From NCBI GenBank assembly GCA_000092065.1, contig CP000587.1: a DNA stretch of 64,000 nucleotides. The stretch is one strand, 5' to 3'. A program made the position numbers and the translations under genes. Within the stretch, counting starts at the first letter, position 1; every line of letters starts with the position of its first letter. A model generated the notes under the pieces. That model had not been told where the DNA came from. It searched no databases and saw only the letters and a program-made list of their open reading frames with translations. Below are positions 1 through 64,000 of this stretch, one piece after another. Origin of the DNA: Ostreococcus lucimarinus (taxonomy: Eukaryota).

Positions 1-335
1 TGTCCCAGGCGCAAACCGCGGGTGAACGCCGGGACCGACCGATGCGTATGGATGGTGAACGCAGACCTCAGCGCAACCGTGATGCTGATAACCGACGAGT
101 GTACTTTGGTAACTTGTCCTGGGGTATGGATCATCTCGATTTGCAGGACCTTTGCGGCGAGTTTGGCTCCGTCGAGGACAGCCGGTTGATCACCGATCGC
201 GAGACTGGACGCTCGCGTGGGTTCGGTTTCGTCACCATGAGCAGCGAAGCCGAAGCCGATGAGGTTGTGGCGCAGCTCAACGGCCAAGATGTCGACGGGC
301 GCGTGCTCCGAGTTAACATCGCCAACTCTGACTAA
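1..335 (+). CDS. RRM-domain RNA-binding protein, 5'-partial (ORF is open to the window start)
   Basis: RNP-2 (VYFGNL) and RNP-1 (RGFGFVTM) motifs are present. There is no in-frame stop upstream of the first Met at 42, so the CDS continues beyond the window. Stop at 333-335. Confidence 0.75.
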   Translation, partial: SQAQTAGERRDRPMRMDGERRPQRNRDADNRRVYFGNLSWGMDHLDLQDLCGEFGSVEDSRLITDRETGRSRGFGFVTMSSEAEADEVVAQLNGQDVDGRVLRVNIANSD

Positions 336-511
336 TCAGTTTGGCGGCGAACTCGTGCGTCAATGTGGATTCTGCTATCTTTTTCTAATACGCGCGTCGA
401 ACGCGGGATGATAATTTAGACGTTACTAGTTAATTTTCAGTGACGACAATTGTTTTGTCTTGTAATTTTACAATCGGCTGCCCGAAATGTACTTTGAAGC
501 GCGCGCCTAAA

Positions 512-2290
512 TTACCCGTCGCCTGCGACGACGGCGTCGACAGCTTCGTTGAAAATCTCCACCATTTTGTCCAATACCTCGTACTGTGACTTTTGGATTC
601 GTTTTTTGTCTTGAAGTTTGAATTCTTGCTCGGCGTCCCAGGGTGGGAGCGGTTCGATTTTCTTCAGAGAGTCCCACGAGCCGAGGTATTCGCGCTTGTC
701 GAATCTCCAGACCTCGTGGTCCTCTTTGTTCGAAATGATGGCGCCCCATGTGTAGTGCATCACCGAACTCTGGCCAATCGCGATATCGGCAGGTGGTTGT
801 ATCATAAGTTTCTGGAACGGTACGGGTGGGAGCTCGAACTCAAGCTTCGGTCGTACTGCCGCCGCGGCGAAGGACCAAGCATACATGTCTCTTACCCATC
901 CAAACACTCTCTTAACGACCTCGTTCGACTCCCCGAACTCGACTTTATCCGCCCACACCGGCGCGACACGCTCTAAATCATCTCGATGTATACACTGAGG
1001 TGCATTCCCAGTTTGGTAAACGTCCTTCAACGGGCCATCCTTCGACACATCGTGCAACAACACCGACGCCTCCTTGGCGTCCGGGTACGAAGGTACAATA
1101 TACCCGAACAAAAATCCGTACGAAATACCCTTGGCGAGCAAGACGCTCGGTGGTGGGCTACGAATAAACAAATAATCGGTTTCCGCCATCAAGATGTGCG
1201 AACATCGCCTAGAATCGTCCGACTTCATCCATTCAGCGATGGCTCGCGCGCGATCCTTCACCGCGTAGTCGCAAGAATTATCGCATTCAACGTGCGTTGG
1301 ATCGGCGCGCCATGTCGGGACGAGATCCATCAAGCTATCATCTGTTGAACGATGCAAAATTCTAGTGAAATGTCGTAAAACGCTATCCTTTTCGCTCGCT
1401 GCTTTCTTCCAAGTCTGGTAGAACACACGCGTCTGCCAATTCATATACGGCGAGCCGTTACTCGTAATCATCGTATGCACGCATGTCTTCAATTCTGTGC
1501 TCTCTGCGTCATACCTTGACTTCTTCGGATATAATACTCCACTCGTTGTCTTTCTGTTGTGCTCTTCACCGTACATCGGAGGGAGATAATCATTTATCAG
1601 AGTCCCGGTGAAGCACTCGTTCGGCTTGGCGGGATCGTGCCTCCAAAACTGACATTTAGCCGTCTTCTTGCACAGCTCGCAGCAATCTCGCGCGACGGTG
1701 ATCGATACTCCCTCGACCGACTGAGTCAGAGGTTGTGGTCCCCAGTAATCGCTCTGAGGTAACTCGTGACACTCGTCTTCCGGCGTCTCGGCGTCGCGTA
1801 TCCTTCGCCACTCCTCTGCGTCGTACCCATCCCTACTCGAGATATCATCCATCACGCGCGCCGTTTGCGCGCCTTGTTCCCCTAGGCGTCCCCGCTCGTC
1901 GCGTTCGCCTTCCTCGATCACTTTCGCCGGCGCCCGATCGCTCTCGTCGTCGTCGTCGCGCGCTCGACGTTCCGTCCCGGCGACGCCGTCGCCCTTCTCG
2001 CCACGTCTCACCGCTTTCGTGCGTTCTGTCGCCGCCGCCCGCGCATCGTACGCGTCGATTCTACTCTGCACGCGCTCTCGAACGTACGCCTCGACCTCAC
2101 GCTCATCGCTGAAGCGTCCTAAAGTCGAAGCCGCGGTGGGATCTTCATCTTTTGGAAAGTGTGGCGTCACGCGGTCGACGATGAGCGCGTACACGCACGC
2201 GGCGATGAAGAGAGTCAGCGCGGAGGACGTTATTTTCGCCCCTCGCGACGCTCGCGGCGGGGAGGAGCCGGGGAAGGGTCGACGCTTCAT
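512..2290 (-). CDS. Type II membrane glycosyltransferase, hydroxyproline O-arabinosyltransferase / peptidyl-Ser galactosyltransferase-like (GT95/96-like)
   Basis: 592 aa with an N-terminal signal anchor (ALTLFIAACVYALIV). Motifs CVHTMITSNGSPYMNWQTRVFYQTW and GWVRDMYAWSFAAAAV resemble the HTxFS..YFDWQT and GWxSEMYGYSFGAA blocks of HPAT/SGT1 enzymes. A Cys-rich module lies upstream of the catalytic region. Confidence 0.55.
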   Translation of the reverse strand: MKRRPFPGSSPPRASRGAKITSSALTLFIAACVYALIVDRVTPHFPKDEDPTAASTLGRFSDEREVEAYVRERVQSRIDAYDARAAATERTKAVRRGEKGDGVAGTERRARDDDDESDRAPAKVIEEGERDERGRLGEQGAQTARVMDDISSRDGYDAEEWRRIRDAETPEDECHELPQSDYWGPQPLTQSVEGVSITVARDCCELCKKTAKCQFWRHDPAKPNECFTGTLINDYLPPMYGEEHNRKTTSGVLYPKKSRYDAESTELKTCVHTMITSNGSPYMNWQTRVFYQTWKKAASEKDSVLRHFTRILHRSTDDSLMDLVPTWRADPTHVECDNSCDYAVKDRARAIAEWMKSDDSRRCSHILMAETDYLFIRSPPPSVLLAKGISYGFLFGYIVPSYPDAKEASVLLHDVSKDGPLKDVYQTGNAPQCIHRDDLERVAPVWADKVEFGESNEVVKRVFGWVRDMYAWSFAAAAVRPKLEFELPPVPFQKLMIQPPADIAIGQSSVMHYTWGAIISNKEDHEVWRFDKREYLGSWDSLKKIEPLPPWDAEQEFKLQDKKRIQKSQYEVLDKMVEIFNEAVDAVVAGDG

Positions 2291-2407
2291 CTCGCGCGCC
2301 GCGGCGAAGAGTGCCGCGACTGACGCGACGTCGAGCGTTTAGAGGGAGCGACGCGCGGCGTGGAATGAACGGTCGATGATTGCAAGGGACTACAGCGCGT
2401 TACTCGT

Positions 2408-4267
2408 TTAATCGTACTTGGTGTAAGAATTCGATGGCATGAGGAAGCACTTGGCGAGCGACAACAATCCACCGAACTGTTGCGCGACGTTCAAGCCGAA
2501 GAACATGCGCGACAGCGCCTTGCAAAAGGCAAACGCGTTATCCGCCACGGGGTAGCACAACGGAGGAGGGATATTGGTCTTCATGAGCCATGGAAATCGA
2601 TCGACGACGACGGATTTCGGGACGCAGCAACCGCGGAGTCCTTCAATACCGGCGAAGCGGTCGAAGCCGGATTCCTTGACGCCGCCAAAGGGAAGGGACT
2701 GCGCCATGTACGTCGAGCAAAAGTCATTGATGGAAGTCATACCGGCCTCCAGCTGTGAGCCAAGCTTTTCTGCGCGTCTCGTTGAGCGCGTGAAAACATT
2801 TGATCCGAGACCAAAGTCGCAGTCGTTCGCGAGCGAGATGGATTCCTCGTCGCTCTTTGTCTTGACGATGGCGAGCACGGGACCAAAGACCTCTTCGCGA
2901 GCGATTCGCATATCGTGCGTGATGCCAGAGATCACTGTCGGAGGGTAGAACTGACCACCCTGGGCGCCCAGTTCGATCTTACCACCGACGTGGACGGTCG
3001 CACCACGTGCGACGGCGTCGTCGATGAGAGACTGCACGTACTGCGCTTGCTTTGGCATGCACATCGCCCCACAATCCACGGACGAGCTCAGCGCCCATCC
3101 TTGACGTAACTTCCTCGCCGACTCCAGTACTTTGGCTAAAAACTTGTCGTGAATCTTCTCATGCACGTAGAATCGTTCGGCTCCCGCGCAGTTTTGACCG
3201 CACGATTGAAACGCGCCGCGCAGCGCCATGGGAACGCACTGCTTGAGATCCGCGTCTGCGCAGACGATGAACGGATCTTTACCACCGAGTTCGAGGACGA
3301 CCGGAGTCAAAGTCTTCGCCGCTGCCTCCATAACCTTACGTCCGATGCCAGTGGATCCGACGAAGACTACCTTTTGCACACCGCCAGTGACCAACGCGCT
3401 GCCCGCTTCGCCGTAACCGGTGATGATTTGCACCAAGTCGCGCGGCGCTCCCACGGCATCAAGCGCGGCATCGATGACGCGACCGTAGTACTGCGAGCTC
3501 CAGCTCGCGTACTCACTCACCTTGACGACGAGCGCGTTCCCCGCGAACAAGTTCGCCACCAAAGGATTGAAAACGTTGTGAAACGGATAATTCCACGGCA
3601 CGATTGCGCCCATGACGCCCACCGGATGATACTCCACCCGCGCCTTCTTATAAAACATCATGGCCCCGGTCGATCGCTTCTCGGGTTTCAACCACCGCTC
3701 GCCCTCGTTGCACAGCCATCGAATCTTCTCCAGCGTCACCAGAACCTCCCCGAACGCCGCGTCCACCAACGGCTTACCGCTGTCTCGCGCGCTCACTCGA
3801 CAAATCGTATCCTGCTCTTCCAATATGAACCGCTGTATCACCCGCAGCAGCTTCCGACGCGTCGCGAACGAGCTTTTCGCCCACTCTCTCTGCGCCTTCG
3901 CCGCTTTGGCGATTCTCTCTCGCACTTCCTCCGCCCGCATCGCCGGCAGGTTCGGTCCGAGCGCGCGCATGTTCCCCGGATCGTAGCACGGCACGCTGTC
4001 CGTCGGCCACGCCGCGTTCGCGTCCCACCGCGCGCCCTCCACGCCGCGCGCCTCCTCGTCCGTCAGCGTCACGCGCAGTCTCGGCGCGCGCGTCGCGCGC
4101 AGCGCGCGCAGCACCACCGCCGCGACGAGCGCGACGATCCAAAACCGGCGCTCGTCGACGAGCGCGATCTCGAGCGCGAGCGCCGCCCGCGCGAGCTCGC
4201 GCGCGCGCGGCGGCATCGGGACCGCGTCGAGGACGCTCGCGAGCGCGCGCGTCGCGTCGCGGGACAT
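2408..4267 (-). CDS. Aldehyde dehydrogenase (ALDH22-like, membrane-anchored N-terminus)
   Basis: ALDH catalytic motifs are present: VLELGGKDP, CGQNCAGAERFYV and EEVFGPV. The start is assigned to the internal ATG at 4265-4267 (MSRDATR...) ahead of the hydrophobic segment FWIVALVAAVVL. The longer 977-aa ORF upstream is low-complexity GC artefact. Confidence 0.8.
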   Translation of the reverse strand: MSRDATRALASVLDAVPMPPRARELARAALALEIALVDERRFWIVALVAAVVLRALRATRAPRLRVTLTDEEARGVEGARWDANAAWPTDSVPCYDPGNMRALGPNLPAMRAEEVRERIAKAAKAQREWAKSSFATRRKLLRVIQRFILEEQDTICRVSARDSGKPLVDAAFGEVLVTLEKIRWLCNEGERWLKPEKRSTGAMMFYKKARVEYHPVGVMGAIVPWNYPFHNVFNPLVANLFAGNALVVKVSEYASWSSQYYGRVIDAALDAVGAPRDLVQIITGYGEAGSALVTGGVQKVVFVGSTGIGRKVMEAAAKTLTPVVLELGGKDPFIVCADADLKQCVPMALRGAFQSCGQNCAGAERFYVHEKIHDKFLAKVLESARKLRQGWALSSSVDCGAMCMPKQAQYVQSLIDDAVARGATVHVGGKIELGAQGGQFYPPTVISGITHDMRIAREEVFGPVLAIVKTKSDEESISLANDCDFGLGSNVFTRSTRRAEKLGSQLEAGMTSINDFCSTYMAQSLPFGGVKESGFDRFAGIEGLRGCCVPKSVVVDRFPWLMKTNIPPPLCYPVADNAFAFCKALSRMFFGLNVAQQFGGLLSLAKCFLMPSNSYTKYD

Positions 4268-4409
4268 GACGGACGACGGCGCGTCGCGATGTCGCGAGTC
4301 GCGTCGCATCGCGACGCTCGAGGCGCGGTCGTCGATGCCGAGCGACGACGACGCGACGACGGCGGACGCGCGCGAGGCGGAGACGGACGCGCTCGTCGCG
4401 CGCGTCGAC

Positions 4410-4501
4410 ATGGCGCGCGCGAGGGAACGACGCGAGGCGACGACGACGACGCGCGCGGCGACGGGCGCGGTCGTCGCGTGCGCGCTGCTGGCGCTCGCGC
4501 G

Positions 4502-4536
<35 letters not shown>

Positions 4537-5378
4537 CGGCGCTCGGCGCGCGGCGCGGCGCGAGAGACGACGGCGAACCGCGAGTGTTCTCGTACGACGT
4601 CGTCGAGGCGCACGCGCACGACGCGAACGCGTTCACGCAGGGATTGACGACGTGCGGAGACGGGATCATGTGCGAGAGCACGGGGGCGGTGGGCGGGACG
4701 CCGAGCGAGGTGCGGACGACGACGACGGCGACGGGGGCGAGACGCGCGGGCGCGGACGTGGGCGGCGCGTTCGCGGAGGGCCTGACGCGCGTGGGCGACG
4801 ACGTGCACGTGATTTCTTGGAAGTCTAATCGCGGGTTCACGTACGCGGTGACGGCGGAGGGTGAGGTGACGAAGAAGTGGACGTTTGAGACGCCGTTGTC
4901 GGACGGTTGGGGTTTGACGTCGCTCGACGGCGAGCTGTACGTCACGGACGCGAGCGACAAGTTGCACGTGCTCGACGTCCCCGGACGGGACGGGGCGAAG
5001 TTGAAGTTGAAACGATCGATGACCATCACGGATGACGGCAAAGCCATCAGATTCGCGAACGAATTGGAGACCATAGGAGGCGACGTGTACGCCAATATCC
5101 TCGAGCGGCCGTGCTTGGCGAGAATCGATCCCGCGAACGGCAAAGTGACCGCGTGGGTGAATTTAGATGGATTGAAGCAAGCGTCCCCGAACGATGGCCG
5201 CGGTGATGTGTTGAATGGGATCGCGTACGACGAAAAACTTGATGCCTTGTACGTTACGGGCAAGAATTGGCCGACGATGTTCCGGTTGAAGCTTCGCGAG
5301 GAGCAAGGCGCGAGCCTGGACGCGGTTCGCGCGACGTGCACGCCCCCTTCGAGTCTACCGGGATACGGATACTTGTAG
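4410..5378 (+). CDS. Glutaminyl-peptide cyclotransferase, plant/bacterial beta-propeller type
   Basis: YDVVEAHAHDANAFTQGL matches the plant QC signature (Y-x-V...H...AFTQGL). It is followed by the propeller repeats WKSNRGFTYAV and DGWGLTSLDGELYVTD. Start is taken at the ATG at 4410, before a hydrophobic signal-like segment AVVACALLALA and a 12-Thr linker. The gene is divergent from the ALDH gene. Confidence 0.7.
4501..4537. repeat. (ACG)12 trinucleotide microsatellite encoding poly-Thr inside the glutaminyl cyclase CDS
   Basis: acgacgacg... run seen directly in the sequence. It translates to TTTTTTTTTTTT. Confidence 0.9.
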
Positions 5379-5424
5379 CGCGATTACGAAGGATGTAGAT
5401 TATGACACTCTTATTATTGATAAT

Positions 5425-5448
5425 AACCTATGTGATATCACATAGGTT
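5425..5448. repeat. Perfect 24-bp palindrome aacctatgtgat|atcacataggtt in a convergent 3' intergenic spacer
   Basis: The sequence equals its own reverse complement. It lies in the AT-rich gap between two convergent gene ends. Confidence 0.8.
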
Positions 5449-5539
5449 AAATACACGCTAATTCTCGCGCCGGTTAGTGGGTTCAACTTATTTTACAGCT
5501 ATCTTTCGTGTGCGTCAGCCACATACATACACACATCGT

Positions 5540-6430
5540 TTAGCCGAGCATGTTCACAAGCAAAATCCACTTGTGCTTGATTGGATTGTCTTTTTCGTCC
5601 CTCTTCTTTGCTTCCAAGTATTGATGCGTCACGATCGACATCACGGCGTGAATACAATCAAATTCTTGCCTTTCGTCCAACATCGGCACGTCTATGACCA
5701 AGTTCAAATCGTCGCACACGTTGTTCAACCACTCCTCGAGGTCACCTCGCCGTTCGTGCTCCACGGCGTCGTTAAAAAAGTGACCCGCGCCAGTGCGGCG
5801 CAGCTCGCGCTCGATAGCGTCAGCGATGCAGTCGACCGCCTTGACGCAGATGATTTGTTCCGTCATCGGATTCATCATCGGCACGTGAATCAACCGGTTC
5901 AAAAACGTCGCGATGACCCATCGCGTCGTCTGGTCGATTTCATGCGGCTGCGCGTGGTGCACCAGCGTATCCGGTTTCGGCGCTTCGTTCGCGACGTGAT
6001 CTTTCACCATCTGGAGCGCCTTCGTCGACGCCGCGCCGCGCGTCTCTCGATCCGCCAATTCCAACGCCGCGCGTCCCTCTTGCGTCTTGTGCCACTTCTC
6101 CAAATCGCGCGCCGCGCGCGACTTGAACCACCCGTGTCCGTGGTCGTGGTGGTGATTATGATGATGGGTGTGTCCACCGCCGATCGCCATGGCGTCGACG
6201 CGGACGTTACCGCGCGCGGCGGCGAGAATCGTCACCGGAGGTGTTCGACGTTTGCGGTCGCCGCCGCGCCGCGCGCGCGATGGCGTCGGCGCGCGAGCGC
6301 GCGCGGCGTCGACGCTGGCGCGCATTGTTGGTGATTCGCGACGACGCGCGCGGTCGAGCGATGCGAGGCACCGTGTGGCGATCGAGCGAGAGGGCTCGAT
6401 CGTAACGTGCCGATCGGCGGTCGGTCGCAC
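5540..6430 (-). CDS. Hypothetical protein with a histidine cluster (HTHHHNHHHDHGH) and an Arg/Ala/Ser-rich transit-peptide-like N-terminus
   Basis: The 296-aa ORF has ordinary amino-acid composition in its C-terminal 200 aa, with several E/H/D-rich helices. I do not recognise the family. The start may instead be an internal Met. Confidence 0.45.
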   Translation of the reverse strand: MRPTADRHVTIEPSRSIATRCLASLDRARRRESPTMRASVDAARARAPTPSRARRGGDRKRRTPPVTILAAARGNVRVDAMAIGGGHTHHHNHHHDHGHGWFKSRAARDLEKWHKTQEGRAALELADRETRGAASTKALQMVKDHVANEAPKPDTLVHHAQPHEIDQTTRWVIATFLNRLIHVPMMNPMTEQIICVKAVDCIADAIERELRRTGAGHFFNDAVEHERRGDLEEWLNNVCDDLNLVIDVPMLDERQEFDCIHAVMSIVTHQYLEAKKRDEKDNPIKHKWILLVNMLG

Positions 6431-6683
6431 TTATTTTGACTGCGAAGGCGAGGATTCAGAGTTGGTTCAAACTGCTGATTGCAATAGTGATTATGTGCTA
6501 AGTGTCGCGCGACTGATTCGACAGACGCGTCGGGCGCGAGCGATGATCGAGGCGATGGACGCTCGCGCCGCGGCGGCGCGCGTGAGAAATCGGGCGCAGA
6601 CAGGCGCTTCTAGTGCGTTCGCGCGCGCGGAAACCGGCGAACGAAACAAACAATCCCTTCTAAGGAAATGAATGGTCGGTGGC

Positions 6684-7664
6684 TTACGCGGCGGAGGCAC
6701 CGGCGACGAGCTCGATAATTTCCGAGGTAATCTTCGCTTGGCGAGCGCGGTTGTAAACCAAAGACAAGGTCTTCTTGAGCTCCTTGGCGTTGTCCGAGGC
6801 GGTGGACATCGCGTTCATGCGCGCCGCGAGCTCAGAGGCGAGAGACTCTTGGAGCGCACGGAGGATTTGGGAGTTCATGTACAGCGGCATGAGGGCATCA
6901 AGAATTTGGTTCGGGTCTTGCTCGAACTGCATGACACCCTCAAACTCAGAAACCTCCGTGTCAGACGCTTCGCGCTTGACGGCGAACTTGCCATCTTCAG
7001 TCGTGAGCTTGAAGATTTCATCGTTCGCCGCGTCAATGCAAACACCGTCAACGTTGCACACCTCACCTTCCTTGGAGAGCGGCAAAATGGTTTGCACGGT
7101 CGGCTCCGCAGCGATGAGGGAAACGAATCGGGAGTAAATCATCTCGACCTTGTCGACTTCCTCCGAGGTGAACTCGGCGAAGATTTCGTCGGCGATGGTT
7201 TGCGCGTCTTGCGTGGACGGCGCTTGACCCATGTCGAAGCGCTTGACCAAGTTGTATTGCTCCTTGCGACGGTTGAAGTACACACCACCCTTCTTACCGA
7301 CGGTGATGAGCTTGCATTCAACGCCTTGCGCCTTGAGCTCCGCCACGCGCTGCTCCGTCTTGCGAATAATGAAGTTGTTGAACCCCCCGCACAAACCACG
7401 ATCACCCGTGCAGACGACGAGCATCGCCGTCTTCACCGGGCGCATCTTCGTCAACGGCACGTCCACATCCTCACCAGCCAATCGGCTGTTGATGGCGAAC
7501 AAAACCTTGACCAAAGACTCAGAGAACGGGCGCGCGCCAATGACGGCGTCTTGCGCCTTGCGCACCTTCGCCGCCGCGACGAGCTTCATCGCATCGGTGA
7601 TCTTCTTCGTGTTACCGACCGACGCGATGCGGTCGCGCATTTCCTTCGGGCTCGCGTTGCGAAT
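6684..7664 (-). CDS. ATPC: ATP synthase gamma chain, chloroplastic, exon 2 (mature protein)
   Basis: RDRIASVGNTKKITDAMKLVAAAKVRKAQDAV and the rest align with chloroplast gamma subunits. The redox-regulatory Cys pair is present in EVCNVDGVCIDAANDE. A TAG stop lies immediately upstream in frame, so a 5' exon is required. Confidence 0.85.
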   Translation of the reverse strand: MRNASPKEMRDRIASVGNTKKITDAMKLVAAAKVRKAQDAVIGARPFSESLVKVLFAINSRLAGEDVDVPLTKMRPVKTAMLVVCTGDRGLCGGFNNFIIRKTEQRVAELKAQGVECKLITVGKKGGVYFNRRKEQYNLVKRFDMGQAPSTQDAQTIADEIFAEFTSEEVDKVEMIYSRFVSLIAAEPTVQTILPLSKEGEVCNVDGVCIDAANDEIFKLTTEDGKFAVKREASDTEVSEFEGVMQFEQDPNQILDALMPLYMNSQILRALQESLASELAARMNAMSTASDNAKELKKTLSLVYNRARQAKITSEIIELVAGASAA

Positions 7665-8153
7665 CTACGAATCGTCATAAAGCGTACGAATCACCGTCAG
7701 TCTCTCGCGTCTCGCGTCGGTCTCGCGCGCGCGCAAAACCCTCTTTGGATACGATCGTCCCGCCCCCGCCCGCGCCCACGCGCGCGCGCACGCCGCGCGC
7801 CGCGCCCCCCGATCGCGCGCGCGATCACCACACAACCCCCGCGCGCCCCCGCGCGCACGCGCGCCCCCCGACGCGCGTCGCCATCGCCCGCGCCCTCCCG
7901 ATGACGCCGCGATCCGATCCGCGTTATCCTCACCAGACCCTACGTCCACGACCGGGCCCGGCCGCGCGTCCCTCGCGCGCGCGCGCGTCGCCCCGCGACG
8001 CCATCTCTCGCGCACTATTTTCCTCCACCGAATCCCGCGCGCGATCATCCTCGCCCGCGCGCGCGTCCTCGCGCGCGGCGCGATAATCCCGATGCCCGTC
8101 CCATCGCGCGCCATCGCGTCGTTCGCGCGTCGCGTCGTTCGTCGTTCACGCAC
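7665..8153 (-). other. ATPC: Intron (489 nt) of ATPC, with donor G|GTGCGT, branch CTGACGG 28 nt upstream of the TAG acceptor
   Basis: Inferred from the frame and from comparing the exon junction (transit peptide MSAVAHTSLAMSKATAVRGASVKRSTAAQRATAPQRSLV | IRNASPKEMRDRIASV) with algal ATPC precursors. Confidence 0.5.
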
Positions 8154-8270
8154 CACGAGGGATCGCTGCGGCGCCGTCGCGCGCTGCGCGGCGGTGGACC
8201 GTTTCACGGACGCACCGCGCACGGCGGTGGCCTTGCTCATGGCGAGCGACGTGTGGGCGACGGCGGACAT
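8154..8270 (-). CDS. ATPC: ATP synthase gamma chain, exon 1 (chloroplast transit peptide, 39 codons)
   Basis: ATG at 8268-8270. The peptide is Ser/Ala/Arg-rich and has no acidic residues. It ends at a GTGCGT donor in phase 0. Confidence 0.55.
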
Positions 8271-8479
8271 CGAGTCGATCGTTCGGCGCGCGCGTGTATG
8301 CGGCCGAGGCGCGCAGATTCGCCCGCCGGATCGCGCGGCTTCGAGGGGTCGCGTGTTCGTGATGGGGATCTCGTGGGATTGTATACGAGGTTTGGTGCGT
8401 GTTTAAATATGGGGAAATGAGGGCGAGTGCGCATTGAAATATGGGGTCGAGGACGACGCGCGCGCGGCGGCGGCTCGGA

Positions 8480-9400
8480 TCACGGCGCGATCGTCAAGGC
8501 GTGGGTGACGATGTCCACCGGACCGCCCGCGGCGAGGAGTACGCTCGCAGCTTGGTCGGCGTCGGGAAATTGCGTCGGATCGCACGGGGCGCCGCGCGCG
8601 TGCAGGGCGTCCCAGGTTTCCTCGCGGCGCTGCGTCTCGCGAACGACGACGACGGCGCCGGTGCGATCGACCTCGGTGAAATCGCAAAAGAATCGAGTCT
8701 CGAACAGGCGAATGAGAACGCCGTCGACGCGGAGCCAAAATCTGAGCAAGACGAACCAACACTTGGGCATGACGCGCACCTTGAGCCCGAGGTGGGCGAC
8801 GCCGTTGTCGTCGAGCTCGGACTCGTACAGCGTCAGCTCGTCGTACATCAGTATCGGATCTCTCTCGGTGAGCATCGCGCGATCAATGCGTCTGTCGGTG
8901 AGCTCCCACGTCGGTGGCTGGCGATTCGAATCGCTCGTCGTCGTCACCGTGCCGCCGTACGGCGTCGTAAACGTCCAGTCGTACTCGGCGCTTCGCTCCG
9001 TCGTATTCCACGACGTCATCGACGGTCCGGGCGGTAACGCGGCGCCGTCCGCGCCGTCCGCACTCGTGCCGACACCTTCCCCGCCTCGCGCGTCCCTCGT
9101 CGCGGCGATCGACGCATCGCCGAACCGCTCGACGTGCGACCGTCGCCACGTCTTCGCCGCCGCGACCTCGATCGCGGGCAACCCGAGCTTCACCCACTCC
9201 CTGAGCGCGTCTTCCGCCTCGAACCTCAGCGCGACGCCGCTCTCGTGTCGCAGTTCGAGCGCGCTGTCGAACAGCATCTCCGGCGTCGTCGGCGCGTCGA
9301 CGTTCGTCTCGACTTGCTCTATTCGCGCTCTTTTCGCGATCGGCGTCGACGCGCTCTCGACGTCCCATCCACCGCGCGCGACGCGCGCGACCGTCGTCAT
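8480..9400 (-). CDS. TIPRL: TIP41-like protein (TOR pathway / PP2A regulator)
   Basis: Contains YDWTFTTPYGG, DPILMYDELTLYESELDDNG and KVRVMPKCWFVLLRFWLRVDGVLIRL, which are characteristic TIP41-family blocks. Confidence 0.75.
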   Translation of the reverse strand: MTTVARVARGGWDVESASTPIAKRARIEQVETNVDAPTTPEMLFDSALELRHESGVALRFEAEDALREWVKLGLPAIEVAAAKTWRRSHVERFGDASIAATRDARGGEGVGTSADGADGAALPPGPSMTSWNTTERSAEYDWTFTTPYGGTVTTTSDSNRQPPTWELTDRRIDRAMLTERDPILMYDELTLYESELDDNGVAHLGLKVRVMPKCWFVLLRFWLRVDGVLIRLFETRFFCDFTEVDRTGAVVVVRETQRREETWDALHARGAPCDPTQFPDADQAASVLLAAGGPVDIVTHALTIAP

Positions 9401-9529
9401 CGCGCGCGCGCGTCGCGGTCGCGCGTCGCCGACGCCCCGCGACGCCTCGCGCGCGCGCGCCGCGCGTCGCGTTCTCGCGTCGTCAGCCAGCGCGAACCGT
9501 CACTCGCGCGCGCGCGACGCGACGACGCG

Positions 9530-11149
9530 ATGACGCGCGTGCGCCGCGCCATGGAGGCGTTCCGCGCGATCGCGGACCCGCTCGAGCGCTACGTCTACCT
9601 GCGCGAGCTCCAGCGCGCGAGCGCGGAGACGTTTTATCGCGCGCTCGTGCGCGAACCGCTCGAGCTCATGCCGTTCGTGTACACGCCCACCGTGGGCGAG
9701 GCGTGCGAGAAGTATCACCGCCTGGGCATCGAGACGAACGGGGTGTACATCACGGCGGACGACGCGGGACGCGTGGGGGCGAAGCTGCGAGGACACTGGG
9801 ATCGGGCGGCGGCGGCGCGCGCGAGGGCGCGCGAGGGGCTCGACGGCGAAGCGGCGAAGCGACGAGGGGTCGATCGTCGCGCGCGCGCCGACGACGGCGT
9901 CGCCGTGGCGGTGGTGACGGATGGAGAACGGATCTTGGGGCTCGGTGATCTCGGCGCGGGCGGAATGGGGATCAGCGAGGGGAAGATTTTGTTGTACACG
10001 GTGTGCGCGGGCGTGCGGCCGTCGGCGTGTTTGCCGGTGTGCCTGGACGTCGGGACGAATAATCAGAGATTGCTGGACGACCCGAATTATAAAGGATTGC
10101 GACGGACGCGGCTGAAGGGGGAGGCGTACGACGCGCTGGTGGACGAGTTCATGCGAGAGATGCGGGCGTGGCAGCCGAGGTGTTTGGTGCAGTTTGAGGA
10201 TTTCGGCAACGCGAACGCGTTTCGTATCTTGGAAAAGTATCGCACGACGGGACCGTGCTTCAACGATGACATTCAAGGCACCGCCGCGATCACGCTCGCG
10301 GCGCTGCTCAGCTCGTTGCGAGCGACGAAAGGGAAACTGGAGGATCAAAAGGTTTTATTTTACGGCGCCGGCGAGGCGGGCGTCGGCATCGGCGAGCTCA
10401 TCGCCATGGCGATGGAGAAGACTGGGATGTCGCACAAGGAAGCCATGGAGCGATGTTACTTCATGGATTCCAAGGGTCTGGTTTGCAAAAGTCGTCTGGA
10501 TGGATTGCAGCCGCACAAGGTGGCGTTCGCGCACGACGTCGAGTATCAGCCCGATTTACTGTCGGCGATTTCCGCCGTCAAGCCCACGGCGTTAATCGGC
10601 GTGAGCACGATCGGCGGGGCGTTTACGGAAGACGTCGTCAAGGAAATGTGCGCTCTGAACGAGCGGCCAATCATTTTTCCGCTGAGCAATCCCACGTCGA
10701 AGTCAGAGTGCACGTTTGAGCAAGCCATGGCTTGGAGCGACGGCAAAGTCGTCTTCGCCAGCGGGTCGCCGTTTGATCCAGTCGTGCGCCCGCGAGATGG
10801 CGTAAAAGTCTTCCCAGCGCAAGCGAACAACGCGTACGTTTTCCCGGCGCTCGGCTTCGCCGCCGCTCTCACGGGGGCGTCGCAAATCACCGACGATTTA
10901 TTCCTCGCCGCCGCCGAATCGCTCGCGTCCATCACAACCGACGCGGAGATCGACGCCGGCCATTTATTCCCGGACATGAACTCCATCAGACAAGTCTCAG
11001 TAACGTTAACCGCGGAGATTTGCGAGATGATTGTGAAATCCGGCCTCGGTCGCGCCCCGAGCGGGGTGTCCACGCACGCGGACTGGTTGGCGTACATCGA
11101 GTCGCACCAATACGACCCGGGCGAGGAGCAACCGATATCCAAGCTCTAA
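9530..11149 (+). CDS. NAD(P)-dependent malic enzyme
   Basis: PLERYVYLRELQRASAETFYRAL, GLGDLGAGGMGISEGK and FNDDIQGTAAITLAALL are canonical malic-enzyme motifs. The start is the internal ATG at 9530; the first 132 codons of the listed ORF overlap the TIP41 gene on the other strand. Confidence 0.85.
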   Translation: MTRVRRAMEAFRAIADPLERYVYLRELQRASAETFYRALVREPLELMPFVYTPTVGEACEKYHRLGIETNGVYITADDAGRVGAKLRGHWDRAAAARARAREGLDGEAAKRRGVDRRARADDGVAVAVVTDGERILGLGDLGAGGMGISEGKILLYTVCAGVRPSACLPVCLDVGTNNQRLLDDPNYKGLRRTRLKGEAYDALVDEFMREMRAWQPRCLVQFEDFGNANAFRILEKYRTTGPCFNDDIQGTAAITLAALLSSLRATKGKLEDQKVLFYGAGEAGVGIGELIAMAMEKTGMSHKEAMERCYFMDSKGLVCKSRLDGLQPHKVAFAHDVEYQPDLLSAISAVKPTALIGVSTIGGAFTEDVVKEMCALNERPIIFPLSNPTSKSECTFEQAMAWSDGKVVFASGSPFDPVVRPRDGVKVFPAQANNAYVFPALGFAAALTGASQITDDLFLAAAESLASITTDAEIDAGHLFPDMNSIRQVSVTLTAEICEMIVKSGLGRAPSGVSTHADWLAYIESHQYDPGEEQPISKL

Positions 11150-11359
11150 GCTTTCGCACGCCGTAGCATCGCCGTCGTAGTAATTCAAATTTATTCGTAT
11201 TGATTATTCGACGACGACCGTCCGTCGCGCGTTTCTCGATTTTCGACCGCCGAGCTCGACGAGACAGTTACGCCGCGGCGTCCCCGCGCCCGCTCGCGCC
11301 CGCACACGCCCGCGCGGCGTCGCGCGGCGTCGCGCCCCGAACTCGCGCGACTCGACGTC

Positions 11360-12709
11360 ATGGGTGCGCACGAGTCCCGCGTCGCCGCGCACGCCACCGC
11401 GTCGACGAGCGCGGCGACGTCGAACGATGTGTCGAGCGGCGGCTTGTCGCGAATCTTCTCGTTCCCTCCTCGCCCGCCGCCGCGCGCCGAGCCTTATCTC
11501 CACCTCCCCACGTATCTCGGTGACCGCGTGCTGGCGTTCCAGTACACGGGCGCGCGCGATGAAGGCGACGGGGCGTACAGGACGGCGCTGCGAGAGAATG
11601 CGCGCGCGTTGGACGAGGCGTTCTCGCCGGGGACGGTGCTCCTAATCTCTTTGAACAGCGCGCTGTTGATGGATAAGAGCATGTACGACGACTTCAATTG
11701 CGTCGTGGAGTTTTGTACGTTTTGGGGCCCGCCGGGCGTGGGCGCGGGTGGGTTAGATTCTATTTTGAGCGCGTGCTCGAGCGCGAAGAATTGGTTGTCG
11801 ATGAGCGAATCAAACGTGGTGTGTTTTCACGTTCGAGTCGAGCGTGGCGCGGACGCGGCGAGAATACTGCGATATGTTGTCGCGTGCTTCGAGACGTACC
11901 GTGCGTCGTCGAGTGAGTTCGACATCGATATGGCGTTTGAAGAGTTGCCGACCGTGCCTCCGCGCGCGTTTTCCGCGCATCGAGCCGCGGCGCCGTCGCG
12001 AGCGCAGATCCGGTACGGAGGATACTTTGGTGACGCCATTCGAACGAGTCGAGAAAGCGGTAAAGAGTGCATCCCCAAGAATAGGCTTAGGTTGAAACGG
12101 TTGGTGATCGCCGGCGGTTTATCGATTCATAATGGTGGTTGGCGGCCCTACGCGAAAGTGATTTGCCAATCGACTGGCGTGGTCGGCAAAAGCGCTACGC
12201 AAGGATTAGCTCCGGATTGGCACGATTCGAAACACGGATTATCGCCGATAGGCATGGAGCTTGTTCGGACGGGGCATGAATCCAACACGTTGTCCGTGGA
12301 AACCGCCATAGGACTGTCGCTCGATGGCGATTGCGTGATATCGATCTTCCACTGGACGGGCGACGAAACCCGCGACGAACTTTCTCCGGTGATGACATTT
12401 GCGTTTCACACGGGTTTCATTCATCTCAAGACCTCAATGGGTGATTCTAAAGCAGGTGTAATGCGGATCACACGAGATCAGATGGACTGCACGGATGAAA
12501 CTCTGATTCCAGACGATTACTTCTTCGATTTGATGTTTCTCGCAGAAAATGCCGAAGCCAAACCCAAAAGGCAAGCTGATATCGCCGTGCAAACCACTCC
12601 GGCGCTGAATGAGACGCACGCGGGATCAAAGATAGCTGAACCACCCGCGCTGCCTACATCACCCTCCCAAGCACCACTTGAGTGTGCTCCACCGCCACCG
12701 CCACCACCA

Positions 12710-12760
<51 letters not shown>

Positions 12761-14008
12761 GGATTCAAGCTCTCATCGGCATCTATGCCGAAAGTAGCAA
12801 CGCCACCAGCCCCAGGCGCACCGCCACCACCGCCGCCACCAGTAGTGCAGTTTCGTTCCGTATCGCTCACGCCTCGAGCGCCGCCGCTAGCCCAAGGCCC
12901 GAATTTGCGGAAGGTTTACTGGGACAAACTCACGGTGACGCAAAATACGTGGTGGAGCGATATAAACAGCGACGTCGGTGCTTTAAGAGAGGAGGAAAAA
13001 CAAGCGATCGTTAAATCTTTCGAGATTCGAGTGAATGCGAGCAAGAAGGCGCTGACTGAAAAGCCGAAACACGTCACGGGTATGCCGACGCTAATTCCGA
13101 TTCCGCGTTCGAATAACATAGCCATCATGCTCTCGCGGTTTCCCATGAGCGCGGAAGGCATCGTTGAGGCCATCGCGACCGGTGATCCGGAAGGTACACT
13201 CACGCTCGAAAGGCTTGCGGTTTTGCTTCAATGTGAACCGACGGAAGAGGAGCTCCAAATAATGCAGAATTTTAAGGGCGATGCGACGGTTTTGAATGCT
13301 CCGGAACGCTTTCTCATGGACCTCGCGACGAAAGTCGAGCGCTTGCCCGATAAAATCGCGGCGTTGGTGTACGCGAGACAATTTCCTGAGATGATGAGTG
13401 AGGCCTACTCTGGCTTGCGGGCAATCGAGCAAGCGTGCTCGCAAGTTAGAGAGGCGGAAGGATTTCGCAAGGTACTCGCCGTGGCGTTACGTGTGGGAAA
13501 CTTTATGAACGCGGGTGGGCCGCGATCGAGCACAAATGGTATCACACTCGACTCGTTACACAAGCTAAGCGACGTTCGAACGACCGCGCCGACGGCCAAA
13601 GGTGGGTGCACGCTGTTGGATTTCGTCGTAGAACTCGTCGACGCCCGAGAAGACGGTGAAATTTCGCTGACGAACGAGCTCGGCGCCTGCCAAGCCGCCA
13701 GCCGCATCGCGCGCGCCGAGCTCGAGGGACTGATTCGCAAGATTACGAGCGGTGCGCAACGAATTAAACGCGAAATCGACAAGTCGAGCGTTCAAAGCTT
13801 CGATGGCTTGCTCGTCGACTTGGACTCCGATGTCGAGGCGCTCTCGAAGGAAGCCGAGCGCGTCGACGCCGAGTTCACGCGATTCGCAGAGCTCTGCGGC
13901 GAGACGCGCAAATCGCCCGAAGATGTTTTTGCGAGTATTTGGACATTCGCGTGCGCGTGTGATGCGTCGAGAGCCGCCCGCGCGCATCGCGCGTCGAAGA
14001 AAAAGTAG
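11360..14008 (+). CDS. Formin with an N-terminal PTEN-like phosphatase/C2 region, FH1 polyproline and FH2 domain (class II plant-type architecture)
   Basis: The N-terminus MGAHES is myristoylation-like. FH1 is a run of 27 consecutive Pro. The FH2 region includes LRKVYWDKL...GFRKVLAVALRVGNFMNAG. Confidence 0.85.
12682..12780. repeat. (CCR)n codon repeat encoding the 27-Pro FH1 tract
   Basis: ccaccgccaccgccaccacca... seen directly. Confidence 0.9.
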
Positions 14009-14061
14009 CCTCGACGAAGAAAAAGAAAATGTAGTCAACCACCGACCGCACTTCACGCGTC

Positions 14062-14763
14062 ATGCACCGCCCCATCGCGCGTGGTTTCGCGCGAGCGTAC
14101 GCCACGCACTGGCTTCCGCAGAGCGCCCGCACGTGGCTGGACGGCGTCGAGCACGCCGCCTTCGCGCGGGCGCTCACAGACGCCATGAAGAAGATTCCTC
14201 AACTCAGTGGACGCGAAGAGTCCATCGCGCAGTCGATCAGTGCGCGCGCGAGCGAAATTTTAGAGGCCGAGACGGCGGATGGGTCGTTCACGCGCGATGC
14301 GGTCGAGACGACGCACGCGAAGACCGCCGCACGAGCGTGCGCGGTGTACGAGTGCACGCGACCGTACCTCGGCAACGACGACGCGACGATGGATTTGATC
14401 CGCACGCACGCCGGCGCGGAGCGGACGGCGCAAACCATGAACGGTGGACTCGTTCGAGGGGCGCTCATGCTTTCGAGGGACCCGATCGCGACGATCGCGT
14501 CGATGGTCGGCAACGTCACGAATGACTTGGCGCCGGGCGCTTGGAGACGAGAAGACGGCGAGTTCGTGACGAGCACGTGCACGTATCGCGAATTTTTCAA
14601 AAAGCGCGACATGGAATTTTTAACGGCGACGACGTGTTGCTCCCTGGACGTGGACGTGTGGTTTTCGGGCTTGGACGCCAAGTCGGCGACGGTGACGCTC
14701 GAGTCCTCTATGGCGCGCGGCGACCCAGAGTGTCGCATCTCCGTGCGCGCCGGCGAAAAGTAG
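14062..14763 (+). CDS. Hypothetical protein, family not confidently recognised
   Basis: The 233-aa ORF has non-repetitive composition and sits 54 bp after the formin stop. Several conserved-looking Cys residues are present (CAVYEC, TTCCSLDVDVWF). Confidence 0.45.
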   Translation: MHRPIARGFARAYATHWLPQSARTWLDGVEHAAFARALTDAMKKIPQLSGREESIAQSISARASEILEAETADGSFTRDAVETTHAKTAARACAVYECTRPYLGNDDATMDLIRTHAGAERTAQTMNGGLVRGALMLSRDPIATIASMVGNVTNDLAPGAWRREDGEFVTSTCTYREFFKKRDMEFLTATTCCSLDVDVWFSGLDAKSATVTLESSMARGDPECRISVRAGEK

Positions 14764-14915
14764 CGCCCATCGAAGAAGCGCCGATAGCGAAGAAATAGCG
14801 ACCGTAGCATCTAGCGCGCCGTCCACGGCGCATTTTTATTAGCCAACCAACATTCACGCCAGGCGCTCGACGTCGCCCGAGTCGAGCCGCAGTTCGCGAC
14901 GCGCGCGGGCGCGTC

Positions 14916-16112
14916 ATGCGCCCGCGAAACCCACCCGACGTCGACGACGCGACGTCGTCGTCCCCGTTCGACTCGTCCGCGCTCCACGGTCGTCTCGTGC
15001 ACGGCACGTGCGGTTGGGCGTCGAAGAGCCAAAATTTAAGCTTTTACGCGCCCAACGAGCTGTCGAGCGGAGAAAGGCGTTTGCCGAGCTACGCCGAGCG
15101 TTTCGGGTGCGTCGAAGTGGACAGCACCACGTATGCCATTCCCACGAGGGACGTCGTCCAGCGCTGGGTCGACGCGACGCCGGACGGTTTCGTGTTCCTC
15201 GTGAAGGCGTTCGGCGGGCTGTGCGCGTCGACCGTCGACGCACGCTCGCTGCCGCGTGACGTACGCGAGATGCTCCCGCCGACGCCTTCGGGGCGCGTCG
15301 CGTACTCGTCGATGCCAACACGGGCGAAGGATGCGCTGTGGGCGCGTTGGAACGATGCCATCGCGCCGATCGTCGAGGCTGGGAAGCTCGGCTGCGTGGT
15401 GTTTCAATTTCATCTGTCGCAAGGCGTCGGCGACGCGCTTCGAGCGCACGCGTTGGAGTGTCAGTCGCGATTGAACGGCGCACGCACGGCGGTGGAGTTT
15501 AGGAACAGAGATTGGATCACGGGCGATGTCGGCACGCAGACGGTGCGCTGGTGCCGCGAACATGATTTATTGCTCGTCGCCGCAGATGAGTTGGAGCACG
15601 AAACGTTTCAGCGTGATAGACAACAAACTGGTTTACCCGTCGGTGCGGTGCGACGAAAAATGCCCACGCGATTGGAACGCACTGTCGACTGGGGATGTTT
15701 GATTCGCGTTCACAGACGGCACGGGACGACGGAGCGCGTGCTCGACGAAGAAGAAATTTCGTTTTGGAGCGAGCGCGTGCGCGCGCTCGATCCCAAACCG
15801 ACGCGAGGACCTATTTGGGTTACTTGGGGCACCGAGTGGCGCGACGCTCCGCTGACGAACGCGCTCGCGCTCGACGACGCCGTCGGCGAGTTTGCGTATG
15901 ATTGGTACGGCACGCGTCGTTCGCGTCCATCAAAATCGAAGCCGTCCGCCAAGTCAATCGCGGCGTTATTCGCCGCAGCGCCCCAGCCGAAAGCGAAGTC
16001 CCCGACGTCGACGCCTCCCGCGCGCAAATCCGAAGCGAGAAAACATCTCAACCCTCTCGCCGCGCTCTGGTCGCGCGCGAATCCCATAGAAGACGCGCGT
16101 CGTACAGATTAA
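14916..16112 (+). CDS. DUF72 (YecE-like, UPF0759) family protein
   Basis: LVHGTCGWASKSQNLSFYAP and VFQFHLSQ match DUF72 blocks. The tail is Lys/Ala/Pro-rich. Confidence 0.65.
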   Translation: MRPRNPPDVDDATSSSPFDSSALHGRLVHGTCGWASKSQNLSFYAPNELSSGERRLPSYAERFGCVEVDSTTYAIPTRDVVQRWVDATPDGFVFLVKAFGGLCASTVDARSLPRDVREMLPPTPSGRVAYSSMPTRAKDALWARWNDAIAPIVEAGKLGCVVFQFHLSQGVGDALRAHALECQSRLNGARTAVEFRNRDWITGDVGTQTVRWCREHDLLLVAADELEHETFQRDRQQTGLPVGAVRRKMPTRLERTVDWGCLIRVHRRHGTTERVLDEEEISFWSERVRALDPKPTRGPIWVTWGTEWRDAPLTNALALDDAVGEFAYDWYGTRRSRPSKSKPSAKSIAALFAAAPQPKAKSPTSTPPARKSEARKHLNPLAALWSRANPIEDARRTD

Positions 16113-16186
16113 TTAGTCAGCAGAAAACCGTTACAGCTCGAAAACCGCAGACACCGCCGCGCGGCGCGCGACGCGGTCGTCCGGCG

Positions 16187-17722
16187 ATGTCGTCCGCTAA
16201 AAAGAAACCACCGAAAACGACCAATCCCGCGTCGCTCGTCGACGCGCGCGTCGACGCCGTCCTCGCGCGCGTGGCCGCTGTGAAGGCGCGCGCCGTCGCT
16301 CTCGACCACGCGCGCGTCAACGTCGACGATGTCGACGCGCTCGTGTCGGGCCTCGGCGCGCTCGGCCTGCGAGCGAGCGAGGACAAACAGCATCCGATCA
16401 CGCGCGTGCAAACACCGCCGCCGTTGCGGAAGCACGCGCACGCGCGCACGGTGAGCGTCTCGGATGTGGATGTGTCCGCGGTGAAGCTCGAGCGCGACGA
16501 AGCGCCGGCGAAGCGCAAGCGCCGCGTGGGGTTGTTGTACGACGACGCGATGGAAATGCACGAAAAGGAGGGACACTTCGAACAGCCGGCGAGACATCGG
16601 GTCGTCGTGAATGAGATCAAGGCGGAGAAACTGGATTTGAGATGCGAACGGCTGGAGGCGCGAGAGGCGACGGAGGCGGAGCTGACGCGCGCGCACACGA
16701 AGGAACACGTGGCGTTCGTCGATTCGGCGTTCGACGTCGATGGAGAGAAGGTACAAGTTATGACTGGCGAGGACGTGTTCGGCGATGACATCTTCTTCAC
16801 GAAGCATACGGCGAAGGGGGCGCGCATGGCGGCGGGGACGGTCGCGGAGGCGTGTTTGGCGGTGGGGCGAGGAGACGTAGACCGAGCGTTCGCGGTGGTG
16901 CGACCACCGGGACATCACGCGGTGTGCGGACAAGCGATGGGATTTTGTTTCTTCAATAACGCCGTCGTGGGAGCACGAGCGGTGATCGAGACAAAACTGT
17001 GCGAGCGAGTCCTGATAATCGATTGGGACGTGCACCACGGTAACGGCATCCAGGACATCGTGTACGAAGACGAGAGCGTGATGTACGTATCGTTGCATCG
17101 ATACGGCGATGGATTTTACCCGGGCACGGGTGCTGTAGCGGAGGTTGGTAAAGGCGGTACGAATGTGAACGTTGCGTGGTCGGAGAAGGGCTTGGGAGAC
17201 GCCGATTACTTGGCCGCGTTTGACGTCGTCATCGAGCCCGTGGTGAAATCTTTCGCTCCAGATTTGATCATCATCGCCGCTGGATTCGACGCCGCGGACG
17301 GCGATCCACTCGGAGGTATGATGGTATCGCCCACGGGCTACATGCACATGACGAAGCGTTTGATTGAAATCGGTACCGGGCGCGTCGTCGTCGCTCTTGA
17401 AGGTGGTTACGCCCTTCGCCCGCTCGCCACGTGCGCGACGGCGACGCTTCGAGCGTTACTCGGCGATGAACCGAAGCCTATATCATCGCGGTCTCGACCG
17501 AGGAAATCAAGCATCAAGCTCTGTCGCGAGCTCGCGTCGCTGCTCGCAGAGCACTGGCCCGTGCTAGAGAGCGACGAGTACAAGAATTCGACGGCGTTGA
17601 TCGCGAAACGCGCCACCGTCGTCGGCGCCGCGCGAGAGTACCCCACCGGTCGCCGCTCGAAATCGCCCGCAAATTCTTCCTCGTCCGCCTCCACTGCCGT
17701 GGGCGCCGTCTGTACGACTTAA
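16187..17722 (+). CDS. Histone deacetylase, class II (HDA5/HDA15-like)
   Basis: RPPGHHA, CFFNNAVVGA, IIDWDVHHGNGIQD and VSLHRYGDGFYPGTG are present. The start is the internal ATG at 16187 (MSSAKKK); the listed ORF start overlaps the DUF72 gene. Confidence 0.85.
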   Translation: MSSAKKKPPKTTNPASLVDARVDAVLARVAAVKARAVALDHARVNVDDVDALVSGLGALGLRASEDKQHPITRVQTPPPLRKHAHARTVSVSDVDVSAVKLERDEAPAKRKRRVGLLYDDAMEMHEKEGHFEQPARHRVVVNEIKAEKLDLRCERLEAREATEAELTRAHTKEHVAFVDSAFDVDGEKVQVMTGEDVFGDDIFFTKHTAKGARMAAGTVAEACLAVGRGDVDRAFAVVRPPGHHAVCGQAMGFCFFNNAVVGARAVIETKLCERVLIIDWDVHHGNGIQDIVYEDESVMYVSLHRYGDGFYPGTGAVAEVGKGGTNVNVAWSEKGLGDADYLAAFDVVIEPVVKSFAPDLIIIAAGFDAADGDPLGGMMVSPTGYMHMTKRLIEIGTGRVVVALEGGYALRPLATCATATLRALLGDEPKPISSRSRPRKSSIKLCRELASLLAEHWPVLESDEYKNSTALIAKRATVVGAAREYPTGRRSKSPANSSSSASTAVGAVCTT

Positions 17723-17737
17723 TCGATGTAAAAAAGT

Positions 17738-17779
17738 AAAGTAAATCACTGAGACGTGAAAGTAAATCACTGAGACGTG
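17738..17779. repeat. Perfect tandem duplication, 2 x 21 nt (aaagtaaatcactgagacgtg), in the HDAC 3' flank
   Basis: Seen directly in the sequence. Confidence 0.85.
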
Positions 17780-17855
17780 TCGCGTCAGAAAAAACGGCGA
17801 TTTTAATCGGCGTTTTTCGCCACAACTCGGCTCGACTCTCGACTGTCGACTCCCG

Positions 17856-19784
17856 ATGACCATCCGCGGCCGCGCGCGATCGATATGCGTCCTTCTCGCC
17901 GCGCTCGCACTGACGACGAGCGCGTACGCCGCGCCGACCTCAGCGCCGCGCGCGCGCAGCCGCGCGACGCCCGCGCCCGCGACGTCTCGTCCCCGCGATT
18001 CCCCGGACATCGAAACATCGAACATCGACATGAACGACGTCGAGGCGTTTCTCACGCAAGCGCGCGATGAATTCATCGCGACCCGCGCGTCGCGCGGGTC
18101 TTCACACGGCCGCTCGACGACGACGTCTCCGGACGAAGCCGGTTTGGACTGGATCGCGTCGTTCTTCTCGCCTCGGGAACGTCGCCGCGGCTCTGCGGGT
18201 CGCGCGGCGCGTAATCGACGCGACTCGAACTTGCCTCCGGTTGAAGTGGATCAGACCGGCGTTGACTTCTACCTCACCGCGCGCGCGTACGCGCAAGAAC
18301 ACGCGGTGAGCGATCCTCGGGGCGGTCGGATGCGCATCGCTCGCGCAGAGGAACCGAATCAGTTTCAGTGGTGGTACGATTTCATTTGGCAAACGCAACA
18401 ACAAATCATCGCTTGCGAAGGACGAGAATCGTGCGAAGGTCTTTGGCATCAGTTCGGCGCGCAAGGCAGCATTTGTTGTGACGCCGGTGCCGAATTTTAC
18501 GGTCACGCTCACTTTTCGTGCGTCGAAAGTGTCGAACAATGCGAGGCGCTCACCACGTGCGCCTCGTCCGCCGATTGCGGCGTGAATCAAGTGTGTTGCG
18601 CGACGAAGCCGCATTCTGACGATTTGATGTGCGTGACGAGCTTTCAAGACTGCGCGGCGTACTGTCACTCCGATGCGCAGTGTAAAGCGGAGAAAGGCGA
18701 ACAGTGTTGCTACGACGAAGTACTCGGATACACGATTTGTATCCCGGAAGGGCTATCGTGTCCACCGCCCCCGCCAGAGTGCCCGACCACGGGACAGCCG
18801 ACGTGCCGCTCGGACTCCGAGCGCACGTGTTGCGGTGGCGTCTGTTGTCCGCCGGATGAAAACGGTGTTGAATGGTTGTGTTGCAGAATCTGTGACGAAA
18901 ATGTTTGCTACCGAGCTACCCCCTCTCTGGGGGACGGAAGCTACGAGTGTCCGGACCCATTTTGCCCGCGGCCTCCAGAGTGTTCGTCGCAAGCAGAGTT
19001 GAGTCAGTGCACGGATCCGGTGAACCCGATCGTCGCCGCGCAATCTGCGCGCAATGGCGATCCTCCGACCGGTAGCATTTGCTGCGGTGGTGTGTGCTGT
19101 GAGATCGGGGACCCCGATCTGGTGCCCATCGGCACATTCGGCCCGAACTTTTGCTGCTACGATTTCCCGGACGGTCCTTCTGGTTGGAGTTGCCAACCAG
19201 GCATCCCTGGTGACCCGCTTCCGACTCCCCCGCCCGGTTGCGCGCGACAACCTCCCAGCGCTCAGTGTCCGGCCGGTTCTGAGTATTTGGATACGTGCGT
19301 TGCTGACGATCAGTCTATTGGCGTGTGCTGTGGACCGGAAGTTGACGGCGGCGGGCTGACATGCTGCCCTGATGAATCCGTGTGTTGCGCCAACGTCGTG
19401 GACGGAGCGACCGTCGGTTACGAATGCAAAGCCCAGAATGAGTGCCAAGAGGGTGAGTTATGCAGGATACTCGGTGACTGTCCGAACTCTCAGCAATACT
19501 CGGTCTGTGGTTCGTGCGGACAGGGCAATAATGACTGCGCGCTGTCCTGCCAAGCGGGCGCAGGTGAGCCTCCGAACGACCCTTCGTGGATTTGTTCCAC
19601 CGTCGATGGTTGCGACCCAGTCGCCGACTACAACAACGGCCCGAGCGATGCCACGTGCGTGTGTAATAACGGAGCGTGCGGCGGCGCGACTCAATGTAAG
19701 ACAGGAGGGAATTGCTGCGCGTGCCAAGCTCGTGGCCCGCGCGGTGGCGTGCAATGCGACAACCCACCAACCGTATTGGTTTGA
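17856..19784 (+). CDS. Secreted cysteine-rich protein with CC-doublet modules (granulin-like spacing; CCGGVCC motif appears twice)
   Basis: Signal peptide MTIRGRARSICVLLAALALTTSAYA. There are more than 80 Cys residues and repeated CC doublets: ICC, VCC, QCC, TCCGGVCC, LCC, ICCGGVCC, FCC, VCC, TCC, NCC. Confidence 0.7.
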   Translation: MTIRGRARSICVLLAALALTTSAYAAPTSAPRARSRATPAPATSRPRDSPDIETSNIDMNDVEAFLTQARDEFIATRASRGSSHGRSTTTSPDEAGLDWIASFFSPRERRRGSAGRAARNRRDSNLPPVEVDQTGVDFYLTARAYAQEHAVSDPRGGRMRIARAEEPNQFQWWYDFIWQTQQQIIACEGRESCEGLWHQFGAQGSICCDAGAEFYGHAHFSCVESVEQCEALTTCASSADCGVNQVCCATKPHSDDLMCVTSFQDCAAYCHSDAQCKAEKGEQCCYDEVLGYTICIPEGLSCPPPPPECPTTGQPTCRSDSERTCCGGVCCPPDENGVEWLCCRICDENVCYRATPSLGDGSYECPDPFCPRPPECSSQAELSQCTDPVNPIVAAQSARNGDPPTGSICCGGVCCEIGDPDLVPIGTFGPNFCCYDFPDGPSGWSCQPGIPGDPLPTPPPGCARQPPSAQCPAGSEYLDTCVADDQSIGVCCGPEVDGGGLTCCPDESVCCANVVDGATVGYECKAQNECQEGELCRILGDCPNSQQYSVCGSCGQGNNDCALSCQAGAGEPPNDPSWICSTVDGCDPVADYNNGPSDATCVCNNGACGGATQCKTGGNCCACQARGPRGGVQCDNPPTVLV

Positions 19785-19907
19785 TCGACAGCGCAGACGT
19801 TTTGAGGCGAGGGTGGGAGGACAAATATTAAGGATGGATGACTATGTGTGCCAACGTCTCGCGGTCTTACAACATCATTACAACATACTGGTACATTGAT
19901 TGTGAAT

Positions 19908-20843
19908 TTATTTACTCGATCCATCAAACGGCTTTCGCGCAATGATGGCCGAGGCGGCGCCGAACGGGAACAACGCCGAGATTTCCACCGCTTCGGCGCC
20001 GAGCGCCTCGAGTTCGTCTGCGACTTCTCTGGGCGTCCTCGCGCGCTCGATCGAAGTGCCCAGGTACGCGTACGCCTTCTTTTCGCCCGTCATCAACGCG
20101 CCGACGAGCGGCAGTACGAAGCGCAACCACAACCGCAACACCGCGCCGAAAATTCCCGTCGGCGGAAACGCATCTAAAATCAACAGCGTGCCGTTCGGCT
20201 TGCACACGCGGAACATCTCCCTCAACGTCTCCGGCACGTCGGAGAAATTTCTGAGCGTGTAGCACGTCGTCACGCAGTCAAACGACGCGTCCGCGAACCT
20301 CAACTTCCCCGCGTTCCCGACCTCGTACTTCGCCTCGCCCGGCGTCAACCGACGCGCTTCCTCGATCATATTTTTCGAGCAATCCACGCCGACGACGTCG
20401 AGCGCTAAATAATTCATCGCCTCGTACTCCAAAAACCGCGTGACGTTTCCCGTGCCGCACCCGACGTCGAGCACCGAGTCTCCTCTTCGAAACACCCTTC
20501 TCCCTCTCGCGAACGCCGGCGCGAACGTCGCGACGAGCCCCGCGGACAGCGCTTTCCTTCGCCATCGATCGACGAAGCCCAGCGCGAGGACCGCGTTCAC
20601 CGCGTCGTAGCGATGCGCGACGACGTCGAAGAGCTGCGAGACGAATTCGAGCTTCGCGTCGCCCGTGAGCGTCGTCCCGCGCTCCGCGGACGTCGCTCGA
20701 AACGTCGACATTGACTTCCACGCGCGCGTCGTCGCGACGCGCGGTCGAGCGCGCGCGCGACGCGACGCGACGCGACGCGCGACGCTGTGCCGATTTCGAT
20801 TTCGGAGTCGAGGGTTTGTCGCGCGCGCTTTATCCGTCGGCAC
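19908..20843 (-). CDS. MENG: UbiE/MenG-family methyltransferase (demethylphylloquinone/menaquinone methyltransferase-like), organelle-targeted
   Basis: VLDVGCGTGN is the SAM motif. FDCVTTCYTLRNFSDV...EMFRVCKPNGTLLILD...KKAYAYLGTSIE aligns to MenG/UbiE. The N-terminus is Arg-rich. Confidence 0.7.
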   Translation of the reverse strand: MPTDKARATNPRLRNRNRHSVARRVASRRARARPRVATTRAWKSMSTFRATSAERGTTLTGDAKLEFVSQLFDVVAHRYDAVNAVLALGFVDRWRRKALSAGLVATFAPAFARGRRVFRRGDSVLDVGCGTGNVTRFLEYEAMNYLALDVVGVDCSKNMIEEARRLTPGEAKYEVGNAGKLRFADASFDCVTTCYTLRNFSDVPETLREMFRVCKPNGTLLILDAFPPTGIFGAVLRLWLRFVLPLVGALMTGEKKAYAYLGTSIERARTPREVADELEALGAEAVEISALFPFGAASAIIARKPFDGSSK

Positions 20844-20914
20844 ACGCGCGCGCGCCGATCGCCCGCGCGCGCGGGCCGAGCGCTCGAGTCGCGACGCCGT
20901 CGAGCGCGCGAGCG

Positions 20915-22645
20915 ATGTCGACCGCGATGCGCGCGACGGCCGCGCCGACGCGCGGCGGCGCCGGAAGTCGGATTCGAGGACCGTCCCGAAGACGACGCAT
21001 CGAAACGCGAAGAACGCCGTCGCACCGCGCGCACGCGACGGTGTGCGCGTCGGCGTCCGCGACGGTGGCGCGAGAGACGCAACGCGCGGCGTTTGATCGC
21101 GCGCTGTCGCTCGGGAACAACGTCGTGCCGCTGTATCGAAGGATTTTTGACGATCAGCTGACGCCCATCCTGGCGTATCGACTGCTCGTCAAGGAGGACG
21201 AGCGCGAGGCGCCGAGCTTTTTGCTCGAGTCCGTCGTCGGTGGGACGCAGATTGGACGCTATTCGTTCCTCGGACGACGACCGGTGATGGAGGTGACGGC
21301 GAAGGATTACGAGGTGACGGTGACGCGACACGAGGGCGGGGGGGCGGCGAGCGAGACGACGACGGAGCGGGATCCGATGGAGGTGATGAAGCGAATCGGG
21401 GAGAGCTGGCGAGCGTGTAAGACGCCCGGGTTACCGGATTGCTTCGCGGGTGGATGGGTCGGGTTCACGGGGTACGACACGGTGAGATATCAGTATCAAA
21501 GCAAGCTCGGTTTCGAAGGCGCGCCGAAGGACGATAGGTCGCTGCCGGATATTCATCTCGGATTGTATAAGGATGTTGTGGTGTTCGATAACGCCACAAA
21601 ACAGCTCTATGCGGTACACTGGGTGATGGTTGACGAATACTCGAGCGCCGACGAGGCGTACACAACGGGTATGGACGCTTTGGACGCGATGATAGACGAC
21701 TTGCAGCCGTCCAAGTCCCCGCCGATGAAGCAAGGATACGTCAACTTGGAGCTAAATCAGCGACCGAGCGAACCAAAAGATAGCACGATGACCAAGGATG
21801 AGTTTTTGGGGGCGGTAGCGGCGACGAAGGAGCATATCAAAGCGGGTGACATCTTCCAACTCGTTCTCAGCCATAGATTTCAACGGAAGACGTCCGTGGA
21901 CCCGTTCGAAGTGTACCGAGCTTTGCGAGTCGTCAACCCGTCGCCGTACATGATTTATTACCAGGGTCGAGACTGCATCCTAGTCGCATCGAGCCCTGAA
22001 ATCTTGTGCCGCGTCGACAAGGCGCGCACGGTGGTGAACCGTCCGCTAGCGGGAACGCGCATGCGAGGGAAGACGCCTGAAGAAGACGAGGCGCTCGAGG
22101 TGGATCTCCTAGCGGATGAAAAGGAGCGCGCCGAGCACGTTATGCTCGTCGATCTTGGGCGAAATGACGTCGGTCGCGTATCCAAGGCTGGTACGGTCAA
22201 AGTCGAGAAGCTCATGGAAATTGAACGCTATTCTCACGTGATGCACATTTCCTCTACTGTGACGGGTAACTTAGTAGACGACCTCGGCCCGTGGGACGTG
22301 CTCCGTGCAGCGTTGCCCGCGGGCACAGTCAGCGGCGCGCCGAAGGTCCGCGCGATGCAGATTATCGACAACTTAGAGGTGACGCGTCGCGGTCCGTACG
22401 GTGGTGGCATCGGCTACGTAGGCTTCACCGGCGAGATGGACATGGCGCTCGCGTTGCGCACCATGGTCGTTCCGACTCGCCAGGCCAAAGAAACTAACGG
22501 TTCGCGCGAGTGGATGATTCACCTTCAAGCTGGCGCTGGGATCGTCGCGGATTCCAATCCAGAGAGTGAGTATCAAGAGACTGTCAACAAGGCGGCGGCG
22601 CTCGGTAGAGCCATCGACCTCGCGGAGAGCGCGTTTACGGATTGA
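20915..22645 (+). CDS. ASA: Anthranilate synthase component I (alpha subunit), plastidic
   Basis: LLESVVGGTQIGRYSF, GDIFQLVLSHRF, NPSPYMIYYQG, LAGTRMRG and GGGIGYVGFTGEMDMALALRT are TrpE signatures. The start is the internal ATG at 20915; the listed ORF overlaps the MenG gene. Confidence 0.85.
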   Translation: MSTAMRATAAPTRGGAGSRIRGPSRRRRIETRRTPSHRAHATVCASASATVARETQRAAFDRALSLGNNVVPLYRRIFDDQLTPILAYRLLVKEDEREAPSFLLESVVGGTQIGRYSFLGRRPVMEVTAKDYEVTVTRHEGGGAASETTTERDPMEVMKRIGESWRACKTPGLPDCFAGGWVGFTGYDTVRYQYQSKLGFEGAPKDDRSLPDIHLGLYKDVVVFDNATKQLYAVHWVMVDEYSSADEAYTTGMDALDAMIDDLQPSKSPPMKQGYVNLELNQRPSEPKDSTMTKDEFLGAVAATKEHIKAGDIFQLVLSHRFQRKTSVDPFEVYRALRVVNPSPYMIYYQGRDCILVASSPEILCRVDKARTVVNRPLAGTRMRGKTPEEDEALEVDLLADEKERAEHVMLVDLGRNDVGRVSKAGTVKVEKLMEIERYSHVMHISSTVTGNLVDDLGPWDVLRAALPAGTVSGAPKVRAMQIIDNLEVTRRGPYGGGIGYVGFTGEMDMALALRTMVVPTRQAKETNGSREWMIHLQAGAGIVADSNPESEYQETVNKAAALGRAIDLAESAFTD

Positions 22646-22755
22646 GATTAATTATCACGCGTCGAGATTTTAATAAGCATGGATTGTTGATTCGTCTAAC
22701 GATGTATTCAAAACTGGTGTCACATACGACGTTCCCGACTGTATCCAGTGTCACA

Positions 22756-24317
22756 TTACGTCTTTTGTTTTTTGTTCCCCATGGGTCGGCCTTTTGCAAA
22801 GTACCCGCTCGCATTTTTCGCCGGCTTTTTCTTACCCCGCTTTCCTTTGCGTTTCTTTTTCGCAGAAGCCGCTTCGCCTTCTTCTTCCGACGAGTCTTCG
22901 TCATCTTCGACATCATCAAGTACGTCGACGGAAACGTCGTTATAATCGTCGAGGTTGATCGCGTCGTCCGCATCCGCACGCGCTCGTTTCTTGCCGCGCG
23001 CTTCGATTATTTGCTTCTGGTCGCGCGCCGCGCGCTTGCGACCGCTCACGACGTGTTTGGGAAAGTCCAACGCAACGCCCCGGATCGCGCCCGGCTCTTT
23101 CGGAGGTTCGCGCGTCTTGCACCAAGAAGGATCCATTTGGACGATGCGGCGAAGTAAAAATCCGTTCCTGCTATCAACGGGCGCCGTGATGACGGTGAAC
23201 GCGTGCTCAAACGCGCTCTTCACCTGCCTGCACGCGTACGAGTTCCTACCGAGATCATTCGTTTCGTCTTGTGGGTCTTCGATCGCCCACAAGAACGGCC
23301 GAGAGTCTTCGTACATGCCCTTGTCGCGTTTCTTAAAAAAGCCTGGACCTTTGCCTCCGCATGAGATCCCAACCTCTTCCGCGACGAGCCTGCGACCGAA
23401 GAGCTCAAAAAAGTCGATGAGGAGCGTTCCTAGGCAGCCTTCGCTAGCATCGCTCGCGCCGTGCGACCCCGCCCACGTCGATTTACACGTCGTGTTGTGC
23501 AACTGCAAATGAGCCATCACCATGCAAAGCAGCGCGTAAGAGCCGATGCCACCGGAATACACCTCGTTGAGCCCGCGTTGATGAAGAAACGCCTTCAACA
23601 CCGTGGTGAGCGGACGCAACGCGGGAAACCTTCGCATGTTTTCTCGAACGATCTCCGCGCTCGCCGGCCCGTTCGCGACGTCGAAACTAATGTCAAACTG
23701 ATGTCCGCTTTCCACTTCTTCGAATTTCACGATGGGCACGCGCGCCTTGGCTATGAGTTGTATCTTGATCGCCATGCCGCGTCGCGCCAAGGCGACGGCG
23801 AGCGCCTTCAAACACAGACCCGCATTTTTTGCACCACTGTCCAAGATCACGGCATCGATGTCCGAGCTCGGCAAGTACATGCCGGTCGCAAACGAACCGT
23901 GAACTTCGAATCGAGCGTCGGGCCAGATCCCGTTCACCACCGCTCGCACGCGTTCGACGGCGGCGGCGCGCGACGTCGCTTCCTCCTCGGTGGGCTCTAA
24001 ATACCTACTGAAATCCACGATTTCGGTGTGCAGCCTGATCAGAGGCGACTGTAAATTCCTCAAACGTTTCACCGTTCCCGGCGGGCACCATCGCGGATTC
24101 TCGTTCGGATCGAAGTACTCCTCCTCGGCTTCCTCCTCCTCCACCGCGAGCGCCTTGACCGCCGTCGCGCTCGCGCTTCCCGGTTCGTTCCGTATCGGCG
24201 CCGCGTCCAGGTACGAAAAGTCGATGACATCCTCACCCAGTCCACCTCGCGTCACCGGCAACGCGCGCACCGCGGCTTTATCGCCACCGATCCGCGACTG
24301 AACGTTCGCGTCTTCGT

Positions 24318-24348
<31 letters not shown>

Positions 24349-24426
24349 GACCACCGCCGTCCCGAGCCCGAGTCCTCCGAGCGCGCGCTCGTACCTCGGC
24401 GCCTCGATCTCTCCCGCCTCCGTCAT
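22756..24426 (-). CDS. Non-canonical poly(A) polymerase of the Trf4/PAPD5 (Cid1) family
   Basis: Nucleotidyltransferase motif HGSFATGMYLPSSDIDAVI. The central region is PAP-associated-like. The C-tail is Lys-rich and the protein carries a poly-Thr stretch. Confidence 0.8.
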
Positions 24427-24933
24427 CGCGCGCTACCCCTCGCGCGCGTCGTTCGTCTCGTCGTTCGTCTCGTCGTTCGCGTCGCCCTCGCGCGCGCGTT
24501 CGTCCTCGTCCTCGTCCCTCGTCGCCGTCCCCTCGCGCGCCTCTCGTCGTCGTCGCCACGCCTCCCACGCGCGTCGCGCCGCGCTCCACGCCAGCGACGC
24601 CGCGAGCAGCGCGTTCCCGACGTTGCGCGCGCGCGCGTCGTTCTCCGCGCGTTTCCTCTCCTCGACGAATTCCTCCACGTCGTCCAGCGTCACGCGCTGT
24701 TCGCGCGGCGCCGTCGCGAGCGACGCCGTCTCCGTCGACGCCGTCGCCGCGGCGCGCTTCGACAGCGTGAACGCGCCGTCGCTCGTCGATCGCCGCGCGA
24801 ACATTCGCGTCCAACGCGTCGCGATGTGCCGACGCATTCGGCGGCGCATTCGTCGACGCGCGTCGTCGCGCGCGTCGTCACCGCGCGCGTCCGCGACGGC
24901 GACGCGTCTTCGCGCGGCTCGCGCGCCGCGCGC

Positions 24934-25800
24934 ATGGCGTCGACGCGCGACGAACGCGACGCGCGCGCGACGAATGCGACGCCGACGATTCGCGCGCTCG
25001 ACGGACGCGCGTTCGTGCACGACGCCGCGGACGTCGTCGAGCTGCGCGAGCGACGGCGGGTGATCGGCGCCATGGTGGGCGCGCTCCCGGGGTTTCGCTC
25101 GCAGGACGTCGCGCGCGGGCTGCCGCTGGAGCTCACGGCGGAGGAGACGGCGCTGTGCGTCGAGCGCGGGTGGGCGCGGTTGACCGAAGAGCGGGACGGC
25201 GACGACGCGGGGGCGACGGGAAGGGAGAGAGCGACGGAGGGAGACGACGCGACGCGGGATGACGCGGTGAAGCGGGCGAAAGCGAGGGCGAAGGCGAAGA
25301 GGGACGGTCGAGGATGGGGCGGGGGGGGCGCGAAGCGGGCGAAGAGCGCGCCGGCGACGAACGTCTCGGGATGGGAAAAAGTCGTCGCGGGGGAGTCGTC
25401 GTTCGTGTCGGTGCCGCTGACGAACGATGGGGACGGCGAGGAGGAGGACGCGCGGTGGAGCTTTCCGTCGACGCGCGAAGAGCGCGAGCGATACGCGGTG
25501 TTTAAAGATTTGCACGATAAATCGTTTTACATGACATCCGGCGCCAAGTTTGGGAGCGACTTTCTGGCGTATCCGGGGGATCCGATCCTGTTTCACGCGC
25601 ACTACACCGTGCGAATAGTTTCGTGGGACGCGGTGATACACCCGTTGGTCATCGCCGCGACGACGCGGATGTCGAACGCGGCGAGGAAGAACTTCGTCGT
25701 CGCCGCGGTTCGCGCGACGGATGCAAACGGCGAAAACTTTGAGGTTCGCTACTTCACCATGGAGGCCGACGTGGACTTGTCTTCGAATCGGGGATACTAG
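24934..25800 (+). CDS. TSEN34: tRNA-splicing endonuclease subunit Sen34-like
   Basis: The C-terminal catalytic block GAKFGSDFLAYPGDPILFHAHYTV matches the Sen34 motif (GGDFLVYPGDP..FHAHY). The start Met is uncertain (24826 or 24934). Confidence 0.6.
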   Translation: MASTRDERDARATNATPTIRALDGRAFVHDAADVVELRERRRVIGAMVGALPGFRSQDVARGLPLELTAEETALCVERGWARLTEERDGDDAGATGRERATEGDDATRDDAVKRAKARAKAKRDGRGWGGGGAKRAKSAPATNVSGWEKVVAGESSFVSVPLTNDGDGEEEDARWSFPSTREERERYAVFKDLHDKSFYMTSGAKFGSDFLAYPGDPILFHAHYTVRIVSWDAVIHPLVIAATTRMSNAARKNFVVAAVRATDANGENFEVRYFTMEADVDLSSNRGY

Positions 25801-25822
25801 ATAATTACAGAGTTGTAGAACA

Positions 25823-26347
25823 CTACTTAGTCGCTAATTCGGCCTCGAGATCCGCGATCGCGCCTTCGATCGCCGCGCATTTCCGCGTCGTCGCGTACCA
25901 CTCGCGCTCGAGCGCGGAAATTTCCTTCGCCGCGCTCTCTTGCTGCAACTTCCGCATCACGTTCAGCTCGTTCACCTCCGTGCGTACGCGCGCCAGCTCC
26001 TCCTCGTACGCCTTCACCGCCGCGTCTCCCCACGCGTTCCTCGCCCGCCACGCCGCCGGCGCGTACTTCAGCGCCAGCTCCAAATTCGCGCGTCTCGTCG
26101 CCTGATGTTCCAACTGCGCGCGCGCGTTTTCGATCGCCTTCTCCCACGCCTCCGCGCTCTCGCGCTCGCTCCGCGGCGGCGGATCGAGCCTGTACCGCAT
26201 CGTGTCCGGAATCACCATCGATCTCCCGCTCGCGACGCGCGCGAGTTCATCCGCGACCATCCTTCCCGCGCGTCGCTCCAGCCCGTCGTCGCCGCTCGGC
26301 GCCAGCGCGTCGAGGCGATCCCTCCCCCTGCTCTTCATCCGTCGCAT
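25823..26347 (-). CDS. BCAS2: Pre-mRNA splicing factor SPF27/BCAS2 homolog
   Basis: DALAPSGDD...AWEKAIENARAQLEHQATRRANLELALKYAPAAW aligns with BCAS2 (DALPY...QLEHQ..R..NLEL). Only the C-terminal 174 codons of the listed 522-aa ORF are taken as real; the rest is GC artefact. Confidence 0.6.
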   Translation of the reverse strand: MRRMKSRGRDRLDALAPSGDDGLERRAGRMVADELARVASGRSMVIPDTMRYRLDPPPRSERESAEAWEKAIENARAQLEHQATRRANLELALKYAPAAWRARNAWGDAAVKAYEEELARVRTEVNELNVMRKLQQESAAKEISALEREWYATTRKCAAIEGAIADLEAELATK

Positions 26348-26645
26348 CTGCGCCCGCGTTCGCGCCGTCAGTCCCTCGATCGCGCGGCGTTCGCATCGCG
26401 TCGCCGCGCACCTCCTCGGCGACGGCTTGGTCGACGCGCGCGCGCCAGTCTCCTCCCGGCGTCGCGTCGACGTACGGCAGCGCGTCCGCGGCCGCGCCCG
26501 ATGCCGTCCACTCGCGCCGCGCGACGCCCTCGAGCGCCGACGCCGGGAGCGCCGGGACGTCGCGCGCGTCGTCGCGCGGCATCGTCGCGGCGCGGCGCGT
26601 CGAGCGGGCGCGCGCGCGTCGGTCGGCGCCACTCGGCGGCGCGGA

Positions 26646-28877
26646 ATGGCGACCGCGGTCGGCGGCGCGCGCGACGCCCTCGCGCGCGCGCTGCGCGAGC
26701 TCGCGAGCGTCGCGCTGGACGAGGACGAGATCGAGTACGTCCTCGACGGCGCGATCGACGTCGACGGGACGTGCGCGCCGAGGGAGGAGTTCGTCGAGTT
26801 CGTCTGGCCCGTCATCGCGCCGTGGGTCGACGACGACGAAGCGCGCGCGCGGACGCTCGCGGGAGACGCGCGCGACGGCGTCGACGCGGCGGAGACGACG
26901 ACGGTGGAAGAAACGCGGCGCGTCGACCGCGCGCCGGTGTGCCTGGGCGAGGGCTGGCGCGAGGGCGTCGAGCGGGAGGACGCGGCGCGAAGGGCGACGG
27001 CGGCGGCGGCGGGCGTCGCGAAAATGTTCGTCGGGAAGGATGGACGCGGCGACGCGGTCGAGTCGAGGGTGGGGATGCGGGACCGGGAGAAAGCGAGGCG
27101 GGCGGGCGAGCGCTTGGCGGCGAGCGCGGCGGATGAACGGCGCGAGATGGTGGCGAATTTGACGGCGGCGCGGGAACGCGCGGCGCGGGCGCGCGTCGAG
27201 GGACGCGCCAGGGCGTTGTCGAACGTCGAGCTCGGGCCTTTCGCGGTGCCGAATCCGGGAGGGGGGGCGGATTTGATCGAAGACGCGAGCGTGACGCTGG
27301 TGCCGGGAAGACGATACGGCCTGATCGGGCGAAACGGTAAGGGAAAGTCGACGCTGTTGAAATTCCTCGCCGCGCGAAGAGTCGAAGGCATCGACGAGTC
27401 GTACAGCGTGCACTACGTCACGCAAGAGGTCGAGCTGACCGCGGAAGAAGAAGATATGCTCCCCGGAGACGTGGTTTTGCGCGCAGACCTGCAGCGGTGG
27501 TTGCTTCTGGAGGAGCAGATGAAATTAGAATCGAGCGAAGACGCGCTCGCGGTGGCGCGTTTGCAAGAGGTCAACGGCATGCTCGACGCCATCGGGTCGG
27601 CGAGCGCTCCCGCGCGCGTCAGTGTGCTGCTGAAAAATCTCGGGTTTTCCGACGCTCTCATCGCGAGGCCGATGAAAGCGCTCAGCGGGGGATGGCGAGT
27701 GCGCACGGCGCTCGCGGCGGCTTTGTTCGCGCAGCCTGACATTCTGTTTCTCGACGAACCGACAAACCATTTGTCGATTTCGGCGGTGATGTTTTTGAGT
27801 CGCGAGTTGTCGACAAATTCCGTGTGGTCGTCCCGAATCATCGTCACCGTTTCGCACGACCGTCACTTTCTTGATGAGGTCACGACGGACTCCATGCACA
27901 TTTCTGGCGCCGCGAAACGGCTTTCATCGCATCGCATGCCGTACAGCGCGTGGGCCAAGAAAAGACGCGAACAGCAGCTCGCGTTGAAGCGACGCGTAGA
28001 ACAGAGGCAAGAAAAAATAGATAAGCTGAAAGAGTTCGCCGGACACGGGTTCAGATACGGCGGAAGCTCGTCGGCGATTAACATGATGAAGAAGAAAGAG
28101 CTCGAGGCGAAGAAGCTCGAGCTCGAGGCGGGAGACGAGGCGAGCCTGATGGCGGATCTCGAGGAAGACGCCGAGCTCGCGCTCAATCTTCAAGCGGGTG
28201 GAGAGCTTCGTCAAAATATCGTTCGCTTCGACGGCGTATCTTTCGCGTACCCGGGTGGCGACGAGCTCTTCGCCGACGTCGACTTGAGCGTGGATTCAAA
28301 GTCACGCGTCGTCTTACTTGGGGAAAACGGCCAAGGGAAGACGACGATGGTAAAAATCATCACGGGCGAGTTGGAGCCCACGAGCGGGTTGGTGACGCGC
28401 GATCGCGGCGCGCGCGTGTGCTTGGTGAACCAGCACCACGCTGAGCAGCTCGCGTACGATAAAACGCCGCTGGCTTTCATGCTCGACGCTTTTCCGGGAG
28501 ATGGCAGTTACAACCACGAACAAAAGCTTCGAAGTCATCTCAGTGGATGCGGCGTTCTCACCGAGTTGCAAAACGTCCCGGCGCTCGCGCTCTCCGGCGG
28601 GCAAAAGTCGCGAGTCGCCATGGCGGCTGTGTCGTTTCAGGCGCCACACTTGATCATCCTCGACGAGCCGACGAACAATTTAGATCTCGAGTCGTGCGAA
28701 GCTTTGGCGGAAGCTATCGAAAATTTCAAAGGAGGCGTCGTGTTGGTGAGTCATGATCAATACTTTGTCGAGCGCGTCGCGAAAGAAGTCGTCGTCATCG
28801 AAAACGGCGCCGTCAAGCGTCTCGAGTCGTTCGCGAGTTACAAAAAGTCAATCGCGAAGAAACTCGCGAACGCGTAG
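26646..28877 (+). CDS. ABC-F family ATPase (two nucleotide-binding domains, no transmembrane domain; GCN20/ABCF-like)
   Basis: Two Walker A motifs (GRNGKGKST and GENGQGKTT) and two LSGG signatures. The start is the internal ATG at 26646, because the ORF upstream overlaps SPF27. Confidence 0.85.
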   Translation: MATAVGGARDALARALRELASVALDEDEIEYVLDGAIDVDGTCAPREEFVEFVWPVIAPWVDDDEARARTLAGDARDGVDAAETTTVEETRRVDRAPVCLGEGWREGVEREDAARRATAAAAGVAKMFVGKDGRGDAVESRVGMRDREKARRAGERLAASAADERREMVANLTAARERAARARVEGRARALSNVELGPFAVPNPGGGADLIEDASVTLVPGRRYGLIGRNGKGKSTLLKFLAARRVEGIDESYSVHYVTQEVELTAEEEDMLPGDVVLRADLQRWLLLEEQMKLESSEDALAVARLQEVNGMLDAIGSASAPARVSVLLKNLGFSDALIARPMKALSGGWRVRTALAAALFAQPDILFLDEPTNHLSISAVMFLSRELSTNSVWSSRIIVTVSHDRHFLDEVTTDSMHISGAAKRLSSHRMPYSAWAKKRREQQLALKRRVEQRQEKIDKLKEFAGHGFRYGGSSSAINMMKKKELEAKKLELEAGDEASLMADLEEDAELALNLQAGGELRQNIVRFDGVSFAYPGGDELFADVDLSVDSKSRVVLLGENGQGKTTMVKIITGELEPTSGLVTRDRGARVCLVNQHHAEQLAYDKTPLAFMLDAFPGDGSYNHEQKLRSHLSGCGVLTELQNVPALALSGGQKSRVAMAAVSFQAPHLIILDEPTNNLDLESCEALAEAIENFKGGVVLVSHDQYFVERVAKEVVVIENGAVKRLESFASYKKSIAKKLANA

Positions 28878-29018
28878 CGGTCGATAGCGAATAGGTTGTT
28901 AGAAGCAGTATAGATGTCGTGGGGTGGTATTGAATTGCGTTTAGATTAGAAACAGGCGGCGTGCACGCGGCGGCGTCTCCTAAAACTACGTATCCTGTCG
29001 TCGAGATTTCGTCGGCGT

Positions 29019-29633
29019 TTACCACTCGAAATCCGCCGCGGGGTTGTCGCCAGAGTCGGAGTCGGAGTCATCCAAGAACAAGCCCTTGTCGCGCAAGTAG
29101 TTGATGGCCGCCGTCAAAGCATTGTCCTTGAACTTCAAGTAGTACTTGCCGTTGTCGGTGTCTTCGGAGATGCTCGCCGTCGCCCACGTCGCCGTGGAAC
29201 TTTCCGCCGGCGCGCCACCGACGCCACCACCGAGATCGGTATCGCACACCGCCTTCATCCATTCAGTGGCGTTCAACTTGTCCTTCAACGGTTCCGCGAC
29301 GTACGCGACCATGGCGATCTTATTCGTCTGGTCGTTGTGTCCGATGATGAGCTTCGAGATGTGCCCCGAGCAGCCCTTACGCTCTTCCTCGTTCGCCGGA
29401 TCCGGAATCGCGTTCATCCCCTCCATGGAGACTTCAAGCAATTCGACCGAATCACCGGCTTCGGTCATTCGCGTGCAAAAGCACGTGAGCCCGGACATGT
29501 CCGCCGCGCCCTCGATCTCCACGCCCTTCTTCCCGCCCTCCTTCAAGCACTTCGCGATCTTCTTCTCCGCGATTCCCGCCGCCTTCGCGGCGTCGCACTT
29601 CGGCCATTCCTGCGTCCGCGATCGATCCATCAC
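29019..29633 (-). CDS. Hypothetical acidic-tailed protein (204 aa)
   Basis: Clean ORF with K/E/D-rich, non-GC-artefact composition. It ends in the acidic tail DDSDSDSGDNPAADFEW. Family not recognised. Confidence 0.5.
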   Translation of the reverse strand: MMDRSRTQEWPKCDAAKAAGIAEKKIAKCLKEGGKKGVEIEGAADMSGLTCFCTRMTEAGDSVELLEVSMEGMNAIPDPANEEERKGCSGHISKLIIGHNDQTNKIAMVAYVAEPLKDKLNATEWMKAVCDTDLGGGVGGAPAESSTATWATASISEDTDNGKYYLKFKDNALTAAINYLRDKGLFLDDSDSDSGDNPAADFEW

Positions 29634-30515
29634 CGATCGTCAGTCCTCCGTCGTCGCTCGTCGCGCCTCTCGTCGCGCCGATCCGCGATCGCGCCGATCG
29701 CCGCGGCATCCTTCCGCTAGGTCGTCCGTCATCATTAATCATCTCGCGTTCGCTCGCGTCTCCCGTCGCGTCGTCGTCCCTCGCGCGTCGCCGACGATCG
29801 TCGATTTGGTTTCGCGCGTCGTCGCGTCGCGTCGTCGCGCACCGTGGTGAAAGACATCGTCGTCGTCGTCGAGTTCTGGCGCGATCGGTCGAGCCGCCGC
29901 CGCCGCGCGCGCGCGCGAAACCCTAACGTCGCGATCGGATTTATGCGATGCGCGCCATTTAGTTCTAAATGGACGTTGTATACGGAGACGCCAGAACGCG
30001 ACGCGCGATGGGCGCGCGCGACGCCGACGCGGCGTGCGCGCTGCGCGACGACGAGGGTGCGCGCGCGCGTCGAGCGCGCGTCGCGCGCGGCGCGATGATT
30101 CGACGCGTGGGACCGCGCGCCGGTGCATCGAAGACGACGATGACGACCACGACGATGATGAACGACTTTTTGCTGGACGACGACGCGAGGACGACGCGAC
30201 GACGACGCGAGGACTGACGACTCGACGACGATCGCGACGCGCAGTGTCGAACGCGCTGTTCGAGCTCACCGCCCTGGCCGGGCTGGACGTGCGACGGGAG
30301 GTGCACGACGCGGTGCTGGAGCTGTCGCGCGCGCGCGTGGTGCCGACGGCGACGGCGCAGGTGCTTCGCTCGCTCGCGAGCAAGGCGGCGGACGCGCGCG
30401 CGGCTGGACTCGAGGACGCGTTGCGCGCGCCCGCGCGCGAGTAGGCGCGACGCCGTGGTGGCGTGAGTGTGTTTGTATTCGTAACGCGCGCGTCACAGCG
30501 CGCCTCGAGCTCGAC

Positions 30516-31055
30516 ATGATCGGTCTGAAGACGTCGCCCCTCGCCGCGCCGGTCGTCGTTCGTCGACGACGCGCGCGCGCGATCGCGCGCGCGGGGCCGT
30601 TTGACTTTCTTCGAAACAACAAAGACGTCGGCGGTCGCGACACGACGTGGGAGGCGCAACAAGAGATTCTGAAGAAGCGTCGGTCGGGCGCCAATCTCGG
30701 AAAGGAAGTCGCCGCGAGACGCGCCAAGGTGTCGAGATTCGTCAATAAAAAGCTCCCGGCGGCGGAACAGAAGGCGATCGAGGCGAAGAATCGAGCGAAG
30801 GCGAACGCGCTGTCGAAGGAGGCCGTCACGGGTGGGATTCCGTTGCCGATGATATCTTTGGGAATGCCAGAGTTCGACGGCGGCGAGCGATTCGATTTGA
30901 GAGGAAAGTACGTGGACGAGGGATGGGTGGACCCGGAAGACGCGAAGGCCGCGGCGGGCGATTGGTTGTTCGGTGGAGCGTTCAAGAAGAAGGCGTCTTC
31001 GGCCCAGAAGAAGCCGGCGGCGACGCCGAAGAAGAAGGGATGGTTTGGCAAGTAA
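30516..31055 (+). CDS. Hypothetical small Lys-rich protein with a transit-peptide-like N-terminus
   Basis: 179-aa ORF. The N-terminus MIGLKTSPLAAPVVVRRRRARAIARA is transit-peptide-like. The body is K/A-rich and ends KKKGWFGK. Confidence 0.45.
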   Translation: MIGLKTSPLAAPVVVRRRRARAIARAGPFDFLRNNKDVGGRDTTWEAQQEILKKRRSGANLGKEVAARRAKVSRFVNKKLPAAEQKAIEAKNRAKANALSKEAVTGGIPLPMISLGMPEFDGGERFDLRGKYVDEGWVDPEDAKAAAGDWLFGGAFKKKASSAQKKPAATPKKKGWFGK

Positions 31056-31132
31056 CTCGTCGCTCAATCGCTGTAAACTGTTTGATATCGCTAATCGCTA
31101 AAAGTAGGCGCTAATCGCTTTACGTTCGTTTG

Positions 31133-32179
31133 CTAACGGCGCTCGTCGACGTTCGGATCCGGAACCCACAACGCCGTGCCGCCCTCGGAACAACCGCTCG
31201 CGACGAGCATCATGCTCGGCGCCCACTTCACGCACGTGGGTAAACCGGCGTGACGCGAGCGCCAGTGGCCGGTTTGGTACCCGGTGCTGCAGCTCCACAC
31301 GTGAACGCGCGAGTCCGCGCCACCGCTCACGACGTACTCGCCGCAGGGCGAAAAACTCGCCTCCATCGGCGTCACAGCGTGCTGTTGCTGCCCCGACCCC
31401 GGCACGCGAATACGCATCGTGTGCTCTCCGTTGAACGCATCGAAAATCGTGATCCAGCTCCCGTTCACGGCGAGTAAACGCTTGCCGTCCGGAGAGAACT
31501 TCAGGCACGAAATCGCGGGCGGCCGCATTTGCGGGTTGTTGTCTGGGTTCGGGAACAACTCTTTGCCCGCGTTATCGATGTACGTCTCAAACTGCGCGAA
31601 CGCGCCTTGGCTGTAACTATTCGTCCCGTACAGCTTAATCCCGCCGTCACCTTCCGTCACCGCGAACACGTCTCCCTGCGCGTCCGTCGCCACGTACGGA
31701 ATCGCCGGACACTCTGGAATCACCGCGCAGCACTTCGGCGTCCGCAAGTCCCACATTCGCACCGTGAGATCCGCGCTTCCGGTCAAAAAGCAATCGTTCG
31801 TCGAGTTCATCGCGATCGACGTCACCGCATCGGTGTGTCCCTTGAAATATCGCAGGTACGTGTTATCGTGCAGCGAGTGATACCTCACCGCGTGGTCGTC
31901 GATCGCCGCCCCGCCCGCGCCCTTGTTCCTCGACCCGTAAATCACCGCCGCCGCGCTGTGCGTGAAGCACACGTTCGTGCACCCGTACTTTTTACTGTAC
32001 AGCGTGCGCGTCTTCGCGCCGGTGTTGGTGTTGTAGAGATGGATCGCGTCGTCGTCGCCCGTGGTGACGAGGGCATCTTCGGTGTGATGGAAATCGAGCG
32101 CGTTCACCGCGCTCGTGTGGTCGCGGAAGAACCTCCCGGGGGCCATGTGGGACACGGTGGTGACGTCGAGGGCGACCAT
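31133..32179 (-). CDS. WDR82: WD40-repeat protein WDR82/Swd2 homolog
   Basis: FRDHTSAVNALDFHHTEDALVTTGDDDAIHLYNTNTGAKTRTLYSKKYG...RYHSLHDNTYLRYFKGHTDAVTSIAM matches WDR82/Swd2 blocks. Confidence 0.8.
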   Translation of the reverse strand: MVALDVTTVSHMAPGRFFRDHTSAVNALDFHHTEDALVTTGDDDAIHLYNTNTGAKTRTLYSKKYGCTNVCFTHSAAAVIYGSRNKGAGGAAIDDHAVRYHSLHDNTYLRYFKGHTDAVTSIAMNSTNDCFLTGSADLTVRMWDLRTPKCCAVIPECPAIPYVATDAQGDVFAVTEGDGGIKLYGTNSYSQGAFAQFETYIDNAGKELFPNPDNNPQMRPPAISCLKFSPDGKRLLAVNGSWITIFDAFNGEHTMRIRVPGSGQQQHAVTPMEASFSPCGEYVVSGGADSRVHVWSCSTGYQTGHWRSRHAGLPTCVKWAPSMMLVASGCSEGGTALWVPDPNVDERR

Positions 32180-32495
32180 GACGACCGCGCGGGGCGCTTC
32201 GGTCGACGCGCGCGAGTGCGGCGACGCGCGCGACAGAATGGCGTCTCGAGCGAATCTCGAGAATCCTCAGCGCTCGAGCGAGGCGGCGAGGGCGAACGAC
32301 GGCGAGGGCGACGAGGAACGCGCGGTGGGTAGATTTATCAGTGGGCATATACAATGAGCTACCTCAACTAATTATTCGTCGTTTCGAACCTCTCCGCCGG
32401 TCGTCCAAACAAAATTTGTGGAAAAAGTCGTACACTGGAATGGAAGCGCGGCCCGAGCCGCCGCCGTCGCCGAATTCTTTTGGGACCCAAAAGAA

Positions 32496-33376
32496 TCACG
32501 AGGACTTCTTTTTAGACACTCTATAAGCACCCACGACCATGGCATGGTCGCGTTCGTACGGCTCCAAAGTGAGCTGCTCGGCAGGCTTGAAGCCTTCAGT
32601 TTGTAGCTTCTTCACCTCTCGCGCGAACACCGCCTCCGGCGCGGCGGTGGAGTCGATGCACGACGCCTTGATGGAGATCATAAAGTTACCACCTTGCTTC
32701 AAAAAGTATTGCGCGTTCAAACCAACGATGCGAGCTTGATCCGGCTGCGCCACGTCGGCGAAGATAGTGTCAACCATACCGATCAACATGCGGTACTTTT
32801 GCGGGTGACGCGCGTCCTCGATGATCGGAATGACGTTGGTGCGCTTCTTCGCCATGTTGACCAAGTCGCGCCCAGAGCGGTGAGAAAACTCAACGGCGTA
32901 CACCGTGCCTTCGGGCCCGACCAAGTCGGAGCAATGCGACACCGTCGTACCCGAAGCACCGCCGAGATACAAGAGCTTTGAGCCGGGCTTGATGTGAATG
33001 GCGTCCAAACCGCCGAGAATACCCGCCGCAATTTTCGATCTAAACGGGTTCCACACGCGGTACTCCGTCTTCGTACCGTCCGCCTCGTCGACTGAAATAC
33101 GCTTCTCACCGTACACGCTCTCGCCGACGACCATGTTCCGCGTCACGAGCGCATCTTCCTTCCCGCGAGCGACGAAGACGCCCTCGTGACGATGCTTTTC
33201 GACGACCACCTTCGACCCGCCCTTCATACCGCCGCGTCCACCACCGCGTCCGCCACCGCGTCCACCACCGCGTCCACCGCGTCCACCACCGCGTCCGCCA
33301 CCGCGTCCGCCGCCGCGTCCGCCGTCGCGTCCGCCTCGTCCGCCTCGTCCGCCGCCTCGTCCGCCCGGCGAGAACC
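32496..33376 (-). CDS. FIB: Fibrillarin (rRNA 2'-O-methyltransferase), exon 2: GAR domain plus methyltransferase core
   Basis: The RGG-repeat GAR domain is in frame upstream of [31 protein letters not shown], and the canonical fibrillarin core follows. No Met lies between the upstream stop and the GAR domain, so a 5' micro-exon is needed. Confidence 0.9.
33228..33365. repeat. FIB: RGG/GGR codon repeat encoding the fibrillarin GAR domain
   Basis: (gcgtccaccacc)n-like periodicity seen directly. Confidence 0.85.
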
Positions 33377-33655
33377 CTGCAATTCACCCAAAAAACGAAT
33401 TCTCCCCGTCAGTCCCTCGTTCGCGTCCCGTCGCGTCGCCGACGCGCGTGGACGATGGCGTCGATATTTATGTCTTCGATCGCGACCACCTCGCGTCGAC
33501 GCGCGACGTCGCATCGCGCGCGTTCTCGCGTTTTCTCGAATCCGCCGCAATCGATCGTCCCGGCGGCGGTCGTCGATTGGCGCGTAATTCCCGTCGACGC
33601 GACGTCGCGTTCGCGCGCGCGCGCGATCGATGACGCGCGAGTGAAAGTGACGCAC
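33377..33655 (-). other. FIB: Intron (279 nt) of the fibrillarin gene
   Basis: Donor GGAG|GTGCGT. Branch ACTGACGG lies 29 nt upstream of the acceptor ttttttgggtgaattgcag|GG. The intron is in phase 1. Confidence 0.6.
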
Positions 33656-33680
33656 CTCCTCGGCCGCCGCCTCGTCCCAT
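33656..33680 (-). CDS. FIB: Fibrillarin exon 1 (micro-exon, 8 codons + 1 nt: MGRGGGRG-G)
   Basis: The sequence ATGGGACGAGGCGGCGGCCGAGGAG is immediately followed by GTGCGT. Joined with exon 2 it gives [17 protein letters not shown]..., like the MRPGFSPRGG N-termini of other fibrillarins. Confidence 0.6.
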
Positions 33681-33935
33681 GGGTGCGCGCATGGTTACCG
33701 TACGCGCGCGTGTGTGCGGCGCGCGCGGCTCGGCGCCTTTTAGTTGTGCGCGCCGCAGTGTCGAGTCGTGAACCGTCGAGAGTCCCCGAGCGAGGAAACA
33801 AACCACCGAGCGACGCGCGAGGACGCGCCGACGCGCGATGAAGGCGATGAATTAATGCGTATGAATTAATGATGCGCGTCGACCGCGCGCGCGACGGACG
33901 CGCGCGCGCGTCGTCGCCGATCTCGATTGAACTAT

Positions 33936-34427
33936 TTATTGGATGATGGCGACGGCGTCGATCTCCACGAGCGCGCCGAGCGGAAGCGTCTTCGCCGCCA
34001 ACGTCGCGCGCGCGGGGGCGTTTTCGGGGAACCTCGAGCCGTAAATACCGTTCACCGTCTTGAAATCGTCCATGTCGGCGATCATGATGGTGGTCTTGAC
34101 GACGTCGGCGTACGTCGCGCCCGCCGCCGCGAGCACCTCGCCCAAGTTCTTCATCACTTGCTCCGTTTGCTCCTCGATCGTTTCGCCGGCGAACTCCATG
34201 GCGGGCGTCAGGCCGATTTGACCGCTGACGTACACCGTGTTGCCGACCTTGACGGCTTGGTTGTACGGGCCGAGGGCGGCCGGGGACTTATCGGTGGCGA
34301 TGATTTCTTTCGCCGTGGCGCGGACGGAAACGGCGCCGGCGCGTCGCGCGCTGCGCGCGCGGGTGATTTGCGCCACCACGGGGGTGGCGCGGAAGGTCTT
34401 GGATGCGGTGAGGGCGAATGCGGACAT
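33936..34427 (-). CDS. RIDA: RidA/YjgF/L-PSP family reactive-intermediate deaminase, chloroplast-targeted
   Basis: SPAALGPYNQAVKVGNTVYVSGQIGL...RATLAAKTLPLGALVEIDAVA is the classic YjgF fold. It is preceded by the transit-peptide-like MSAFALTASKTFRATPVVAQITRARSARRAGAVSVRATA. Confidence 0.8.
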   Translation of the reverse strand: MSAFALTASKTFRATPVVAQITRARSARRAGAVSVRATAKEIIATDKSPAALGPYNQAVKVGNTVYVSGQIGLTPAMEFAGETIEEQTEQVMKNLGEVLAAAGATYADVVKTTIMIADMDDFKTVNGIYGSRFPENAPARATLAAKTLPLGALVEIDAVAIIQ

Positions 34428-34603
34428 CGTGTGCGTGAGCGTGCGTGCGGGTGTGCGGGGGAAGCGCTCGCGCTGGGGGCCTCGGCGCCGACGCGCCTCG
34501 GCGTCGACGACGCGCTTCAAAGCCGCACTACAATCGCGAAAACAGTCACAATAGACATTACATCCGGCGCATCGCGCGCTGATGTGATATTATTTCAGCT
34601 CGA

Positions 34604-36322
34604 TCACGCGGTCGCCGCGCCGGCGCCGCGCTCCTCTTTTATGAGATCGTTGAACACCTTGCGGAGCCAAATCGTCTTCAGGCAACTCTTTATGACTTGC
34701 GTGAAGACGATGGTGAACCAGACGCCGGAAACGCCGTATATCGGCGCCAGCGCGGCGGCGATCGGAAGACGGCTAAAGTTGAGCAGGATGGCGATGACGA
34801 GCACGGGATACGTGACGCCGGTGCCCGTGAACGCACCCTCGGCGGCGCACTCGAGCGCCATGAAAGAGACAATCGGGAAGTTCCAGTACATGTACTGCAC
34901 GGCGTGCGCGGCGACGGCGGGATTCTGGGTCAAGAGCCCGACGAATTGCGGCGCAAAAGCGATGAATACGACACCGAAAGGTATCAAAGCCGCGGATGCG
35001 ATGCGAATCGCGCTCCAACCCGCGTCTCTCGCGCGCGTAGCGTTGCGGGCGCCGACCCACTGGCCGACGATGGTGGACGTGCCGATGCGGAACGCCTCCG
35101 TGACGGTGTAGGGGATGTTTTCAAACTGCTGTCCGAGTCCCATCGCGGTGAGCGACATCGGGTCCAGGGAGGTCAGAATTCGACCGAGACCGACGTACAC
35201 CAAGGCGAACACGATGCCCGCGACCGCGATGGGCGCGCCGATGGCGACTATGTCCTTGAGCATTTTCACGTCTGGCCGCGTTATGGGAATCTTCACCTTG
35301 AAGTCTTTGATGAGCATGCGATAAAACATAACCGCACCGATGCAATTTGACAGGCTCGTCCCCACCGCGGCGCCCGCGACGCCGAGCTGCGGAAAAGGAC
35401 CCATGCCGTAAATCAACAACGGATCCAAAACCATGTTGCACAGGACCATGAACGCCGTCACCCACAGCGCGGGTTTCATCGACCCAAACCCGCGCAACGT
35501 AGCTTCTAATATATTACTGAAGCACAGTCCCACCGAACCTATGAGCGACGCCCGCAAGTGCGACTGCCCGATCGCGAACGTCCCCCCGCTCTGGATCCCC
35601 AGCGTCGACGTGTACACCGCCGTAAACGGCAACAAGCACGCCAAGAACGCGTACGTCAGCACCGCCCCGTACAGCCCATCTCGAAGCACCGGTCCCACGT
35701 CATCGTATTTCTCCGCGCCAACCTTCATCGACACCCTGTTCTGCACCCCGCACGCCACCACGCTGCACAGCAGATACAGCATCCACCCCGCGAACGCGTT
35801 CGAGCACAGCGCGTTCAGCTCCACGATCCCGAGTTTCCCCACCCAAAACGTGTCCGTGAGCGGAAAAAACGACCGCATGAGCCCTATGACCGTGGTCGGC
35901 CATCCGACGTACCACACCGCGGCGGGCGTCGACATGCGCAGCAGCGACGGCGGCGCCTTCGACGCCTCCGGCTCGACGCGCGCGTCGTCCTCCGCCTCCG
36001 ACGCCGTCGACCGCGCGCGAAGCCGCGTCCCGCGCGCGTCGCGCGTCGATTGACCCTCCGCCGTCGCCGCGCGCGCGCCCGCATCGCGCGCGACGCGCGC
36101 GCGCGTCCAAGGCGCGCGTCGTCGCTTAACGGCCGTTCGCGCGTTCGCGCGTCTTCGCGTCGCGTCCGTCGCGCGCGCGCGCGTCGGCGCCGCCGTCGCG
36201 CGCGCGTCGACGCGCGCCAGCATGTTGGCTCGCGCGACCGCGCGCGAGCGCGCGCGACGTCGCGCGGCGACGTCTGCGGCGCCGCGCGTCGACGCGCGGT
36301 CGCACGCGCGCGCGCGCGACAA
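34604..36322 (-). CDS. MATE (multidrug and toxic compound extrusion) family transporter
   Basis: Twelve predicted hydrophobic helices and the MATE topology. The N-terminal extension is Arg/Ala-rich. The start may be the internal Met at 36223. Confidence 0.75.
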   Translation of the reverse strand: MSRARACDRASTRGAADVAARRRARSRAVARANMLARVDARATAAPTRARATDATRRRANARTAVKRRRAPWTRARVARDAGARAATAEGQSTRDARGTRLRARSTASEAEDDARVEPEASKAPPSLLRMSTPAAVWYVGWPTTVIGLMRSFFPLTDTFWVGKLGIVELNALCSNAFAGWMLYLLCSVVACGVQNRVSMKVGAEKYDDVGPVLRDGLYGAVLTYAFLACLLPFTAVYTSTLGIQSGGTFAIGQSHLRASLIGSVGLCFSNILEATLRGFGSMKPALWVTAFMVLCNMVLDPLLIYGMGPFPQLGVAGAAVGTSLSNCIGAVMFYRMLIKDFKVKIPITRPDVKMLKDIVAIGAPIAVAGIVFALVYVGLGRILTSLDPMSLTAMGLGQQFENIPYTVTEAFRIGTSTIVGQWVGARNATRARDAGWSAIRIASAALIPFGVVFIAFAPQFVGLLTQNPAVAAHAVQYMYWNFPIVSFMALECAAEGAFTGTGVTYPVLVIAILLNFSRLPIAAALAPIYGVSGVWFTIVFTQVIKSCLKTIWLRKVFNDLIKEERGAGAATA

Positions 36323-36330
36323 TCGCGCGC

Positions 36331-37545
36331 ATGTTCGCGTGCTGCCGCGCGAACGGCGCGATCGACGGCGCGGGCGACGGCGCGAACGCGCGTGCGGCGC
36401 GGAGCGCGATCGCGCGCGCGCGCGCGCGGTCGAACGGGACGCTCGAAGCGCCGGAAGATCGCGCGCGGCATCGACGCGAGCCGAGCGCGACGACGACGAC
36501 GACGACGACGCGCGACGACGAGGACGACGAGGACGACGACGACGACGACGACGCGAGCGTCGATGAGTACGGGTTCGCGATCGATCGCGACGTCGCGCGC
36601 GCGGCGAGCGGGTCGAGCGCGAGCGCGATGGATGAAAAGTTTTGGACGCGCGCGCGCGACGCGCCGGGGACGCTGGCGACGTGCGCGCTCGATCGCGACT
36701 CTGCGCTGAAACGAGCGGTGAGGAAGGGCGTGCCGAGCGATCTGCGATGCGAGGCGTGGTTCGCGTGCAGCGGCGCGCGCGAGCTGAAAAAGATGGGACC
36801 GATGGATTCGTATTACGAAAAATTGTTGGTGATGAAGGTGGATCAAAAAGTCGTCGACCAAATCGAGTTGGACTTGGCGAGGACGTTTCCGGCGAACGAA
36901 AAGTATGAGCGGGGCGAGGGGGGACAGCGAGGGAACGATGTGTTGCGAAGGATGCTGTACGCGTACGCGAGACATAATCGAAAGACGGGGTATTGTCAGG
37001 GAATGAATTATATCGCGGCGTTTTTATGGCTCGTCATGGGCGACGAGGAAAAGGCGTTTTGGACGTTTACCGCTTTGCTCGACGTCGTGCTTCCGAGCGA
37101 TGTGCACGCGAGGGACATCAAGGGGACGATTTCGCAGTACAAGATTTTGCATAAACTACTGCAATCAAACGTCCCAAAGGTGGCGAGGCATCTGAAAGAG
37201 CTCGACGTCGACCTCGTCATGATCGCGAGCAAGTGGTTGTTGTGTCTCTTCGTCGAATCGTTTCCGGCGACGACGGCGGCGCGCGTCCTCGACTGCCTCA
37301 CGTACGAGGGCGAAAAGGTGTGGTTCAGAGTCGCGATCGCGATGATGAAAATGTACGAGCGCGACATATTGGAGTGCGATTCGTTACCAGACGTGATGCT
37401 GTGCCTGAAGCACGCGTTTGCCAACCAAACCGACGCCGACGAATTATTAAAATTCACCTTCGAGCGCGTGTCGCTGTCCAACAAAACCATCGCCGCTCAT
37501 CGCGAGATCGTGGCGGCGGAGATGGAGGAGGAACGGAACAACTAA
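36331..37545 (+). CDS. TBC-domain Rab GTPase-activating protein
   Basis: Arginine-finger block IELDLARTF (IxxDxxR) and glutamine-finger block YCQGMNYIAAF (YxQ). There is an acidic N-terminal region with poly-Thr/poly-Asp. Confidence 0.8.
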   Translation: MFACCRANGAIDGAGDGANARAARSAIARARARSNGTLEAPEDRARHRREPSATTTTTTTRDDEDDEDDDDDDDASVDEYGFAIDRDVARAASGSSASAMDEKFWTRARDAPGTLATCALDRDSALKRAVRKGVPSDLRCEAWFACSGARELKKMGPMDSYYEKLLVMKVDQKVVDQIELDLARTFPANEKYERGEGGQRGNDVLRRMLYAYARHNRKTGYCQGMNYIAAFLWLVMGDEEKAFWTFTALLDVVLPSDVHARDIKGTISQYKILHKLLQSNVPKVARHLKELDVDLVMIASKWLLCLFVESFPATTAARVLDCLTYEGEKVWFRVAIAMMKMYERDILECDSLPDVMLCLKHAFANQTDADELLKFTFERVSLSNKTIAAHREIVAAEMEEERNN

Positions 37546-37675
37546 CGTCGGTGACGACACCGGCGCGCGCGAATCGCTCTATTCACGGCGCGTCGTGACT
37601 GCGTCGATCTTATTAACGTAATATCTACCGGTACTTCAGAAAGCAACCGCCGCGTCGCCGCACACGCCGACGTCC

Positions 37676-40600
37676 ATGTCCGCCGCGCGCGATGGCGACG
37701 CCGCCGCCATCGCCGCGGCGCACGACCGTCTCGCGCGTCATCGCGCTTTGCTCGCGAATCCCGAGCGAGTGATCGCCCCGGGCGCGTTCTGGGACGTCGT
37801 CGCCCTGACGTCCTCGAGCGCGTCCCAAACTCGCGCGTTTCGCGCGCGTTTAGACCACCTCCACGCCCGCGGCGCGCTGCCGGGCGCGCGCGAGCGATAC
37901 GTCGTGATCACCGATCCTCCCGGCGCGCGCATCGGCTCCGGGGGGGCGACGATCGCGGTGGCGAGGGAGTTGAAGTCGTGGTTCGGGGACGCGTGGCGGG
38001 ACAAACGCGTCTTCGCGCTGCACACGGGTGGATACAGCGAACGCGCGCCGCAACACGGGACGCTCGGGAAAGCGTTTGCGGAGGTGCCGATGGATTGTCG
38101 AGGGTGCGGGACGCCGGGGACGATTTTGGAGGCGCAGTTGGTGCAGTTGACGCCGCTGGCGGCGACGCTGCCGCCGGGCGTCTTCGTGTCGTGCGCCGAC
38201 GTCGCGTTGGAGTACGGCGACGTCGAAAAGAGCTTAGACGAGGAAACGCGATCGGCGATGAAGCGTGGCATCACGGCACTCGCACATCCGAGCTCTGTGG
38301 CGATCGGGGAGCAGCACGGAGTGTTCGCGTGCGATGAGGCGGAGGTCAAGGAGCGCGTGCGAGCGATGCGAGCCGGGAGAAAGTTGGCGCCGTTGGATTG
38401 CAGGCGGTGCTTACAGAAGCCCACAGAACAGGAAATGCGCGGCGCCGGGTGTGTGATGCGTGGATACGAAACCGAAGTCGATGACTGGGTGCTGACGGAC
38501 AGTTGCTTTCACATCGGCGTCGAGGCTGTGGAGGCGCTCGTCGAACTCGACGAGCGACGTCGCGACGTTTTGGCGGGGTGCGAAATTTGTGCTTATGGAG
38601 ATTTCATGCAACCACTCGGGAGCGATGCGGATACGTCATACCTGGACCGCATCGATCATCTCGCGAGCGTGACTTCTTCTACACACGCGGAAAGCGAGAC
38701 GAGATTGCGCGATGCGCGCCGCGCCGTTGCAGACGCTTTGCGAGGCCGTCCGCTCATCGTCATTCCGTTGTTTCCGAGTCGATTCATTCACCTTGGCACT
38801 ATTCCAGAGTTTTTGTATCACACGACAAAAGACGTACAGTGCCTGAAGTCGCTTCCAGCGCCAGGGATACCGGTTCACATGGCGTCTTACGTCGCAGACG
38901 ATTTTCATCAACCCGCCGACTCCGTCGTCATGTCGAGTCGCATCGGAAGAGCGTCTTCGGTAGGATCTGGGTCGTGTTTGGTGAACTGTGATATCGGCCG
39001 TGACGTCGTTATCGGCGCAAACTGCGCGATGTACGACGTTCGTCTTGAGGACGGAACGAAAGTGGAAAATGGAACATTCATGTGCACACTTCCCATAACG
39101 CGCGAGCGTTTCTCGAAACGTCACCGCGAATCGGGCGACGATGAAATCGATGACTTTTCGTCATCAATGTCTGACTGTACGTCTGCCGACGACGCCGTCG
39201 AGTTCGTGACCATTGTCATGGCCACCGACGACGAGGTAAAATCACGCACTTCGAGCACACTGTGCGGTGTTCCAGTGCGTGACGCGATTGATCGACTTGA
39301 ATTGGATAGCGGTAGCGTCTGGATGGAAGGCGAGTCGTCCACGACGACGCTCGGTCGTTTTTATAGCGTCCATCAATCTGCCGAGGAATCGTCGCGCGCC
39401 GCGCTGCGAATGGCGCACGTCGTGCGAAGCTCAGAGAATGCCGCTGAGTACGGGCGCTTCGAACGCGACCATCAGCAACAAGTGAGCATTAGCGAAGTGC
39501 TTCGGAGATATGCGAACCATGGCGCTCTCGAAACACACAGACATTCCTTACTGCGTATGGTTTTAAGCTCGACGTTGCGTCGAATGCTAGAAACTGGCCT
39601 GCCAGCGAGCGAATGGAGGCATAGAGCGTTCAACTTAACGTCGCTCGAAAACGAACTCAAAATGGAACGAGGAACAGTCCCCTTCGAAGCAAAAACAATG
39701 CACCTTATTTCGGAGCTACTGGGCGAGACAGAGGCTGAGCGTTTGGATGTCCGCTCGCTTCGACATCGTTTGGACTGTAGCCGAGTGGCGCTCTCTTTAG
39801 CCCTACCGGGCGCGCTCGATGACGCGCGCGCAAATCTTGCGCGCATCCTCACCGAATCATCCACCGTATCGGCGTGCGGTATGCTTGCGAGATCGAATAT
39901 GCCCGTGTGTAGCGTGCGCGTGGCGTATCCAGCGAGATTCAATCTCGCCGGTGGATGGACGGATACCCCGCCGTACTCGCTGGAGCGCCCAGGCGCTGTG
40001 TTGCACGTACCAGGGCTCGTGAATGGCACCAAGCCCATCGTTGCGAAGTTGACCCGCATCGACGACCCCGTCGTACGTCTCGTGATGCGAGACGATGTAT
40101 CGGGCGAAGAAATACGCGAAGACGTTCTTCATTATGGTGATCTCCTGCCGAACCGATATTCCGACCCGATGACGCCGTTTGCTCTCCACAAAGCCGTCCT
40201 CGTGCAGTTTTGGTTCAGGGAAATTATTGAAATTTCGTTGGAATTCGGTTGCAATTTCATCGAACCTGCGTTGCATGGAAAACGGTTGATTGCGATCGAC
40301 AAGCCTGGCGTAGAGATACGAACGGAAGTAAATCTCCCAAAAGGCTCTGGTCTCGGCACGAGTAGTATCCTCGCCTTAGCGATGCTGCACGCGATGTACG
40401 ACTTCACATACGGTACGCGCTTGAGGCCTCGGTTTGAAGAAGAAGATCGAATCGAACTTACTGCGGATGTACAGTGGACCGATGAAAATGGGAAAGTGCT
40501 CGATGTCGAAGATGACCATCGCGCGTCGCCAAAGGAAGCTCTCAAGCTGTCTGACATCGTGAACTGTGTGCTCGTGGTTGAGCAGATGATCACGACGGGT

Positions 40601-41242
40601 GGTGGGTGGCAAGACCAAGTCGGTGGCGCGTTGAATGGTCTTCGCCTAAGTCTTTCGAAACCTAGTGATCGCAGTTTCTCCCCTGATTATGACTACTTCC
40701 CCAAGTACACCTACCGTCTGTGTGAGATGGACGCGCCCTGCGCGCGTCTCTTGAACTCGCGCTTTGCGTGCGTGTTCACCGGGACGTGTCGATTGGCGAA
40801 GACCGTCTGTGATTCTGTCGTCACAACGTGGCAAAGACGTGATATTGGCGTTGAGCGTGCTTTACAACAGTGTGCTGACTTGGCAACGCAAATGTTTGAG
40901 GTATTCCAGGCGATCTCCAAGTCTTCGCGCGAAAGCGCCGCGACGCCAAACGTATCAGATTGTCGGGAAGAATACCTGATCTCGCGTCTCGGTGCGCTCC
41001 TCGAAGAACACAAACGCGTGCAACAATCGCTGTGGTCATCAATTGAAAGTCCCACTATACGTGCCATTTACGACGCGCTCGAGCCTCTGAGTTACGGCTC
41101 TTTCATTTGCGGCGCCGGGTCAGGCGGACACGTGATCGCATTTCTGAAACCATCGGCCACGCGCGAGCGCGTCCACGATGCCGTGCGCGCATGTACCGGC
41201 GCCCCCGACGCGCGCGTTGTGGATGTAGAATTAATTCTGTAA
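37676..41242 (+). CDS. FKGP: Bifunctional L-fucokinase / GDP-L-fucose pyrophosphorylase (FKGP-like)
   Basis: N-terminal fucose-1-P guanylyltransferase/fucokinase-type region (GGYSERAP). C-terminal GHMP-kinase motif PKGSGLGTSSILALAM. 1188 aa. Confidence 0.8.
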   Translation: MSAARDGDAAAIAAAHDRLARHRALLANPERVIAPGAFWDVVALTSSSASQTRAFRARLDHLHARGALPGARERYVVITDPPGARIGSGGATIAVARELKSWFGDAWRDKRVFALHTGGYSERAPQHGTLGKAFAEVPMDCRGCGTPGTILEAQLVQLTPLAATLPPGVFVSCADVALEYGDVEKSLDEETRSAMKRGITALAHPSSVAIGEQHGVFACDEAEVKERVRAMRAGRKLAPLDCRRCLQKPTEQEMRGAGCVMRGYETEVDDWVLTDSCFHIGVEAVEALVELDERRRDVLAGCEICAYGDFMQPLGSDADTSYLDRIDHLASVTSSTHAESETRLRDARRAVADALRGRPLIVIPLFPSRFIHLGTIPEFLYHTTKDVQCLKSLPAPGIPVHMASYVADDFHQPADSVVMSSRIGRASSVGSGSCLVNCDIGRDVVIGANCAMYDVRLEDGTKVENGTFMCTLPITRERFSKRHRESGDDEIDDFSSSMSDCTSADDAVEFVTIVMATDDEVKSRTSSTLCGVPVRDAIDRLELDSGSVWMEGESSTTTLGRFYSVHQSAEESSRAALRMAHVVRSSENAAEYGRFERDHQQQVSISEVLRRYANHGALETHRHSLLRMVLSSTLRRMLETGLPASEWRHRAFNLTSLENELKMERGTVPFEAKTMHLISELLGETEAERLDVRSLRHRLDCSRVALSLALPGALDDARANLARILTESSTVSACGMLARSNMPVCSVRVAYPARFNLAGGWTDTPPYSLERPGAVLHVPGLVNGTKPIVAKLTRIDDPVVRLVMRDDVSGEEIREDVLHYGDLLPNRYSDPMTPFALHKAVLVQFWFREIIEISLEFGCNFIEPALHGKRLIAIDKPGVEIRTEVNLPKGSGLGTSSILALAMLHAMYDFTYGTRLRPRFEEEDRIELTADVQWTDENGKVLDVEDDHRASPKEALKLSDIVNCVLVVEQMITTGGGWQDQVGGALNGLRLSLSKPSDRSFSPDYDYFPKYTYRLCEMDAPCARLLNSRFACVFTGTCRLAKTVCDSVVTTWQRRDIGVERALQQCADLATQMFEVFQAISKSSRESAATPNVSDCREEYLISRLGALLEEHKRVQQSLWSSIESPTIRAIYDALEPLSYGSFICGAGSGGHVIAFLKPSATRERVHDAVRACTGAPDARVVDVELIL

Positions 41243-41351
41243 GTTGTGTATTGATAGATTGCACCGTTGCGAATCCTTCACACCCCCTCCGCGCCGACGC
41301 AAGTCGACACAATCTCGACCTCGGTGCGAGTCACACAGCGCGCGCACCTCA

Positions 41352-41702
41352 ATGTCCGACCCGCATAAAGCCGTAACTTTTGCCGTGTGGACCCTCGCCC
41401 TGGCAATGACTCACATCTTTTTCCAGCGCAGGCACGCACCCGACAAAGATAAGACTCGTCCGCGCACGCGAACGCAAACCGCAAAGCTTGAGGAGGAGGA
41501 GAGTCGCGCTCGGGACGCGCAGATGCAACAGGTGCTAGACAGCTGGACGTGCCAGCACTGTCAACACGAGAACCGGAGCCTGCGGAGCACGCGCGCGCGA
41601 CGAAGCACTTTGGAATGTTCGAACTGTCGGAACGATTTCATCTTTTGCGTCTCGCCGCGCAAGAGCGCGCACAAGGCTCTGTTGGATGAACGCCCGGTGC
41701 AG
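41352..41702 (+). CDS. Zinc-ribbon + PARP-like ADP-ribosyltransferase protein, exon 1 (hydrophobic segment and W-x-C-x2-C...C-x2-C zinc ribbon)
   Basis: ATG at 41352. The peptide contains WTCQHCQHEN...ECSNC. The exon ends at CAG|GTGCGC in phase 0. Confidence 0.5.
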
Positions 41703-41772
41703 GTGCGCGAGACGAGAAACGGCGACGAGAAACGCGAGACTGACCGGGACGCGCGGGACGATCGATGCACAG
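41703..41772 (+). other. Intron (70 nt) joining two overlapping out-of-frame ORFs
   Basis: Donor CAG|GTGCGC. Branch ACTGACCGG lies 27 nt upstream of the acceptor cacag|TGC. The length is 70 nt, which is 1 mod 3 and exactly explains the frame shift between ORF 41244..41801 and ORF 41686..42252. Confidence 0.5.
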
Positions 41773-42252
41773 TGCCGCGCGCCGTATCGAGTGGGGAATG
41801 ATACGCTGTCGCCACATTTTACCGTGAAATTGAACGAATTCTCTCTGCCTGGAACGTCATTGTACGAACGATTTTACAAGAATGTGAAGAACGCCGATCC
41901 GCAATCCATTCGGCTCGCCTTCCATGGAACATCGTTCGCGGCGGCGAAGCTGATACTGAAAAACGGTATGAGTCCATCACGACGAATCAACACACAAGGC
42001 GACTGGTTTACACTGGACATCAACTATGCGCTCACGAGAAGTATCTGTCGTGAGGACCACAGCGCGCAATGGGGTGGTACACCCAAGGACGAAGAGCCAG
42101 ACGCGTACTCGAAGAGCGTTGTGGTGATCTGCTTCGCCGTCTACATGCCAAAAACGATCTACATCGGGGAACACATCGTCTGCACATGCGAGAAACATAG
42201 TCTTCCGATCTCAATGCTCGAGTTTCCGCGAGAGCCTTACGATCCCGCGTAA
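41773..42252 (+). CDS. Zinc-ribbon + PARP-like ADP-ribosyltransferase protein, exon 2 (catalytic-like domain)
   Basis: AFHGTSFAAAKLILKNGMSPS ... GDWFTLDINYAL ... KSVVVICFAVYMPKTIYIGEHIVCT aligns block-for-block with mono-ART PARP catalytic cores (FHGT / HGF / G-x-aromatic-F / Y / E). Confidence 0.55.
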   Translation, partial: CRAPYRVGNDTLSPHFTVKLNEFSLPGTSLYERFYKNVKNADPQSIRLAFHGTSFAAAKLILKNGMSPSRRINTQGDWFTLDINYALTRSICREDHSAQWGGTPKDEEPDAYSKSVVVICFAVYMPKTIYIGEHIVCTCEKHSLPISMLEFPREPYDPA

Positions 42253-42385
42253 ATGAATGACTTTGCAAGTAGGAACGTCTTGTAGTGAAACAGAGAAACG
42301 TTGGTTTGCATCGAGGGTTGAATCTTGATTATTACGTCATGCGCGCGTGTATGATGCGCTCCTAGAATGAATAACGCGCAACTAT

Positions 42386-44485
42386 TTACGCGGTCGTGGC
42401 AGGTGCCGCATCTTCCGGGGAACCCTCGTCTTCGAAACAGCACGTCAAGCTTCGCGTGGCGCGTTCGCGCGCGAGCACTTCGAGCAGCGCGGTCAGCTTG
42501 TGCTCACCGTGGACCTTGTTATCACGCGTGCGCACGTTCACCGTTTCGTTCGCTTTTTCGCTTTCGCCGCACACCAAGATATAGTTGAACTGATCGAGCT
42601 GCGCCTCGCGAACCTTCTTTTGCATCTTACGATCCGTGACGTCGACTTCCGCGAAATGACCGGCCTTGCGGAGTTGGCGCTTGACCTCGTAGCAGTAGTC
42701 TCTCGAGGCTTCAGAGATCGGCACAATCATGACTTGTTTTGGCGACAACCAATACGGCCACTTACCCGCAAAGTGCTCGGTCAAAATCGCGAACATACGC
42801 TCGACAGAACCGAGGATAGCTCTGTGAATGATGATCGGCCTCACCGACGAGTTGTTTTCGTCGACGTACGACAGGTCAAATCGAATCGGAAGCTGAAAGT
42901 CGAGCTGGACCGTCGCACACTGGAAGCGACGCTTGAGCGCATCGAAGACAGTGATGTCAATCTTCGGACCGTAGAAGGCGCCGTCACCTTCGTTCAGCTT
43001 CCACTCTCTGCCGCTTCGGTCCAACGCAGACTTGAGCGCCGCCTCCGCCTTGTCCCACACCTCCAACTCACCCAAGTATCCCTCTGGACGCGTCGATAGC
43101 TTCATCTCGTACGTGAGACCAAACACTTCGTACACATCATCTAAGAACTGCAAGAAACCGCTCAACTCCTGTTCCATTTGATCCTCACGGCAGAAGATGT
43201 GCGCGTCGTCTTGCTGGAAGCGGCGAACGCGCGTTAAACCGTGAAGCGCACCCGAGAACTCGTTTCGGTGCAGCACACCGAAATCAGCCACACGCATGGG
43301 GAGTTCACGGTACGTTCTGTGTCGATGCGCGAACATGACGCAGTGACCCGGGCAGTTCATCGGCTTCAGACCAAACTCTTCCTTTTCGACGTTGAAGCTG
43401 AACATGTTTTCCTTGTAGTGCGCCGCGTGACCGGACGTCTTCCAGAGGTCAAAGTTGTAAATATTCGGCGTGATGACTTCGTCATACTCGTATTCCCAAT
43501 ACTTTTCTCGAATAAATTGGACCAAGTTGTTGTAGATGCGCGCGCCGTGCTTTTGGAAAAAACACGAGCCCGGGGAGAGATGGTGGAAAAAGAACAGCTC
43601 TTGGTTCAAGCCAATGGTGCGGTGATCGCGTTTCTTCGCTTCTTCGATGCGCGTGGTGTATTCCTTCATGAGTTTGTCGCTCGGGAAAGTCACGGCGTAC
43701 ACGCGCACGAGCGGGTCCTTGGTGACGTCCGCGCGCCAGTGGGCTCGCGAGCACTGGTTCACGCTGACGCTCTTCAACCACGCGGTGTCCGGCAAGTGCG
43801 GACCGCGGCACAGATCCACCATCGGCCCGCAGCGATAGCACGAAATCGTCGCGTCTTCGGGCAAGTTGGAAATCAACTCAATTTTGAACTTGTTCTCTTC
43901 GAACATCTCCAACGCCTCGGCGCGGCTGACGACGATGCGTTGAAATTCTTGTTTTTCTTTGATGATCTTTTCCATGCGCCCCTTGATGATTTCCGTGTCT
44001 TCCGGCGTCAGCGTGCGCTCGCCCAAGTAGCAATCGTAGTAGAAACCCTCCTCGATCGCCGGTCCGATGGTCAAATCCGCCCCGTACTCCAACTCCAACG
44101 CCTCCCCCAAGACGTGCGCGCTCGAGTGCCAATAACACTCCTTCCCCTCTTCGTCGTCGAAAGTAAACAACGCCAGCGCGCAGTCCCCCTCCAACGGTCG
44201 TCGCATGTCCCAAAACTCCCCATCGACCTTCGCCACGAGCGCGCTCTGCGCCAGCTTCTTGTGTATCCCCAACGCGATGTCGAACGGCGTCGTCGCGAAT
44301 CGCGTCCCATCCTTTTGCGCGCCGTCCGGCAGGGTCACTTTAATCCCTTCCCCCCGCGCCTTCGCCTCTTCGATCCGCGTCAGCTCCCGCGCGCGATACT
44401 TATCGAACAAATCGATCCGGTGCGCGTAATACGGCGACTTCTCTCGCGCGTGATCCGCGTTCGTCGGCGTCGGCGCGTCCGCCAT
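42386..44485 (-). CDS. Threonyl-tRNA synthetase
   Basis: Class II aaRS motifs and the ThrRS-specific blocks HRNEFSGALHGLTRVRRFQQDDAHIFC, plus an N-terminal TGS/editing region. 699 aa. Confidence 0.9.
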   Translation of the reverse strand: MADAPTPTNADHAREKSPYYAHRIDLFDKYRARELTRIEEAKARGEGIKVTLPDGAQKDGTRFATTPFDIALGIHKKLAQSALVAKVDGEFWDMRRPLEGDCALALFTFDDEEGKECYWHSSAHVLGEALELEYGADLTIGPAIEEGFYYDCYLGERTLTPEDTEIIKGRMEKIIKEKQEFQRIVVSRAEALEMFEENKFKIELISNLPEDATISCYRCGPMVDLCRGPHLPDTAWLKSVSVNQCSRAHWRADVTKDPLVRVYAVTFPSDKLMKEYTTRIEEAKKRDHRTIGLNQELFFFHHLSPGSCFFQKHGARIYNNLVQFIREKYWEYEYDEVITPNIYNFDLWKTSGHAAHYKENMFSFNVEKEEFGLKPMNCPGHCVMFAHRHRTYRELPMRVADFGVLHRNEFSGALHGLTRVRRFQQDDAHIFCREDQMEQELSGFLQFLDDVYEVFGLTYEMKLSTRPEGYLGELEVWDKAEAALKSALDRSGREWKLNEGDGAFYGPKIDITVFDALKRRFQCATVQLDFQLPIRFDLSYVDENNSSVRPIIIHRAILGSVERMFAILTEHFAGKWPYWLSPKQVMIVPISEASRDYCYEVKRQLRKAGHFAEVDVTDRKMQKKVREAQLDQFNYILVCGESEKANETVNVRTRDNKVHGEHKLTALLEVLARERATRSLTCCFEDEGSPEDAAPATTA

Positions 44486-44822
44486 GGCGTCCCGCTCGAT
44501 CGCCGTCCCGCGCTTCCGCGCGTCGCGTCCCGACGTCGCCGTATCGCGCGCCCGTTCGCTCGCGTTCGGCTCTCAGCGCCTCCGCGTGCCCTCGCGCGCG
44601 GTTCGCGACGCGCGCGACCGTCGCGCGCGTCGTCGTCGCGCTCTGCCGCGGTCGCCTTTCGCGCGCGCGACCCTACGCCCGGGTCGTCTTTTTCGCCCCC
44701 GTTTGGCGACGCGCGCGTCGACCCCCGTTTGGCGACGTCCACCGACCGACGTCGACGCGCCGGCGCGCGCGCGCGCGACGACGCGACGCGCGAGGGACGG
44801 CGCGACTCGAGACGCGCGCGCG

Positions 44823-45980
44823 ATGCGGGCGACGCCGACGACGCACGCGATGGAACGCGCGCGACGCGCGCGCGCGCCGACGCGCGGCGCGGGACGGCGG
44901 ATGATTGCGACGCCCCGACGCCGACGCGCGACGAACGACGACGGCGACGCGACGACGACGACGACGACGACGGCGGCGGAGGCGTCGTACGAGGAGGACG
45001 AGGCGGAACCGCCGCGACGGCGAGGGACGACGACGACGTTTCCGTTGGCGTGCCCGGTGAGTCTGAAGGCGCTGCGCGGCGACGGCGTCGAGCCGACGAG
45101 CGGGCTGAGGTACGAGGAGCGCGAGGGGCGATGGGATCTGACCGTGGGCGCGGCGGAGAACGCGCGGTCGGGGGCGCGGGTCGGGTCGCTCGTGGACCTG
45201 GCGCGCGAGGCGCTGCCGAACGAGTTGAAGGGGTTGCTGCCGACGAGCGGGTACTTTGGGACGGCGACGTTCGAGACGCCGCAGGTGGCGTTCGCGTACG
45301 AGCGAGGGTGGCGCGATAGCTTTAAGCGCGCTGGGTTTCCGGGGCCGGATGAGGAGGCGCGGTTGGCCGTGGACGCGCTCGGGGAGTTCGCGAAGGGCGG
45401 CATCGTCGTCGACGCGTCGTGCGGCAGCGGGTTGTTTACGAGACGGTTTTTGAAGACGTACAAGGGTCGTTCAAAGGCGTACAAGGGCGTGGTGGCGCTC
45501 GACTACTCCGACGCCATGCTGCGACAAGCGAAGCAATACATGGAGGATGAAAACTTACTCGGCGACGCGGACGTGTGCTTCGTGCGCGCGGACATCGCGC
45601 GGTTACCGTTTCCAGAAGGCTCGCTGGACGGCGTGCACGCGGGCGCCGCCATCCACTGCTGGCCGGATGCCAAGACGGGCGTGGCCGAGATCGCGCGCGT
45701 GCTTAAACCAGGCGCGACGTTCTGTGGAACGACGTTCATGAATCCGCAAGTGCCGTTCTTCGACGAGGACCAGCAGGCCATTTTCGACAACGCCGTTCGA
45801 GAATTCTCGGGCACGGTGAACGCCGAGCGCGGGTTCAGATGGTGGTCCAAGAAGGAACTCCGAGACCTGTGCACCGAATGCGGACTCGTCGATTTTAAGT
45901 GCGAGATTCGCAATCAGTTTATCTTTTACAGCGCGAAGAAGCGAACCGTGGACGACGTCGACGCGGTCGAGAAAGCGTAG
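44823..45980 (+). CDS. SAM-dependent methyltransferase of the plastoglobule-type family (CxxC-containing N-terminus, Methyltransf_11 core), organelle-targeted
   Basis: FPLACPVSLKAL precedes the core, as in plastid methyltransferases. VVDASCGSGLFTRRF is SAM motif I. The start is the internal ATG at 44823, because the listed ORF start overlaps the ThrRS start codon. Confidence 0.65.
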   Translation: MRATPTTHAMERARRARAPTRGAGRRMIATPRRRRATNDDGDATTTTTTTAAEASYEEDEAEPPRRRGTTTTFPLACPVSLKALRGDGVEPTSGLRYEEREGRWDLTVGAAENARSGARVGSLVDLAREALPNELKGLLPTSGYFGTATFETPQVAFAYERGWRDSFKRAGFPGPDEEARLAVDALGEFAKGGIVVDASCGSGLFTRRFLKTYKGRSKAYKGVVALDYSDAMLRQAKQYMEDENLLGDADVCFVRADIARLPFPEGSLDGVHAGAAIHCWPDAKTGVAEIARVLKPGATFCGTTFMNPQVPFFDEDQQAIFDNAVREFSGTVNAERGFRWWSKKELRDLCTECGLVDFKCEIRNQFIFYSAKKRTVDDVDAVEKA

Positions 45981-46048
45981 AAGCAAAGCCTTCAGTAAAT
46001 TACGGTACAAAAATGCGCGCGCGCGGTTTTAATTTCATTTCAACCATT

Positions 46049-47095
46049 TCAAACGAATTCGGCGGTTTCGACTTCCTTCTCGATCAGCGCCACGCACTCG
46101 CCCACACTCGCTCCGCGCGCCATGTAATCCGCGAGCTTCTCCGTCAACCCTAAGTGTCTACGTAACAGACTCGTCGTGTTCAACACCGCCCATCGAACTT
46201 CCGAATCAGACTTTTTCTGCGTAAACGCCAACGCGCGCAGCAATCCGTCGAGTTGTTGTACGTCGCTCAGACCGCCCTCGGCGAATCCAAAAAGGATGTA
46301 TTCCATGCAGATTCCCGCCATGGCGACGCACGCGAACCGGCCGAGCGATGTGGAGGTAATTTTACCCTTTTGTACTTCGCGCTGAAACTCGCCGTCGCAA
46401 AACGCGCAACCCGCTTGAATGTTAAACGCACCGTACGTCTTGAACGCATCCATCGAGCTCAACGTGTAACCTTTAGGAAGAATCCCGATGAGATACGCGG
46501 TGAGAAAGTGCGCCGCTTCGTGTCGACGCAATCGCGTGACGTACTCCTTCGACGTCGATTGCGCGACGGTGTCGAGCGCGAGCGCCGAGACGCCGCCGCC
46601 GAAGGCGATTTGATCGTACGTCGCGCAAAACGCGGCGAAAGCCGCCACTCCTGCGCCTTGCGCGAACGTCGGATGCAAAAAGTACAATCCCGCGACGTAC
46701 GCCACGCCGAGCAATCGCGTGAAATTATCTCGAATTCCCTTAATCGTGCTCTCCGTCGGCGCCAACAACTTCTCCGCCTCGATGTTATTCAACCGCAGTT
46801 CCGCCAACGCATAATCTCGCTTCGGCACATTATGCGCCGCCCCGAACGCTTTCACCACCCCCCTTTGACGCAAGCACATCACCAACTCCACCGCCTCGCG
46901 TTCGGCGCGATCGCTCGCCGTTTTCATCGCCGCCGCGTCGTCGTCGCCGTCGCTCGTCGACGCCCCCGCGCTCTCGCCTCGCATCGCCGTCACCAACCTC
47001 GCGTCCACCGCCTCGAGCGCGTCTCGCAGTCCTCGATCGCACATTCGCTCGATCTCCGCGTCGAACGCTCGCGTCTCGAACCGCTGCGTCGACAT
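46049..47095 (-). CDS. HEXXH-motif protein, putative membrane zinc metalloprotease (family uncertain)
   Basis: HEAAHFLTAYLIGIL sits inside a hydrophobic segment, and LDG lies about 85 residues downstream. The protein has several hydrophobic helices. Only the C-terminal 348 codons of the listed 763-aa ORF are taken. The start could lie further upstream (up to about 47227). Confidence 0.5.
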   Translation of the reverse strand: MSTQRFETRAFDAEIERMCDRGLRDALEAVDARLVTAMRGESAGASTSDGDDDAAAMKTASDRAEREAVELVMCLRQRGVVKAFGAAHNVPKRDYALAELRLNNIEAEKLLAPTESTIKGIRDNFTRLLGVAYVAGLYFLHPTFAQGAGVAAFAAFCATYDQIAFGGGVSALALDTVAQSTSKEYVTRLRRHEAAHFLTAYLIGILPKGYTLSSMDAFKTYGAFNIQAGCAFCDGEFQREVQKGKITSTSLGRFACVAMAGICMEYILFGFAEGGLSDVQQLDGLLRALAFTQKKSDSEVRWAVLNTTSLLRRHLGLTEKLADYMARGASVGECVALIEKEVETAEFV

Positions 47096-47419
47096 CTCCT
47101 CGTCGTTCACCGCGCGTCGACGCCGCGATCGTTCGACACCATCGCGCCGCGACGTCTTTTTCACCACCGCGCGCCCCCGCCCGCGCCGCGCCGCCGCGCC
47201 CGCGTCGAGCGTCACCGCGCGCATCGTCTCCCGTCGCGCGCGTCGCGTCGAGTCGTCGCGCGCGCGCGCGAGTGCGGCGATGCGTCGAGTAATCTTTGTG
47301 GATAACGACCGATGCGTCGCGTTCCCCGCACTCACGCGCGCGCGCACGCTCGCGAACCGCTCGCGAATCGCTCGACGCGCGTAAAAACCTACACCGCGCG
47401 ACTCGCGCGATCGACGACG

Positions 47420-48316
47420 ATGATGGCGCAGCAGGGCGTCGCGATGACGCAGAAGTCGCACTTTGCGCGATCGACGCGGGCGTCGATGCGATCGGGCGCG
47501 CGCGCGACGCGCGGGGCGCGCGCGGTCGCGCCGCGCGCGGCGGGCGCGGATGATTTCACGCCGGAAAAGTTCATGGCGAAGTACGACGAGATTTCGTACA
47601 AGATTCCGCCGCTGTTGACGGCGGCGGCGGTGCCCGTCGTGGGGTTGTCGCTGCTGTGCAAGACGCTCACGGGACACGGCTTGCCGGGGACGGCGCTCGG
47701 CTCGATCGAGGGGATCTCTTGGCTCGTGCTCCCGCTCGGGGCGAAGTCGTTCTGGCCGAAGGCGCAAGACATCGCGCGATTGAAGGATAAGACGCCGGAG
47801 AACGTGCTTAAGATTTTGCAGACGGAGGGACGCGCGTACGGCGGATTCGGCGAAGATAGCCGAGGAAAGAACGCGACGGAACGCCTTAATTCGATCGCGA
47901 GTGAGGTCGATCCGAACTCGCCGCTCGGTCAGCAAATGGCTGATATCGCTAGGCAAAAGGCTGAGCGCGAGAAGGAAACGCCCGAGCAACAGGCTGAACG
48001 GGAACGACTTCGCGCGGAACTCGCGGCGTCGGCGCTCGGCATGGCGAACGCCAAGACGGCTGAATTCGAAGCGGAGGCGGACACCAAGGGTAAAGACGGG
48101 TTGTTGGCGAAGCCGGTGACGGAAACGCTCAAGGACAGCATGACTGTTGAAAACTACGACGTCGACGTGACGAAGTATGACGACAAGGCGCTCGGATCGA
48201 AGCTCAACTTGTCCTCCACGGATATCGAAAAGGGCGTGCCGAAGAACAACAAGGGCGATGCCTGGCGCGAACAGTACCGCACGGAAGAAAACGCCGAAGG
48301 TGCGAAGGAAGATTAA
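47420..48316 (+). CDS. Hypothetical chloroplast-targeted membrane protein with a K/E-rich coiled-coil C-terminus
   Basis: Transit-peptide-like MMAQQGVAMTQKSHFARSTRASMRSGARATRGARAVAPRAAG. Two hydrophobic segments follow, then an acidic/basic low-complexity tail. Start at the tandem ATGATG at 47420. Confidence 0.5.
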   Translation: MMAQQGVAMTQKSHFARSTRASMRSGARATRGARAVAPRAAGADDFTPEKFMAKYDEISYKIPPLLTAAAVPVVGLSLLCKTLTGHGLPGTALGSIEGISWLVLPLGAKSFWPKAQDIARLKDKTPENVLKILQTEGRAYGGFGEDSRGKNATERLNSIASEVDPNSPLGQQMADIARQKAEREKETPEQQAERERLRAELAASALGMANAKTAEFEAEADTKGKDGLLAKPVTETLKDSMTVENYDVDVTKYDDKALGSKLNLSSTDIEKGVPKNNKGDAWREQYRTEENAEGAKED

Positions 48317-48388
48317 CGCGAAATTCTCGAGATTGATCATATGACTCTTGCTCCAACGCTTCGATAAACCACGACGACAAGCAATTTT

Positions 48389-49543
48389 TTAATATACGGA
48401 TGCGTTACCACTTTCTTCAAACGCGAACAAATCGGGATACGCACGCATCGGTTTCTCCAATCCATCGCTCCCGAGTACGTCAATCAGGCAAGAGAGACAG
48501 CGTTTTGCATAAAGTCTGGCGTCCGGATGCCCCCCACGAATACACACGTCCAGAGTCGCGAGGGTGAGGTCTAAAGCTGTCCGTCCAGCTCTCCCTCGAA
48601 AGACGGAGGCGCACTCGGCGTTGCGTTCGACACAATACGTCAAGGCGAACGCGATTTTCGCTTGAAGTCTTCGAGCCGAAACATGTTGCGACAGTGTCCG
48701 GATAACTGCGTGAGGGGCAGCCGCCTCTATCAAGACGTGCAAAACCTCGTCTGCTTCTGCTGAGAGGAAACTCGACTCGCTGGCGCGCTTGAGAACGCTC
48801 GGGAAAACGCATCCAAGTTCACCGTTGATCTTACCTTTTAAATGCACCGCCAGCGTCTTGATGAGACTGAGTGCGGCTTTCGAAATAGAACTTCGCAAGC
48901 TCTCGAGACACGATGTGACGCCGATGATGAAAGGACGCAAATTCGCGGACACCACGCCGACGTGATGAATGACGAGTCGATTCGCGAGCGCAATCGCCTC
49001 CAAGCGCTCTTCCCACGCGCGCTCCGCAGCGCCTCTCAAAACCACCAATACTCCAACCATCACGGTCTCAGGGTCGTTCAAAGGCGCCAAATTTGCGTAC
49101 GTCTCAAACACCGCCCGCTCGCTCTTCTTTCTCGCCGAAGGCGCGCGAACCGGCATCGCCAAACCGGCGGGCGCTCGAGACCCGCTCCGCGTTACCACTC
49201 GACCCGTTCGTTTCCGTTGCTTCAGCGCCATCAACGCATCATTCACGCTTCTCCGCAGCGTCGCTTCTCGTCCTCGACTCGCGCTCGCGCCGACATCTCG
49301 CGTCACCTCGCCGCGTCGTCGTCTCGCGTCCGCCTCCGAGTCCTCGCTCGACGCCGCCTCCTCGACGCCGATGGATGACCCTTTGGACTCCGTCGGACTC
49401 TCCATTCGCGGCGCGTCGCTCGCGTCGTACATCGCCAGCGCATCCACGCGCACGGGGCAGCACGCGATCGCGCGCATGCTCGATCGACGCGCGTCAAAGT
49501 GGCCAAATTTAGCTTCGTCCATGTCAAATGCCAAAGTCACCAA
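48389..49543 (-). CDS. HEAT/ARM-like repeat protein (CLASP_N/TOG-like?)
   Basis: The 384-aa ORF has a helical-repeat-like composition. The assignment is weak. Confidence 0.4.
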   Translation of the reverse strand: MVTLAFDMDEAKFGHFDARRSSMRAIACCPVRVDALAMYDASDAPRMESPTESKGSSIGVEEAASSEDSEADARRRRGEVTRDVGASASRGREATLRRSVNDALMALKQRKRTGRVVTRSGSRAPAGLAMPVRAPSARKKSERAVFETYANLAPLNDPETVMVGVLVVLRGAAERAWEERLEAIALANRLVIHHVGVVSANLRPFIIGVTSCLESLRSSISKAALSLIKTLAVHLKGKINGELGCVFPSVLKRASESSFLSAEADEVLHVLIEAAAPHAVIRTLSQHVSARRLQAKIAFALTYCVERNAECASVFRGRAGRTALDLTLATLDVCIRGGHPDARLYAKRCLSCLIDVLGSDGLEKPMRAYPDLFAFEESGNASVY

Positions 49544-49592
49544 CCGGCGTCGTCGCGTCGACGTGGCGCATCGTCACGCGCCCACGCGCGGC

Positions 49593-52500
49593 ATGGCGCG
49601 CACCGCGCGCGCGCGCGCGCGCGGCGACGCGACCCGACGTTCGTGGCGCGCGCGCGTCGCGCTCGCCCTCGTCGGCGCGTGCGTCGGCGCGTGCGCGACG
49701 CGCTCTGTCGACGCGATGTGGTTCGGTAAGAAATCTTCAGGCGCGGCGGAAAGGGTGCGCGCGGACGCGCTGGACGACGGCACGACGCCGGGCGCGCGCG
49801 GCGGGACGGAGTTAATGTCGGCGGCGTTGGAAGCGCGCGTGCCGCGGGCGCTGGTGAAGCGATTTCACGTGGTGAAGTCGCGCGTGCGCGCGCTGAGCGC
49901 CGACGCGCGACGGCCGAACGTGCTGTGGTTGCAGGATTTGCCCAACGATCCCGAGAGCGAGCATCTGCGCGAAGAGAAGAATCGGGAAAAGTTTGCAAAA
50001 TTCATGTTCGTGAGTGAGTGGCAGAAAAGCGCGTATGAGTCGTATTTCGGGGATGTATTCGGAGAGAAGGCGGTGGTGATGAGAAACGCCATCGAGCCGT
50101 TCGAACGTCAACGTAAAGAACCTCCGGAGGATGGAGTGCTGCGGTTGATTTATCACACCACGCCGCATCGTGGATTGGATATATTGATGCACGTGTTCCC
50201 GAGATTGTACGACGCGCACGAGGGTATGTTGCATTTGGACGTGTATTCAAGCTTTTCTATATACGGGTGGCACGAACGAGACCATCCGTACGCGCCGTTG
50301 TTTCAGGCGTGTGAGCAACATCCAGGATGTACGTATCACGGCGCGGTGTCGAATGACGATGTACGAGACGCATTGCGTTCGGCGCATATTTTTGCCTATC
50401 CCTCGACGTGGATGGAGACGTCGTGCATCGCCGCCATCGAGGCGTTGAGCGCAGGCGTGCACGTCGTGACGAGCAGTTTAGGCGCGCTCGTCGAGACAGT
50501 CGGTACTTTCGGTACTATATACGAGTTTAAGCAAGATTGGTCAGAACATGCGGATGCGTTCGAGCAAGCGATGCATGGGGCGATCGAGTCTTACTGGGAG
50601 GTGACTTCGGTTCGTCTCCGGCGAGTACAACAAGTGTATGCGTCGCAAATCTTCGGCTGGGGATCGCCTGGATTAAGGGGACGCGCCGATGACTGGATTG
50701 TACTTCTCGGTGGCATCCACGAGGATTTTAATGGGGGGCGTGACGTAGGGAGGGATGATTTTGATTCAGACGGCGATTATTCCGACGCTCTTTTCGTTGC
50801 AGGTAGAGTGAGAGAATCTCGGGGCGACCAGAAGGGTGCGTACGAAAAGTATCTGCAATCTCTCGAGTTCAATCCTTTGAATTCGTACACTATGGTTGCG
50901 ATGAGTACCTTGGAGATCATGGTCGGCGAATCGAATGGTGATCACTCGACGGCATTACGGGGCATCGAGCGGATGGAGTCTGCCATCGATGACCCCGATG
51001 GCCTCTCGCCGCCGCTCGAGCCGAATTCCGCCGCTTATTTTGGCATCGCCATGCGAAGCGGATACTGGAGAGAGACGCGAAATTGGGCCGCACGCGCGCG
51101 CATTAATTTTGAAAAGGGTTTAAACACTTCTCAACATGGCGAAGACGATTGCTGGGAGCTGTATTACGCCACGATTGTGCCCCACTTTCCGTTGACGCCC
51201 GAGGAGGAGCGCCGCAGGATCCAAAAGTATAATGCCGGAATCGACGAAATGCTCCGCAAGGACGATCTTTTCTGCCGTAATCAAGCAGGTTTAGGCAACG
51301 TGTTTTCAATCGCGTACTACTTCGATGGCGTAGACTATAAGGACGAGTACTCGAGATGGGTGCAACTGAAGTTGAAGGCGTTCCCGGATCTTTTGTACAA
51401 GGCGAATGCGCTCGTGTACGAAAACGACGACAACTATCTGTCGAGCGCGCAGAGCACGGCTGTGCAGAAGGCGCTCATGCGTCGTAAAATCAAGATTGGT
51501 GCCGTCTCATCATTTTTCACGTCCGAGTCGAGCATTTGGGGAAACTTCGGAGAAATCGTGCTCGGGCTTCAACGCGACGCGCGATTTGAAGTCGACATGG
51601 TGCACTACCCACGCGATCCGATCAAGGAGGAGGATATAAATCTCTCGTTGCGTCCCGAACGAAGCATCGTGTTGATAAAGGGCGGTGATCTCGAAACCGT
51701 CAAAGCGAATCGCGAGGCGATCGAAGAGAGAAGGTTTGATGTTCTGATTTATCTTGACCTGTTCATGACGGGCGAGATGCACGATCTCGCCGTGGCGAAA
51801 CTGGCACCGGTACAAATGGTCACGCACGGTCACCCCGTAACATCTGGTATCCCGGCTTGGATCATGGATTATTTTATTTCTTGGGATCTTGCCGAGCTTC
51901 CCGATCAAAAGAAAGCGCAGAGCTTCTATACGGAGGAGTTACTGCTGGTTAAGAGTAAAAAGGCGGCGTGGGAGTACTACAAGCCACGAACTGAAGGAGA
52001 AGTATCGATCATTGTTGGTGAAGCGCCGTTCTATCAATTCACCAGAGAAAATCTTGATTTCATTCCGGCTGAAGAAATGGAGAAACTCTCATCCCGTGAC
52101 GGTTTGACATGGTATTTCTGCCCGCAAGCCGTGTTCAAGTATCACATTACGTTTGACCAGATTTTGGGCAAGATACAAAGAGAAGATCCGAACGCAATAA
52201 TCATTCTCATGAAGCTCGTCGATAACGCGCTTGAGGCGTTGCACGAAAAAGTCGTGGAAAGATTAATTAAGCAAGGAGACGTTGATCTCGACCGCGTCGT
52301 GTTCATTCCGCGAATGAAGCATTACCAGTTAATGGCAATGTACAAGCTGTCAGACGTCGTTTTGGATAGCGTTTATTTTGGTGGCGACACCACGACGCGA
52401 GAAGCTTTCGAAGTTGGTTCGCCCGTGATTACACTACCCGGTAAGACCATTGGTCAGCGTTGGACACAAGCTTATTACAGAGTCATGGGCATCAAGGATT

Positions 52501-52733
52501 TCATCGCCAGAACGGTTGACGAATATGTTCGAATCGCCGTCAAGGCGGCGAACGCAACAGACAAGCAAAAGTCGAATACACGCGCTCGCATCAAGAAAGC
52601 ACTGCATAAAAAATTGTTCAAAAATGCGGATGCTCCGAGGTTGTGGGGGGATGCCATCATGAGTGCGCTGCAGAAGCCCAAGCGTTGGCACTGGATCGAG
52701 GCCGAACCGCTGAAACAACACGACGAGCTTTAG
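49593..52733 (+). CDS. Multidomain glycosyltransferase: signal anchor, GT4 (GT-B group 1) domain, TPR-like linker and C-terminal GT41 (O-GlcNAc transferase-like) catalytic domain
   Basis: Signal anchor ARVALALVGACVGACA. The GT-B block is AYPSTWMETSCIAAIEALSAGVHVVTSSLGALVETV. The C-terminal blocks THGHPVTSGIPAWIMDYFISWD and YFGGDTTTREAFEVGSPVITLPGKTIGQRWTQAYY match the OGT/SPY C-terminal domain. The start is the internal ATG at 49593. Confidence 0.7.
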   Translation: MARTARARARGDATRRSWRARVALALVGACVGACATRSVDAMWFGKKSSGAAERVRADALDDGTTPGARGGTELMSAALEARVPRALVKRFHVVKSRVRALSADARRPNVLWLQDLPNDPESEHLREEKNREKFAKFMFVSEWQKSAYESYFGDVFGEKAVVMRNAIEPFERQRKEPPEDGVLRLIYHTTPHRGLDILMHVFPRLYDAHEGMLHLDVYSSFSIYGWHERDHPYAPLFQACEQHPGCTYHGAVSNDDVRDALRSAHIFAYPSTWMETSCIAAIEALSAGVHVVTSSLGALVETVGTFGTIYEFKQDWSEHADAFEQAMHGAIESYWEVTSVRLRRVQQVYASQIFGWGSPGLRGRADDWIVLLGGIHEDFNGGRDVGRDDFDSDGDYSDALFVAGRVRESRGDQKGAYEKYLQSLEFNPLNSYTMVAMSTLEIMVGESNGDHSTALRGIERMESAIDDPDGLSPPLEPNSAAYFGIAMRSGYWRETRNWAARARINFEKGLNTSQHGEDDCWELYYATIVPHFPLTPEEERRRIQKYNAGIDEMLRKDDLFCRNQAGLGNVFSIAYYFDGVDYKDEYSRWVQLKLKAFPDLLYKANALVYENDDNYLSSAQSTAVQKALMRRKIKIGAVSSFFTSESSIWGNFGEIVLGLQRDARFEVDMVHYPRDPIKEEDINLSLRPERSIVLIKGGDLETVKANREAIEERRFDVLIYLDLFMTGEMHDLAVAKLAPVQMVTHGHPVTSGIPAWIMDYFISWDLAELPDQKKAQSFYTEELLLVKSKKAAWEYYKPRTEGEVSIIVGEAPFYQFTRENLDFIPAEEMEKLSSRDGLTWYFCPQAVFKYHITFDQILGKIQREDPNAIIILMKLVDNALEALHEKVVERLIKQGDVDLDRVVFIPRMKHYQLMAMYKLSDVVLDSVYFGGDTTTREAFEVGSPVITLPGKTIGQRWTQAYYRVMGIKDFIARTVDEYVRIAVKAANATDKQKSNTRARIKKALHKKLFKNADAPRLWGDAIMSALQKPKRWHWIEAEPLKQHDEL

Positions 52734-52780
52734 ACTTGAATAGTTTACGTAGATTATTACATAAAGTCGACAGCGATAAC

Positions 52781-53512
52781 TCACACCTTCTTCGCCTTGG
52801 CACCGCCGAACAACTTTTTCACCGTGCGCACAATCATCATTATGATGCGCCAACCCCACATCACGGACACGACGAAGATGCCAAGAGCGCCCGCCTTGAC
52901 GATGTACGTGTTCGAGTCGTTCACGACCGTTCGCCATACCAACGGCGGACCGACGATGAGTCGGCAAAGCAAGAACAACAGCGCAAACAACAAGTCATTC
53001 AACGTCGCCAGGAGACTATCCTTCATGTTCAATTCGCGCAACATGGAGCGCAAGTGCAAGCTCGGATTGCTCACCTCCATCAAAAACAAGCACCCGACCA
53101 GTTCGGGGCCACTGCGCCCGGTGATGACTCCGCTCGCGAGCCCGCCGACGGTGAACATGTGATGGACCACATTCTCCACCTCGTTATTCAACAGGCAATA
53201 AAAGAAGTCGTACACGAAATAACCCAGCGACAGCGTCATGCACTCCAAGTGCGCCATCGTGTTCGCTCCGCCTACGTTCTCCAACAGCGCCCCCCACGTC
53301 GGCAGGCATCGCGCGCACATGTAAATGGCCACGACGGCGTGAATGAAGCTCACAGTGCGATTGGAAAAGTCGGCTGTGCGTCGGCGCAGGACGCCGAAGC
53401 GCAGGAAGACGTAGAGTAGCGTCCACCCGACGCTCTGCGGGACAACCTTTTGCAGCGAAGGAATGGCGACGCGGAGGTACTCCAAGTCGAGCGACGGCGA
53501 CTTACTAACCAT
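52781..53512 (-). CDS. TLC (TRAM/LAG1/CLN8) domain membrane protein
   Basis: Six hydrophobic helices. HHMFTVGG...MEVSNPSLHLRSML matches TLC-domain blocks. Confidence 0.65.
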   Translation of the reverse strand: MVSKSPSLDLEYLRVAIPSLQKVVPQSVGWTLLYVFLRFGVLRRRTADFSNRTVSFIHAVVAIYMCARCLPTWGALLENVGGANTMAHLECMTLSLGYFVYDFFYCLLNNEVENVVHHMFTVGGLASGVITGRSGPELVGCLFLMEVSNPSLHLRSMLRELNMKDSLLATLNDLLFALLFLLCRLIVGPPLVWRTVVNDSNTYIVKAGALGIFVVSVMWGWRIIMMIVRTVKKLFGGAKAKKV

Positions 53513-53709
53513 AATGACGTCGTTGATGATGTTCTTCGCGTATCAGGACGCGATAATGCGGCCTAGCGCGGTGAGCGATGCGCTGTGACGGCGGACATGG
53601 CGAAGGTTAAATCTATTGAGCGAGGAGACGCGCGAGCCAAGAGCGCGCACGGCGGCCAATGGCGAGTCTATGCGGTTTAGCGGCCAATCTATGCATTGAT
53701 ATTCTATAT

Positions 53710-53982
53710 CTAAAACCAAAAGTTGATGCTTATCGACGGCGTGAGTGCGCGGACGTAGTGCCAGCATTTTGCCGGGATGTAAACAAAGTCGCCCGGTCCG
53801 ACTATAACTTCGTACGCCGTAGCTAAGCTAAATTCAGGGAAGCGATCGAGGTCGGGGTGTTCCACGTCCACAGCGGAGAAGTTCCCTTGCGAATGTCTCG
53901 TCGTGGATTTAGACGCGGTCGTGCGGTACATGTAAGGCGTATCCGACTCGAGAAATAGTCTTATCAACTTGTATCCCGCAAC
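53710..53982 (-). CDS. JmjC-domain protein, exon 2 (C-terminal part of the JmjC fold)
   Basis: VAGYKLIRLF...VDVEHPDLDRFPEF...PGDFVYIPAKCWHYVRALTPSISINFWF. The track's 'M' at 54000 is actually a GTG codon, not an ATG. This exon starts at the acceptor tttttgtgcttgcag|GTT. Confidence 0.7.
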   Translation of the reverse strand, partial: VAGYKLIRLFLESDTPYMYRTTASKSTTRHSQGNFSAVDVEHPDLDRFPEFSLATAYEVIVGPGDFVYIPAKCWHYVRALTPSISINFWF

Positions 53983-54211
53983 CTGCAAGCACAAAAACAC
54001 GCGAAGTGAGTCGACGGCGGCGGCGGGGTTGGCGAATACGAATGTAGGGCGCTGTGTAGGCCGACGCTCATAACTTTGATACGCCGGTTCTATTGGCGCT
54101 CGCGTTTATGTAGGGAGTCGGTATCACCGGGCTGCCATGACTTTCACAGACCGGCTTCTATTAGACTCCCGCAACGAAAGTGGACAAAAATACGAGTTGC
54201 TCAAAGCGCAC
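53983..54211 (-). other. Intron (229 nt) of the JmjC gene
   Basis: Donor GGTCAG|GTGCGC immediately after the FGQ codons. The acceptor has a pyrimidine tract plus CAG. Both exons are in phase 0. The joined sequence reads HFDTYDNLFGQ|VAGYKLIRLF, restoring the conserved JmjC motif. Confidence 0.65.
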
Positions 54212-55234
54212 CTGACCAAATAAATTGTCGTACGTGTCGAAATGACACGGTGTGATCGTTCCCGCGGTACCCATCCAGACGTAGACCCGTTCGAAGCTAG
54301 GGGCGCAATTTCCAGCGCTGACATATTCTGGAACCGCGTAGTCTTCCGCCAACTCGCGAAGCTGATCAACCAGTTGATGCTGCGCCAAGTACGCAACATC
54401 ACCTGTGCTCGCGCCCCTCACCGAAGGCAACATGTCCTCATCGATAAAGTCTGCGATTGTTTTCACCTGTTCTCTCCAGTTTTCAACGTCGCTGTACTTG
54501 CCTATTTCTAACGGTACGCTGCGGTGACCGTGGACGAATCGCCACCATTCCAAGTCGGCCCATTTGCGCAGCGCCGGCCATTCCTCACCGAGCGATTCGA
54601 TGAAGACCGGTATCTCGGTCTTATAATAGCGCTGCTTAAACGTTTTCAAGTCCATTTCGCGATGATGCACTCGCGCGAGCCTCGTCTGCGCGGCATGATC
54701 GCCTCGGTCGCCTTTCGGCGCCGCGCTCGGGAACAACCACTCGCTCGTCGACGCGCTTCGCGCGTGCCCGGCGCTCACCTCACGGCGTCCGTCCATCCCC
54801 AACGCCCGCTCGCACGCGCGCACGAAATCAACCACCATATCCACGGGCGCACCCACGATCAAGGCCATGTCCACCGCCAGCATCGCCTCCCGCGCGCTCT
54901 CCGCTCGCGTCTCGCCGTCGCCGTCCCGGTCCCGCAGCGCCGCCGCGCACCGTCGAAGCTGCGCCAGGACGTACGCATCTCGCCAGCTCTCCCGCGGCCA
55001 CGCGCCGCGCGCTTGCAGCGCCGCGTACGTCGCGTCGACGACGCGCTCTCGAGCCTTCTTCGCGTCGTCGTCGTCATCCGCGCTCGACGACTTTGTCAAG
55101 ACGAGGTCGAGCCAACGCGCGAGTTTTTCTTCGCCGTGCGCCGCGATGTCCGCCACCGCGTCGCCTCCGAACGCGCGCGCGAACTCGTCGGTCACGCGCG
55201 CGTCTAACGCGTCGACGTCGGCGCTCGGAGCCAT
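54212..55234 (-). CDS. JmjC-domain protein, exon 1
   Basis: Start MAPSADVD at 55234. The JmjC N-terminal blocks WWRFVHGHRSVPLEIG and GTAGTITPCHFDTYDNLFGQ are present. Confidence 0.7.
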
Positions 55235-55295
55235 GCGAGCGCGCGCGAGGGTGAGGAAACGCGCAGAGTTGGTTGGTTTGGTTGTTGCACGCGCG

Positions 55296-55952
55296 CTACG
55301 ACTGCCACAGCCGCTTCAACTCGCGTCCGGCTCGGCATTTCTCCACCGCGCTCAGCGCGATGCGCAAGACTTCGTCCTGAATCACGTCCGGTTCGCGATT
55401 GGCGTCGATCACGTCCCACCAATCTTCTCGCATCGCTTCGAAACTCGCCTTGACGGCGCGTTGCATCTCCGTCGTCTCGTATCGCTCCTCGCCGAAGCCG
55501 CCGCGCTTCGCCGCGTCCTCGAGCGATAACTCTAAATACATCAACGCGTCCGGACGCGGTAATCCGACTTCAGGGGCGCGACACCACTCTAAATCCAATC
55601 CATCCACCCCCTTCGCCGCCGTAAACGCGCACCCGCTGTACGAGTACCTATCGCACACCAACGTCACGCCGCTCGCGAGCTTGCGTTCCATGAGCGCCTT
55701 CTTCTCCCATCGATTCGCCGCGAACAGCAGGTGTATCGCCCCATCCTCCATCTCGCTCTTCGACCGCAAGTACTGATCGATCATCTTCCCCATCGCCGTC
55801 GCGCGATCGGGGTACCGCCACAGCTCCGCCTCGACCCCCCGCGCCTCGAGCGTGTGCACCAACCGCATCGCTTGCGTCGACTTCCCGCATCGATCCGCGC
55901 CTTCGAACAGCACGAACGCGCCTCGCGCGGCCACTTTTCCCGCGGCGGACAT
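55296..55952 (-). CDS. Thymidylate kinase (dTMP kinase)
   Basis: P-loop FVLFEGADRCGKSTQ, DRY-like block LVCDRYSYSG, and lid region. The start is the internal ATG at 55950-55952 (MSAAGK). A possible N-terminal extension would start at 56090. Confidence 0.8.
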   Translation of the reverse strand: MSAAGKVAARGAFVLFEGADRCGKSTQAMRLVHTLEARGVEAELWRYPDRATAMGKMIDQYLRSKSEMEDGAIHLLFAANRWEKKALMERKLASGVTLVCDRYSYSGCAFTAAKGVDGLDLEWCRAPEVGLPRPDALMYLELSLEDAAKRGGFGEERYETTEMQRAVKASFEAMREDWWDVIDANREPDVIQDEVLRIALSAVEKCRAGRELKRLWQS

Positions 55953-56226
55953 CGTCGCGAGCGCGCCCGCACGCGCGGCGTCTCGCCGCGGCGCGTCGCG
56001 GTGCGTCGCGCGTCGTCGCGGTGCGTCGCGCGTTTCAAACGCGCGCGCGGCGACCGACCGCGTGTGACGCCGAATGTCCGAATTCTCCATCCCGGGATAT
56101 GGCGCGCAGTCTGGTTTATCCAGATCGCGCGCGCCGAAAACCCTAGTGATGTCGGCTGACTGTTTGCGCACACGACGCGCCGACCCCGCGGGGCACGCGC
56201 GCGCGCGCGCCACACCGCGCCGCGTC

Positions 56227-56334
56227 ATGTTTACGATCTCCGCGTCCTCCACCGCCGCGCGACCGACCGTGGTCGCGCACCGTCGCGCGAATAAGACGCG
56301 CGCGAAGCGTTCCGTCGTCGTGCACGGCGCCAAG
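56227..56334 (+). CDS. ATPD: ATP synthase delta chain (OSCP), chloroplastic, exon 1 (transit peptide, 36 codons)
   Basis: MFTISASSTAARPTVVAHRRANKTRAKRSVVVHGAK resembles algal ATPD transit peptides (..RRTVVVMARK..). It ends at AAG|GTGCGC in phase 0. Confidence 0.6.
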
Positions 56335-56707
56335 GTGCGCGAACGCGCGAGCGCGCGACGCGCGCGCGCGACGCGAACGCGCGCGCGAGTAATCGCGAGG
56401 GGCGCGATCGGGCGTGTTATCCTCGACGACGACGGCGTCGGACGAGGCGCGAACGCGATGAAGAGGACCGCGAACGCGCGTGGGAGTTTTGTTGCGTCGC
56501 GCGCGCGCGTCGCGGCGCGCGCGCGGGCGTCGACGGGGGGACGGCGGACGGGACGAGGCGACGGCGATCGCGCGGGGCGTATCCTCGAGGGGTTTGGCGC
56601 GCGCGCGCGCGGCGCGGACGAATCCGACGTTTGACGCGGTGTGGGTGGACGTGCGTTTGACGAGAACGGTAGACTGACGGATGATTGATCGTTTTCGCGC
56701 GTTGCAG
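56335..56707 (+). other. ATPD: Intron (373 nt) of ATPD
   Basis: Donor GTGCGC. Branch ACTGACGG lies about 30 nt upstream of the acceptor gttttcgcgcgttgcag|TCC. Exon 2 has a TGA stop immediately upstream in frame, so an upstream exon is required. Confidence 0.6.
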
Positions 56708-57253
56708 TCCAACCCGGTGTCCAGCGGTTACGCCGCGGCGCTCGTCGACGCGTGCAAGTCCTCCGGCGCGCTCGAACAAGTGCACGCCGATATGGAGACG
56801 CTCGACGCGTACGTCAAGGCGAACGCCAGCGTTGCGGGCTTCTTGGCCAACCCGACCATCGTCGCGGAAAAGAAGAAGGATGTTTTGGCGAAGCTCGGCA
56901 AGGAGGCTGGCTTCCACGCGTTCACGGGCAACTTCTTGAACTTGTTGGTGGACAAGAGACGTGAAAACCAAATCGAGGCCATCATCGCCGAGTTTGAAAC
57001 TTTGTTCTGCGAGGCGACGGACACGCAAGTCGCGACGGTGACTTCCGCGGTCAAGCTCGAAAACGAGCAACAATTCATGATTGCGAAGAAGTTGCAAGAG
57101 ATGACGGGCGCCAAGAACATCAAGCTCAAGCCGGAAGTCGACGAGTCTCTCCTCGGCGGCTTCGTCGTGCAATACGGCAAGGATGGCTCCGGCTTCATCG
57201 ACATGTCCGTCAGAGGACAAGTGGATAAGCTCGCCAGTGTGTTCGTGAACTAA
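56708..57253 (+). CDS. ATPD: ATP synthase delta chain (OSCP), chloroplastic, exon 2 (mature protein)
   Basis: SGYAAALVDA...ANPTIVAEKKKDVLAKLGKEAGF...ATDTQVATVTSAVKLENEQQFMIAKKLQEMTGAKNIKLKPEVDESLLGGFVVQYG aligns throughout with chloroplast delta subunits. Confidence 0.85.
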   Translation, partial: SNPVSSGYAAALVDACKSSGALEQVHADMETLDAYVKANASVAGFLANPTIVAEKKKDVLAKLGKEAGFHAFTGNFLNLLVDKRRENQIEAIIAEFETLFCEATDTQVATVTSAVKLENEQQFMIAKKLQEMTGAKNIKLKPEVDESLLGGFVVQYGKDGSGFIDMSVRGQVDKLASVFVN

Positions 57254-57382
57254 GCGAATACGTCGTCGATTTGCCGCATAGCCGAAAGTAGAACCGCCGG
57301 ACAAGTTCCGCCGCTGATTTAATTTCAATTCAATTGAGTCACCTCACACTTTCGTCGTCGCTAACTAATGGCTAACACTAAT

Positions 57383-58348
57383 CTACCGCGCGTCGTTCGA
57401 GCTATTCGTCGCGCGACTGCTCGCGGCTTTAAAGAATTTCGCCCCGACGTACGCGAGCGTCTTCGTCGGCGACGTGGTCAGGAGCCCCGCGACTGCTTGT
57501 CGCAGCGTGCTCGCGCGTACGATTCGCCTCAGGCAAGCGCGCACCGCGTCGCCGACCCGTTCAGCGTCGTCGCCGACTTCAACTCTATTCAACATAGTCG
57601 TCACCGTCGCCGGCAACGCATCGATGCGCTCGCGCGTCGCTTCAGGGCTCTTATCTTGCCGCCACGTCGACGCCGACGTCTCGACGCCTTTGAGCTCGCG
57701 CACGACGTCCTCGTACATCTCTCGCATCGCCTCCCCGTTCGATCTCGCGATGCGCTCGATCTTCAACCCATCCTCCGCCGCGAACGCGAATCGCACGTCC
57801 CCGTCGTAGGACAACCGCACGATCGCGCGATGAAAATCGAGTTCGCTGAACGTCTCCGGCAGCGTCAACAGCGCCGCGTTCGCCGCGCTCCGCGCGTTCC
57901 GCGCCTGCGCGTTCACGATCGCATCGCACGCGCGCGCCGTCTCGTGCGGCTTGTGCATCCTTCCCGCGACGAATAAATGCTTCCATCGCTCTAAATCATC
58001 CACGACGTCGCGCACGTCGACGACGCCGTACTTGTACGCGCGTCCCCGTTCGTCCCGCAGGCGCGCGTTGTAGTGCGCGTCCGCGCCCAGCGTCGTCGCC
58101 GCGCCGTGAATCGCGCGCCCACCGCCCAGGCGCGCGTGCCACGCGTAGTGCGATGGATTTCGCGTCGCGTTCGCGTCGTGCCACGCCGCGGGATCGCGCA
58201 CGGCGACGAGCACGTCGAGCGCGCGCTCGGGTCCGGCGACCGACGCGTCGGCGAGCACGGCCGAGCCGTACGCCAGCGCGTGCTCCACGGGCGGCAGCGC
58301 GGCGAGGACGCCGGCGATGCGTTCGCGCGCGCGCGCGTTCGCGCGCAT
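57383..58348 (-). CDS. TAMM41: Tam41/Mmp37 family protein (mitochondrial phosphatidate cytidylyltransferase-like)
   Basis: LAYGSAV, YKYGVVDVRDVVDDLERWKHLFVAGRMHKP and AANAALLTLPETFSELD match Mmp37 blocks. Confidence 0.7.
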   Translation of the reverse strand: MRANARARERIAGVLAALPPVEHALAYGSAVLADASVAGPERALDVLVAVRDPAAWHDANATRNPSHYAWHARLGGGRAIHGAATTLGADAHYNARLRDERGRAYKYGVVDVRDVVDDLERWKHLFVAGRMHKPHETARACDAIVNAQARNARSAANAALLTLPETFSELDFHRAIVRLSYDGDVRFAFAAEDGLKIERIARSNGEAMREMYEDVVRELKGVETSASTWRQDKSPEATRERIDALPATVTTMLNRVEVGDDAERVGDAVRACLRRIVRASTLRQAVAGLLTTSPTKTLAYVGAKFFKAASSRATNSSNDAR

Positions 58349-58450
58349 TCGAGCCGCGCGCGATCGATCGCGACGGCGCGCGCCGCGGTGTGCGGCGTCG
58401 GTTACGGCGCGCGTTCGTTCCTCTATCCACTCTATTCTACAGTAGAATTT

Positions 58451-59077
58451 CTACGTCTTCCTAGGTTTCTTCTTCGACGACGGCAGCGCGTCGACGACGT
58501 CGCGCTCGCCGTTCGCGTCCGCGCCCTCGCGCGCGTCTCGCGCCGCCGCGCTCGCCGCCGCCGCCGCCGCCGCCGCGCGTCGCTCCTCCGTCTTCGTCGT
58601 CAACTCTCCCGCGCCCACGTCCTCCGCGTCCTCCCGCGCGATCCTCAGATTTCCTATCTCCCCGTCCACCGCCTCCAGCGTGAACGTCCCGCTCGCTTCG
58701 TCGAACACCAGCGCGCAGTCGATCCCGACGTCTTCGCTCGCGCCGTCGTCGCTCGCGCGCGGCGCCTCCCCCTCCTCCGCGTCCTCCCTTCCGCGCGCGC
58801 GTCGCGCCCGTCGCATCCCGCGGTACCGCACCGCGCGACGATCGCCCTCGCGCGCGTCGCCGTCCCGCACCGCGTCGAACGCGACGTCGACGGCGCCGCA
58901 CGGCGAGATTTTCACGCGCGCGCGCGCCGTCGCGTCCGCGTTCGACGCGCTGAAATCGTACCGGAACACCGTCAGCGGCGGCGCGGCGCGCGCGCGCGCG
59001 TCGCCGAAGCGCTCGCGGACGCTGTCGCCGACGCGCACGGCGTAGACGTCGCGCGCGCGCGGCGCGCGCGGCGGCAT
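58451..59077 (-). CDS. Hypothetical protein (208 aa) with an acidic centre and a Lys-rich NLS-like tail KKKPRKT
   Basis: Taken as the C-terminal part of a longer GC-artefact ORF. Its placement gives a 64-bp head-to-head spacing with POLK and a tandem spacing after Tam41, which fits the local gene density. No family recognised. Confidence 0.35.
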   Translation of the reverse strand: MPPRAPRARDVYAVRVGDSVRERFGDARARAAPPLTVFRYDFSASNADATARARVKISPCGAVDVAFDAVRDGDAREGDRRAVRYRGMRRARRARGREDAEEGEAPRASDDGASEDVGIDCALVFDEASGTFTLEAVDGEIGNLRIAREDAEDVGAGELTTKTEERRAAAAAAAASAAARDAREGADANGERDVVDALPSSKKKPRKT

Positions 59078-59140
59078 TCGTCGCCGCGATCGATTCCGGC
59101 ACCGCGCGACGCGTCGCCGTGTGACGCGCGCGCGCGCGCG

Positions 59141-60934
59141 ATGGACGACGACGAGGCGTGGACGGAGCGAGACGCGCTGGATTGGCGCGATGACGACGAC
59201 GACGCGAGCGAGGACGAGGGCGCGAGCGCGCGAGGCGCGGATCACGAATTCGACGGTTGCGACGCGATGGCGACGAAAACGAACGACGACGACGCGCGGC
59301 GCGACGCGAGCGCGGACGCGACGCGCGCGCCCGCGGCGCTGTCGTACGGAAGCGTGTTCACGCACGCCAAGGCTGGGATGGAGAACGTCGATCGCGAGCG
59401 CGTGGCGAGGGTGGTGTACGACGCGACGGTGGGGACGCCGCACCACGAAAACGAGACGCGCAAGGAGCGAGCGACGTCGAAGAGGATCGCGGCGATGAAG
59501 GCGAAGGGCCAGGGAATGACGAAGACGGAGTGGGAGACGTTCGGACGACGGGCGGACGAGCGGGCGCGAGCGATGGAGAGGACGCGGAGCGGGGCGAGAA
59601 AGTGGTTGGTGGTGGACATGGATGGATTTTACGCGGCGTGCGAGGAGTTGTACGATCCGGCGTTGAAGAGCGTGCCCGTGGGCGTGGCCGCGGGACCGTC
59701 GAGCGTGTTGACGACGGCGAATTATGTGGCGAGAAAATACGGGGTGCGGGCGGCCATGCCGGGATTCATCGCGAAAAAGTTGTGCCCAGATTTGGTATTC
59801 GTGAAGCCCGACTTTAAAAAGTACGTCAAGGCGTCGAACGAGTCGCGAGGCGTGTTCGCGCAGTACAATCCCGACTACATCGCCGGTTCGCTCGATGAGG
59901 CGTACATCGAGGTGACGGAGTATTGCGAGAAGCACGACACGACGATGGAGGCGATCGCGGAGGAAATTCGCTCAAAGGTGAAGGAAGCGACGGGCGGATT
60001 GACGTGCTCCGTCGGCGGCGGGTGCTCGCGTCGATTGGCCAAAGTGTGCTCAGACTTCAACAAGCCAAACGGGCAGTACATCTTGGGTACGACGCGTGAC
60101 GATATTCTGAAGTTCCTTCGCGACTTGCCTGTGCGCAAAATGTACGGCATTGGGAAGACGCTGGAGAGGATACTGAACGAGTTTGATATTAAGACGTGCG
60201 GCGATTTGCTCGCAAAGCGCGCGACGATGCTCGCCTTGTTCACACCGAAAGCGTTCGACTTTTTGCTGGGCATCGCGCTCGGCATCGGTACCGAGTGTCA
60301 TCCGCGCGAAACGCCCGAGGGCTCGGGCGGACGAAAAGGTGTTTCCAAGAGCGAAACTTTCAAGGCGACGGCGGACAAGGCTTACTTGGATGCGAAAATG
60401 ACCGAGCTCGCGACCGAGGTGGCGTTAGAATGTCAGAGGCTCAATTTGAAAGGCCGCATGGTGGCCGTGAAGCTGAAACGAAGCACGTTCGACGTTATTC
60501 AACGTCAGACCACGCTCGCGGGGCCGACGAACGATGTCAAGACCATCGTGAATAGCGCGTTGCGATTAATGCGCAACGAAAACTCAATCGGGGCGAACAT
60601 GACTCTACGCCTCGTCGGCGCGCGAGTTTCGCAATTCGATCACGAAGAAGATGTGCCAGAAGATCAGAAGCGTATAGATAACTTTCTTCTTTCACCTAAG
60701 ACGGCCTTGACGCAAGCCGTCGCGTCTGTAGAAGAAACCTGGACGTGCGACGAGTGCGCGCGGACATTTCCACTGAAGCAGCAGACTGAACATCTCGACT
60801 GGCACGTCGCGAGACGATTGCAATCAATGGACGACGCCGAACAGTCGCGCGCGCGATTCGCGGCTTCGCACAAAGTGCCGTCGAAGAAACCTCGTCAAGG
60901 CGACCTACGAAGCATGTTCTTCACGAAGAAATGA
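59141..60934 (+). CDS. POLK: DNA polymerase kappa (Y-family, DinB homolog) with a C-terminal UBZ-type zinc finger
   Basis: WLVVDMDGFYAACEE and SLDEAYIEV are the catalytic Asp/Glu blocks. An N-clasp-like N-terminus is present. The C-terminal WTCDECARTFPLKQQTEHLDWHVARRL is a C2HC UBZ. The start is the internal ATG at 59141. Confidence 0.85.
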   Translation: MDDDEAWTERDALDWRDDDDDASEDEGASARGADHEFDGCDAMATKTNDDDARRDASADATRAPAALSYGSVFTHAKAGMENVDRERVARVVYDATVGTPHHENETRKERATSKRIAAMKAKGQGMTKTEWETFGRRADERARAMERTRSGARKWLVVDMDGFYAACEELYDPALKSVPVGVAAGPSSVLTTANYVARKYGVRAAMPGFIAKKLCPDLVFVKPDFKKYVKASNESRGVFAQYNPDYIAGSLDEAYIEVTEYCEKHDTTMEAIAEEIRSKVKEATGGLTCSVGGGCSRRLAKVCSDFNKPNGQYILGTTRDDILKFLRDLPVRKMYGIGKTLERILNEFDIKTCGDLLAKRATMLALFTPKAFDFLLGIALGIGTECHPRETPEGSGGRKGVSKSETFKATADKAYLDAKMTELATEVALECQRLNLKGRMVAVKLKRSTFDVIQRQTTLAGPTNDVKTIVNSALRLMRNENSIGANMTLRLVGARVSQFDHEEDVPEDQKRIDNFLLSPKTALTQAVASVEETWTCDECARTFPLKQQTEHLDWHVARRLQSMDDAEQSRARFAASHKVPSKKPRQGDLRSMFFTKK

Positions 60935-60996
60935 TAGAAATAATTTAGCCGTTCATTCGTTCATTGTACATTCCTAGATTTAGCGCGCGGATGCGA

Positions 60997-62578
60997 TCAA
61001 TTATTCCCACGTCGGCGCGCCTCACGCTCCTCCCACAACGCGACCAATCTGTCTCGTTTCGCTCGACGCATCATGAGCTCCTTCGGAGTCGGCGGCGCTG
61101 GCGCGTTTTGCGCCACAGTTTCCAGCGGTTTCCTGGGCATCGGCGTTGAGCGCAGCATGGTTTGCATTCGTCGAAGCCACGATTGATACACAGTCATATC
61201 CACGAATCGCTCATGGGCCGTCAGATCGTCCGCTAAATCGAGCGTCGCGACGAGCAAACACAACTGATTGGGTTCTAAGTTCTTTGCCAAGAGTCGCGGT
61301 AAATCGAGCCACGCCTTGTGGCGTCGTCCGCCGAGCATGAGCGCGGTTTGCGCCGACGCCGGTGTACGGGACATGAGCTCACTCAAGTAGCCGCACAAGA
61401 CTGCCGCCTCGTTCGCTCCAGATCCCGTAGAAAGTCTCGTCGCGGCGAGTGTACCAGCATGTGTGGCGTGGACGAATTCCGACAGCGTAACGTCCTCAAC
61501 GTATCCGCACGCGCAAAGCATCGCCTCGAGACGATCGAGCGCGCGAGGGCTAGCGCGCTGAGGCTCGAGCTTTTCCATCACGTTCCTCAGATGCGCAAGC
61601 GTGATTCGACCGATCGAAGAGCCTTGCAAGCGGAACAAAGGCTGGAGCAAGTCGAGACGTTCTCTCGCCACCGTCCAGACGATGCAGCACAAATCATCCA
61701 CGAGCGGACGCGCATGCGTAAACTCAATCGATTCGATCAAGGGTGGTGCCGACGGCAGTGGTGATTCGACATCCACATCATTCGTATCATCCATCTGAAT
61801 GTCCCTCGCGGGCGCGTCGTACTCATAGTCTTCTTCTTCGTACTCGTCCAGTCGCTCGTACGGCGCCGTGTTGCTCTGAAGAAAGTGACGCAAATCTATT
61901 TCGTCTTCGCCCTCTGCGACCGCACCGCCGTGAACCTGCTTTTCTACCGCTCCATAGCTCATCAGGTTCGGCCCACTCGACGATTTTCCGAGCAAAGGTG
62001 TCTGCGCCGCCGAATCATTCAGTTCGCGTTTCGTCGAGGCGTTCGTCTCTTCTCCGATTTGAATCGGCGGCGGAACCTCCAACTCTTTCACTTTCCGCAC
62101 ATTTGTCCCTCGTGAACTTTGCACCGGTCGAATCGGCGACGCCGCGCCGTACGTGGACTCCTTTACCACAGGCAACAGCGGCACTCGCACGTCCCGCCAC
62201 TCCCTCGGCGAATCGCCGTCGTCCTTGGCGCCGTACTCCGCCAAGCTCGCGTTGGTCGCCAAGAGCGGCTCTGCGGCCCCACTCTCCCTCGCCGCCGCGC
62301 TCATACTCTCCCCGGGCACGGCGTCGTCCACCGCATCCAACTCCAAGACGATCTGCGGCGAATTTTCCAGTGCGTCCTCCACCGCGCCGTACGAGTCGCC
62401 GCGCCGCAACAGCGGCTCTCGCAGCGTCGCGTTATCCTCCACCCTCGGCGATTCCGCGCTCGCCCCGTACGCATCGCTGTGAAACGAGCTCGCGTGTTTC
62501 AACAGCGACACCGACGCCGCCGGCGCGTCCCGCACCGCGTCGTCCGCATCGTTCGCCGTCGTCGCGTCTTCGCCTTCG

Positions 62579-62612
<34 letters not shown>

Positions 62613-62895
62613 ACCGCACCCACTCCATCGTCGCCGCGCCCTCCCGACCGTCCATCGACAGCGTCGACGCGTCCAACTCCACCGCCGCCTCGCGCGCGTC
62701 GTCGTCCTCGCTCGACAGCGCCGAGATCGAGCCCGCGTCGTCGCGCGCGCGCGCGGTCGTCGCCAAACGGTCGTCGTCCTCGAACGGGTTCCGCGCCGCG
62801 CCCTCGCGCGCGCGCGCGCCGCCCCTCTCCGGGGTCACGATCCCGACGCCCGGAACGAAGAGCTTCGCCCGCGCGTTCAGCGCCGACGTCGTCAT
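60997..62895 (-). CDS. Hypothetical protein: acidic N-terminal half with five PLL-x(4-12)-(S/A)YGA repeats, and a conserved-looking C-terminal globular domain
   Basis: Repeats: EPLLRRGDSYGAVE, EPLLATNASLAEYGAKDD, VPLLPVVKESTYGAASP, TPLLGKSSSGPNLMSYGAVEKQ and (S)LLKHASSFHSDAYGASAESP. There is a poly-Asp run. The start is the ATG at 62893-62895 (MTTSALN). Confidence 0.55.
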
Positions 62896-63000
62896 CGCGC
62901 GCGCGCCGCGACGCCGCGTCGGTGAATGCCGACGGCGCGGTGCGCGGCTGGATGGATGTCGACGGTGACGCGGCACAGCGCGCCGCGCGCGCCGCGCGCG

Positions 63001-63924
63001 ATGGACCGCTACGTCAAGGGACGCACGCTCGGTGAGGGCACGTTCGGCGTCGTCCACGAGGCGCGCGTCGAGGCGACGGGCGAGCGCGTGGCGATCAAAA
63101 AGATTCGACTCGGGAAACTCAAGGAGGGCGTCAACTTCACGGCGATACGCGAGATCAAACTGCTGCAGGAGATCGAGCACGAGCACGTCATCGCGCTCGT
63201 CGACGTGTTCGCGCACAAGAAGAACCTGAACCTGGTGTTCGAGTTCTGCGGCGGGGACCTGGAGATGGTGATCAGGGACAAGACGGCGCCGCTGGAGCGA
63301 GGGGAGGTGAAGTCGTACGCGATGATGACGCTGCGAGCGGTGGCGCACTGTCACGAGAGATGGGTGCTGCACAGAGATTTGAAACCGAACAACCTGTTGA
63401 TCGCGCCGAACGGGTGCTTGAAGTTGGCGGATTTTGGGTTGGCGCGGATATTCGGGTCGCCGGATAGACGGTTCACGCATCAGGTGTTCGCGAGGTGGTA
63501 TCGCGCGCCGGAGTTGTTGTTGGGGTCGAAGACGTACGGACCGGGCGTGGATATTTGGGCCGTGGGGTGTATCATCGCGGAATTGATGCTCCGGCGGCCG
63601 TTCTTCGCGGGATCGTCGGATATCGATCAGTTGGGGAAGGTGTACGCGGCGCTAGGGACGCCGACGGAGACGAATTGGCCGGGGGTGTCGGCGCTACCGG
63701 ATTTCATCGAGTTTGTGTACGTGCCGCCGCCGAATCTTCGCGATACGTTCCCGAACGAAACGGACGAGGCGCTGGATCTGTTGCGGAAGATGCTCGAGTA
63801 CGATCCGAATAAGCGTATCACCGCCGCGCAGGCTTTAGAGCATCCGTACTTTCACACCAAGCCCGCGCCGATTCCGTACGAACAGCTTCCGAAGCGGTTC
63901 GTCGCGAAAGAAGCCGAGGCGAAC

Positions 63925-63958
<34 letters not shown>

Positions 63959-64000
63959 GGGATGAAGAGCCAGCTTCACCCGCGTCCGCACGTCAGCCGA
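63001..64000 (+). CDS. CDK7: Cyclin-dependent kinase 7 / CDK-activating kinase (CDKD-like), 3'-partial
   Basis: [34 protein letters not shown] and the T-loop [14 protein letters not shown] are present. There is a poly-Ala run near the window end. No stop is reached before position 64000. Confidence 0.85.

Follow-up and report, generated by a model that had tools for sequence, protein, structure and literature searches.

A single intron-less gene and its surroundings

The fusion gene comes from a Mamiellophyceae (Ostreococcus-like) alga and is a single gene without introns. Within the 64,000-nucleotide stretch of DNA that we analyzed (the window), it corresponds to an uninterrupted 1046-codon ORF at 49593-52733 (+), which runs for 3138 nt without a stop from the ATG at 49593 to the TAA at 52731-52733. 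This ATG (49593..49595, +), also taken as the start in the preliminary description of the locus, is the likeliest start codon. A second in-frame candidate lies upstream (49521-49523, +), within a CATG shared with the candidate ATG of a divergent minus-strand CLASP_N-like gene, and on identical metagenome contigs gene callers disagreed between the two (start 49521 in P0001, 1070 aa; start 49593 in P0040, 1046 aa). The mechanical ORF start at 48969, which overlaps the minus-strand CLASP-like gene, was not credible. Exact look-ups returned no record for the 1046-aa product or for the O. tauri protein P0009, and tblastn found no paralogue of the gene within the window.

Pfam, sequence matches to the PDB and the predicted fold all bore out the previously proposed architecture, in which two GT-B domains, one of GT4 type and the other of GT41 type, are joined in a single polypeptide by a helical TPR-like spacer. 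Both domains matched the families to which they had been assigned (PF00534 and PF13844, each above its Pfam curated cut-off), and the strings quoted in the preliminary description were all found in the 1046-aa protein: ALALVGACVGACA within residues 22-35, AYPSTWMETSCIAAIEALSAGVHVVTS at residues ~268-294, THGHP at residue 744, MDYFISWD at residues 758-765 and YFGGDTTTREAFEVGSPVITLPGKTIGQRWTQAYY starting at residue 928. It is scarcely credible that two adjoining genes were read as one ORF, given the length of sequence free of stop codons, the recurrence of the same continuous architecture among cluster representatives (more than 20, with identity as low as ~41%) and the packing of all three parts together in the AF2 model (1070-aa version; pLDDT 84.7, pTM 0.81). 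These representatives include a Mantoniella transcriptome-derived (MMETSP) protein (P0017), a single product that spans 93% of the query.

The preliminary description had also tied the fusion gene to an HPAT gene (512-2290) and a fucokinase/GDP-fucose pyrophosphorylase gene (37676-41242) in a shared glycosylation function. Both annotations stood, but the functional link did not: the two genes lie ~47 kb and ~8 kb away, respectively, the chromosome is eukaryotic, the genes in between have unrelated housekeeping roles (ThrRS, methyltransferase, CLASP-like), and nothing indicates co-function. Downstream of the fusion gene lie a TLC-domain gene and a cupin gene, and the same neighbor genes recur on independent contigs. 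Composition was uninformative with respect to a foreign origin; the GC content of the gene (0.54) is below the window mean (~0.61), but its GC3 (0.63) equals that of several neighbors.

Two GT-B modules and a helical spacer

The first module (residues ~60-375; 49770..50717, +) is of the retaining GT4 type, with matches to PF00534 (group-1 GT; 57.9 bits against a cut-off of 26.4, E 1e-15) and PF13692 (52.6 bits against a cut-off of 27), a two-lobed GT-B fold, and retaining GT4 enzymes as its nearest structures. Its N-lobe is reduced, with four strands in the AF2 model and no Pfam match in the fusion protein to the canonical GT4 N-lobe PF13439. Conservation was counted over 95 diverse GT4 modules and, for the C-terminal module, over 127 diverse GT41-like modules. 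The hallmark of retaining GT4 enzymes, the EX7E motif (as defined in PMC11666461), is present as ETSCIAAIE (50415..50441, +), with its two glutamates retained in 93/95 (E275) and 94/95 (E283) modules. The place of the 'GRxxxxKG' diphosphate-binding loop of GT4 enzymes is taken by YHTTPHRG (50151..50174, +), in which Y187 is invariant (95/95) and R193 and G194 are each kept in 94/95; the first basic position of the R...K phosphate pair is His or Thr. By analogy with retaining GT-B enzymes, we infer for this loop a role like that of their R/K pair (PMC11666461).

The closest relatives of the GT4 module are stand-alone phage enzymes, to one of which it is 46% identical. Retaining GT4 enzymes with which it can be compared include the protein O-GlcNAc transferases GtfA and SdgB and the small phage GTs of PHROG 2170, among them those of Stenotrophomonas phage DLP6, Sinorhizobium phage phiM12 and Caulobacter phage Cr30. 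The phage GTs are stand-alone proteins of ~310-340 aa with neither a signal peptide nor an xDEL end, whereas the algal module sits within a 1046-aa predicted ER protein. The phage homologues lie in auxiliary regions among hypothetical genes that offered no functional clue, and a search of viral structures in BFVD returned generic GT-B matches and nothing specific.

Between the two catalytic modules, the model predicts a helical TPR-like solenoid of ~10 helices (50769..51380, +; DSSP helices at 417-620 of the 1070-aa model). Pfam TPR models gave no match to the window protein at E<=1, so the 'TPR linker' of the preliminary description rests on this predicted solenoid and on ~2 weak repeats detected at the profile level, where the family profile aligned with consensus TPR proteins at profile positions 344-443 (per-repeat i-Evalues 0.01-2). 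With the single sequence, one repeat matched CTPR (E 0.026), and an orthologue fragment (P0031) has precomputed TPR Pfam matches.

The C-terminal module (51411..52694, +) is a GT-B catalytic module of the inverting GT41 type, resembling OGT and SPY. It matched PF13844 (67.8 bits against a cut-off of 25; E 7.6e-19), and phmmer matched it to fly OGT (E 6.7e-15), human OGT (5e-13), Arabidopsis SPY (4e-12) and XcOGT (1.7e-11). The best 50 Foldseek matches were all SPY, OGT, XcOGT or TtOGT (E 2e-23 to 1e-21), with alignments to SPY, OGT and XcOGT extending over 640-890 columns and a TM-score, normalized to XcOGT, of 0.68 over ~645 columns. In the AF2 model the catalytic fold is preceded by, and packed against, the TPR-type superhelix.

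Some GT41 members, the HMW1C/NGT-type N-glycosyltransferases, attach hexose to Asn of N-X-S/T sequons, and an enzyme of this type would act in the ER lumen in parallel to oligosaccharyltransferase. HMW1C-type enzymes also form hexose-hexose bonds (PMC3012730), and the module has a weak NCBIfam match to UDP-glucose:protein N-beta-glucosyltransferase (E 2.7e-4; 19.7 bits against a cut-off of 1000) and phmmer matches to NGT and HMW1C sequences from the PDB at E 0.02-0.03. We consider this activity very unlikely, because the similarity to OGT and SPY is stronger by at least 10 orders of magnitude and the top structural matches were all TPR-bearing OGT, SPY or XcOGT rather than AAD-domain NGTs.

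Three motifs of the module align with human OGT. The THGHPVTSG loop (51822..51848, +) aligns with 'LGYPGTSG', which belongs to the N-lobe of the OGT catalytic domain, with G746, H747, P748 and T750 kept in 127, 125, 126 and 122 of the 127 modules, respectively. In QAVFK (52125..52139, +), for which the profile alignment sets 'FKyh' against 'YKid', K849 aligns with the essential Lys842 of human OGT (UniProt Lys852) and is kept in 127/127; Q845, kept in 126/127, is one residue out of register with OGT Q839. The GGDTTTRE loop (52380..52403, +) aligns with human OGT 'NGH920-T921-T922-GMD925', which makes phosphate and ribose contacts, and retains T933 in 112/127, T934 in 121/127 and E937 in 125/127. 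R956 is kept throughout (127/127). Other OGT positions differ: that of H920 is Asp in the fusion protein and, across the GT41-like modules, Cys in 67/127 and Asp in 45/127; the uridine contacts H901 and R904 are L913 and M916; and the acceptor-side D554 and H558 are F641 and E645. Because H901, R904, D554 and H558 define the UDP-GlcNAc-using OGT rather than GT41 as a whole, the donor may differ, and the chemistry may also depart from that of OGT, given the Asp or Cys at the H920 position and the lack of conserved uridine contacts.

These substitutions, together with the reduced GT4 N-lobe, are what might be expected if one module alone were catalytic and the other were a degenerate GT-B domain serving as a lectin, scaffold or folding sensor through the binding of sugar or protein. 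However, the near invariance of the catalytic residues in both modules (K849, Q845, T934, E937 and R956 in one; E275, E283 and R193 in the other) argues against a single active site, and the substituted OGT positions carry other family-invariant residues rather than signs of drift, which makes this explanation quite improbable. Both sites are apparently active, as judged from the near invariance of their catalytic motifs in ~100 diverse relatives per module.

Signals at the two ends of the protein

The N terminus had been described as a hydrophobic signal anchor, and the assignment to the secretory pathway stood. As an anchor the segment fared less well: with a hydrophobic core of 14 residues followed by V-D-A, it is more likely a cleavable signal peptide. 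The predicted signal peptide (residues 1-41; 49593..49715, +) consists of an Arg-rich n-region, the h-region VALALVGACVGACA (14 aa; 49656-49697, +) and a c-region that ends in V-D-A before M42; AF2 pLDDT is below 50 over this region. Orthologues likewise have a hydrophobic stretch and, after it, small residues at -3/-1 (VEA, ADA, VDA, IDA or CHA), and in some the hydrophobic segment is 17-19 residues long and compatible with an anchor. The signal peptide would carry the protein across the ER membrane; if it stayed uncleaved, it would act as an N-in anchor and leave the lumenal topology unchanged.

At the other end, the protein terminates in HDEL (52719-52730, +), a C-terminal ER retrieval signal followed directly by the stop (feature 52719..52733); the tail of the protein is disordered in the AF2 model. 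The preliminary description did not mention this ending. A strict [KRHQSA][DENQ]EL end occurs in 14 of the 22 eukaryote-type two-domain cluster representatives, with a chance expectation for a strict xDEL-type motif of 4e-4 as calculated from the protein's own composition. Counting any E-L or E-F end raises the number to 20/22, and some orthologues end in RDEF. We also observed that the positions of Cys246 and Cys561 are occupied by Cys mainly among eukaryotic proteins that carry the fusion, which for disulfide pairing or a lumenal location is only a hint.

Together, HDEL, the N-terminal hydrophobic segment and the VDA cleavage motif indicate a protein that probably resides in the ER lumen rather than the Golgi. 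HDEL would retrieve it from the cis-Golgi via the KDEL receptor. The 'Golgi or secretory-pathway enzyme' of the preliminary description thus keeps its secretory pathway, by virtue of the N-terminal segment, and probably loses the Golgi, by virtue of the conserved C-terminal HDEL/KDEL/RDEL. A Golgi-resident, type II signal-anchored enzyme would fit the strongly basic stretch ahead of the hydrophobic segment, in accord with the positive-inside rule, as well as the longer segments of some orthologues. Nonetheless, the 14-residue h-region, a 19-aa Kyte-Doolittle mean (1.48) that is low for a membrane span and the downstream -3/-1 motif all speak against an anchor, and a conserved ER-resident retrieval signal would be pointless on a Golgi resident, so we judge this location improbable. 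Counting against residence in the ER lumen, the Fragilariopsis-type orthologues P0021 and P0026 have no xDEL end, the Arg-rich N terminus could be read as an organellar presequence, and the longer hydrophobic segments of some orthologues would suit an anchor.

Relatives and a proposed two-step glycosyltransferase

The pairing of the two domains has been kept in Mamiellophyceae and a diatom. Giant-virus-like contigs carry the modules in permuted order or with extra GT domains, and bacterial-type proteins likewise combine GT4 and GT41-like modules. More broadly, metagenomic, bacterial-type and giant-virus-like proteins join the GT41-like module to GT4, GT25, GT32 and methyltransferase modules, so the earlier statement that OGT/SPINDLY-type GT41 domains are normally preceded only by TPRs does not hold in general. 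Diatoms also possess many stand-alone secreted GT41-like paralogues that lack a GT4 partner. These, together with the stand-alone GT4 enzymes of phages, imply that each module works without the other.

The fusion protein and the known GT41 enzymes OGT, SPINDLY (a protein O-fucosyltransferase), XcOGT and TtOGT have in common a TPR-type solenoid joined to a GT-B domain, along with the essential Lys (OGT K842) and the G-x-P-x-T-S-G loop; the threonines of the T-T phosphate loop and a ribose-binding acidic residue are conserved too, though beside an Asp or Cys at the H920 position. Like SPY and the bacterial forms, the fusion protein has no intervening domain. They differ in that the fusion protein shares ~15% identity with these enzymes in structural alignments, has ~5 helical hairpins in place of 11-13.5 TPRs, carries the family-specific SSFFxxxSSIWGNFG where OGT has the D554/H558 loop, and possesses an upstream GT4 module without counterpart in OGT, SPY, XcOGT or TtOGT. 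Moreover, those enzymes are nucleocytoplasmic or bacterial-cytoplasmic, whereas the fusion protein, with its predicted signal peptide and HDEL, is expected to be lumenal.

We propose, at roughly even odds, that the fusion protein is an ER-lumenal two-step protein glycosyltransferase. Its whole catalytic body would sit in the ER lumen, and one rigid protein would hold two nucleotide-sugar-dependent GT-B sites, one a retaining GT4-type site (EX7E, R193) and the other an inverting GT41-type site (K849, T933/T934, E937). The TPR-like/GT41 unit would bind a lumenal polypeptide and put the first sugar on a side-chain hydroxyl, and the GT4 module would then add a second, alpha-linked sugar, so that secretory or surface proteins would end up with a short mark of two sugars. 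This order of events is suggested by the biochemistry of the GT4 and GT41 families. What the analysis shows directly is the architecture and folds, the conserved catalytic residues, the signals at both ends and the coupling of the two modules in evolution; the lumenal site of action, a protein as acceptor, which transfer comes first and the stereochemistry are inferred.

In animals, POFUT1 (GT65, RDEF), POGLUT1 (GT90, KTEL) and EOGT (GT61, KDEL-like) are soluble, signal-peptide-bearing enzymes with KDEL-type retention, which use lumenal nucleotide sugars to place single sugars on Ser/Thr of secretory proteins. They offer a functional analogy, extending to the RDEF end found in some orthologues of the fusion protein. 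However, they belong to unrelated CAZy families and have neither a TPR solenoid nor a second GT domain, and comparison with the fusion protein revealed neither sequence similarity nor top-ranking structural similarity.

A different use of two active sites is also conceivable, in which the retaining GT4 and inverting GT41-like sites would take turns in extending a primer into a polymer of alpha/beta disaccharide repeats. This is the mechanism of LARGE, EXT1/2, heparosan synthases and, in bacteria, the capsule polymerase Cps3D (TPR + GT-B + GT4), and LARGE1, EXT1/2 and Cps3D, like the fusion protein, have two GT sites of opposite stereochemical type per chain. When a two-GT protein combines a retaining with an inverting site, it is often a polymerase and not a two-step decorator, and in Cps3D (TPR + TagF-like GT-B + GT4) a TPR domain accompanies the EX7E-containing GT4 domain (PMC11666461). 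The second GT-B of the fusion protein is GT41-like rather than TagF-like, GT49 or GT64, without a TagF/PF04464 match in Pfam; moreover, the GT41-like unit is very often stand-alone and secreted in diatoms, as the GT4 unit is stand-alone in phages. Retention differs as well, with an ER signal in the fusion protein as opposed to the Golgi or the bacterial inner membrane for the polymerases. Matrix polymers are normally made in the Golgi, and ER retention would be unusual for such synthesis. To our knowledge, all characterized GT41 enzymes glycosylate protein side chains. A co-polymerase is thus unlikely, and we favor the two-step protein glycosyltransferase.

Glycosylation by GT41 enzymes such as OGT and SPINDLY takes place, in the textbook account, only in the nucleus and cytosol or in the cytoplasm of bacteria, and we know of no GT41 enzyme that acts in the ER lumen. 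Searches of the literature on GT41 in connection with Ostreococcus, the ER lumen or KDEL, signal peptides, giant viruses, diatoms and microalgae turned up neither a lumenal GT41 enzyme nor a GT4-GT41 fusion like this one. A broader possibility, which we put forward tentatively, is that the fusion protein represents the first lumenal branch of GT41, an ER protein glycosylation system of marine algae (Mamiellophyceae and diatoms) assembled from GT41-like/TPR and phage-type GT4 units that have been shared and reshuffled with giant viruses, and that it would place a new two-sugar O-linked mark on secretory and cell-surface proteins, possibly including proteins that matter for virus attachment. Ostreococcus tauri is transformable (PMC6562926), which makes the hypothesis directly testable.

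If the proposal is correct, major groups of marine phytoplankton would have brought the GT41 catalytic scaffold into the ER lumen, where it would act on secretory proteins much as POFUT1, POGLUT1 and EOGT do in animals, though with an independent origin. The tight coupling with a phage-type GT4 module and the rearranged copies on giant-virus-like contigs make the family well suited to studies of gene flow among phages or bacteria, giant viruses and algae, and the fusion enzyme would be a candidate for explaining the hitherto unexplained surface glycans of picoalgae.

Reading frame and genomic setting

On the plus strand the frame is open without interruption to a TAA stop codon at 52731–52733, and translation from the ATG at 49593 gives 1046 residues (the numbering used below unless noted), among which all of the sequence strings quoted in the preliminary description were found. 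The mechanical ORF reaches upstream to 48969, into a gene of the minus strand that has a CLASP_N domain, and because of this overlap we do not regard the extension as plus-strand coding sequence. The possible start codons that are left, 49593 and 49521 (the latter adding 24 residues), were both chosen by gene callers on identical metagenome contigs. The ATG at 49521 overlaps, in a CATG (window 49519–49523), with a candidate ATG of the CLASP_N-like gene, which runs divergently on the minus strand (48389–49521); with the start at 49593 and the MDEAKF start on the CLASP side, the divergent intergenic spacer is only ~70 bp. At the 3′ end, 47 bp lie between the focal stop and that of a convergent TLC-domain (TRAM/LAG1/CLN8) gene (52781–53512, minus strand), an extremely compact spacer (52733–52781).

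Both strands of the window carry closely spaced genes, and the focal gene is apparently intron-less. Local GC content drops to 0.52–0.53 in 50001–54000, compared with a window mean of ~0.61, and the GC3 of the focal gene (0.63) is close to that of several neighbors, so the dip alone is no sign of foreign origin. The closest named relatives are from Ostreococcus tauri (63–64% identity) and Mantoniella antarctica (51%), and marine metagenome contigs carry identical copies of the gene with the same neighbors; we infer that the source is an Ostreococcus-like member of the Mamiellophyceae. These neighbors (ThrRS, methyltransferase, CLASP-like, TLC-domain and cupin/JmjC genes) are unrelated housekeeping genes, and no paralog of either glycosyltransferase module was found elsewhere in the window. 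The preliminary description had also tied the gene to an HPAT gene (512–2290, minus strand) and a fucokinase/GDP-fucose pyrophosphorylase gene (37676–41242, plus strand). Both annotations held up (PF23452, E = 3e-46, for the former; bifunctional fucose pyrophosphorylase and GHMP kinase, PF07959, E = 6e-70, for the latter), but we found no link supporting the functional tie, and at distances of ~47 kb and ~8 kb in a eukaryotic chromosome, proximity is no evidence of co-function.

Two glycosyltransferase modules joined by a helical region

Pfam searches bore out both of the proposed catalytic domains, with matches well above the curated cut-offs for a group-1 GT4-type domain (PF00534, E = 1e-15; PF13692, E = 8e-14; residues 176–329) and for a GT41-type domain (PF13844, E = 8e-19). 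The last 446 residues matched solved structures from sequence alone: those of fly OGT (E = 6.7e-15), human OGT (E = 5e-13), Arabidopsis SPY (E = 4e-12) and XcOGT (E = 1.7e-11), and HMW1C/NGT at only E = 0.02–0.03. An AlphaFold model of the full-length protein, built on 18 homologs, was confident (pLDDT 84.7, pTM 0.81), with disorder in the 1070-residue form confined to residues 1–83 and the last nine. When this model was compared with the PDB using Foldseek, the best 50 matches were all SPY, OGT, XcOGT or TtOGT (E down to 2e-23), with a TM-score of 0.68 (normalized to XcOGT) over ~645 columns, a span indicating that the helical region and the catalytic domain match jointly.

The TPR linker of the preliminary description fared less well. 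In the model, residues ~393–596 are predicted to form some ten paired helices, which supports a helical solenoid, but only about two TPR-like repeats, both weak, were detectable by sequence. Pfam TPR families gave no match to the protein at E ≤ 1, a designed TPR matched the single focal sequence at E = 0.026, and the family profile matched consensus TPR proteins with per-repeat E values of 0.01–2. 'TPR-like solenoid' is thus a fair description of the linker.

Residue-level alignments paired positions of human OGT with those of the focal protein. The essential K842 (UniProt K852) corresponds to focal K849 in FKYH, SSD554FGNH558PTSH to SSFFTSESSIWGNFG, LGYPGTSG..MDYIIT to HGHPVTSGIP..MDYFISW, and NGH920-T921-T922-GMD925 to GGD-T933-T934-TRE937, while the uridine contacts H901 and R904 are replaced by Leu and Met. 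Among 127 diverse GT41-like modules aligned to the family profile, K849, G746 and R956 were invariant, and Q845 (126 of 127), H747 and E937 (125 each) and T934 (121) were nearly so. Among 95 GT4-like modules, S219 was present in all, R193 and E283 in 94 and E275 in 93; EX7E and R/K features of retaining GT4 enzymes have been described (PMC11666461). The catalytic motifs of both modules therefore look intact, with the pattern of conservation expected for two working active sites. The sequence, fold and key residues of the C-terminal half place it in the GT41 superfamily as a divergent branch, set apart by its low identity (~15%), its base contacts and its predicted lumenal address; the N-terminal half represents a small, phage-like subtype of GT4-type enzymes.

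Targeting signals and predicted location

An orthologue alignment placed HDEL at the C terminus of the focal protein and KDEL, RDEL, HDEL, KNEL, SDEL, RDEF, HDEF, HVEL or HIEL at those of its relatives, whereas the 15–30 residues ahead of this end varied freely. The strict ER-retrieval pattern was present in 14 of 22 eukaryote-type two-domain cluster representatives, 20 of which ended in E-L or E-F; from the composition of the focal protein itself, the strict motif would be expected by chance at a frequency of 4e-4. At the other terminus, the sequence runs from an Arg-rich stretch into a hydrophobic core of 14 residues and then V-D-A (19-residue mean hydropathy of 1.48), a pattern that orthologs repeat with VEA, ADA, IDA or CHA. 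Among 53 phage-like GT4 modules that stand alone, taken as a control, there were only one signal-peptide-like N terminus and one KDEL-like end, both in a single protein (P0106) that resembles a eukaryotic stand-alone form.

This anatomy fits a soluble resident of the ER lumen with a predicted cleaved signal peptide and an ER-retrieval signal. The hydrophobic segment had been read as a signal anchor, and a hydrophobic segment is indeed there, but its short core and V-D-A look like a cleaved signal peptide; were the segment instead an uncleaved N-in anchor, the protein would still face the lumen. Likewise, secretory targeting as previously proposed agrees with the N-terminal signal, but a Golgi location does not agree with the conserved HDEL-type end, which points to the ER: a Golgi resident would not be expected to end in HDEL. 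Cys246 (50328–50330) and Cys561 (51273–51275) are Cys in most fused eukaryotic proteins and Ile, Met, Val or Leu in stand-alone, phage-like and other modules, a weak hint of possible lumenal disulfides with C240 (50310–50312) and C520 (51150–51152).

Relatives in algae and viruses, and a proposed activity

When 1.84 billion representatives were searched exhaustively with a profile, 3560 clusters matched at E < 1e-30. The complete GT4–helical–GT41 architecture is kept from 66% to ~41% identity in Mamiellophyceae and diatoms, the latter judged from one named member, Fragilariopsis cylindrus. Each module also occurs alone. Stand-alone proteins of ~600–700 residues combine the helical region and the GT41-like module, with signal peptides where the N terminus is complete and often xxEL ends, and their named sources are the diatoms Corethron, Thalassiosira, Amphora and Seminavis. 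Many such diatom paralogs were seen (P0119, P0109, P0251, P0258, P0261 and P0269, among others). Together these sequences suggest that a lumenal GT41-like family has expanded in diatoms.

Stand-alone GT4-like proteins (~310–340 residues) lack targeting signals. The focal GT4-like module (49755–50795) shares 46% identity, over 89% of its length, with a Stenotrophomonas phage DLP6 enzyme of ~317 residues, 43% with those of Sinorhizobium phages of the phiM12 group (phiM12, M7, M19 and N3), 36% with that of Caulobacter phage Cr30 and 27–28% with those of Pelagibacter phages, and it also matches PHROG 2170. Such identity to phage genes is unusually high for a domain of an algal ER protein. The gene contexts of the phage homologs (such as L005 6001–6924 and L006 6001–6795) were uninformative. 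Another GT4-like homolog, the 695-residue P0032, is interrupted by an intein according to precomputed Pfam annotation (Hint_2, intein splicing and LAGLIDADG domains).

Further relatives, which are AT-rich, come from gene-dense contigs that lack introns and also encode dynamin, SET, dUTPase, a tRNA synthetase, GT25 and PLOD-type GT. We read these as giant-virus contigs, among them those carrying P0029 and P0030; one relative locus is in a published giant-virus MAG. P0029 (L001 3830–6415) has the reversed order, with the helical and GT41-like regions preceding the GT4-like one, and P0030 (L002 10001–14125) has four GT domains (GT41-like, GT32, GT4-like and GT25); a further giant-virus-like relative is at L004 4537–6855. 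These versions have neither a signal peptide nor an xDEL end. Bacterial-style relatives include P0089 (2762 residues), a TPR array with several tandem GT41-like units (28–30% identity), and P0127 (1168 residues), a canonical GT4, TPR and GT41 protein, and in P0141 (1534 residues) FkbM and Methyltransf_24 methyltransferase domains precede a GT4–helical–GT41 unit (27% identity over 931 residues). The fusion is thus not unique to the focal alga; the modules are coupled in several arrangements, which argues that they act on the same product.

GT41 enzymes are inverting protein glycosyltransferases, and GT4 enzymes are retaining. From this family biochemistry, the focal protein would be imported into the ER and retained there through its HDEL, its TPR-like/GT41 unit would bind a lumenal polypeptide and install a first sugar, and its GT4 unit would attach a second, alpha-linked one. 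The order could be reversed, with the GT4 module acting first, since GT4 includes the protein O-GlcNAc transferases GtfA and SdgB. The donor sugars may differ from that of OGT, whose uridine contacts are not conserved here. The main rival reading makes the protein a co-polymerase like LARGE, EXT or Cps3D, the last of which joins TPR, GT-B and an EX7E GT4 domain and alternates two transfers (PMC11666461). We rate it lower than sequential glycosylation of a polypeptide, because its second domain resembles GT41, both modules are common in stand-alone form and ER retention is atypical of polymer synthesis.

In function, the nearest analogs of the focal protein would be POFUT1, POGLUT1 and EOGT, O-glycosyltransferases of the animal ER lumen whose sequences are unrelated to it. 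In a 2013 inventory of algal glycosyltransferases, the only GT41 mentioned for green algae was SPY-type (PMC3797821), and our literature search found no paper on a lumenal GT41 or a GT4–GT41 fusion of this type. The protein is relevant both to glycobiology and to gene exchange between viruses and their hosts.
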